A stretch of DNA of 63,961 nucleotides, counting the filler, from Vannella sp. (lineage: Eukaryota): NCBI GenBank assembly GCA_023345925.1. It is 7 parts of 7 records of this genome, joined end to end, with 100 filler letters (N's around TTAATTAATTAA, not from the genome) between each part and the next. Parts side by side here need not be neighbours in the genome. Positions count along the whole stretch, not along the records: positions 24,866 to 38,454 come from JAJQQN010000270.1; 6 more parts are not named here. One strand, given 5' to 3'. The notes under the pieces are model-generated. The model was not told the origin of the DNA. It searched no databases and was given only the letters and a program-made list of their open reading frames with translations. A program made the position numbers and the translations under genes. The stretch's first letter is position 1, and the number at the start of each line of letters is the position of its first letter. This document shows positions 1 through 63,961 of this stretch, one piece after another.

Positions 1-290
1 TTATCCTCTTGGCTGTCTGGCCAAATCGGACTTGCTGAATCTCGCCATGGACTACTTCCGAGGTTATGAGCCCTGTCCTTCAGCACCGAATACTTCCTAG
101 GATAATCTGAGCAAAGATAGTAGCTACAAGAAGTAAGCTCTGATCGTAAAGGTGATGATTCGTCTGTAGTTAGAAGGTGTTTTCTCCCCCTTCTTGAAAA
201 GCAAGACAATGAGACCTTTCTTCATTTTTCAGAATTCCTATGATGATTGAGATTCCCAGAACCGGGTTTGTTGCCCCCACCACAAGAAAA
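1..290 (-). mobile_element. Degenerate non-LTR (LINE/L1-Tx1/TRE-like) reverse transcriptase fragment
   Basis: Minus strand from 225 reads MKKGLIVLLFKKGEKTPSNYRRII, matching the LINE RT motif GxIxLLxKKG...NYRPI. Downstream sequence loosely resembles YKIFAKILAxRL..Q.GF.PGR but is broken by stops and frameshifts. Boundaries approximate. Confidence 0.6.
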
Positions 291-359
291 AACGGCTCGA
301 TACTTGCTTATTATTTATCTTGAATTGAAAATTTCTCGTCCTGTGAGGATCGCGGATTC

Positions 360-430
360 GGCTCGATAGTTAAGTGGTAAAATTCTCCCTTAGGGTGGGA
401 GAGGCCCGGGTTCGATTCCCGGTTGAGCCC
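360..430 (+). tRNA. tRNA-Pro (AGG)
   Basis: Cloverleaf with acceptor GGCTCGA/TTGAGCC, anticodon arm CTCCC-TTAGGGT-GGGAG and T arm CCGGG-TTCGATT-CCCGG. Followed by a T6 Pol III terminator. Confidence 0.96.
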
Positions 431-453
431 AACCTTTTTTCTTTACCAGGGGA

Positions 454-1011
454 ATGGACTCGCTTTTGCCTCGGCTGTTCGAGCTCGAGAGTGCAGGTGT
501 GGATTGCAGGGACATTTGAAGAAACCAAACTAACCCTAACGAAGGATATCCACCGGATGAGGCAGCTTCGCTCGCGTCTCTGTCTTATCGAGTGGAACAA
601 GCTCCTGACTTCTTCCTTGTGCGCACAGATGGCAGCGGCGATGTTGCTGGCTACATTTGCGGAACCCTTTCTTCAGGAGATCGCCTCACCCATGAAACGA
701 TGTTCCAACACGATCCAAACGGAAGCCTTTTGTGCATCCACTCTGTTCTCGTCCGTCCTGATCTTCAGCAACAAGGTCTGGCCTCGTCCATGCTCTCCGA
801 ATACATCGAGAGAGTACGCACCAACCATCCAATGGTTCACGCGATCGCTTTGTTGTGCAAGAAGTCGAACATTGGACTCTACAAAAGAGCTGGCTTTGTC
901 CTGCAGGGTGTCTCTCCAGTGCAACATGGAAAGGTTTTATGGTATGATATGACTCTCCAATTGAGCAGCCACAAATCAGCACCCGGCACTTCCTGTGCCT
1001 CTGCACAGTAA
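454..1011 (+). CDS. GNAT N-acetyltransferase, AANAT/Paa1 (polyamine/arylalkylamine) family; intron 497-544
   Basis: Spliced start MDSLLPRLFELESAG-YPPDEAASL..YRVEQAPDFF; motifs CIHSVLVRPDLQQQGLAS, IALLCK and LYKRAGF. Confidence 0.88.
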
Positions 1012-1020
1012 ACTGGAAGC

Positions 1021-2119
1021 TTAAAGTGTATTACCACTTTGATTGCTGTCGCTACCAAATAAGAGGAGGCTTGCCAGGACGTTCCCACTATCAGAGCGGC
1101 TTTGTGTGGAGAGGTGACTGGAAGGGGCTGGGTTAGTCCAAGGTTGAAGGGAAGGAGATACTCCATTCCCGGACAGTATTCTCGAGGATATTGGGGTCTC
1201 TTCACTTTCAAGAGAGTAGTGTGAAGAGTAGTTAGCTGTGTTTTGCTCATATCGATGGCCCTTTCGGTCTCCAGCGGTGCGCACAAGAATATTTACATTC
1301 TCTGCCAATTCTTGCAGAACTCTGGGGTTGTGGTACTGTTGGGCCTGCCGATGATCCGATTCGATCTTTTCACATATTTGGCTGAGGGTTTGAAGCTCTT
1401 TCATACGAAGAGACTCCCAATCATGAAGGAAGCTTGAGACAGACTCTCCAATCTCCTGGAACGTCTTTCCAGCACTTGTAAGAAGCTGAAGAGTGTTCTG
1501 AGAGTCTCCAATATGCTCTGCTGACATGAGGCTGAGCTGCCCACGAGTGTTTGTGGGCGTTCCAGTGCAGGCCTCTCGAAGCGCACGGATCTCGTGCTCC
1601 ATTACGGATCTTTCCCTCTTCAGCTGCTCTTGAAGAACAGATAGAGCTGTGTCGGAGTTACTATACATCAGCTGGGCGATGTTCCGTTGCTCTAGAAGGA
1701 TGGAAGCGTTCTCCTCAGCCTGCCTTGTCAGCTCTCTCTCTGCCAGGAGCTGCTCTGCATGTAGACTCTCTTGAGTATGAACAACTTCACGCAAGGAAGC
1801 TATCTGGGACTCTTGGTCGGCACAGGTCTGTTTGTAATAAGCAAGTTCGTCTTCTGTGGTGCGGAAAGTTGAACAGCGAACTTCTTCGACGTGTTGAAGG
1901 TTTGGAAGACTTCCATGAGATAACGATGAATGACTTTCTTCATCCTAACACGAGTTAAAGGGGCTCCACCATCACCCAAGCACCCAAACCTACAGTTCCC
2001 TGCATTGTCTCTTCCGAACGAGTTCGCAGTGTCTCTGGAGTGATGGGCCGACGCTTCACTCGGACTTTGACAAGTCGAACAGGTTCGTCTTCTAGAAAGG
2101 ACGAGAACCACCCCGACAT
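1021..2119 (-). CDS. Hypothetical coiled-coil protein (1 intron near 1945-1993)
   Basis: MSGWFSSFLEDE... exon joins the 1021..1794 frame across a GTAGGT..TTAG intron; heptad-rich Q/E/L sequence. Confidence 0.6.
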
Positions 2120-2223
2120 GACGGCGGGAAAGAAATGATTGACAAACCGGTTTCCCGCCACTTCTGAGAAATGAGTGAGATGGAGGAAGTGGAAGGACGT
2201 GGAGGTTGTTTGCACAAGTTATC

Positions 2224-3455
2224 TTATTGCATGTAAGTGTGGCGGCCAGGGCACACAAACTCCAAGCCATGGACCATCAGGTCAGTGACATTCGTGGGTT
2301 TGAGGTTTTCCGGCAACCAAATGCTGTTCCAGAGGGCAGACCCGAACCAAGCGTGGCTATGATTGAGGGGTTAGAGGGGTTGATTGGAGCGAGAGAACTT
2401 ACCCCAAAGCAGAGGGGTGGAAGCAGTCCCAGTTACTGGTCAAGTCACCATTGATGATCTTCATGTTCTCCAAGAATGGCTGGACAGTAACTGAGAAGGT
2501 ATCGAGCTCAAGAGATTGCCAATAATCAGCAATAAGCGAGATCTGTTGACGGTACCCGAGTGCCGCCACATCAACAAGACGACGATTCGAAAAGGAGGGA
2601 TTCCTCATGTTCAGGCAAGGGCATTCTTCCAGGAGATCCCAAACTTCAGTGCAGTATTCCCCTTGTTGAGCCCAAAGGTAAACTTGACTAAGGTTGAAAA
2701 TGGGCAAGAGATTCAAACGGACGCGAGGAATCTCGCGGTAAAGCTTCGAGATGGACTCATTCAGAAGCCGTCCAAACGTTTCTGGCGTATCATCAGTGTA
2801 GTTCTCGCAGGCGCGGCACAAGTTATTAGCGCCAATCAAGAGTGTGGCCATCTTCCAGGACTTCTCCATGTCAACAGAGTCTTTGTAGGTCGTCTTAAGC
2901 TCGTTGACGAGGTAGTTGATCTCCTGATTGATATCCTGAATGAGAGCACCAGACAGTGCGGCGTTCAGTCCCACAACTCCTTTCCTGACTGGTTCGAGAT
3001 GGTGTCCCGCAATGGAGATTCCATCTACTGACATGAGCGCTTGTGGAGGTATCAGTAGAGAACGTACCGATAGGAATGGTCTGTCCTGAAGAGCTACCGT
3101 TGATGTTGTGGTTGTAAAGCCGGAGGAAGTTGTTCGCTGTGTACTGCATAGACCCTCCGCCTGTGTTATAGGAGAGGTAACGATCCTCTCGAGGGACAAA
3201 AGGAAGCTTCAAAAGAGAGGTAGCTGTTGCTGCATATGCAGCAGTGATGCTATCTCCCATACTCATGACAACATCAATGTTATGGGCCGCCAACTGGTTG
3301 ACATTCGTTGGGACGGGCTCATCTCCTCTCACTTCATAAGGCAAACAAGCAAAACGTGGCAATGGAGCAAGAGGGATTCCTCCTTGTTGATCATCTCCAT
3401 CAACCAAACCACAAAGCGAGACCAAAACAATCACAACCAAACACTCGAGCCGCAT
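2224..3455 (-). CDS. Secreted GDSL lipase, phospholipase B1-like (2 introns)
   Basis: Signal peptide, then VVMSMGDSITAA, WKMATLLIGANNLC, DCFHPSALG and ALWNS. Confidence 0.9.
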
Positions 3456-3634
3456 GAGCCCAAAAGAATGCTCCACAAATTAACCGCATAATCAGTATCT
3501 TTCCCACGCGAGATGAATGCCACGCCAACATGTGAAAATAAGGAGGCAAAAAAGTGTTCGAATATTTCCTGGAAATTTTGAATTGTGAGGGTTTCGGATT
3601 GGTGCGTTCATCATTTCCTCTCAGCCGGCTGCGG

Positions 3635-5321
3635 ATGGACATCTTGCATTGTCAGCAGGTGAGTAGTCTGTCTAGATTGCTCGGTGAAGGTTTCATCACA
3701 AAGGATGAGTTTATCAAACGAGTGGCGCTTCTGCAACAGAAGGAGGAGACTTGCTCACGCCCCACCGCGATTTCGGAGAGGAAACGGAGTACTGCGTACA
3801 GTCCTTATGATCTATTTGATGAGACTGCTGAAAGCTCATATGACCCTCTCCCCTATAAGGTGCACACCATACCCGGTTTGGTGGATGTAGTGGAGGCAAA
3901 CGTTGTTGAATCCTCCCACTCCTTTGGTTGGTCCCAGCCCTCTAGCACTTGGAAGAATAACCAAATTATGGATCAATCTGTGCTGATAGACACTTCCTCG
4001 CACTCTGACAGATGGAGATTTGGTTCCTCTGACCAAGAGTTCTCACCAACCAAGCACTTCTCGCTGCCAGATCAAGAGGGACTGTCCACATTGACAAGGA
4101 GTAGGGAAAATGAATTCACCTGTTTATCAAGACCAAATGCTGGAAGGTCGGATCCTTCAAGTGACTTGGCATCCACCAATCCAGCTTTCACTCCCAAATC
4201 TCCTTCATTTTCGCCTGTTCTCGAAGCCTCATCCTCTGGTTCTCCCCCATTGAACAATGTCAGCCAGTTTTCATTTGGCTCTTCCGCTGGAGAGCTGGTG
4301 ACTGGATCTTTTGACTTTTCAGTTCCTTCTGAGACATTCCAGTTTCCTGCAGCCTCCAGCCCAAAGGCTTTGTCAAGGTCTTCCGGAAAATCAACCAAAA
4401 AGCCTACGCCAAAAAGGAAAGCTGAGAAAGCTGTCTCAGTCTCCGGGGGTCACTCTGACTTGAAGCTGGATGAGATCATCCCTCCTGAGTGGTACGGCGC
4501 ACTCTCCCCTGTTTTATTGTCTCCTACCCTTGAAGTAAGTTGCTTTGTCTTTCACAAATGCTGACCCTTGAAACAGGCGGAAGCTTTGCAGATTATTGGA
4601 GTGAACCGACCATGGACCATACCGCAACGCCATTTAACATTCAGAGCCCTCAGACAGGATCTAGATAGAGTTTCTGTGGTCATTTTTGGGCAAGATCCTT
4701 ACCCACGGGAGGCAAGTGCCACTGGACTTGCTTTCTGTGATGGAGAAGTGGTTTCTTGGCAAGACACATTAAGTCCCTCGCTTCGTAATATCATCAAAGC
4801 TGCTTGTATTTGGAAACAAGTTGCGGAGCCAAAGACTCCAGTGGGATCTCTGAGGAAGACTCTCGCACATCTCCAAGTGAAAGAGCAAAACCAATGGTTC
4901 CAAGATCTCTTGGACCAAGGAGTCATGTGGCTCAACACAGCTCTCACTTTCTCAGGAAAGGAAAAGCCCGCTTTAGATCGCCACACCCGTTTTTGGGCTC
5001 CAGTAATCGAAGCCATTGTCCAAGTGATTCTCGTTCATCACAACCAAAAAGGCCAAGGCGTTGTATTTGCTCTCTGGGGTGGAAACGCACAGAAACTAGA
5101 GTCCATGGTAAAAGAGCCTCCAAAAGTGTGTTGACTACTTCTCACCAAAACGCCAGATTACCAGGGTCCAACGAGACAGCGCCCCTCAAGCCCGCATCAC
5201 CTTTAGCAGAGCCGCACACCCTTGCACCGCCAGCTTCTTTGTGACACCCGCTTTCGAGGACATCAACCAAAAGCTCTCGGGAATGGACCAATCACCCATC
5301 AATTGGCTGCCAACCGAGTAA
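3635..5321 (+). CDS. Family-1 uracil-DNA glycosylase-like protein with long N-terminal extension (SHOCT-like motif plus Ser-rich disordered region)
   Basis: VVIFGQDPYP, ATGLAF, PSLRNI, QGVMWLNTALT, VFALWGGNAQK and C-terminal PINW. Introns near 4535-4576 and 5108-5157. Confidence 0.85.
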
Positions 5322-5381
5322 AGTGAATAAAAAGGAATTTCGTGTTTTTATAAAATTTTATTTTTTGGGAGCTTCTTTGAG

Positions 5382-6563
5382 GATGGTGTTGGCTGAGTTG
5401 GTTGGTGTTGCCTTGGCGGTTTGGCTGCTGGGCTACATTATCTTCCGTATCAGTGCACCGCGACAATCTACACGTCGGAAGGTACGTTGGTGCAGGAGGG
5501 CGGGGCAGTTGGGTGTGCTGATGTGCTGGAAAGATGATGATCGCTTCTTGGTCCGCCCCTAAGTGAGTGCTCTTCCTAACGAGTAGCTGAGAGTCTTACA
5601 TGAGTAGTGAGGGTAACATCTATGGTGTGCTTGTAAGGGAGAACCTCCTTTTGGTTCCTCTTGGAGTTCTGAGAAGAGTTGTAGGAGATCGACGTAACCA
5701 AAGCGAACCAGTTCATTGCTAGTGAGCGAGCAAAAGGAAAGCACGTTACTAGTGAGAATCTCGGATACTCCTTCGCTCTCTCTGATGAACTGCAGTCACT
5801 CATGTGGCCATCCGCGCCTTGGCTCTGGGAATGGCCGCTGCTCCGACTATGAACGGGAGAATCATTTGGGGAAAGTTCTTCCCTCACAAACAGACAGATA
5901 TTGGTGTTCTAGTGGCCATTGAAGGTGGAAAGGACTTGGCCAATGCAAAGATCTCAAACGCAGACAAACGTTCTTGCGCTGAGATTGGGGAAATACTTCA
6001 AGAGAAGGCGAACAAGCTTCGCCAAGGCAAGGACGCAGACTTTAAGAAGACAACCAACACTCTGAAGTATGTTCCGGTGTTCCTCCTCAAGCCACTGGTC
6101 TATTGGGTTGGATTCTTGGGCAGCAGCATTGGCTTGTCTATTCCTATGTGTGGAGTGAAAAAGTTTCCTTTTGGTAGCGCCCTTGTCACCAGTGTGGGGA
6201 TGATGGGATTGGACCGAGCATTTGTACCCTTCCCTCCTTATGCCCGTTTGCCTCTTGTCGTCATGGTTGGAGCGATTTTGGATAAGGCCGTTGTCATTGA
6301 TGGAAAAGTAATTCTTACTTTCTCTCCATTGCAAGTGTCTAATTGATTTTAGGTCGAGGTTCGCCCCATCCTAACTATGACTGCAACGCTAGATCACCGG
6401 TAGGTTTCTTTCTTTAAGTTCACGAAGCTCACAATCTCCCAGATTCGTGGACGGCTCTCAAGCTGCAGTTATGGCCAAGATGGTGCGAGATGTTGTCACA
6501 GATCCAGCTGCTTATGAGCCAACGGAGCCCTTCGTTGTGAAGGAGAAGAAGAAACAAAACTAG
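5382..6563 (+). CDS. Stand-alone 2-oxoacid dehydrogenase E2-type acyltransferase catalytic domain with N-terminal hydrophobic anchor (6 introns)
   Basis: Spliced sequence gives WSAPNEGNIYGVLEIDVT, FGSALVTSVGMMG and TATLDHRFVDG. No lipoyl domain is visible. Confidence 0.85.
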
Positions 6564-6591
6564 TCACTTTAGATCTAAAGGCACCTTTCGA

Positions 6592-9568
6592 TCAAATGAT
6601 GTCGAAAATTTCCGCATTTCGGGGTTCTCTTGTGAGAGACAATTGATAGAGTCCTTCATCGTCAAGTGCGCTGAGTTCCTTCAGGTAGGTGCACAGTTCA
6701 AGATCAATGTCGTTGTTGAAAGGAACACCTTGGAAGTACTGGATCTGTTGGATCACTCTTGCTGTTAGTCTTTGCTTCTTAAAGTTGATTAAATCTCCCT
6801 TTGATGTGGGATTTCCTTCGTCGATGAAGGTGAGATCAGTAAGGTGAATGCCTCTGTGGATTAGTAAATAAGTGACCAAACAAGAGAATTCTTCAGGCTT
6901 ACAGGTAGGGAATGATTGGCCTTTGTGCATCGGCAATGTGAGCCCGATAAGTCTTGTAAGAGCGAGAAGGAGCCATTAAAGAGAATAGTTCTTGCATTTC
7001 CTCTGTCTGGCGATCTGTCAGCAAACTGTGCGTGAATTTGAGACGAGTGATGCTGGACATATTCAAACCAGCCACCAGTCCCATCAGCGTATTGTAATTG
7101 TTCAGTTTGAGGAGTTCCTGGCCAATGCGGATAAACTTCCAGAATACAAGTCCGCGCTGTTTAAGCTTCTCACTCCAAAGAATTAGACTTGGGACCCAGT
7201 AAGATACCTGATGATTCTCTTAGTCTGGACAATTCAATCTTTGGGAATCACTTACATGATTCAGTCGGGTTATATGGTCAATGATATTGACAGCAAAATG
7301 CCGATTCCGATTCCATGCCTGATCGACCAGCTCAGAAGCTTTAATGCGGCGAAAGATCTCAAAGTCCAGGAGGGTAAGCTGTTCAGCTATTTTTCTCTCG
7401 TCTGTTCTCAAAAAGATCTCGTACAGTGATCCTGCTTCCACACCTCTCGGTGTCTGTGGAACGGTTAGACAGATTGACTTATTCTGATTCGTTAACTTAC
7501 AGTCCTAATGAAAATACCGATGTCTCCTTGGCTATAGATTTTCTCTTCTCCGTCTGTGAGTCGGAGAATCAGGTCCATAGTCTGCTGTGATTCCTGTTCA
7601 AGTTCGTCCTTCTTCAAAGTTTCCTCAGCGAATTGAGCAACTCGATTCAGTACTTTCTTGGGGATGCTGATATAGCACATCTCCAACCAATGGTGGATAA
7701 TTTCACACACGCGTTGTTTGCGTTGCTTCGCTTCATCCTGAGATGTTCTGTCATCAGAAGGACCTTCATAACATTGAAGTAATTTGATGAAGAGAATACG
7801 CGGAGTGCAGACCTCCTCGTAGGTTAAGAAGAATGCACTTTCTTGCTCTCTAACTTCGTCTTTGGCAAGATTAGAAGGAATTCCGCTGCATTGGTTGGTA
7901 ACTTACCTGAAGGAGAGGTTCCAGACAGCAATTTGAGTAAATAATCAAGGGAGCCCAAGTCAATAGTTTCTTCGGGAATTTGAGTGTGCTCCCAGACAGT
8001 GTGATCCTGTGCAACTGATCCTCTTCTCTCTCTCCTGTGGAGTTTCTCTTGTGTCAGCGTGGACTGGATGAGAGTGTAAGTTGCCAACAAATTGAGCGAC
8101 AGGCTGATTGTGTCGACCATTCTGTGATAGGATAAGAAAGCTGACAGAAGATTCCAGGGTCGATACTTACGCTCTGGCACATGCTATCAGTTGTAACGTA
8201 TCTGCATGAGAGATCTTCTTCAAACTTATGTCGACATTGAGGATGGTATGAGCTGCTTGGACCATTAACGCGCAAAGATTTTGCATCTTATCGTACAGGT
8301 TCGCGCGAATATGAGCGCAGGTCTCGCGGACGAGTGAGTAATTGTTTCTTTCCTCTAACTTAGCTACGATGTTCTCGTCCGCCTCGCCTTGAGTAGGAGC
8401 GGAAGAAATCATCTCCAATATTGGAACGGACATTTGTCTGACAATCTTATTGTCAGCGCTATTTGTACTGAGGGATATTATCTTGTTCATCACTCTAAAG
8501 ACTTCTACTACCCTTGCAGAGAGACGTTGAGTAGTTTGAGGCTCGGGCTTAGAAAGTGGATCAATAAAACTACGAACTAGCTCAGATAACTGAGTCACTT
8601 TGTCTCTGATTTGCTCTTCTGTGCAGCGTAGGTCTGCAGCTGCCTCTGGCGTTAGGAAATTGGCCATAGAGGTGGAGCGATGGAACCACCGGACTCGCGA
8701 AGAGAGAGGGACCATCATATTCTCCAGCTGAAGTTCTTCTCGTTTCTGTTGATCGACAGAGAAGGGAGAATCCAAAGGAGCAAAGGATCCCTGCTTTTTA
8801 AGAGTACGCTGGGAGTGAACAGTTAAGTGAGCAGTAGAAGCAGCTTCTGAAGCGCGCATTTGCGTCAACTGATTCCTCATCTTTGTAGCAAAGGCCATCT
8901 TGTTTGCCATTGGAACCCGTGCCCATTCTCTAGCAAACCAATTAAACTCACTTTGGAACATATCGAAGACAATAGGAACAGTGGCAGCCATTGTAGCTTC
9001 CATGGCCACGTGAAGCTTGGTCTCAAGAATTTGCTCTTCAGAATGAGGCACTTCTGGAAAAGGATCTTCCAATTCAGGAGGCTCCCTAGTCTTCCTCACG
9101 AACGATCCGGGTTGGTCGGTACGAAGAGGAGTCAGCGGGGTTGGCATACTCGCACGATTCGACATTTGGGGCCGGAAGGTTGTTGTCGTACGCTGGGTGA
9201 TTTGTGAGGAATTAGGTTACATCGTAATTAGTTTTCGTACCATGACTGGAGCTCCTCGCTCACTCTCACTCTCAAGAGATTCTCGTATGCGCTTTCCAGT
9301 ATCTGGGGCACTCTTGCCATAATTTTTTCGCTTTTTGGTCTTCTTTGAGCCTCGCTTTCGGATAGTTCCTCCGAGTTGTGGACTTGCTGGCTCCGAATTC
9401 GAAGAAGCAAAGAGCTGATTCAGTTTGATTTCTACATCTGGAGATCCTGCCACAGCCTCAATTGGGCTGAAGCTATCTGTAAATCTCTCTCTCTCCCTCT
9501 CTCTTGCTCTCTCTCTAATTCTTTCTCTTTCCCGGTCTTTCTCCTTGTCACCAAACAAACGAAGAGAA
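6592..9568 (-). CDS. RasGEF (REM + CDC25 domain), 5' truncated by contig end
   Basis: IAEQLTLLDFEIFRRI, SYKTYR..PIIPYL, TDLTFIDEGNP and LINFKK. Confidence 0.92.
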
Positions 9569-9668
9569 NNNNNNNNNNNNNNNNNNNNNNNNNNNNNNNN
9601 NNNNNNNNNNNNTTAATTAATTAANNNNNNNNNNNNNNNNNNNNNNNNNNNNNNNNNNNNNNNNNNNN
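9569..9668. other. Artificial contig linker (N-run, TTAATTAATTAA, N-run); identical copies at 18687-18786, 24766-24865, 38455-38554, 51205-51304 and 59230-59329
   Basis: Identical 100-nt spacers carrying stops in all six frames. Confidence 0.99.
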
Positions 9669-9709
9669 TCTGGAAAAAAGAAAATTATAACTTTCTTTTA
9701 CCTCAAAAA

Positions 9710-9781
9710 CAGGCTGTATGGGGGTCGAACCCACAACCTCCTGATTCGTAGTCAGACGCTCTTCCATTGAGCTAACAGCCT
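9710..9781 (-). tRNA. tRNA-Arg (ACG)
   Basis: Reverse complement AGGCTGT TA GCTC AATGGAA GAGC G TCTGA CTACGAA TCAGG AGGTT GTGGG TTCGACC CCCAT ACAGCCT G, followed by T5. Confidence 0.95.
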
Positions 9782-9944
9782 CGTTCGCGCTTCCCTTTTC
9801 GCAAATTTTTTCATCAGTTAGAATCAATATAAAATTTCTCTTATTTGTTGGCCTTCCTTATCTTTCCTCGCTTTTCCCTTTTTTCCGTCTCCTTTTTCTG
9901 CGCTTGTTTTTGTGGCTGATTTTGTTTGTACATTTGGTGGTGGG

Positions 9945-11027
9945 ATGGAGAGATCAGTTGTCACCGCCGGCGGGGATGCTGCATTTAACTTGGGCGTCTT
10001 CGACGTTCAGCGGGACCTGACTTTGGACGAGAATGATCAGAGGTGGTTCATCCGGTTAACTCCGGACGATGAAGAACAAAAAGCTTCTCGTCAGAAGAAG
10101 AAGGAGATAGCGGAAGGGGAAAAAGGGAGGCGACGAATCTATGAAAAGAAGCGTGACCCCAACCAGGAGTGGCTCCTATTCTCCGACTCGGAGAAATACT
10201 TCCGGGAGCGAATCCACAATCAGGAATCCAACTTCTTCTTCGTTCAAGAGCTCGGTAACGGCAACTATGAGGTCTTCTGTATCAAGGAAGAACACATCTT
10301 CAAACCCACGACCAAACCACCTAACATGCAAACGCCAGAAGAGCAGGAGATTATCGTGCGTCTCGATTCCTCTTGAGTTTGTGTTCGTCCTCACCCTTTG
10401 TTCAGGCTGAAGCCATTCGCCAGTCAGAGAAGAAGAGGATACAGAGGGCCAAACAAAGAAAAGCTGAGGAGGCTCAGGCAATACTGGAACCTGAGGCTGA
10501 GGCTGAATCAGTCGACGAACAGGAAGATGGTGAGGAAGACGGCTGCGATTACCAGGAGGAGAACGAGGACGAAGATGGCTTTACCAAGAAGTTGAAAATC
10601 AAGAAGGTATTCAACGATGGATGCACATCCTGGCCCACCCAGAGACTGACAAATGGGTGACAGGCAAAGACGATAGATGAGGACGAGACCAAAGGCGAAA
10701 AGGAAGAAGAAGCGTCGTTGCTGGGAAAGAGAGAGCGTGGAGCCTCAGCACCAGCCCCCAAAAAGGTTTGAATCAGCCGCAACAATGCGCCTTCTCTACT
10801 CACAGTTCGGCCAGGTCAAGTTAGAAGAGCCTAGGATGGATGACAGGAGCCTCCGAGACTTCCTTCGAGAGAATGGAACTGTCACCGGGAAACAGATGAG
10901 GGACCACTTCAAAAAGTTGGGGGAGAAGGCCGTCGTCCGGGCGTGGTTGCTCGAAGCCATCCCTCGGTGCACCGTCATGTTCCAAGAGAACGGGAAGATG
11001 TTTTTCCAATTGAAAGAGGATGAGTAA
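9945..11027 (+). CDS. Transcription initiation factor IIF alpha (RAP74/Tfg1)-like (3 introns)
   Basis: N-terminal NFFFVQ..GNYEVFCIKEEHIFKP..TPEEQE resembles the RAP74 dimerisation domain, followed by an acidic linker and a C-terminal winged-helix-like region. Confidence 0.65.
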
Positions 11028-11097
11028 CCTGCTCCACCTTCCACTTAATCGAATAAAGGACTCGCTCTTCTCCATTGTTCGGGATCCTTCCTGCATC

Positions 11098-14000
11098 ATG
11101 GTGGTGGGTCATCGGCTCGTCGTGGGGGGTGGAGAGGTCCGCGTTTGGGCATTTGGGGAACTTGTGAAGGTGTTGCGGGTATCTGGAGATGTGGTTCAAG
11201 TGGGTTGGAGCCACTTTGATCAGGTTTACGTGACGATCCTTCACACCGAAGGCCTTGTTCTTCACAGTCTCCAGGGGCCACAGTGGTCTCTTTCGCTCCC
11301 ATGTCTGATGGACAGCTTCTGGCCACTCCCACAGGGTATCATCTTACAACGGAACGGACAAGTCCCGACTCTGGAAGAGACGCCTTTCCTCTTCAGCTTA
11401 CTTCAGTGCCTGGAGGAAGTGCACCCGCTCTCCTTCCTCAGTCAGGCACCCTCCCGTGTGGTATTACCTCCCTCTACTTCCCAGACAAGCTTTCTCAACA
11501 GGAGCTTCTCTTTCAATGAGTCTTTCAGCTTCCTGGGAGAGAACTTGGACGTTTCTGGGCTCTTTGAGCCCGAGGACTTTATCTGCGAGCCCGTACGCCT
11601 CATCTTCTCGTCCCAAGAGGTTCCTATTGTTGTTCTTGCGGATGAACGGGCCAAGAGCATCGGAATGTATGTGGCAAGAGAGAAGCACAACCCGCTTCAT
11701 CAATGTAGCTACGAAGCTGCACAGCAGTTTGCACAGCTTCGTGCACAGTATGAAGAGGAGAAGAGAAAGTGCCAGATGATGGAGAATCTCACCAACTCCC
11801 ACTTGGACGTGTCGTTTCAGTACGAGGAGCTAATGACCTCTTTCCTTGGCGATGAATCCTTTACTCTGGTTGATGCTGAAGCTCACATCAAGGCACAACT
11901 ATACTTGGAATGGATAGCAGACTTTCCTCACCCCGGGGGAAGCTGCAGCGAGGCATTCACGAGAGTGGACCGAAAAGGGCGGATTCTTTTGCACTTGCTC
12001 TTCTCTACCGCTCAGATTCTTCAAATCTACCAAGTGTCTGGTTGCTCGTCCAAGGGGTACAGCATTCGCTTCCTTTATCAGCTTGATTCAATACTGAGCG
12101 CCACCCCATTCATCAAGTCATGTTCAGGTAATCGCACTGACCTACTTGCGTTAGACAGTCAAGGGCAGCTCCTCTACTTCTGGGATCAAATCCCTATATT
12201 TAGGAGTGACCCTCGCGCGTTATCGCGAGGACAAAAGGGATCTCCTATTGCGTTAGAGGAAGCAGCTCATAACCAAGTCACTTTAACGTGGAGTGACAAG
12301 AGTCAGTCACAGGTCCGTTTGTGCTCATTCCCTTATTCTGATCTACTTGTGGATATATTTGATGTGCTGGAAAAGTCTTTGCCAAAAGCACTTGTGGAAC
12401 AGCTTGCAATTGACACCAAACAGTGGATCACTTCGGCTTCAATGGAGCCATTTCAAGAGAGCAACAGTCCTCCCCAAGATTTTAGAGCCTTCTGTAGTGT
12501 GCTCCTTGAAACCCTCCAGATCTCTCAGCCTCCTCCTGTGGAACAACCTCAGTCAGATTGGGAATTCCTTTTATCTTCTCGGCTTTACAAGGAACATCAA
12601 AAAGCTCATGGAAAACTCGCTATGACCTCTCTCAGTGACACTTTCGCACCGGACAGGAACTTAAGCTTCCATTCGACCACAAATACTTCCCAACTGGTTC
12701 AATATCTTGAGTCCCTTCACCGCACCTTGCACTTTCTCTTTAATTCTTTCCGTTTGAATGTTCTTTGCCATTTGAATGCCTTGTATCTCGCCCGTGACTT
12801 GCTTCTTCCTCTCAGTGAGAGACTCTCTCTCCACCTCCATTCGGCCTACTATGCCACTTTTCTTGGTGAGAAATCGAATTTTGTCATCCCAACCGATGAA
12901 GGTTTGCAATTCACTTTCTCTGATGGATATGATTCATCTGTTTTTGATATCTTCGAGCTGTTGGAAGGGACTCTGCTCTCCTCCGAGCCTCTCAATATCG
13001 GAAAAGAGGATTTGATCTTACTCGGTGCGAATCCCATTACAGTTCTTCGCCAAACCTGCAGGCTTTTTGATATCCTAAGAGGAGGAGATGGTCATCTGTT
13101 CGACCTGACACCAGAGGAAAAACTCACTCTTGAGGGACCGGAATTCTCTGGGGTTGTTAGTACACATGTTAACTCTTTGCAATCAACTGGTGCGACTTTC
13201 CCAATACTTGGCAAACAGGTTCAACAGAAGAAATCGGGAGTATCACGTGAAGGAGACACCTACGAGAGAGTCCTCTTGGCGATGGTGGACGAATCGATTT
13301 GCCAAACAACTCTGGATAACTTGGTTCTTGGCGTGGCACTCCCTCTAAGACAGGCAATTTATCATTGCCGCCAAAATCCTCCTTCTACATGGCCCAAAGA
13401 GGCATTTATTCTCCTTGGGCGAGACGATCTGGCGCTCTTCTGGGACTCAATACAAAGTATCGAACACGCCACGATAGAAGTACCACACCCCCTCCAAGAA
13501 GTTAGGCCCAGTCAAGACGAAGAACTTACTGAATTTTACCGCCGTCAGATAGAAGGGACAACGTGGACGGATTCCACTACACTCCTCCGATTCAGTCGAG
13601 ATAACCGATTACTTGAAGTTTCCCGTCTTCTATCTAGTTCTGATCCCCAACTGGTCGAGATTCCTGAGAGTACTGGCACCTCAGAGCATGAAATTCAATC
13701 ACTTCAGCAGCAGCAGTTGCACCGATTGGCCATTCGGACGATGGCACGGCCTGTTGGAAGAGGAATGTTCACACTTTCAACTGTTTCTATTAGCGGGACT
13801 GAAGTGGTCCCTCTTCCTGAAGTCCAATTGAGCGGGCGAATTCCGGACTCCAATAACTTTGTCAAGCTTGTAGGGGAAGAAGGGGCACCTTTGCCCGATG
13901 ATTTTGACTCCTGGGGCCAATTTCATAATGGAGTGGCTGCAGGACTACGTATCACTCCTAACAAGAAGCTGAAAGGGCATACTTGGATTATGTTTAACAA

Positions 14001-16068
14001 ACCAAAGGCTTCATCAGATGGCCATGCAGGCTTCCTCCTCGGTTTAGGCCTGCAAGGTTACCTTAAGTCACTCAAACTGCCAAAGATCATTCAGTACTTT
14101 AAAGAGAACCATCCCCTCACCCGCATTGGGATACTCTTAGGATTATCAGTCAATCAGCGTGGTTCCATGGATGTGAATGTGGCCAAACTACTCACCGTCC
14201 ATATCCCTGCGCTTTACCCACCGTCTTCCAGTGTAGTTGAGATTCCAGCTGACGTCCAAGTGGCTGCCATGGCAAGTGTTGGTTGGCTTTATCTTCAAAG
14301 TCAGCACCGAGGGATGACAGAAATGCTCTTAGAGCAAATCTGCTTCCCTCCTCTTGATGGAAAGGATCCGCGAAGAGAGTCCTCAACACTAGCAGCGGGA
14401 CTGTCTCTTGGATTGATCACTCTTGGTAAAGGACAGAATTGTCACGGCCTTGCTGACCTTCGCATTGCTGACCGATTGATAAGATATCTCACCGGCGGGG
14501 TGAATCCTCGTCAACCAGATAAGGAGTGTGACTTGGATGGTTCTGGACTCATCATTGAAGGGAGATCAATCAATGTGGATGTGACAGGTGCCGCTGCCAC
14601 TCTGGCATACGGAATGATGTTCTTACAAACCAACGATTCGAGTGCAGCTCAGCGATTAGTTATCCCACAGACTGTTTTCCTGTTGGAATGTGTTCGCCCA
14701 GACCACCTTCTTCTTCGCCAGCTCTGTCGAAGCTTAATTGAATGGGACTCTATTGCTCCCACACAGGAGTGGATGGATAGCCAGATACCTGATGTGATCC
14801 GTACAGGTGTCCTTGAGTCAAGTCGAGTGAGCTTTGAGGACTGCGAGACGCTTCATCATTGCTATATTCATCTCCTAGCAGCCAATTGCCTGGCAATCGG
14901 GCTCAAGTTTGCCGGGACGTTCTCCCAGCTTGCGTTCTCTCTGCTCTCTGAGCAGGTGGACCTTTTGAGAGGCTTCAAGTCAAAGAAGATACAAGGACTA
15001 TCCCTACTCAACCGACAGCTCACAGAAACATGCCTTGATACCGCAGTTATTAGCCTTTCGCTTGTGATGGCAGGAAGTGGCAATCTTCAGGTGATGACGC
15101 AGATTCGGCAGCTACTAGGGCGCCGGTTAGAGAACGAAGTGACTTATGGGCATCATTCAGCCCTTCACATGGCATTGGGCTTCCTTTTCTTGGGCGGGGG
15201 AAAGTACTCTTTGAAACGAGATTCAGTCGCAGTGGCTAGTTTATTAGTTTCTCTCTATCCCATGTTCCCTGCCTCTGTCAACGATAACAGGTACTATCTC
15301 CAAGCTCTCCGACACTTTTATGTGGTTGCCTGCACCCCTCGCTGCTTCGAGCTTCGGGACGTCGACACGAAAGCGCCCTGCCTTGCACCACTGAAAGTCA
15401 CAATGTTAGAGACTGCAGAGCACGCACGCTCTGTCATCCACATGGTGGCTCCTTGCCTCCTTCCAGAGTATCATCTTATCGAATCAATAACGGTGGACAG
15501 TCCTCGCTACTTGCAGACGACCTTGGATATGACATTGCCAGTCCACCAACAAATGCTCCATAACCGGACTCCCATCTACATCAAGCGGCGATTAGGTCAC
15601 CTCTCTTATGAAGATGACCCACAGGGAATGCGCAGTATCTTTGCGCGGGCCTTCCCAAAGACCTTCCAATCTCAACCCTCCGCTGAGACAGAGCGCCAAC
15701 TACAAGTCAGTAAGACCCAATTCATCCAGGCATTCAGCGGCGATGCCAAGATAATGGAGTTTGTGCAGAGATTCTGTTCCCACTCCAACTCTGTTTCCGC
15801 CCCAGCGGCAGAACATGCCGCCTTCTGCACTGCTGTAGTCTATCATTGTCTGGGGAATGGAATACCTGAGATGATTCTCTTCTACCTTCAACTGGCCCAA
15901 TGGCTCGATTCTCCTGGCGACATTCCGCCCGTTACAGTGAGCAACATCCGCCTTATTCTCTCCTTCACGCGCTCGCCTCTCTTCCACAACCTTCCAGCCA
16001 AAAGCCAAGTCCTTTTGGACACTTTCCTCGAAAGCCTCGAATCCCGCTGCGAGGTGCTCCTCTTCTAA
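11098..16068 (+). CDS. APC1: Anaphase-promoting complex subunit 1, apparently intronless
   Basis: WGQFHNGVAAGL, HAGFLLGLGLQG, PC repeats and DNRYYLQALRHFYV. The ORF is open from 11020, but ATG 11098 lies downstream of the AATAAA at 11052. Confidence 0.95.
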   Translation: MVVGHRLVVGGGEVRVWAFGELVKVLRVSGDVVQVGWSHFDQVYVTILHTEGLVLHSLQGPQWSLSLPCLMDSFWPLPQGIILQRNGQVPTLEETPFLFSLLQCLEEVHPLSFLSQAPSRVVLPPSTSQTSFLNRSFSFNESFSFLGENLDVSGLFEPEDFICEPVRLIFSSQEVPIVVLADERAKSIGMYVAREKHNPLHQCSYEAAQQFAQLRAQYEEEKRKCQMMENLTNSHLDVSFQYEELMTSFLGDESFTLVDAEAHIKAQLYLEWIADFPHPGGSCSEAFTRVDRKGRILLHLLFSTAQILQIYQVSGCSSKGYSIRFLYQLDSILSATPFIKSCSGNRTDLLALDSQGQLLYFWDQIPIFRSDPRALSRGQKGSPIALEEAAHNQVTLTWSDKSQSQVRLCSFPYSDLLVDIFDVLEKSLPKALVEQLAIDTKQWITSASMEPFQESNSPPQDFRAFCSVLLETLQISQPPPVEQPQSDWEFLLSSRLYKEHQKAHGKLAMTSLSDTFAPDRNLSFHSTTNTSQLVQYLESLHRTLHFLFNSFRLNVLCHLNALYLARDLLLPLSERLSLHLHSAYYATFLGEKSNFVIPTDEGLQFTFSDGYDSSVFDIFELLEGTLLSSEPLNIGKEDLILLGANPITVLRQTCRLFDILRGGDGHLFDLTPEEKLTLEGPEFSGVVSTHVNSLQSTGATFPILGKQVQQKKSGVSREGDTYERVLLAMVDESICQTTLDNLVLGVALPLRQAIYHCRQNPPSTWPKEAFILLGRDDLALFWDSIQSIEHATIEVPHPLQEVRPSQDEELTEFYRRQIEGTTWTDSTTLLRFSRDNRLLEVSRLLSSSDPQLVEIPESTGTSEHEIQSLQQQQLHRLAIRTMARPVGRGMFTLSTVSISGTEVVPLPEVQLSGRIPDSNNFVKLVGEEGAPLPDDFDSWGQFHNGVAAGLRITPNKKLKGHTWIMFNKPKASSDGHAGFLLGLGLQGYLKSLKLPKIIQYFKENHPLTRIGILLGLSVNQRGSMDVNVAKLLTVHIPALYPPSSSVVEIPADVQVAAMASVGWLYLQSQHRGMTEMLLEQICFPPLDGKDPRRESSTLAAGLSLGLITLGKGQNCHGLADLRIADRLIRYLTGGVNPRQPDKECDLDGSGLIIEGRSINVDVTGAAATLAYGMMFLQTNDSSAAQRLVIPQTVFLLECVRPDHLLLRQLCRSLIEWDSIAPTQEWMDSQIPDVIRTGVLESSRVSFEDCETLHHCYIHLLAANCLAIGLKFAGTFSQLAFSLLSEQVDLLRGFKSKKIQGLSLLNRQLTETCLDTAVISLSLVMAGSGNLQVMTQIRQLLGRRLENEVTYGHHSALHMALGFLFLGGGKYSLKRDSVAVASLLVSLYPMFPASVNDNRYYLQALRHFYVVACTPRCFELRDVDTKAPCLAPLKVTMLETAEHARSVIHMVAPCLLPEYHLIESITVDSPRYLQTTLDMTLPVHQQMLHNRTPIYIKRRLGHLSYEDDPQGMRSIFARAFPKTFQSQPSAETERQLQVSKTQFIQAFSGDAKIMEFVQRFCSHSNSVSAPAAEHAAFCTAVVYHCLGNGIPEMILFYLQLAQWLDSPGDIPPVTVSNIRLILSFTRSPLFHNLPAKSQVLLDTFLESLESRCEVLLF

Positions 16069-16280
16069 GGCCCTCCAAACACCCAATAACCACCACCATC
16101 TGCATGGATAAATGATTCCCTCCCTCATCAAGATAGTTCCCAGTTCCACCTTTCCCTCTCTTCCTTTCCCGCCCATTTCAAACTTCTCCTTTGTGACCAG
16201 AATTCATTCTAATCTTATTTTTAATGGATTTGGGGAAATCGATAATTGGGGGCTTATTGTGAGACCAACCAGAGGAGCAG

Positions 16281-18686
16281 ATGTTCTCTCGACCCAAACC
16301 GGTGTGTGGGGCTGGGTGACGGAATGGAAAGGGGGTCTGACAAGGCGGGTTAGAAGAGGAAGGCGGACGTGTCCTGCCCCTTCTGTGGCGATATCTTTGA
16401 GGACGTCACGGAGCATGTTTCGTCTTGTTCGGGTGTTGCTCCTCGACCTGGAGCGTCCTTGGTGTCACCAAGACCTACCAAACCCTCTGTGCCGTTTTCG
16501 CCTTCGGCAGTGCCTCCTCCTGGGTCCAGGGAGACTCTCAACCCCACTACGGCTCGGCCCAAACCCGGTGCCCGATCGCTCCCCATACCAGGAGACTCGA
16601 GCGGCACCCCAGCTCCTGGAGTAGTAAGTCCAAGGCGCCCTCTATCTCCTGGCCGTTGTCTACCAGCCACCCCTCAACATGGCGCCCAAACTTCAAGAAC
16701 GCCCACTTCTACGGCCGAGCCCTCCCGAGAGAAGAAGCCTCTGACTCTGGTCAAGTCATCTGGATCAATGCGAGGCCGTTCACCTGCAGCACAAGCTGGT
16801 CAGCCCAGGCCACAGCCCAAACCATCCACTTGGACTCCAGTTTCCACAAAGCCTTCCGGTGTCTCCCCACGTGGAGGGTTGGGTGGTCGTGGGAGACAAC
16901 CAGGACCTGCTGGAACGTTCCAGCGTGCTTCGACCGCCCGAGAGATGGGAGGGGAGCCTGTTCCAGCCCGGCAACCAGTCATTCCAGTGGTTTCAGTTCC
17001 TGTTGCGTATGAAGCTCCAGTGGAGCAGCCAAAAGAGAAGGAGCAGCCTACTGGCATCGCATTGTATGACTACGCGGCGGCCTCAGAGTCTGAGATCAGC
17101 CTAACCAAGGGGGAGCGAGTTCACCTCCTCGACTTGAGCGATCCTGAGTGGATCTATGTGAGAGGAAAACAAGGAGAAGGGTTTGCACCAGTGGCTTATA
17201 TAGAAAATGAGGATCAAAGTGACTGCAACGAACCTCTATCCCCCATTGCAACCTCTCCAACATCAAACTCGTCACCTACTAGCCCTGGCAACCACTCTGG
17301 ATCCTACATTGAAGCGTTAAAGAAGAAGCCAAGTGTACTAGGAGCACTGGGATTCAACAAGAAGAAGAAACCAGCCATTGAGTTCACCATTAGCCGAGCC
17401 GAGACTCCTCCCAATGTGCCATCCTCATCAGGAGGTGACGACAGCAGCAGTTCCGAGCAGTTACAAAGAGATTTGGGGAACGGAACAGCAAAGACTGAAA
17501 GCAAAGATCAGCGCACGAACATTGCAGAAGAAATCCTTTCCACAGAAACTCACTTTCTGGATGTAATTGAGAACATGATTAACCGCTACAGAGAGACCAT
17601 TCTCTTCCGTATGGAGCTCTTTGGTAGTTCCATCACCAAAGAGATGGTCATGGACATCTTTGGGAACCTGGAAATGATAATTCCCATTAACAAGCAACTT
17701 CAATCGGACTTGCAAACAGCTGTGGACCATTGGAATGAGCAATCTACGCTGGGAGATATCTTTATTCGTGTGGCTCCTTTCTTTCGCATGTACAATCAGT
17801 ATAGCACTCGCTATGACCATGCATTAACGACTCTCACCAAGTGTATGAAGAATGAAGAGTTCCTCGCACTTGTGGAAGAGATCGATACAACAACAAAATT
17901 GGGCTCAAGACTAGAGAGCCTCCTAATAGCTCCCATCCAACGGATTCCAAGATACAATCTCCTTTTGCAGGAGCTACGGAAAGCCACACCTGAAGGGCAT
18001 CCGGACTGCCAGCACCTGGACAAAGCCATTCCTGTGCTTCAAGACGTCGCCAACTATATTAATTCAAACATGTCTGCGGTAGAGAACCAAGAGAAACTTC
18101 TTTCCCTTTCCTTGGCCGGAGCGCAAAGTCTTCTGAAGCCTCATCGTGTCCTTCTCCATGAGGGAGTTCTCCCCACTACAGATAAGAAGAAAATGCATAT
18201 CTGGCTCTTCAATGATATCGTTGTTCAGCTTCCTGAAGGAGAAACAAAGAACAAAGAGAATCTGAATAAGCCAAAGTACCAATGGCCTCTCCACCTCGTA
18301 TGGTTAGGGGAGACCTGCGTTAAGAGTAAGACTCAAGCGTCCTATACCATCACAGGACCTACCAAATCCTACACACTTGTTGGACTAATTGAAGAAATAA
18401 CCGTTTGGGTGGAGAAGATTCACTCTGCCATCGTCCAGCACTTGGAATACCTTATGGTGACTCAAGACAAGTCTCTTGAACAAGAAAAGAAAGCACAAAT
18501 GACCTGGGGTAATCCAGCACGCTTTGGAAGCTTCTGCTTCCCCAACACTGCAAGTTATACTGGTTGGTGGAATCTGGGACTGTTTCAGGGCAGCGGGAAA
18601 CTCGACTACTTCGATAGTGTCTACGAAGGGACGTTTATTTCTTCTCTTAAAGAGGGAACAGGGTCGCTCCGCTACATCACCAGGGA
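16281..18686 (+). CDS. UBZ-like Zn finger / Pro-rich / SH3 / RhoGEF (DH) / PH / MORN protein, 3' truncated
   Basis: CPFC..EHVSSC; ALYDYAA..EISLTKGE..W..P; IAEEILSTE, LIAPIQRIPRYNLLL; YTGWWNLGLFQGSG. Intron 16302-16353. Confidence 0.9.
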
Positions 18687-18786
18687 NNNNNNNNNNNNNN
18701 NNNNNNNNNNNNNNNNNNNNNNNNNNNNNNTTAATTAATTAANNNNNNNNNNNNNNNNNNNNNNNNNNNNNNNNNNNNNNNNNNNN

Positions 18787-18863
<77 letters not shown>
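18787..18863. repeat. (ATAG)n microsatellite at contig edge
   Basis: Perfect tetranucleotide array; appears to lie in an intron of the adjacent minus-strand gene. Confidence 0.97.
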
Positions 18864-18866
<3 letters not shown>

Positions 18867-18871
18867 CTCAC

Positions 18872-19459
18872 TCTTGGCATCTTCCACTTTCAAGGCAATG
18901 AGTCTTGCCTCGGTGACGTGGATTGTGAAATTTCGTTCCAATACGTTCGCCAGTTCATCCAGCGAGTTGTAACTAAAAAGGAATTCCCCTGCAACCCCAA
19001 GGATGAGGACATTCCAGAGGGAACAAAGGATCTCACCTTTAACCGCTTCTAGTGCCGTCAATGCGAGTTGCTGGTTTTTCCTTTCTATTTCCGTTGTTCC
19101 TCCTTTGAGAAAGTGTTTGAAGTATGCCACAACCTCTGCCGCAGTAGAATCCTTGGACAGAGAGCTACCTCCTCCTCCTCCACCCCCACTTCGTGTACCC
19201 GCCGTTGTGTTGGGAGCCTCAACTTGACCCGTAGTAAGAATGTGCTGTAAATCTCATCGCACTCACCTGCAGCTCGGGAAATCCTTCCTCTTGGAATGGG
19301 TCTTTGTGAAGGTGGAATTGGGCGATCACCTTCATCCAGTCCCTGAAGCTGCCATGTGGGCCGTTTCCTGAAACAGATAGTAAGAACGCAGAATGCGAAA
19401 GAGCGCACTTGGCTTTTACCTTTTCTTTCCAGGAACTTCGTGGGCCGGTCTGAACCCAT
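18872..19459 (-). CDS. Hypothetical protein, 3' truncated; possible SAM-like helical domain
   Basis: Exons join through GT-AG introns: MGSDRPTKFLERK / KRPTWQLQ... / EAPNTT..AEVVAYFKHF..GEFLFSY. Confidence 0.45.
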
Positions 19460-19949
19460 TCAAAATCAGTGAGAGATTCCGTCAGCCTATCTGAGACTCA
19501 CACACGCCCCGCTCTTGGTTGAATGGTTCGATCAAGCCTGTTTCTGAGAGCCTTCGCCTTCATCCTTTGAAATTTGCTTTGACCCTTCATCGGCTTCCTT
19601 CACCGAACATTAGGAATTCATCCAGAGATGAAATGCAAAAACTCACTCCAGATGAGGTGTGGCCTTCTGTGGAAGCGGAACAAAAAATGGAAATTGTAAG
19701 AGAATATTCCATCCTTTCCGAGGAAATTCCTGGAATTTTGATTAATTTCTTTTTTTTAGCAGATCAAATTTTTTAAAAAATATTATTGGTAAAATGGTTA
19801 CCTTTCTAAATTTGGGTTCGAGGGAATGCATCCTTCCAGCAGTTCCCGTGGTGAGACCAGTTACCAGGTAGATGATCAACTCCAAGTATAACAGTGCCCT
19901 CAGAGCAAGGGTCAAGGCAAGTGTTACATCAGAAGTCCGCACATTAGTC

Positions 19950-21348
19950 AAAAGCTGTGGAGTCCGGAAGAAGAGGAGGTGTGATGAGGTATCACGACTA
20001 AAACATCGCAGATGATCTCAAGATAATAGCAAAAGCTAGTATTATTGAGCTGCATTCATTTGAAACTATTTCATGATCAGACAGGGATGGCATGGGGCTG
20101 TTAATGGGTTGGGGATGGCAAGCTGAATGTCTGTCTTGGGCCCTCATCCTGAACCATTGGGGGCTATTTTGAACCTGTAGAGGATAGAGGAGATCTTTTG
20201 TTGACTTCGTAACATCATGATTGAGCCTGGGCGATGTGTTTGGAGGAGAAAGGGCTATCTGGGTTCATGAGTCCATTTTAGGAAGGATTTCGAGCATTTC
20301 GCCCTTGATCCTTCGCTACCTGCAGCTCTTGATCACGCAAGATGATTTTGATTCAATTTGAAATCGGATCAATATGTATCACTAAGGACTCTCTTCGACC
20401 ACTAACCACTCACAACGAAAGAGTCTCAGTTTCCCCTTTCTCCGCATGCATTTGCCATTAATGACTCTTTGAGTGCTTATCTCCTTTGAATAATTATCTA
20501 ACACGCTGAAACTTCCTTTTAATGTGCTTTGAGCTGCTTCCATTGACATTCTCCTCATGACATCAGACACATTCCGAGAGTGGCCCAAAGAGGTCTCAAA
20601 CCCGGTCTGTGAAGGTTGCATGCCTCTGTAATGAGCTTGGATATCAAGAAGGATTTTTTTATACTTTTGACGGTCTTCAAGTCAACATAGTCCCCAGGGA
20701 GGTCCATCCCTAACCCAAACCCCAAATTTGAATCTTGCGCTTCAAAGACACCCACATCCAGATAAGACGCTCGATTGTGTTCATTTTGCCCTCAAATAAG
20801 GTCTCACTACTATTTAAATTCGATCAAGAAGCACTCAGGATGATGAAGACAGTTTCAGACACAATCGGTTCGGCAAAGGGGATTGCAACTACATCTCGAC
20901 CCATCTTTGATGAGAATAGGAGGGTCGTGACCCATCAGTTCAAATGCTGAATTGTTTTTTTACATGATCAGTACTCTTCAGCGAGGATCCACTGAACCTA
21001 CGATGAAACCGTTGAGAAAAAGGGAGAGCCTGACTTAGAGTTAAACTCAGTAACTACCTCCTCAGCGTGGCTGCGCAAAAAAAGCATTACTTTTCAAATC
21101 AGAGGTGATGTGGCGTGGAACCCTGCAAAAGCTACAGTCTCCCAATCTGTCCGTCGTGCTGGCCAAGTGTCGGAGAGCAGTTCCAAAATTTCCTCCTCTG
21201 TGTCAGGTTTTGCTGTGGTAAGGAGGCGAAGCCATTTCGGAAAGAAGTACTTGAGGAAGACAGTCCGTGGGCCTCAAACATGAGAGACGTGCAGAGAACT
21301 GATTCCTTCGGCTGATCGAGATGAGATTCCTTTTGGCTCTTTCTCCAT
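19950..21348 (-). pseudogene. Decayed coding sequence of unknown family
   Basis: A protein-like frame from ATG 21348 carries five in-frame TGA, then frameshifts. The downstream part looks CpG-poor by eye. The left boundary is uncertain. Confidence 0.55.
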
Positions 21349-21493
21349 AAATGGACAATTTAATCCTTTTTTTTTGAATACCGCGGTCTCGTCTGCTGTT
21401 GTTTACCCTGTCGACTCAGACATCAACAAAGATTCGGGGAGAATCTGGAGTCTTGGACGATCTTCAAGGGAGCTCCCACACAAAGAGCAAGGT

Positions 21494-22597
21494 TTAGAAA
21501 CGAGCGCTTTTCTGTTTGCAGCGGACAGGATGACGGGGAGAGGCCCTCAAAGGACAGATAGTAGGCAGTGACTGATTGTCAGTGGTGTTGAGGCCAAGAG
21601 TCCCATTGTAGTTGTATCCAAACACAAAAAGACTTCCTTTCTGTGAGAAAACGAGAGAGTGGTTCCCTCCTGCCGAAACATCGATAACCTCTTCTGGCAT
21701 TTGCAACAAAGTCGGTTGCAACTGATCCATATTCGAACCGTCGCCCAATTGCCCATCATAACCGTGTCCCCAAGTCCACACGCGCCCTTCTTCATCCAAA
21801 GCGATGGCGTGATGATTGCCACAGGATGCCATCGACATGCAAGGGATACGGTTGATGGGCAAGAACACCTTTTCGTCTCCAGAACGTCCCAACTGGCCTT
21901 CGTCGTTATCTCCTGCAGTGAACACAACACCTTCGGAGTCGATTAGAACGATTCCTTCGTAGAAGGCCCCCAAACTGCGTGATGGGCCTTCTGCACTTCC
22001 AAATGACTGCACAATGGTGGGCTCCTTGACCTCGTCAGTGTGTCCTAGCCCCAGTTGACCGCGACCATTCAACCCTAAAACCCAAAGTACGCCTTCGCTC
22101 GTTTCTCCAACGAGGAAAGAGCCTCCACAGGCTACTTTGGAGAGTATAGGGAAGCCTTTCACTTGACTTGGGACTGCAGAAGCCCACATGAGCTGCTGGT
22201 TGCTCGTCCAAACCCAAAGGGCGCCATCCATGTCCAAAGCTGCACTCAGGAAGGCGCTACAAGCAATCGTAGCCATGACTGGAAGACCTTCAATAGGTTG
22301 GAAGGTAGCTGAGGTAGAGGCAGAGCAGAAACGGCCAGCTTCCCACACGGAACCTTCTTCATCAAGCACGAGGGAGTGCTGCCGTCCCCATTCCACTTGG
22401 ACCGGCCTGGGACCATCCCAAGGAACGATCACTGGAACCAATTGATCCTCGCAATGACCCAGTCCAAGTTGACCTTGCTTGTTCCGCCCAAAGCCGACCA
22501 AAGAGCCCCCTTCCTCCAGGAGGAGGAGAGTGTGGTACCCGTGCGGCATAGAATGGCAACACTGCACTCCCTTCATCAACAAACCATCCAGTAGCAC
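21494..22597 (-). CDS. RCC1-repeat (beta-propeller) protein; true start uncertain, possibly ATG 22760
   Basis: Repeated CG..H.....G.V..WG.N..GQLG units. Confidence 0.92.
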   Translation of the reverse strand: MLLDGLLMKGVQCCHSMPHGYHTLLLLEEGGSLVGFGRNKQGQLGLGHCEDQLVPVIVPWDGPRPVQVEWGRQHSLVLDEEGSVWEAGRFCSASTSATFQPIEGLPVMATIACSAFLSAALDMDGALWVWTSNQQLMWASAVPSQVKGFPILSKVACGGSFLVGETSEGVLWVLGLNGRGQLGLGHTDEVKEPTIVQSFGSAEGPSRSLGAFYEGIVLIDSEGVVFTAGDNDEGQLGRSGDEKVFLPINRIPCMSMASCGNHHAIALDEEGRVWTWGHGYDGQLGDGSNMDQLQPTLLQMPEEVIDVSAGGNHSLVFSQKGSLFVFGYNYNGTLGLNTTDNQSLPTICPLRASPRHPVRCKQKSARF

Positions 22598-22779
22598 TAG
22601 TAAGCATCAGATAGGTCAAACCAACGCCACTGACTCCAAACGCGGACTTTCCAACTCTTTCGGTCCTGATACATGAGGAACTACCGCAACGGCCTTTGAA
22701 AGGAGGAGAGTAAACCAACATACGTCGTTTGGGGCCTAAGTGGGAGCGATTGGAGCTCATTTGGTGGTGAGAGGGAGGG

Positions 22780-24765
22780 ATGAGCGACCCTTTGGGACTG
22801 AACGTGGTTCGCAACTTGACGGACAAGCTCTATGATAAGCGCAAGCTTGGAGCACAGGAAGTTGAGACTCTGGTGAAGGATCTGAACGCGGAGGGGGACA
22901 AGGAGAGGATCTTGGCCATCCTGGACTATCTCATCGTCAACTTCTCCACTTCTCCCACGGGGAACCATCGCAAGGGTGCTCTGATTGCTCTCGCAGCTGT
23001 TGCGATAGCCCTTGGCAACGTTGGTACCCTCCTTAGCACGCTCTTCTTCCTTAACAACGCGGAACAGGACTCCTTTCCCCTTCTAAGCAAGCTTGTCCCT
23101 CCTGTTCTCAAGAGCTTTGCAGATCAAGACCCACGGGTACGCTACTATGCATGTGAGGCCATGTACAACATCAGCAAGGTCGCCCGCTCGAAGATTCTCC
23201 CATTCTTCAACGAGATCTTCGATGGGCTCTTCAAGGTGGGCTTGTCCTCTTCTACTGAGGACTACCATTGACGAAGGGGACTTCTAGCTCTCGTCCGATA
23301 CCGACTTGCAGGTGAAGAAGGGCGCTCAACTGCTTGACCGACTGTTGAAGGACATTGCCACCGAAGACAGCCAGTTCTCAGTGGATACCTTCATCCTCCT
23401 ACTTAAGGACCGCCTATACGTAAGCGTTATCAAGGTCCCAGGTGCCCAGCTCCTAACGTGGCTTCATTGAAAGGTCGGAAACCCCTTTGCTCGTCAGTTC
23501 CTTCTGGGATGGATTCAAGCGTTGGATGCGGTTCCTCACATTGACTTGTTGCCTGACTTGCCTGAATTCCTGGATGGCATCTTCACTATGGTTTCTGACA
23601 AGAAGAAAGACATCCAAATGGCTGCTGAGAATACTCTCGCAGAGTTCCTCCGAGAGGTGCAAGCCAATCCTGAGAAAGTGGACTTTGGCAGTCTGGTGAA
23701 AATACTGATTCCTCGGTGCTCTTCTCCAGGTGAGTAAGTGGCTGCTTTCAGAAGAGTTTCTGAGAAAGAGTGTAGATGAATTGACTCGCCTTTTGGCGTT
23801 GTCGTGGATTCATAGCTTTGTTTTGGTTGGAAGGGAAGTTTTAGTACCGTATGCTCACTCTGTTCTTGGTGCTGTACTTCCTTCTGTGTCAAGTGATAGC
23901 ACAGCTATTCGGGAGAAGGCAATTGAGACCAATTCTGCTATTTCTTTGTTGATTGAAAATGTGGGAGACTCTGGTACTGTCAATGTTGACACGATTCTGC
24001 AACAGATAAGCTTGCAGCTTCGCAGTGAGTATGTTAACACTCGGTTGGCTGCTCTTCGCTGGGTTTCTCTGTTGCACGCCAGCTATCCACAGGCACTGGA
24101 AGACTATCTTGATAAGATGTTTTCTATTTTGCTGAAGATGTTGGCAGACACATCTGAAGTGGTGACGCTGTGCTTGGAAGTGATGGCAAAGATCGCAACA
24201 AACGAGGAATACTTTCTGAAGCTCATGACCAGCCTCATCTCCATCTTTAGTGGAGATCCCTCTTTACTCGAGAAGAAAGGAAGCTCAGCATTGCGCCAGC
24301 TGAGTCTCTACATTCCACCGCAAAAGGTGCGTTGGCTTCATCGTCTCCCTTCGGCAAGTCTCTGACTCCCCACAGCTTTATTTAGCCATTGCCACTCTTT
24401 TAAGAAAGCCAGATTATGACCCAGATTTCTGCTCGTTGATGATTCAAACCCTCAATCTCATTCTTCTCACTTCCGTCGAGTTTGTGGAGATGCGGAGAAA
24501 CCTGAAGGACTTGTCAAATGCTGAGCACAAGTCGTTGTTTGTAGAGCTTTACAAAACTTGGTGCTACAATCCTGCTGCCACCTTCTCTCTCTGCTTAATA
24601 GCCGAGGTCTACCATCATGCTTATGACTTGGTCTGCGCATTTGCATCTCTTGAGATTACAGTCAACTTCCTGATTGAAATGGATAAGCTTGTTCAATTGG
24701 TTGAATCTCCTATTTTCACAGGTCAGAACCCTCTTCCTCGCTCGGATTAGATACTCAAGAGTCAC
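22780..24765 (+). CDS. VAC14: VAC14 (PIKfyve complex scaffold), 3' truncated
   Basis: LTDKLYDKRKLGA, DPRVRYYACEAMYNISKV and LIEMDKLVQLVESPIFT. Confidence 0.96.
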
Positions 24766-24865
24766 NNNNNNNNNNNNNNNNNNNNNNNNNNNNNNNNNNN
24801 NNNNNNNNNTTAATTAATTAANNNNNNNNNNNNNNNNNNNNNNNNNNNNNNNNNNNNNNNNNNNN

Positions 24866-26743
24866 TGTCAACGTCTCCCCTATCAACGTCTCCCCTATCA
24901 ACGTCTCCCCCGTATCTTCCATCGGAAACATCTCCCCATTGTCTTCCATCGGAAACATCTCCCCAGTGGCCAGCCTCTCTGCGATCACCTCCAAGATCCC
25001 CAACATCTTGTCCTCCCTCATCTAAGCACATAAACAAGGTTCTCTTTATCAAACCCCTTGCAGCAACGGAGCCAACACTCCGCCTGAACAGAATCTTTTG
25101 CCCGAATAACAAAGTTCCGCTGTTTCACTTGATCAAACACCTCAAAGGTGGAAGAGTCTTGTCCTTTCACAGCACCATCGCCAAGATGAATGTACCCCTG
25201 AGCCCGAATGCTCGTGTCTTTGAGAAAGTAGAACATCACTCTCCCAGAGGCGGGGATCACGAAGAAGCGACGCCGGAATCCGTCACCGACAGCAGCTCCC
25301 TTCTTCTCCATCCATCCTGATTGAATGCAGTTCACCTTCAGCTCAGAGACGGACACCCTCAACGAGAGATTGGCCTAGTAAGTGTAAGAACCCGTCCGCA
25401 TGAGTCCAGTGGCAGTACCTCAAGCGGTTGAGAGTCCTCCTTGGGAGAAAGATTGCGCGTGGAGGGGCTTGTGAGCATTGGCAAAGACTCTACTTCCATA
25501 GCTTCTACCCAAAGCTTCGCTGGAAGGACCTTTGACTTGAAGTAGACATGTTCCTGACTCTTTGTCCTGCAAGAAAGGGAATAAGCCTTCGAGCGAGCAA
25601 CTCCCTCCACTCACCTTGAGACAAGATGGAAGGCCCTCTCTCCCAAAAGGTAGTCCGACAGGCTTTCATCCGCAAGGGCCAGGCGTTTCAACACTTCCGC
25701 AGAGACTAGTTGTGCATCGTACTCTATCAAGTTGTAGACTGCTATGGGGAGAGCTTTGAAGTCCTTTGGCAAGAGTTAGTCGCTACTGCTTGCCATTCAA
25801 ATGGCGAGAGGGGACAATCACCTTCTTTTCGTAGCAGAAGAGAGCCCGTTGGCTCACACACCCGAACCAAAGCTCCCAGCGCCCTTGCTCGCCAGGTTGC
25901 TTCACATAAAGGAGTCCCTTGAAGGCATCGCTACGCACACTTCCCAGTGGTACTTGTCTGGTTGCTCCAGTGGAGAGGCGAGGAGGAGCTCGAAGCGAAT
26001 CTGTGGCATACTCCAAGTCAGCCTGCCTTTTTACGAGCTCCTACAGCCCCTGTTAGACCACCAAGTAGTGTTTGATAAGAAAGGCGAACCTTCATGCACC
26101 TCTCGTTGAGGAGAAAGCGCAGAATCAAGCGGATCGTAGGTTGGGCGAAGAGAATGAGGACCAGCACTGATCTTCCAGTGAGTCTTACGAAAGGAACATA
26201 ACACATGGGTATGGTTCGTACCAACTGATAAGAGAGCTGCGCAGAGAGCAGTGTCTGTGTGGATAACTCCTTGAAGGAGTGGAATGCTCAGTGGGATGAC
26301 AACCAAGCAGAGGAGGTGGCAAGTCTGGAGTGCTCTCTCGACAAAGTTACTCCAGAAGAGAAGCATGCCAACCGTGCGCTTCTGTTGAAGAGGCTGTGAA
26401 CGGAAGACAAAGTCTGCCACCTGGCGGTTTCGTTCGCTCGTGTTTTGTGGCGTTGGGGGTTCGTCCAAGGATCCAGTTGAAAGGAGGAACATCAAACATA
26501 CAAGGAAGGGACTCCAGATGACGGTTAACTTGGCAATCGAGGGAGCGAACAAGCAAAAGGCTAACAAGGCCATCTACTTTGCAGTCAGAACGGTTGAGCG
26601 GACGTCTCTGACGTACCACAACAAGAGAAGAAAGAGCCTTCCATCTGAAGAGTAAGGTGAGTGGCCAGCGAATAGCTCCCCAGAAAGGGAGAGCCGAATG
26701 CTGCAAAAGCAAGAAGTGGCGCTCGGCTTCCCGCTTGCCCATC
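24866..26743 (-). CDS. Multi-exon protein with hydrophobic N-terminal segments and PH domain(s), 3' truncated
   Basis: Clear PH domain at 25018-25362 (SGWMEKKG..FRRRFFVI..YF..AQGYIHL..W) and a second PH-like segment near 25800-25930. The exon structure is only partly resolved. Confidence 0.6.
24867..24965. repeat. Coding minisatellite of 15-nt and 27-nt units (GETLI x3, GEMFPMED x2 on the minus strand)
   Basis: TCAACGTCTCCCCTA and TCTTCCATCGGAAACATCTCCCC units in tandem at the contig edge. Confidence 0.85.
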
Positions 26744-27133
26744 AAATGGTGCAGGAACTGACACGAGAAAAGCTGATTTAGTTTCCTTCTACGGAGCAAA
26801 GGAACTTAACCAATATCGGGAAGTCTCTTTCTTCCGGAGTCCAATTGATGGTTCAGGGAACTTATCGATTAGTACAAAACACTTCTCCTAATTTGGATGT
26901 GAAAATTTCGGCCAACTGTTTGAAAAACATTTCCTAATGTCTCCTCGTTCCCCAAGAGCAAAGCTTCCTCGAGGTGCCGTCATAGACCGTCACCCAAACA
27001 ACTCTGAAGTGGTATGCTTACGAGTGTGCCGCACCAAGTCCACACTTCCCCCTCCCAACCAATCAAAGTTAAAAAGCCGTCTGTGGGAGCAGCTCAAGCA
27101 ACTAAGATAAACGTTCACACTCACTCAACAAGT

Positions 27134-29831
27134 TTACCGTCGTCTCTTCCACATCCAAAAGGCAGAGCCACCGAGAAGCAAGCAGAGCAAAAGGGAGAGC
27201 ATTTGCCTTGGTCTCCTTCCAAGAAGTAATTGGTGAAGGGAAAGAGAAGACTTTGCAGGGGGTTGAAACTCGCCTCTTCTCTCCTTATCAGAAAGGGTCG
27301 TCTCGGGTCTTCTTGTAAACTTTAAACCTTGGCTCCCAGAGAGCTCCGGCCGCTCCATTTTGACTTTTTCGTGCTGGATTGGTCTTTTTGTGTCTTCAAA
27401 GTCTTCAGGCCCTTCCTCCTCTTCTTCCTCTTCTTCTTCGTCTTCTTCTTCTTCTGCTTGCCCACCTGAAGGGTTTGAAGCAGCTCTTTGGGCGAGAATG
27501 GCGGCAATCTCTGAGTAATTCTTTGTGTATACCAGGTTCTTGCTCTTGAGGAGCAAGGAAAGTATGAGTAAAGAGGAGAGGTGAGAGATCACTCACTTCA
27601 TCATCGAGAATGACTTGCGCGTTCGATCGTAAAAGTTCCACAACAATTTGTGTGTGGCCTTGAATGCATGCCACAGAAGCAGGAGTGTTCTATGCGCACA
27701 GATGAGAAAGGAAATCCTCTCTTGGGACTGAAAGCCACTCACACCAAAGTGGTCAGAGAGTGTGGGGTCGACTCTGGTGTCGCTCAGTAACTCTTGAACA
27801 ACACTCAGCCGTCCATTGAAAGAGGCTATAAATAGGGGAGTTTGCTATTCCTTGTTAGACACATCCCGACTCAACCACTAGAGGATTACCCCGTAGTTAT
27901 TCTATGGTATTCTGTCAGTAAGTGACCTGAAACCACCATTCTTCAACGTACAGGGCGGTTTGGATCTATTTGCGGAGTTTGAAGGTAAAGTTGAACAATC
28001 TCTGATCTTCCCTCTGCTGAGGCAAGGTATAAAGGTGTGTCCTAAGAAAATGAGATCCAAGAGACTTTCTGGATTCGCTAAACGCACTCCCGCGTGATTC
28101 TTCCCCTTCTGTTAGACTTTTCTCCCCAGACAGGTTACAAAACTTACTCCTAGCTGTGCGCCAAACCGCTCATCGCTTAATAACTCGCGAACAATGTCGG
28201 TGAAGCCAGCTTTGGAGGGAAAATGGAGAGGAGTGTGCTGCTGTTGCGTGAGCCAGGCACTCCAGCGATTGATTTTTGATTGGAAAACCTACTCCTTTGT
28301 CATCAGCCTCCACCATACTACACCTTCCATCTCGCAATAGAGTTCGGACAACATCAATTGAACCTGACGCACACGCCGCTGAAAAGACACCCATCTTTGG
28401 CTGCTTAGTATCCCTGCTTCCTCTCCGACTCAGGAAATTACCCCTCGATAGTTCTACGCCTTCCATTAGATCCAAAGCCAATGGGAGAAGAGAAACTCAC
28501 TCTCCCTCGGAAGAGATCCACTCGTGGGTCTCCCAGGAGCTCCTGAACGACTGCTGTGTGCTTCTTATAGCACGCTACCCAAAGAGGAGTTTGCTAAAAT
28601 ATGTCTTAGTGGGTAGAAGGATGCCCAAGGAGAGCCCTACCCCTGCTTTTGTCTTCGGGCAGTGTCAGAGTGAGTTTCTCTCCATTCCCTTTCACCTACA
28701 GTTTGGTTGGGGTTTGTTCTTTCATCAGAAAGCAATTGGCGCAGCACTTGCAAGTTGCCTTTCTTGCAAACCTCATAAACTGGATTGCACTGGCCAATGC
28801 AATGCACAATTTGTTAGAAAGCGCCCTTTCTGTGAGATTGGCTGGCCTACTGGGAAGCAAGGATCCACCCTAGAGTCCTTAAGGAGCACTTCGACTACCT
28901 CAAAATGTCCATTATCACAGGCTGCAAAGAGCGGAGAGATCTACGTCAAGTTGACCTTGTCAGAGAGAATGACGGAATCCCATGACAATGGGATTGGCTC
29001 ACTCCCTCTTCATTCTGCAACAGAGGAGAGATCAGTCCATCTCCTTTGAAGGCACTAGGGGGAGCTTACGCATTCAGCAGGGTCGATTCTACCGTCTTGA
29101 AGGAGCACTTTGACCATTTTGGTTTGCCCTTCGCTGGAGGCGATGAAGAGAGGAGAGTTCTTCAAGGAGGAGGTGGTTAGTAAAGCGATGCCCTTCCTTG
29201 TAAGATGGCTGGTTACCCCAAAGATGTCCTAAAGGGAGGGAAGGTCACTGTAAGTCGTCCCTTCCAGTCTCTTGGGCACCCAACACGTACAGGAACAGTG
29301 GGATCTACTCTTTCGTCTCGGAGAAGAGCACGGACGATCCCCAAGTGGCCGTTCTCTGCTGCTGTCAGAAGAGGAGTGCTCTGCCATGTAGGTGAGTCGC
29401 TAGACCCATTTCTGCCTTGTGACTGACCCCATTCTCTAGCTATGATGTGTTGTCAGCTTCTGAACCCTATGAACCTTCTCAGACCCACCTCAGCCTTCAT
29501 AACATCCACGCGGCGATCTTGCATCATCTCCATGACGACATCAAAGTGTCCTAGCGAGCAAGCAATGTAAAAGGGAGTCTCCTAAGTCCTCTGTGAATAC
29601 CCTTGCATCAACCTAGAGCCATCCAGTGCCCCCAGACACCTTACTCCACATCCACTCTACCCAACTGAGTAAGTTCTCGATCCCCACAGGCCCTCCAGCC
29701 ACCACACAGCGGTGATAGCTCGTTGGACCTACCCGAAGATTCGCAAAGACACTCTCGTTCGCCAAGAGGCCCCGAACACGCTCCAAATCCCCCATCTCGC
29801 AAGCCTGCTGCAGGAGCAGTGCATCGCTCAT
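27134..29831 (-). CDS. Ankyrin-repeat protein (12 repeats, 21 exons including eight 12-nt microexons) with acidic tract and C-terminal tail anchor
   Basis: Exons ETPFYIAC, STPLLTAA, NSPLFIAS, ISPLFAAC, CNPVYEVC, QTPLWVAC, MGVFSAAC, HTPLHFPS, DTPLYLAS, QTPLFIAS and NTPASVAC, each bounded by AG and GT. Ends MLSLLLCLLLGGSAFWMWKRRR. Confidence 0.88.
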
Positions 29832-29881
29832 GGCCCCCAAACAAGTGAAACGAAGGGAAAGAAGGGTGCTTTGGTGATTGG

Positions 29882-31552
29882 CTAAACGACGACCTCGTCC
29901 TCGTCCTCTTCCTCCGTCGGCTCTTGTTGGTCGAGGACGTCGCCAAAGACGACTAAGGGGGTGGACATGACGGTCATCTCAGGGTGCAAGTCGCGGGCTT
30001 GTTGCTTGGCTTTGTAGAGGCGACGAAGGTGGCCTTCGGGGGTGGTGATGTTTGTGATCTCGACAGGGACGACGCCGCTGATGGATCCCTGCAGCAGCAC
30101 GAAGATGACAGCGACGATAACAAAGGCTATTGTCAAGGGAGGGAGACCATACACCTCAAAGATGGTCGCAACCGCTCCATGAGTGACTGTGGTCAAGGCG
30201 GCCGCCACGATTGTGAGAAGGACGACTCGAATGCTCAATCTGAGGTGTGTGAGTGGAATAGCGATTGGAATGGGAGTAGTCTTACACGTAGAAGATACCA
30301 CCAATCGCACAACCGATGAGAGCAGCGTCGTAGCTCCAAAGACCTGCTTCAATCTCTTGTGGGGGAGCTCCCATGAGGCAAGCTACGAGGACTCCAGTGC
30401 CACTACCCAATGCAGTGGAGAAGGCACTGATAGGAGAGGCCAAGGCAATAGAGCTTAGGATGAGGATGCCCCTGTAGAGGGTGAGAAGGACGCTCATCAG
30501 GTAACGAACTCGGCTTACTCGATCCACCCTTCGATGATGAAGATCTGGCTGATACCGTTGATCCAGCCGTTGATACCAAAGTGGAAGGAGATGTTCCACT
30601 CTCCTCCAGCCTGGGGAATGGCAAACTGGGGGTGTCCAAGGTTGTCAGCAAAGACAAAGTACTCGAACCGGTATGCAGCGAGGAGGAAGGTCATCGTTGC
30701 TACATTGAAAGCCAATGTGAAAGGAGGGAGTTTGAAGGTGGGGATCATCAAGTTGCCTAGACCAATGTTCAGGAGCTTCCCGGAGAGGTTAGAGGTGAAG
30801 GGTGGCCTAAGGAGGTTACCTACAGTGCTGAAGGTGCCGTTCAAGACTACAGCACCAATCGTGCTCCAGTACCAAGAGCCCTCCATCAGCATTCCCAATG
30901 CCAAGCCACACAAGAAGCCATTGTAGCCAAACACACCAGCCATGATGGTGGGCGTGTTAGTTCCTGAACGTTGTCAGCCCTCCTGATGGTGTCGGCATGA
31001 TCTGGCATACCGAATAGGATGGCAGTTAAGGTAGATGTACACAGGCCCACAAGAGAGCAGACACCTTCCCATGGATGATAGATGAAGACGGCCACGATGA
31101 CAATGACACCGGAAATGGGGTTGTTTTGGAAGAGGATCTGACGGAGAGTGAGAAGATGAACAGATAATGATAGTGAGACGTACTTGGCCCACTCCTCGCA
31201 AGCAGGAGTCAAAGTACATGAGAGGGAAGGAGAGGTAAGGGTGGCGACGGTAAGTTTGGCGCATCAAACGGCCCCACCAAGGCATAGTGCCATAAAGAGA
31301 GAAGAGAATCTGGCAAAGAAGCACAAAGTACCCACGAAGAGTAGTGGGCATCCCTCCAAAGTCCCGCAAGGTGGCCTTCTCGTTGGTTTCCACACGCTTG
31401 GGCAACAAAGTCACGTTCTCGTTGGGCACCTTCTTGAACTTTCCAGGAACACGCTGCTCCCAGTTATCATACGAGGCGATTCCCTTCGGCTGCATCTTGG
31501 CCAGGTTGCTGGTCGGCATGGTCGACTCCATGTCCCCGAACAGGCTCGCCAT
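29882..31552 (-). CDS. Urea transporter (UT/SLC14 family), multi-exon
   Basis: LRGVGQ-ILFQNNPISG, GVFGYNG, LPPFTLAF, GISQIF, GLWSYDA and LPPLTIAF. Confidence 0.93.
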
Positions 31553-31717
31553 GATGAACTGCTGGCTCTTCCCGCCTTCGCCATTGGGCCATTCAAAACA
31601 CAACTTAACCACACTCAAAAGCCCACCTCCATAACCCAAATTTACTATTTAAATATTGTGATAAAGCGAATTGTATTAAGAAGGGCAGGGAATCCGGATT
31701 CATGAAATCTGTTTTGA

Positions 31718-31747
31718 CCAATCAGGATATCCTACTTTTTGATTGGC
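31718..31747. promoter_or_regulatory. Inverted pair of CCAAT boxes in a divergent promoter
   Basis: CCAATCA..GGATATCC..TGATTGG lies between the divergent urea transporter and TBC genes. Confidence 0.4.
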
Positions 31748-31847
31748 TGGTGATCTTGAACCGTTTAGGAGCTCTGGTCAAATCAAAAGGGAAATAATAG
31801 AAAAGGAGTGAAAGGAGAAGAAAAGTTGTTGTTCATTCATTATTGGG

Positions 31848-34800
31848 ATGAGTTTGCTGTCTCTGTCGGCCGGCTCTGTTGGGGGAAGGGGGACTGGAGA
31901 GACATTGGATAGGGAGCAGTTGTTGTATCGATTCTCTTGCTCTCTCAAGGTGGACAAGACGAGCTTTCTGGGCTACGCTTCTCTCTACTTGGATGTTCTC
32001 AGCTTTCAGAGTGATTCCCAAGCGCGCATCATCACTGTAAGGCGCTCTTTGTTGATACAAAGGTTCTTGTACTTACACACAAGAAGCTCTCTGTCCCTCT
32101 TTTGGACATGACCGATCTAGAGACCAAGTCGAGCTCTCTTATCATCCCCAACGTCATTAAGATCGGTACAAAGCTCAAAGACGTGAGTGCCTTTTGCCTC
32201 CAAAGAGCATCTGCTCACATGCATCAGTATATCTTCGTCACAGAGTCCCAGGAGCGCGATAGCATCTTCCAAATGATCCTTCTTCATTGGAAGCGCGCGA
32301 TCATCTCTCGATCTCACGGAACTGGCTTAGTAACGACACTCGATGACATATCCAGTCGTTTGAGTGCGATTAAGGAGGGGCTGGAGGGAAAGGGAGTCCG
32401 ATGGAACACTGATCCTACCATCGATAGACTCTTGACAGAAACTCTCCGCTTGCCTGCCTCTGAGGCTCTCATAGACCACTACGCCTGCTCTCTAGAACGA
32501 GGAAAAGGGCGACTGAACGTCCCAGCTGGCCGTTTGTACATCACCCAGAACTTTCTTGCCTTCCATGAGAACCACCGCTTCGTTAGCAAGTCCAGTCAGG
32601 TCACTATCGAGATAGCGAACATCATGTCTGTACACAAGAGAGCTTCCGCTTCTCTGGAGCTTCCCAATGCCATCCAGCTCTTCACACATTCCGGGTCTTT
32701 CCTCTTTTCGTCCTTCTTCAACCGCAACGAGGTTTACGACCTCATCAAGGACTGCTGTGACGCTGTCAGGCGCCGAAAGGGACTGCTGTTTGAGGACGAA
32801 GATAACTCGGAAGAGGACTACCCTGAAGGGTCGTCAGATAGCTTCAGCAACTTCTCAGAAGGAAGTGACATGCAAGTGGAGACTGTTGCGTCCTTTTTGG
32901 AGATGCAGGGGCTTCAGGACGAGTCTCCTGCTGATGTGATATTGGATATGTACGGGTTTGAGATAAGCCCTGAGCTTGCCTCGGCGTATGAAGAGGAAAA
33001 AGGCGCATTTGCCCGAGGGATCATCAAACAAAGGCGGGCTTGGCAGTACTTTCAGGCAGCGCATGATTTGGACACTCATATTCAACACCACACTCCTCAA
33101 TTGATGAAGATGATACGAAAAGGGATCCCTTTTGACCTGCGAGGGCAGCTTTGGTATCGATTCTCGGGAGCTAAGGAGAAGATGGAGTCCTCCTCCATGG
33201 GTTACAGTGATTTACTGAATAAGGAGTCTTGCCACTCTTCCGATATTGGCAAAGATCTCTCGAGAACCTTCCCTTATCACCCTGTGTACCAGAAAGAAGA
33301 GAATTTATTGAAGTTAGAGCGAGTTTTAGTCGCCTTTGCCATCCGGAATCCAACTATTGGCTATTGCCAGAGCATGAACTTCATCTCTGCTTTACTTCTT
33401 CTCTTTATGCCAGAAGAGAACGCCTTTTGGGTGCTGGTCACCATCGTGGAAGACCGTCTTCAAGACTATTTTAGCGAAGTAAGTGCTTTTGAAGTGGAAA
33501 GTGACTTTCCTGATGTTTCTGTAGTCGATGGTGGGCACAATTGTTGACCAAGAAGTCTTTGATGACCAACTGAGGCAGAAGTTCCCTCACATAATGGAGC
33601 ACATGGAGCGTTACGAGCTTCCTCTGGCTGTAGTCACCACCAAATGGTTCATGTGCCTCTTTATTGGTTCCCTTCCCACAGAAACAGTCCTCCGCATTTG
33701 GGATCTCTTCTTCTATCACGGCAGTCCAGTGATAATCACCATTGCTCTCTCACTGGTCAAATTCTACGAATTTGACTTATTGACTATCACAGTAAGTGCC
33801 CCCCCAACAGCTGGAAGGGGTTTCTTACGGGTCTTTAGAACACCGAAAGTTTCATGACCTATTCGACCTCCTTTGGAGCTTCTTGCTTCAACGTTGACTA
33901 CTTATTCAGGGAGGCATTCAATGTTGTTGGTCTCTTGGACAATCGCCATTTGAATGCCATTCGAGCCCGCTTTTGGGAACAAACACGCGATTATCTTGAA
34001 GACGAGAACAGGAAAAGAGACATTTATCTGCTGGAGCGCTCAACACACTGTATGGACGCCCTAACTCTTCAATTTGTTGATTCTGTGACTCATATGGGTT
34101 AGATAATGGGCGAGAGCTGGAAGAATGGTATCAGAATTGGGCGGATGCGAAGCAGCAGTCCCCAAAGATGTCCGATTATACTTCTCGTGACTCGTTGGGT
34201 GTTGATTTCGCCAGCTTTCGGGAAACAATTCACTCGCTGGCCCCGGAGTGGTCCCAAGATAGTGTTCGAGACCTTCTGCAGAAGCTCTTTACCTATCTTG
34301 ATAAGAATAGCGACCAGGTAATAATGATTCCTTCCTTCCTTCGGTTGAGGCGCCAATCTCACAAAAGATACTTAGCTTCTTGACTTTAAAGAGATGGTCA
34401 GTGGAGTCAGTATCACAAGCAAAGGCACTTTATCGGAGCAAATCACTCGTAGGTAGCTTCATTAGAGGTGAACGGGCGACTAACAGCATCCCAAGTCATC
34501 TTCAAAATGTATTCGGAACGAAAAATGTCGATTTCTCCGGAGGTGATGAAAGAAGCTCTGTCTGCAGTGTGCCGGATTTACTGTCCGCAAGATGATTATG
34601 CACAAGGTGAGTGAATGACTTTCATGAGAGATGGAGGGGAGGACCATCTCACACAAGGAGGAAGAGATTGAACAGATTTGTGCATCGCGGGGAGACTTGA
34701 CGAATTCAGAAGGATTTGAGGAGGCAGTGAGATGCCTGCCTCCCTTTCAAAAGAAGGAGACTACTGCCGAGTGGACACCTTTAGCTGTGAAGCATTTGGA

Positions 34801-34945
34801 CAAAAGGGGGAGGGAATCCGTTGGCACTGGCATTGGCATTGGCACTTCCAGGGACGGAAACCGGATTACTTCCTACGAGTCCAAGCCAACCTCTCTCTCC
34901 AGTCCCCAGTATCCGCCAATCTCACAGTCTCTCACCTTTGGCTGA
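31848..34945 (+). CDS. GRAM-GRAM-TBC(-EF-hand) Rab GAP, TBC1D8/9-like
   Basis: GRLYITQNFLAF, RKGIPFDLRGQLW, IGKDLSRTFP, IGYCQSMNFI and LRIWDLFF. Confidence 0.92.
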
Positions 34946-35098
34946 CGAAAGAGTGCCTTGATGACCCTCTATTCCACGGAAGAACAGCGTTCCCAGTCAC
35001 ATTCATGTATACAGAGCTTTACGATGAAGGAAAGAGGTGACGCCAATGACGTGCAAGTGTCAGTCCACAGTCACAGCGGCAAAAGGGATCATTCTTTG

Positions 35099-46869: not shown

Positions 46870-47212
46870 TAAAATGGCAAATTAATCTCCTTCTGCAAAT
46901 AAACCCTAAAAAAACTCAAACTTGGATTAGAGATCATAGGGAAAGTCTCTTTTCGGGTGGTCTCTCCTGGAGTGACTTTTGCAGCACCCGGAAAGAAAAA
47001 AAATGAAATCAGCCCAAAAGCTTATCTTGAAGAAATGGAGGTCATCAGGGCAAGCTACGCAAACACGAGTTTGCCCCCTCTTCCCTCTCTCGTGGATTTT
47101 CTCATTCATTGAGTTTCGAGAAGAAGCCGAAACTCCAAAGGTAGTGATGCCTTGAACGATGGAGCAAACTTGAGTGCTGGTGGTGCATCAGAGAGGTCGA
47201 TTGGGATCATCT

Positions 47213-49589
47213 TCACACACAGGGAGTGTAGACGGCAAGTTCTGAATTTGATTCTCGCATTGGAGTGTCTGCTGGTTCCTCTGGGGAGAGGAACAGAGTG
47301 ATCTCCTTAAATGAGGGCCTCCCAGCAGCATTGGGATTGGTTGTGTCGCATATTAGACGGTACATTTTAGGTGGGCAATATCGTGGACAGTCCAGCTTAG
47401 CTCCTGCCAACTCTACATTTGTGTGAGCAACAGATTTGGGTTTGGAGAGTCACTCACGAGAAGAAACAAGCGAAGATAGCTGGATTTGGTGGAAAGGGAA
47501 AACCTCTCCGGTATAAAGGGGAGCCAGACTTTCTCTACTTCTAGCTGAATGGGTGTAGAGCTCCCAAATGAGAACACCAAACATCCAAACATCCAGTTGG
47601 CGGGTACTGGCAGCTATTCCTTCTGGAGGATGCCGCCGAGCACTCAGTTCTTGAATTGGATTTTCACTGAGGGAATGAGAAGAGGACATTTGGTCAAGTC
47701 CAAAGTCTAGAAGCTTTGCACATAGATTTCCATGGAAGGAACCCAAGCCGATGCGGTCCGCAGAGAGCTGTCCGTAAACCTTAACCGAGATGAGTTGCAA
47801 AGAAGCAGTCAACGAGGCAAACGCACCACTCCTTGTTGGGAGATGTATTCCATTGCTTGAGCAATCGAGAGTACAAATTGAAACACCAAATCTGAGCTGG
47901 AATCTTTACTGAAGGATGCTGGTTCCCCCTCTGTCTCTCCAAGCCCCCAAAGTCTCCATTTGGATTGAGTGCGTTTCTCAGGAACAGAAAGGCTACTCAC
48001 AGTTTAAGGCCTTCAGGAGTGTAGATCCAATCTAACAAGGACAAAGGGTTCAGATCTTCGAAGACCAGCGCCACAGAGGCATTTTCAAAGTCGAATGGCT
48101 CTGTGTCAGCCAAAGGAACGCTGTCATCTTCAATGTCACAATCCTTGATTGCACAAACTCCTAAGAAATCTGCTAAAAACGGGTGTCGAAGGCGGAACAT
48201 TCGATTTGCTGCCGCTTGAAGCTGATAAAGTTGACGAGGGTCAAGACATTTGAACAGGCGAATTTTAACTCTGTGGAATCCTTGCCACAGAGCCGGGAAA
48301 TAGACTTCAGTAAGATGCCCGCACAACAGGCATGATGAGGTATTTGTTTCTTGTTTTCCATGAGAGCCAGGAGGTCTCCTTAGGATGGAGAGACCTAAAA
48401 GCTCCAAGTGGTGGAACTGGCCAATTTGGTGTTCAAAAAGCACCGCAGAAGATGCACCAGGCCCTGAGCGAGTTAAATTGCCTTTCTTTCTACCTCCTCG
48501 ACGAGGAGATGACAGCAGTTTCTTTGAGATCTGGATTGCGTTTTGGATTGATGCCATTTCTTTCGGACTTAATTGATACTTCTCTAGAGATAGGAGAAGA
48601 TAGGGATTGTTCTGTAATGATTCCAGGGTCATTTCGAATCGGAAGAAGAGTTCGCTCAAGTCATCCAGATGGTTGTTCACAAGGAATTGGGAGAGAATGT
48701 CCTTTCCAGGATACAAACGACGGAGATAATTGGCCCTCTTGGATAGCTCTGCTGGGTACAACCTCAGAAGTGATCTTAATGGAGCTTCGGAAAGGGCAAC
48801 AATAAGCTGCCGCTCCTGGATCTCAGTGAATTGAACTGCGACAAGATGGAGCTCTTTCAATCCGGCATGCTGGCGGGCATAATGACATATTGCATCGACT
48901 CCTTCCCATCCTATTGGATTGCAGCTAAGATGTAATGCTGACAAACAAGCGTGGCGAGCAGCTAGATCCATCACATTCGCAATATCACTTCCTCCAAGTC
49001 CACAATCTATCAGAGAGAGGACCTTCAGACAAGGACACATCGTCATGATCGATTCTAAAGCTTTTCTTCCCTGATTTGTAAAGTGATTGGAGTCCAAGAT
49101 GAGCTTATTGACTCTCAAACAAGTGCTTGGAAGATACATGAATCCGCTCATGTCCGCTGCATTCTTTGCCAGGTTGATTTCTACAAGCTGTGAGGTCGGA
49201 ATGGCCTTTGATAGATGGTAGATACTCTCTGGAGTGAGGTTGGTGTCTCTGAGGTCAATGGACACCAAGTTCACAGCAAAAGGGAAGTTGGTGCACAATG
49301 CCTTGACAGAGCGGGTTGTCAAGGACCCTTGGACAAGTACCAGTCGAGTGAGAAGGGTTGCTTTCTTGAGTCGTGCAGCAATGGCAAGTAAGAGCTCGTC
49401 GGTTGCCCCGCTGGTTTGCAGAACCGTTAGCACGTTCTCCTCCAGCTGCCGCAGCACTTCCTCACGCTGCTGTAGCAATTGGCTGATCACCTCTTCAGTA
49501 ACTCCATCACTCAGAGCCGCTTTGGATTCCAGAGGTCGGCACTTCGGCGGAGGCGCCAAACTGCCCGACTCCCTCATGCGCTTCGCCAT
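47213..49589 (-). CDS. RI-like LRR plus tyrosine-kinase-like pseudokinase
   Basis: LxxLxLxxNxI repeats, then LRHPFLADFLG, IAQAMEYI, LLDFGL, DVWMFGVLIWELYT, CPPKMY and RPSFKEI. Confidence 0.78.
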
Positions 49590-50021
49590 GCCGCTTGACA
49601 ACAAATGAAAGACACGGGGAAACAGGGGATTGCTCTAACTAGTCCGTTGGTCTGTTGATCGAGTCATCACAAAAATCCATGAGGGGCAGAACTCGAGTTT
49701 GAGTAGCTTGTCCCTAATGACCTCCATCTCTTCAGGATAAGCTTTTGGGCTGATTCCATTTTTTTGTTTTCGGGTGCTTCAAAGGACCAAATGACGTCCC
49801 TCGCTCGCCATTCCGAAATTTCCGCTCTGTGAGACGAGGCCAACTTTCAGAATACCCAACAGTACGCCATTTAACTGCCCCAATAAATGGGTTTGATCAG
49901 GAAATTTAAATTGACGATTAAAGAAATCTGCGATTTTCAGGAGCATCATAATCGGTTCATTATTACGGTATCGAGGGAAGGTTCCCGTGGAAACCTCTCC
50001 AGGAGAGGAGCTGACATTTTT

Positions 50022-50837
50022 ATGTCTGACCTGATCGAGCCAGCCAACGAGGAGAGCGTGGTGAGACTTACTCCAGAGCAACAGGAGGCGGTGGAAGTAT
50101 TTGTTTCATGTTTACCGCAGTGGAGGACGTTCTACACAGCCACTCTTCCTTCCACTACTTTCGAAGACAACGCTCGTTACTTCACCTCTGCTCCTCTCAA
50201 GAAGGAGAGCTTCCCAAGAGACCCAACGTGGACTTGGAATCGCAGCAACGGAACGGTCGTCGTTGAACTTCAGAAGCGCTTTCGCGTTCACCTCTCCAAG
50301 TTCAACTCCCGTAGGAAGAAGAACTCTCCCAACCAGCCTTCTCACAAGATCTGGACGTTCGCTGTTACTGTCATCGAAACAGAAGAGGAGTTTGCCTTCG
50401 TTTGGTGCACAAACGGGAAACCTCGTTCAAGTCGCTCTCAACGTGAAGAAGAGTCCTCCTTCCCTGCCCTACCTGTGATACCACGTACTTTATCCACACC
50501 TGCACCTCCCTTACCCTCTCAACAAGAAGAGGAGACGAGGATGTTCCTTGACTCCTTCTTGAACGAACAAGACCCTTTCTGGCCTCTACCTGACCAGACA
50601 GCTTCGAATGCTTACCACTCCATGGCAGAACCATTGCAGCTTCACCCCAGGAAGGAGAACGGATATTTTGCAACCGCCACTTCCTTCCAAACGGGAGCCT
50701 TTCCACATCCCAACCAAGCCAATGGGTTCTCTGCATCAAGCTTTAACCATCTGCCGTTCATCCCTTGGCAACAGCACGACTTGGGCGGCGCAAACACGCA
50801 AAGAGGAGGTTCCCACATGCCATATGGCTGGATGTGA
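50022..50837 (+). CDS. Hypothetical protein with a basic, Trp-rich N-terminal domain and low-complexity tail
   Basis: Single long ORF; the start is uncertain (frame open from 49887). Confidence 0.65.
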   Translation: MSDLIEPANEESVVRLTPEQQEAVEVFVSCLPQWRTFYTATLPSTTFEDNARYFTSAPLKKESFPRDPTWTWNRSNGTVVVELQKRFRVHLSKFNSRRKKNSPNQPSHKIWTFAVTVIETEEEFAFVWCTNGKPRSSRSQREEESSFPALPVIPRTLSTPAPPLPSQQEEETRMFLDSFLNEQDPFWPLPDQTASNAYHSMAEPLQLHPRKENGYFATATSFQTGAFPHPNQANGFSASSFNHLPFIPWQQHDLGGANTQRGGSHMPYGWM

Positions 50838-51569
50838 GGGAATATGTCTTATGTGCTAGTGTTAAAAGTGATTTCTGTACATCAGTAGCCTTGTTTCCAT
50901 CCCAGTCCACAGAGGTGCGGGAAGGAGCTGGGGGATTCAAGGACTCTTGAGGGAGAAAGATAAATGGAGACTCCTACCCCAATGAGGCCGTTTCAATGGC
51001 GCTAAGGGAGGAAAGGGTGTTTCAACAACCGAGGAACCGAGTAGTGCATGGAATGAGAGCCGCAAGTGTACGCCCAAAAAACTCCCATTCCGTGAAACTG
51101 TCATTTTTTTGTCAAGTATTTGGCGCGTGCCATGTTGGAGACTGGTTCTGTCTGAGGAAAGTGAATAATGATTCAGTCTATGAGATAAATGAAAGAAAGC
51201 GCTGNNNNNNNNNNNNNNNNNNNNNNNNNNNNNNNNNNNNNNNNNNNNTTAATTAATTAANNNNNNNNNNNNNNNNNNNNNNNNNNNNNNNNNNNNNNNN
51301 NNNNATCTTTCGCATCGGTCCCAGTTGAATTTAGAAGCACTTTTCAACAGAGGCCAGCGGACGTGGTTGAGTGGAGCCGTGAATTCTCTCGGTTCTGCCA
51401 GAAGAAGCATAGCCCGAAATCCTTAGCGGCTTTTAAAAACTAGCCGCTACCATCCCTGACTGGAATCCATACAATGAATGGTTTTTAACTGGATGACTCA
51501 TCAAAAATCAGGATTGAGGAAGCCCGCATTCTGATTGGAGGAACAGATTGCTTTCCGTCACTTCCTTCG

Positions 51570-52028
51570 ATGCTTCGCTTGTTGGCTGTGTTGGGCCTGG
51601 CTGTTCTCTGCGCTGCAGTTGTACCCATCTCTGGAGGGGCCATGCAGTTACCGAACAACTCGGCGTACTGCGAGTATTACAAAACCGTCTCTGCTGACCT
51701 TACTTCCACCACGAGCTACATGAACACCACCAGCCAGAACATCTACGCTTACGCCACCTTGTATGCCAGTCCTGATGTCTCGATCACCACGGATTCTATC
51801 TTGCTTGGAAAGTGCCGCACTCACACTCCCGGCGCGGTGTTTGGTACCTACACTTGCTCCTCTTCGGATAGCAACGTGTTCACCTACACCAGCACTAACC
51901 TCCAGTACATCCTAGCTTGCATCGAATGCCATTACCTTCTTGGCCCCTGCAACTTTGACGGCTACAATGGAGTGCTGCCTCAGGCGCCCACTGCCTCTGG
52001 CCAGGTCCCTTGTCCTAACTGCATCTAA
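51570..52028 (+). CDS. Small secreted Cys-containing protein
   Basis: Signal peptide, eight Cys in the mature part and strong C-ending codon bias. Confidence 0.75.
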   Translation: MLRLLAVLGLAVLCAAVVPISGGAMQLPNNSAYCEYYKTVSADLTSTTSYMNTTSQNIYAYATLYASPDVSITTDSILLGKCRTHTPGAVFGTYTCSSSDSNVFTYTSTNLQYILACIECHYLLGPCNFDGYNGVLPQAPTASGQVPCPNCI

Positions 52029-52100
52029 CCAACATCCTCAACTCCAACTAAACGGCATTCCTCCTTTATGTACATTCGCACCAACAGGTCCACGAGGAGC

Positions 52101-54433
52101 CTACCGTTTGTAAGGATTGGTTTTGGCGAGATCAGCAAACAGCATCGTGCGAGTTCTCGACATTTTGTGCTCAAAGTCCTTTGCGCACATCGCAGAACGC
52201 TGTGCGTTCAATACTAGAAGAAGGTCAGCGAACCAAAGCCTCCAGAGAGCCAGAGCTACGAACATTTGGTGAGGAAACGCCTCTTGAAGTCACTGCCTGA
52301 TGGATAGACACCGGGTGACGTCTCGTATGGCTTGAAAGGAGGTACTCCTGGCTTACAGCTCCATTCCACTTGATACTTGACGCCTCCATCTTTCGCCTGG
52401 ATGGGTCTAACAACCACAAAGACGTCTGCTCAAGGATTAGAGAACAGAGGCGGATGTCAGAGAAGGCTCACGATTGAACTGAGAACGGATGATACGAGGA
52501 TCGAATGGCTCGTTGCCCTCTTTGAAGATGATCACGACAATGTCATTGCCAAAGTGGCGCTTGCGCTCCACTTGCTGTTCGTCTTTGGGGAAGAAAGGGA
52601 TCAGAGTGGACACGTGGAACATGATCTGGCAGTTGCTATATGACTCATAGTAAGAGAACTCTCCTGTGGTGCCCGCTGTGCTGGTGTCAGTGGGGCGAAT
52701 GAGGGAAGAGAGGAGCGTACTCTTAACATCCAGTCCACCGCGGAAGTGGTCCCAGCCAAGCAGCTCAATCTTGTTTGCAATACAGTTCAAGAACTGATAG
52801 AACTGCGGAGAGCCGTCCTCTAAAGCCTACGTGAGTTTCGTACCTCAGAGGGAGTTGGTACGAACCGTTGTTGAAGAATTGATCCTCCGTTGTCTGTCCC
52901 TCCTTGGCATAGAGGACTCCAAACTTGTAGTTCTTCTCGATTGCCTGCTTCTCAATGCGTAGAAGCTCGGTAGTCCACGCCTCGGTCTCTTCCTTTCGAA
53001 TCTTGTGCAATTTCATGTCTCCCAAGAAGGGACACTGCTGATACAGAGCTTTGAGAGGCTTCTGGCCACCAAGAATCAACAGAATACGTTCATCATGACG
53101 CGCAGTTCGAATGAGAACACGCTGAAGCTTCCGATCAGGAGCGTCCTCCATTGAAATGATGACGAGTCCCTTCTCTGTCTCGCCCACATAGTGGATGACT
53201 CCTCCCAGCTCAATGAGCTGTTCAAAGAAGGGGACGTCCTTCTCGATGTCGATCAAGTCAAAGTCCTCCAATGTCAATTCGATGGGACGCGGCGCTTCGA
53301 TGTGATAGCCGTCTTTCATGCATTCTCGTGCTGTCAGAGGTGTCTGGTTCACTGCTGCTGGTTCATACTGAATGGAGTGAAGGTTTCAGAGGTCCTGGAG
53401 GTGCATTGGGCAAGGAAGACTTACCCAAGTTGGCCATTCCTCGTTTAGGCGGATTTTGCTCGTCCAAAGGCAGCTCGAAGGAGATTGCGGGGCAGCATCT
53501 CGTATGATCATCGAAGATCGGAGGGTCTCATATGACGGGCGGTCCTCCAACTTCACATACAAGGAGATGGCGCTGGCATTCAGGACACTACAGACCGTTA
53601 GCAAGAAGCCCTCAATCAGGACATAGGCTTTACCTCGATAGTCTTTGATTCACCTTGGTTGTAGATCCTGCTACACCGCGCCTGTTGGCTCGAGAAGGCC
53701 TATTTGTGGGGGCGGAGAGGCAAGTTTCCATCTCTGTTATGTCTCTGCTGCTCCCTTGCGATGGAGAGTCCACAAAAGGGATGGAGGGCTTCTTCGCTCT
53801 TTCTCTTCTTTTCTGTCGAAAGGGTCAGGCAAAGGAGGAAGGGAAAAGGACCAAACCAACCTCTTTGGGGATGGGGACGAAGGCGTTTGGGTCGATGGAG
53901 CTTCTCAGCTTCTTCTTAGTGAAGAGAGTGTGGCTTCTTTTGATGGAAGACTTAGATGGGCTCTGTTGAAGCTCTGGGCCCCTCTCGCTGGCGCTAGCGA
54001 GGTTATTTGGGAGCATCTGCGGTGCGGAGGCCATTGTAGGCGCCTTGCGGCTTGCTGAGAAGGTTTGTTGCGGTGTGGCATCAAATGACGCGCAAGAGGT
54101 AGCTGACAAGCGGTCAAGCTTGTTCGGGTTCGAGTTGAGGCGGATTAAGGAAGGGCCTCCAGTGGAGTCTTGTTCCAAGGAAGGAGCGTTCCTTGAAGGA
54201 GAGATTGTAAAAGAGTTCCGTTGATTCATATGCGAAGAGGAGATGGAGCGAGCCAGCGCCGGATTGGCTACAAGCCTCCCCGGGCGACTGGGACTGCCCT
54301 CTGCTCGTTGATCCTCCCGCAACATCTGCACCAGTTTGCCCTCTGAACTCTCTCTCACCAATCCACGCGCTCGCGCTCGAGGCGGTGCCAGAGGAAGCTT
54401 CCTCCCATCAGAAGACGAAGTAAGGTCAGCCAT
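52101..54433 (-). CDS. Rap/Ran GTPase-activating protein (RapGAP)
   Basis: YKFGVLYAKEGQ, FRGGLDVK, IMFHVSTLIP and RKRHFGNDIVVIIF. Confidence 0.94.
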
Positions 54434-54600
54434 CGCCACTACGCCCGAAATAAATAAATTCCTTTTCCCCGCCCGTTTCCCTCTGACCGCCCTTTGATTA
54501 TTTATTCTTGGCGTTATCAATTCAAAGAGACTTTTCGAAGGGCGGATTTTGGGCATTTTTGCGACCCCCTTTGCCTCTTGCGTGCTTTCGCTCTGTACGG

Positions 54601-56241
54601 ATGGAGAAAGGGGCCGGGAAGAGGACTTCTACGCAGCAAGGGGATGGACATCAGACGGAGACTAGTGGTAGTCGGTTGGGATCTGTGTTGGAGGCAGGAA
54701 TGGGAGTTGGACGAGGAGTTTTTGTTCGCGCGGTGGCGGACGCTCGCAGGTTCTCTGAGGTTCTGAAGGATATTGTCGCTCAAAAGGATCTTGATATACA
54801 CTCTAATGTCTACTGTAAGCCTGGTGAAGCGCGCTACCCTCAGTATCACCGATGCTACGCGGTCAAGTCTCTGTTCGAGATCCCCCCGCTGGTTTCCATC
54901 CCTCTTCAGCCCTACAGCGGCCACTGTATCATAGCAGGACCGGACCAAGGCTATTTAGAGTGCTCTGGTGATCTTCTGGAGCGTGAGAAGTTCCTCAAAT
55001 CCCAAATCAAGCTCCTTCAGGCCAACCCCAACGCTCTCAACGACGAAGACTCGCTCGCTCCTAACGAATTGACCATTGAAGACATGAAAAAGAAGCTGGA
55101 CCACCTCCCCCTCAAAAAGCGAAACAAACTCTCCTCCTCATACATTGAGGAGGCCCCCACCTCTCTGTCCGACCCGCGCATCTTTGGAAAGAGCATTGAC
55201 ACGTATGCGTTTGATCACATCAAGGGATGCAAACCAGGAGACCCCAATGCGGACTCATTCTGGGCAGAGGTTGCGGACGGATTCATCTCCTTTGGGGTGG
55301 CAGATGGCATTGGCTGGGGTGTTACCTCTCGCCGTGCAGCACAAGCAGCACTTCTAGGATTCCGAGGAGCTATTACCTCTTTCCACTCAAGACGATGTGG
55401 CCTCAGGGTGGACACCACAATGATGGCCAAGGCGTGTGAAGAAGGCATCAGCGCTGCTCAACAGTCTGTCTTCTCCAACTCTGAGTCCAGAACTACTTTT
55501 TGTGGAGGGATTTTAGTCCCACTGGAGTTCCAAGGACCTACCAAGCAAGGCGAAAAGGATCCAGTCCCTTTTGGAATGAGCATTAGTGAATTGGACTCCG
55601 CCGAGGAAAATGAGAGTGCTGAGGAGTCAAATTTGAGGCGCTGGATCTTTGTAGGTTGCAGTGTCGGTGACTCTTTGATCTATCGATACAGTTACTCTAC
55701 TGCAGAAGTAATGGAGTTGACTGTTAGTGATCGTTCAGGAGGAGTCCGCGATGCTGGAGGATCTCTGGGAGGAAAGGATGCTGATTTACGAAATATGAAG
55801 TATCAAATGTGCCTGGCTGAGGAAGGAGACCTCTTTTTAGCCGTATCTGATGGAGTGCATGACAACTTGGATCCTGAAGTCTTACTGGTCTCTCTTGCAG
55901 AGGCTGGAATGGACACAGAAGATGCTAATGACTGGGATGATCTGAGTGACGACGCCAAAAACAATTGCAAAAGGCGATTTAAGGAGGAGAAGCTCCTTGA
56001 GATCATAGAAAGCTGCTCAGAGCCCGACCCCACTTCAGTCACTTTGGCCATCCTCAACAAGATCGAAGAGATTACTTTCGATCAGCGACAGGGATTTGAA
56101 AACGGATCCCTTCTGCAGCGCGATTGGGCTAATATGAAGGAGGAAGAACGAGACGAAATGAATCGCTCCGTTCAAGCAGCCTTGAAAAACCCCAAAGGGA
56201 AGTTCGACCACGTCACTTGTTTATGCGTCCGAGTGGGTTGA
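54601..56241 (+). CDS. PP2C-like (PPM) phosphatase domain protein, intronless
   Basis: NADSF, GVADGIGWG, VGDS, SDGVHDN and GKFDHVT. Confidence 0.88.
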   Translation: MEKGAGKRTSTQQGDGHQTETSGSRLGSVLEAGMGVGRGVFVRAVADARRFSEVLKDIVAQKDLDIHSNVYCKPGEARYPQYHRCYAVKSLFEIPPLVSIPLQPYSGHCIIAGPDQGYLECSGDLLEREKFLKSQIKLLQANPNALNDEDSLAPNELTIEDMKKKLDHLPLKKRNKLSSSYIEEAPTSLSDPRIFGKSIDTYAFDHIKGCKPGDPNADSFWAEVADGFISFGVADGIGWGVTSRRAAQAALLGFRGAITSFHSRRCGLRVDTTMMAKACEEGISAAQQSVFSNSESRTTFCGGILVPLEFQGPTKQGEKDPVPFGMSISELDSAEENESAEESNLRRWIFVGCSVGDSLIYRYSYSTAEVMELTVSDRSGGVRDAGGSLGGKDADLRNMKYQMCLAEEGDLFLAVSDGVHDNLDPEVLLVSLAEAGMDTEDANDWDDLSDDAKNNCKRRFKEEKLLEIIESCSEPDPTSVTLAILNKIEEITFDQRQGFENGSLLQRDWANMKEEERDEMNRSVQAALKNPKGKFDHVTCLCVRVG

Positions 56242-56274
56242 ATGAATTATTTTTGGTATTCGTAACGATGAATT

Positions 56275-58015
56275 TCACTCTTTTGGATCTGGGAACATCT
56301 TATGAGGATTGAGGATTCCGTTTGGGTCAAAAGTGTCTTTGATGGCACGGAGAAGTCGTAAGTGAGTTTCTGATTTACCGTAGGACAAGTATTTGCGTTT
56401 AAGTTGGCCAATGCCATGTTCTGCACTCACACTTCCGCCGCAATCTCGACAGAAATCGTAAACCCAAGGTTCCAAAATCTCTTTGACTTCAGTCGAGAAC
56501 TGTTCGCTTACCACATTCAAATGGATGTTAGCTTGGAACAAGTCAGTAAAAAAATGATAATGAATGGTGCGCACCATCCCCAACATGCCCGTAAGAGTAA
56601 ATAGTTGCGAGGCTCTTTGGGAGTCGCTTTTGTAGCTCCTCAACGATAGCAAAGAATTTGTCATAGGGGAGAGACAGATCGTACTTGTACACGTATCCCT
56701 CTTTTGTGAGCGACTCACTGACAGACTCCCGAATCTTCCAGAGACTTTGCATTTGGGTGGTATCCGAAGCGACAGTTCCGTTGCTCACAATCCCCTTCTC
56801 CAAGGCCTCTCCCAGAAACGAATGGAGTTTCTATCTCAAGTTAGCAAAAAGAAAACCAACGGGATAGAGGTACCTGTTGGTCGTGTTCTTGGTTGCTTCC
56901 AGAAGTCTCAATCAAAACATAGAATGGAGATTCTTGCTCCAGAGGGTCTGGCATAGAACCATGCTTCACAGCCAGCTGATAGGAGCGTTTGTCGACAAAC
57001 TCAAAGGCTATTGGATATCAGAAAGGATACCAAACAGGCAAAGGACCTACCGGAAAGGATTTCTCCCAGTTTCTGTCGAGAGAAGCGGAATGTCTCCAGA
57101 ACTTGAGATGGACTCTCACAGTTTAACATCGCCACTTGAACCGACTATAAAGGTCAGGCAAAGAACGGAGGTCGGCTTTTTTTACCTGTGGCAGGGGAGC
57201 GCATTGAATGGAGACCGCTGTGACAACACCAAGTGACCCTTCGGAGCCAATAAACAACTGTTTCAGATCGTATCCAGTGTTGTCTTTACGAAGGGAGTCA
57301 AGCGTGTTGAGAATCTCTCCACTAGGTAGGACCTAAATGAGTTCTGAGGAGGGTGGAAGGAGAGGGAATCTAAATGACTTACTACTTCAAGTCCCGACAC
57401 TGTTCCATGCAAAGTCCCGTAGCGAAGGAAACGGATGCCCCCTGCGTTGGTTGCGACATTTCCTCCGATGGTACAGCTACCTTTGGCTCCAAGATCCAAA
57501 GGAACAGTGAGTTGTTCGACCATGCAGGCTTCATTGAGGTGTTGGAGAGTCATTCCGGCGTCACAGGTGACAATCCCAGAGGTCTAGGCGATGAGCATCG
57601 ATATGATTCGAAGGATCATACCTTGTCAAGCCTGCGGACTCGATCCATTCGCTTGAGGGAGAGAATGACTTCATCTTTCACAGGAACGCTCCCTCCGACG
57701 AGCCCTGTGTTGCCTCCCTGGGGAACAACAGCGATTCTGTGCTGGTTACAGTACGATAGTATCTGTGAGACTTGTTCTGTGGTTCGTGGGAGGAGAAGGA
57801 GCAGGCTTTCCCCTTGATATTGCTTCGGCCAGTCCCGATTGAACGGGGCGAGGTCCCCTGGGTCGGTCACAACATCCTGAGGCAACAAGAAGCTTCGAAA
57901 GTATTCCACATTCCCCGCTGACACCTGACATACCATCAGACTCTCCTCATCTCCCCTTAACCCTCACATTTGTACCAAACCCGCGCCCTGTCCACCAACG
58001 AAGCCCTCTTTTCAT
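56275..58015 (-). CDS. D2HGDH: Mitochondrial D-2-hydroxyglutarate dehydrogenase
   Basis: [45 protein letters not shown] and [10 protein letters not shown]. Confidence 0.95.
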
Positions 58016-58239
58016 ACCCAAAGTGAATGATTAAATGCAGGAATGATCCTGGCTAGCAATAGAATCCACAAGGATTTGAGAGAATTGCCCATATCGAGAG
58101 AATCGACGAGCCTGACCGATCGCGCAGTTGCTAGAGGATAGTCTGAGGTGGGTAACAGTTACTAAGCCCCTGGTGCCAAAGAGACTGGAAGTGGAGGGCT
58201 TGATACGCTTTATGAGGAGCGAGAAGCTTGCATCCTTGC

Positions 58240-58923
58240 TTAAACGGACCACATGGGGCCGAAATGCTTCAAGAGTTCGCGAATTCGCGGGGAGGAAGAG
58301 GAAGAGGCATTCGAGGAGCAGGCATTGGGAGGAAGGCTGAAAATGCCATCAGGGATGTCAGTTACCACGCCCTCGAAGTGGTAAATAGAGACTGGAGTAA
58401 CGAACAAGACAGGAATGGACCCAAAGGGAGTTGGGTTGGCCTTAACGAAGAGAGTTGCAGTTTGTCCGAAAAGGGACTTTTTCCACACCGTGCACAGACC
58501 AGCTTCAGGGACTTGGGAGAATCCTACAAACTTCGCATCGGAGAAGACAGTTGGGCTGCTCATTGGTTCAGAGAAGCTGACTCCTTGGCAAATCGGCTCA
58601 GAGCCCATTGCTCCCACCACCGAGATGCTTCCAGTAGGTACTTGGGCAGTGGCAAAGTGGTAGACAGCTGATGCTACTCCACCCACAAACGAGTAGTCGT
58701 ACCTCTCTTGCGAAGAGGGATAGTCCACGTAGATTCTTCCATTGAATAGGACGGAAGAGGACTCATTAGTCAAAGAGGTCACGGTTACAAATCCTTGGAA
58801 GACATTGGGCAGAATAGGTGGGGCAGGTTGAACCCCAGGAACGAAGGACACGCTAGGAAGGGCGTTGCAAGGTTGGGCAGAAGCACCGGCAATCAGAATC
58901 AAGGACAAGAGTACTTGGAGCAT
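58240..58923 (-). CDS. Secreted protein, possibly ependymin-related (LolA-like fold)
   Basis: Signal peptide; PPILPNVF, GRIYVDYPSSQERYD, C..W and FSLPPNAC pattern. Confidence 0.6.
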   Translation of the reverse strand: MLQVLLSLILIAGASAQPCNALPSVSFVPGVQPAPPILPNVFQGFVTVTSLTNESSSVLFNGRIYVDYPSSQERYDYSFVGGVASAVYHFATAQVPTGSISVVGAMGSEPICQGVSFSEPMSSPTVFSDAKFVGFSQVPEAGLCTVWKKSLFGQTATLFVKANPTPFGSIPVLFVTPVSIYHFEGVVTDIPDGIFSLPPNACSSNASSSSSPRIRELLKHFGPMWSV

Positions 58924-59329
58924 CGGATGAAGAATTGAAGCCTGAAGAGAGACCGATTCGCTCAAAACGCATCCCAGAGAAATTTCTGAGCACCAAAGGA
59001 AAAGTCTGCGATGGGAAATTTTCCCTTTCAACACAGAATTTTCTTCTGTGCAAGGCTTGTGACCGTCTCCATACCCCCTACTACTTGGGGGGGGACCTAC
59101 TACATAATTCACCAGTAAATCACCCCTTCCTCTGGCCTCCGTAACTTGAAAAGTGTTTCTACATTCGACTGGCATCAATGCGAATGACGACTTGATGTTT
59201 GAAAGAGGGATGGAAAGTGTTTGAGAGGCNNNNNNNNNNNNNNNNNNNNNNNNNNNNNNNNNNNNNNNNNNNNTTAATTAATTAANNNNNNNNNNNNNNN
59301 NNNNNNNNNNNNNNNNNNNNNNNNNNNNN

Positions 59330-60052
59330 GCTTTACTCCCGCGCTTTCGTCGTCTTCATTCTCTCATGTCGGGCACCCAAAGGAGAGAAGTGTTAACATC
59401 CAAACAGAACCAGGAGAACGAGACCTACCCTCTATTGACACTTGTTTTGGAGGCTTTTGGGCAGCCAGTCCGTGGCTCGCCAGCAGACAACGCAAAAGAA
59501 ACGTATGATGCCCTTCCTTTCGGCACCCGTCTGTTGAGCAGCTACATTGCGACAAACACATTCAGCCATGAGTTTGAGTTGCGAATAGGGAAGATCTTTA
59601 GCTGGTGCCTTCCTGAGAAGGCATCAGGTTCTGTTGATGCATTCAAGGAGGAATTGCGGAGTCTTCTTGAGCATTACAAAGAACAGCAAAAAGACTCCAC
59701 TGCTCATCTCCATCTGGTGGGCCCAAAGTGCTCCACTTGCGCAAAAGTGATAACTGGTGATAGATACAAGTGCGTGTATTGTTTAGACGTGGAGATATGC
59801 CAAGATTGCGAGGAGGTCAATCAGAAGGAGAAGTTGCACGACATTGAACACATGTACATCAAGATTTACCAGGGAAGGACATTCTCTTGGAAGGCTGTTT
59901 GGCAACACCGAACCAAGAGCCTCCCTCCCCTTGCTAGCACTTCTGCTGTGACTCGGATGATCACTCCAGCTATTCTCACTTCAGGAGTTCCCATCTCCAA
60001 TGATCTAGATTCCAGCCAAGCACCGGGTTTGCTGCCAAACCCGCGCGTGTAG
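59330..60052 (+). CDS. ZZ-type zinc finger protein, 5' truncated
   Basis: CSTC..I.GDRYKCVYCLDVEICQDC..H...H. Confidence 0.85.
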   Translation, partial: ALLPRFRRLHSLMSGTQRREVLTSKQNQENETYPLLTLVLEAFGQPVRGSPADNAKETYDALPFGTRLLSSYIATNTFSHEFELRIGKIFSWCLPEKASGSVDAFKEELRSLLEHYKEQQKDSTAHLHLVGPKCSTCAKVITGDRYKCVYCLDVEICQDCEEVNQKEKLHDIEHMYIKIYQGRTFSWKAVWQHRTKSLPPLASTSAVTRMITPAILTSGVPISNDLDSSQAPGLLPNPRV

Positions 60053-60263
60053 CGCATTTATTTCGGTCTCTTATACTGAACAAGGATAATGGCTCTTTTG
60101 CAGTCGAGATGTGGTCTCAAAGCTTCGCCATCTATCCCAAGTCCTCTCCAAATCTTTTAAACAACTTTGAAGACTTCTCTTGAAGATGAACGAGGAAGGA
60201 GGCACGGGGAATGTGATCTAATGGCCAGCGGGGAGGTCTTTGGGGGCGATTAGTATATTCCAT

Positions 60264-61890
<1,627 letters not shown>

Positions 61891-61925
61891 GCCAGCACCA
61901 AATAAGGCGAAAAGAACGCCATGAG

Positions 61926-63718
61926 ATGCGCCATTCCCTTTCTGGCATGAGTGAAGAGCCTCGCTTGCGTGCTGGCACTACTATGAGTCGCAAGGCGAAG
62001 ATAAGGCGACACTCTTCCATGGTAATGGGGAAGGGACAAATGCTCTCGTGTCCAGCAAACCGGAAGGCGTCTTTAGTGGGCTGTCCGACGGGTGTCGTTG
62101 AGGTCGACTTCCCGCCTCTCTCCACGTCCTGCAACCCAGAGAAACAAAGGAATAGTACTCGCGTGTTTGGAGTGGACTTATTCCAGCTCCTCCGCAAGGA
62201 ACGAGCGCGCGCAGGTCTCTCAGAGACCCCGCGGGGCGTCAGCTTCTCCACTGGGGATGGGACAGACGACATGAGCATTCCCAATGTCGTTATCACAACC
62301 GTCCAGTATCTCCTTGACTCAGAAGGTACCAACGCCCAGCCCTTCTCTCACTTTCCGAACTGACGACCTGCGAAGGCTACAAAACCTCAGGCATCTTCCG
62401 CCTCTGCGGGCGTCACGCTGAGATACTGAAGCTACGAGAAGAGTTGGACAAAGGAGAGCCTCTCACATCACAACGACTCGCTGGTACGTTCACAAACGAG
62501 AGAAACAAGAAGGGCGTTCGCTTACTTCCCATCGAAGGTCTCGATTCGCACACGGTAGGGGACGTTTTGAAGACGTTCCTACGGTGTCTACCACATCCTG
62601 TTATTCCCGTGAAGATGTTTTACGGGCGCTTCTTGCAATTGGCCAACGTGGAGAGCGAGAAGCTGTCGACGGCCTACCTGGGTGCGTTGGTTGCAGCGTT
62701 ACCGGAGGACCGTCGAAATCTCCTGGCATATCTGTGTCAGTTCTTCCATCAGATAGTAGACTGCTCTGCAGAGAATAAGATGGGAGCTGCTAACTTGGCG
62801 ATTATCTTCTCCCCGGCATTCTTTGGGCAATATCTCACTTCGGACACTTCCCGCATTATGGCAGAGACGAAAGCTACTTCTAAGGTGACTCAGATTCTTA
62901 TTGAACGATTCCACAAGATCTTTAAGGCTCCCCATCAGCCCTTACAACTGCTCGTTGCTCAAGATACTTTCAGTGAAGGCGGAGTTTCTTTGCTACGTGG
63001 CGAGGAGCTCTCAGCTTTTGGAATGGAGGAAGGAGGCGAAGATTGTTACTTCTTCTTGAATGGAATCTTCCATCGGACCACGCAAGAGTTCCTCTTGAAG
63101 AAGTGCCGCTTTAACCCAACTATGTCGTTTTGCGCCTCAGCAAAAGAGCCGCCAGCAGAAGAGGAGAATGCAGAAAGAGAGATTGCTCTCTGCCAGTTCT
63201 TGGATATGTCGAACAACTCTCAACGCATCGCAGCTTCTACTTACATCAACGCTGGAGGCAAGAGGGCAACGCAGGAGCGGGAGCGGATCCTAGCAGAGAA
63301 TGCGGCTGTACTCGAGCTGAAACCGACCAAAGGGAGTCTGCTTCGCAGGAAATCATCGGAAGTCTTTGGGATGGGAATGCGTCGTCGGGAAGCCCCTCGC
63401 GATGCGGACGAGAAGAAAGAGAAAGATCCAGAGAAGAGAGAGAAGGATCCAGAGAAGAAGTTCAAGAAGTTACCAATCAACTGGACCTCTCATACAAGTC
63501 ACAAGAGCTCCAGTAACTTCTTTGGTTTAGCCAAAGGGCAGTCTACTGGAACTGTAGAGAAGAGAAGTCGACTCAGTAGAGAAAGGCCTGCTCCCAGTTC
63601 CCTCGGGCAGAAGGAGATCGAGGAGAATGTCATTCCAAGTCGTTGCCACTCCAATCCAAAGCGCTCTTCTATCGCCCAAACGTCACTCCGCGCCCAATCC
63701 TCAGGGAATGTGGCATAG
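61926..63718 (+). CDS. RhoGAP-domain protein (1 intron, 62326-62375)
   Basis: VFGVDL, GIFRLCG, HTVGDVLKTFLRCLP and NKMGAANLAIIFSP. The start ATG is uncertain. Confidence 0.92.
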
Positions 63719-63961
63719 TAAAGAATCGCAGGATGAATATATAACTCCTTCTCAACAGTCTTGCCCTGTACACGCAAACCTCTTGAATCCACAAGCAGAG
63801 GCCATCCTGAATCTAGCATCATCAATCTGATATAGCACGTACATGGATGGGTCGACTTGACGAGCAAAGAAGTGACAAAAAGTGAAATAGAAGTGTTAGC
63901 AGATGGGCAGAACTGCCTTTGGATTGAATCAAGTGCCGCGAATGGAATAAGAGTGAGTCAG

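What the first reader, a model, noticed from the sequence alone, without database searches (positions are those of the whole stretch)
27134..29831. Ankyrin gene with the variable beta-turn of each repeat on its own 12-nt microexon and all introns in phase 0
Seen in sequence: 90-93-nt exons encoding the helix-pair core alternate with exactly 12-nt AG/GT-bounded exons. These are SGCG (29645-29656), LENG (29428-29439), DIFG (29217-29228), NEEG (29003-29014), TKAG (28641-28652), NYRG (28442-28453), NHAG (28088-28099) and NNYG (27890-27901). All 20 introns fall between codons. Established: D-x-x-G before TPLH is the ankyrin beta-turn, and its x positions are ligand-contact residues randomised in DARPins. 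Inference: any exon skip keeps frame, so splicing could re-pair turns with cores and change repeat number, giving a repertoire of membrane-anchored binders (acidic spacer plus C-terminal TM-KRRR). The ORF track misses this gene almost entirely.
Basis: partly seen in the sequence, partly recalled or inferred. Interest (0 to 1): 0.88.

Follow-up and report, generated by a model that had tools for sequence, protein, structure and literature searches.

The report
Ankyrin gene with 12-base turn exons
A gene of an unidentified single-celled eukaryote carries eight 12-base segments between intact splice sites, each spelling the tight turn of one ankyrin repeat; this is likely an old exon-pair duplication read as one fixed protein rather than a splice-based diversity generator, though no RNA has tested it.

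Summary
The layout is real. A minus-strand model of 21 exons and 20 GT-AG introns (45-76 nt, all phase 0) translates without a stop to about 543 aa. It gives an N-cap, 11 ankyrin cores, an acidic spacer and a hydrophobic tail ending KRRR. The eight 12-nt exons lie where stated. The joint shuffle probability is about 1e-15, and including them improves alignment to 242 of 264 ankyrin proteins.

'Each repeat' is overstated. Only 8 of 11 junctions have the microexon, two turns are fused to the core exon, and one junction has no turn.

The diversification reading has no support. The repeats are old (33% identity at 4-fold sites), no second gene with this layout turned up, and a skip would need introns of 106-293 nt. 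No RNA or whole genome was available, so it is not excluded.

Best reading: a constitutively spliced, likely tail-anchored ankyrin scaffold built by duplication of a two-exon module. This scan noted ankyrin-loop microexons before in other genomes (SOWAH), but not this repeating layout.

The parts
29733..29831 (-). Exon 1, 99 nt: ATG and N-terminal capping half-repeat
   Evidence: no Pfam match on its own
29645..29656 (-). Turn microexon 1, 12 nt (SGCG); least well supported of the eight because this gap has many alternative AG/GT pairs
   Evidence: shuffle fraction 0.092
29489..29581 (-). Core exon 1, 93 nt
29428..29439 (-). Turn microexon 2 (LENG); an in-frame downstream acceptor would give 6 nt (NG)
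29291..29380 (-). Core exon 2, 90 nt
29217..29228 (-). Turn microexon 3 (DIFG)
29070..29159 (-). Core exon 3, 90 nt
29003..29014 (-). Turn microexon 4 (NEEG)
28851..28940 (-). Core exon 4, 90 nt
28790..28850 (-). 61-nt intron joining cores 4 and 5 with no turn exon; resembles the intron at 29160-29216
28700..28789 (-). Core exon 5, 90 nt, with a divergent first helix
28641..28652 (-). Turn microexon 5 (TKAG)
28501..28593 (-). Core exon 6, 93 nt
28442..28453 (-). Turn microexon 6 (NYRG)
28293..28394 (-). Core exon 7, 102 nt, with the next turn (DDKG) fused to its end
28148..28240 (-). Core exon 8, 93 nt, or 90 nt from the second AG of a tandem acceptor at 28237, which fits the ankyrin register
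28088..28099 (-). Turn microexon 7 (NHAG)
27952..28041 (-). Core exon 9, 90 nt
27890..27901 (-). Turn microexon 8 (NNYG)
27743..27844 (-). Core exon 10, 102 nt, with the next turn (DHFG) fused to its end
27597..27689 (-). Core exon 11, 93 nt
27134..27544 (-). Last exon, 136 codons plus stop: likely capping helix, poly-Glu spacer, basic low-complexity linker, hydrophobic segment (best 19-residue Kyte-Doolittle mean 1.57) and KRRR end
   Evidence: no homologue or family

Best explanation
This is one ankyrin-repeat gene with 20 short phase-0 introns and eight 12-base turn segments, likely built long ago by tandem duplication of a two-exon module (turn exon, intron, core exon, intron) and likely spliced the same way every time into one predicted tail-anchored scaffold protein of about 543 residues. 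Shown: the exon-intron layout, the open frame, the ankyrin identity and the age of the repeats. Inferred: each 45-76-nt intron is recognised across its own length, so a 12-nt exon needs no special help and is included by default. The module was copied about ten times. The core-to-turn intron is absent from two copies, and one copy lost its turn exon in an out-of-register event that phase 0 made harmless. The hydrophobic end followed by KRRR would anchor the protein in an organelle membrane, with about 12 ankyrin units in the cytosol binding fixed partners.
For: Two intron positions recur in register along the array. Including the microexons gives the better BLASTP score against 107 of 120 and 135 of 144 ankyrin proteins and restores the 34-residue period seen in the closest matches P0166, P0239 and P0214. 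The repeats are old: 18-55% aa identity and 104 of 315 four-fold sites identical, and the mean intron-intron similarity (18.8) equals that of unrelated intron-like sequences (19.0). All 20 introns score alike in a splice-signal model (15-22 bits), with no weak sites marking optional exons. Intron retention exceeded exon skipping in all but one of 65 eukaryotes, and fungi and amoebozoans have low skipping (PMC6142364, passages). Repeat genes formed by local duplication of intron/exon modules are a described class (Street et al. 2006 as summarised in PMC4585158, passage).
Against: No transcript was seen, so constitutive inclusion is inferred. In Drosophila 283 of 411 internal microexons were alternatively spliced (PMC8042270, passage), though that is an animal. 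In Ectocarpus, Klebsormidium and Bigelowiella skipping went with short exons and short introns (PMC6142364, passage). The junction without a turn suggests that a turn-less repeat is tolerated. Only one 64-kb window could be searched for paralogues. The hydrophobic tail is of moderate strength (1.57) and no topology predictor was run. The lineage is not established.
Confidence: 0.68

Rival explanations
1. Splice-based diversification: the cell skips turn exons, or turn-plus-core pairs, to make binders with different repeat numbers and re-paired turns.
For: Every internal exon is a multiple of three in phase 0. Turn positions 2 and 3 are among the most variable. Natural RVDP-type repeats with short loops exist: among 126 scored repeats, 98 had a 31-residue-type spacing and 18 the 34-35-residue type. 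Precedents are the truffle nank microexons (PMC4986451, passages) and brown-algal ROCO repeat exons (PMC11378527, passages).
Against: Skips need introns of 106-151 or 243-293 nt, where this gene's introns are 45-76 nt. A lone turn skip gives a spacing found in 1 of 126 natural RVDP repeats. There are no alternative cassettes and no weak splice sites. Frame preservation follows from duplicating one phase-0 module, so it is not evidence of selection for skipping.
Confidence: 0.12
2. [quoted passage not shown]
For: The turn-less junction and the resemblance of intron 28790-28850 to intron 29160-29216 (score 41; 0 of 1521 null pairs reached it) look like the trace of an unequal exchange. Core-to-turn introns are slightly more alike among themselves (mean z 0.98) than across classes (0.41).
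Against: After correction for 190 pairs the intron match may be chance (Gumbel estimate 0.13). The exons that follow the two introns are not especially alike (25% aa, 42% nt). Third codon positions are near saturation. There is no other ankyrin exon in the window, and 0 of 16 metagenome pattern hits had the layout.
Confidence: 0.12
3. The introns were gained one by one into an existing intronless ankyrin array at two favoured sites, so the layout is not a record of module duplication.
For: The closest proteins (at most 39% identity) include bacterial and unnamed metagenomic ankyrins. The introns are largely unalignable. The core-to-turn intron is precisely absent in two repeats.
Against: It needs about 19 separate insertions at two exact registers, all phase 0, while the codons before the core-to-turn intron share no sequence motif and the neighbouring gene has mixed phases.
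Confidence: 0.06
4. The 12-nt segments are not exons; the gaps are single introns of 106-151 nt and the protein has 30-residue repeats.
For: No RNA confirms them. Two short-loop ankyrin proteins (P0035, P0015) align as well to the turn-less model.
Against: Shuffle product about 1e-15. An invariant Gly sits at the ankyrin turn position in 10 of 10 turns, two of them inside ordinary exons. Each long gap has two branch-like motifs. The inclusive model aligns better in 242 of 264 comparisons.
Confidence: 0.02

Closest known systems
Repeat-protein genes formed by local duplication of intron/exon modules (Street et al. 2006, seen only as summarised in PMC4585158 and PMC3995336, passages)
   Same: Introns recur at fixed repeat positions and keep frame; the array grew by copying exon plus intron.
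   Different: That class has exons equal to whole repeats or multiples. Here each repeat is cut twice, so one exon is a 12-nt turn and the other a 90-93-nt core.
SOWAH ankyrin genes of animals (Drosophila sowah microexons of 3, 3, 6, 12 and 27 nt, PMC8042270 supplementary Table 4 rows)
   Same: Microexons, one of 12 nt, in an ankyrin-repeat gene. Earlier scan notes place them in the ankyrin loops (their claim, not checked here).
   Different: A few irregular microexons in one or two loops, against one uniform 12-nt exon at 8 of 11 junctions. No sign of orthology.
Tuber melanosporum nank (NACHT-ankyrin) genes (Iotti et al. 2012, not seen; cited from PMC4986451, passages)
   Same: An ankyrin-containing gene with many in-frame microexons and a proposed splice-based diversification.
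   Different: Codon-sized exons, reported alternative splicing, an expanded family and a NACHT domain. Here the exons are 12 nt, and there is no NACHT domain, no known family and no RNA evidence.
Brown-algal ROCO (LRR) and NB-ARC-TPR genes (PMC3341825 abstract; PMC11378527 passages)
   Same: Ligand-binding repeats on same-phase exons that could be shuffled or skipped.
   Different: One 72-nt phase-2 exon per LRR, gene families with rapid birth and death, diversifying selection and observed isoforms. Here there are two exons per repeat, phase 0, saturated repeats and no signalling domain.
Ankyrin repeat family (Pfam PF00023), RVDP-type 34-residue repeats
   Same: All 11 core exons match PF00023; DARPins and ankyrin-1/2 are the best solved relatives.
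   Different: No orthologue was found: best identities are 30-39%, and the tail exon has no relative.

Membership tests
Ankyrin repeat protein (PF00023) | Tandem 33-34-residue repeats with G-x-T-P-L-x-x-A-x-x-x-G consensus | tested here: met
Ankyrin repeat protein (PF00023) | Stacked helix-pair fold with beta-hairpin turns | not tested
   the spliced protein was not folded; inferred from sequence matches
Module-duplication repeat genes (Street class 2) | Introns at fixed repeat positions, same phase | tested here: met
Module-duplication repeat genes (Street class 2) | Exon lengths are whole multiples of the repeat unit | tested here: not met
   exons are 12 and 90-93 nt; only their sum (and the two 102-nt exons) equals a repeat
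Splice-diversified microexon genes (Tuber nank type) | Codon-sized microexon arrays | tested here: not met
   exons are 12 nt and alternate with core exons
Splice-diversified microexon genes (Tuber nank type) | NACHT domain | tested here: not met
   the model holds only cap, repeats and tail; no Pfam match in exon 1 or the last exon
Splice-diversified microexon genes (Tuber nank type) | Observed alternative splicing | not testable with these tools
   no RNA run was listed
Exon-shuffling receptor families (brown-algal ROCO type) | Expanded family of paralogues with the same layout | tested here: inconclusive
   none in the window or in pattern scans; no whole genome held
Exon-shuffling receptor families (brown-algal ROCO type) | Recent exchange or diversifying selection among repeat exons | tested here: inconclusive
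   synonymous sites near saturation, so dN/dS is not informative; one intron pair is suggestive only
Tail-anchored membrane protein | Single hydrophobic segment at the extreme C-terminus, short basic tail, no signal peptide (criteria recalled) | tested here: inconclusive
   19-residue mean hydropathy 1.57 followed by KRRR; N-terminus judged by eye; no topology predictor available

The most novel reading that the evidence does not exclude
A protist makes a repertoire of ankyrin binders from one gene, a natural DARPin library, by skipping turn microexons and turn-core pairs so that hairpin tips are re-paired with helix cores and repeat number changes; the products sit on an organelle membrane as intracellular sensors of viruses or endosymbionts.
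Probability: 0.12. Interest if true: 0.8.

Novelty: new variant of a known kind. Interest (0 to 1): 0.42.

Why it matters
As it stands, it is a clean example of exon boundaries tracking sub-repeat structure: the four-residue turn and the helix pair lie on separate phase-0 exons along a whole array. It also shows gene structure that ORF-based annotation of microbial eukaryotes would miss. I found no paper describing this two-exon ankyrin module (searches; open-access library only, and Street 2006 and Iotti 2012 themselves were not seen). If RNA showed in-register skipping, it would be a splice-built binder repertoire in a single-celled eukaryote, testable by one long-read experiment.

Tried and rejected
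No whole genome is held, so the paralogue scan covered only the 64-kb window, where no other ankyrin exon was found. No RNA holder was listed; this is no evidence either way, and no reads could be laid.

The search for related loci could not build patterns from the exon alignments. A DNA pattern for an Asn-first turn exon plus intron plus core start matched 3 places in the window, 0 in viral contigs (the Asp-first version also 0) and 16 in metagenome contigs. None of the 16 had the layout: 14 showed no ankyrin match and 2 were continuous ankyrin reading frames. The pattern is narrow (3 of this gene's own 8 microexons), so the blank is weak.

One core exon with 6 intron codons found nothing. 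The tail exon found no longer relative, no Pfam family and no Atlas hit; all three are weak negatives. Profile searches returned generic ankyrins, not an orthologue. The lineage could not be fixed: 2 of 10 window proteins are in the collection, neither with an organism name.

Considered and dropped. A hidden microexon in the 61-nt intron: there is no AG/GT pair with room for two introns. A fusion with the upstream urea transporter: that gene closes with its own stop and an open 468-479-aa model. An FFAT-like ER-tether motif after the acidic tract: poor match to the recalled consensus, not tested further. The spliced protein was not folded or searched remotely, so its fold and full-length relatives remain open.

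Full report
Setting. The window is a compact eukaryotic genome stretch of about 49% GC, with short introns and genes such as APC1, an SH3-RhoGEF, a RhoGAP, an RGS protein and a urea transporter. An amoeboid protist is my inference from this gene content; it is not established, since no genome is held and look-ups gave no organism names.

Observation. The eight 12-nt segments are at the stated coordinates, between AG and GT. A model of 21 exons has 20 GT-AG introns of 45-76 nt, all between codons. With the last acceptor at 27544 it translates to 542-543 residues with one terminal stop. All 11 core exons match Pfam Ank at E<=1. Gaps between cores are 106-151 nt where a microexon lies and 52-61 nt elsewhere, and shuffles give a joint chance of about 1e-15 for the eight (pattern chosen after the fact). 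A splice-signal scan without protein information ranked all eight above the best shuffled score (trained on these introns). With the microexons the protein aligned better to 107 of 120 and 135 of 144 ankyrin proteins. The microexons are therefore very probably coding, although no RNA run was listed to confirm it.

Corrections. The layout holds at 8 of 11 junctions. Two turns are fused to the preceding core in 102-nt exons, and the junction between cores 4 and 5 has no turn. The first turn residue is Asp in only 1 of 8 microexons; the Gly is invariant. The run of phase-0 introns reflects two repeat positions copied along the array, not 20 separate events; the adjacent gene has phases 0,1,0,2,2.

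History of the array. Cores are 18-55% identical, with 104 of 315 four-fold sites identical and third positions near saturation. Introns are on average no more alike than unrelated intron-like sequences. One exception: the intron at the turn-less junction (28790-28850) aligns with the intron after turn 3 (29160-29216), with a score that none of 1521 null pairs reached. It would mean that a turn exon and its upstream intron were lost, or left out of a duplication, in an exchange between two phase-0 donors. A Gumbel estimate corrected for 190 pairs gives 0.13, and the exons that follow the two introns are not especially alike, so this is suggestive only.

Protein. An N-terminal cap, 11 repeats of mostly 34 residues of the RVDP type, a poly-Glu spacer and a terminal hydrophobic stretch (19-residue mean 1.57) followed by KRRR. 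Tail anchoring with the repeats in the cytosol is inferred from recalled rules for tail-anchored proteins. No orthologue was found: best identities are 30-39% to generic ankyrins, including a Legionella and a Morchella protein, and the tail has no relative.

Diversification. Every internal skip keeps frame, but this follows from copying one phase-0 module. Skipping one microexon needs an intron of 106-151 nt, and an in-register pair one of 243-293 nt. All splice sites are of similar strength. A lone turn skip gives a spacing seen in 1 of 126 natural RVDP repeats, whereas 98 have a spacing one residue longer and 15 the spacing of the full model. The microexon carries positions 2 and 3, but positions 5, 13, 14, 32 and 33 are about as variable and lie in the cores. 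The DARPin randomised positions 2, 3, 5, 13, 14 and 33 are recalled; the passages I read (PMC8683736, PMC8229355) place them on the concave surface without numbering. Across 65 eukaryotes retention exceeded skipping in all but one, with low skipping in fungi and amoebozoans (PMC6142364, passages). On the other side, that paper names species where skipping goes with short introns, and 283 of 411 internal Drosophila microexons were alternative (PMC8042270, passage). No paralogue was found in the window, in viral contigs or among 16 metagenome pattern hits, but these searches are narrow.

Comparison. It works like the module-duplication class of repeat genes (Street et al. 2006, seen only through passages in PMC4585158 and PMC3995336), with the difference that each repeat is cut twice. 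Microexons in an ankyrin gene are annotated for Drosophila sowah (five supplementary rows). Splice-diversified microexons are reported for truffle nank genes (passages in PMC4986451; the original paper was not seen), and repeat-per-exon shuffling for brown-algal ROCO genes (PMC3341825 abstract; PMC11378527 passages). It is a member of none of these on tested features. Seven literature searches (listings, open-access library only) showed no paper on a repeated turn-exon/core-exon ankyrin module. Earlier scan notes cover SOWAH and one-codon arrays in other genomes, and none matches this DNA or layout.

Verdict. A real and unusual gene structure, best read as an old two-exon module duplication that is spliced constitutively (0.68). 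Splice-based diversification stays possible (0.12) and needs RNA. New variant of a known kind; interest 0.42.

Noticed in passing
window 29832-29881: Only 50 nt separate the stop of the urea-transporter gene (Pfam UT) from the ATG of the ankyrin gene on the same strand, so the promoter or UTRs must overlap the neighbour.
   Followed up: partly
window 28790-28850 and 29160-29216: Two introns of the array align well while the flanking exons are saturated; either chance, local gene conversion or the trace of the event that removed one turn.
   Followed up: partly
window 28237-28240, 29433-29439, 28099-28105: In-frame tandem acceptors at core exon 8 (3 nt), turn 2 (6 nt) and turn 7 (6 nt) could give small loop-length variants without any exon skipping.
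   Followed up: no
window 29160-29216: This 57-nt intron is in frame and stop-free, so retention would insert 19 residues into a hairpin (read from the sequence).
   Followed up: no
window 40951-42753 (-): One ORF joins an RGS domain to a myotubularin-like domain.
   Followed up: no
window 43124-45868 (-): A 915-codon open frame with no Pfam match.
   Followed up: no
window 11020-16068 (+): APC1 is a single 1682-codon open frame, so intron density varies sharply within this window.
   Followed up: no
window 5608-5632 (+) and 46698-46719 (+): The best small-exon candidates outside the ankyrin gene (25 and 22 nt); no exon of 15 nt or less elsewhere beat the shuffled maximum.
   Followed up: no
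P0015, P0035, P0034, P0036: RVDP-type ankyrin repeats occur in two natural classes, a 31-residue form without the G-x-T-P-L turn and a 34-35-residue form with it.
   Followed up: partly
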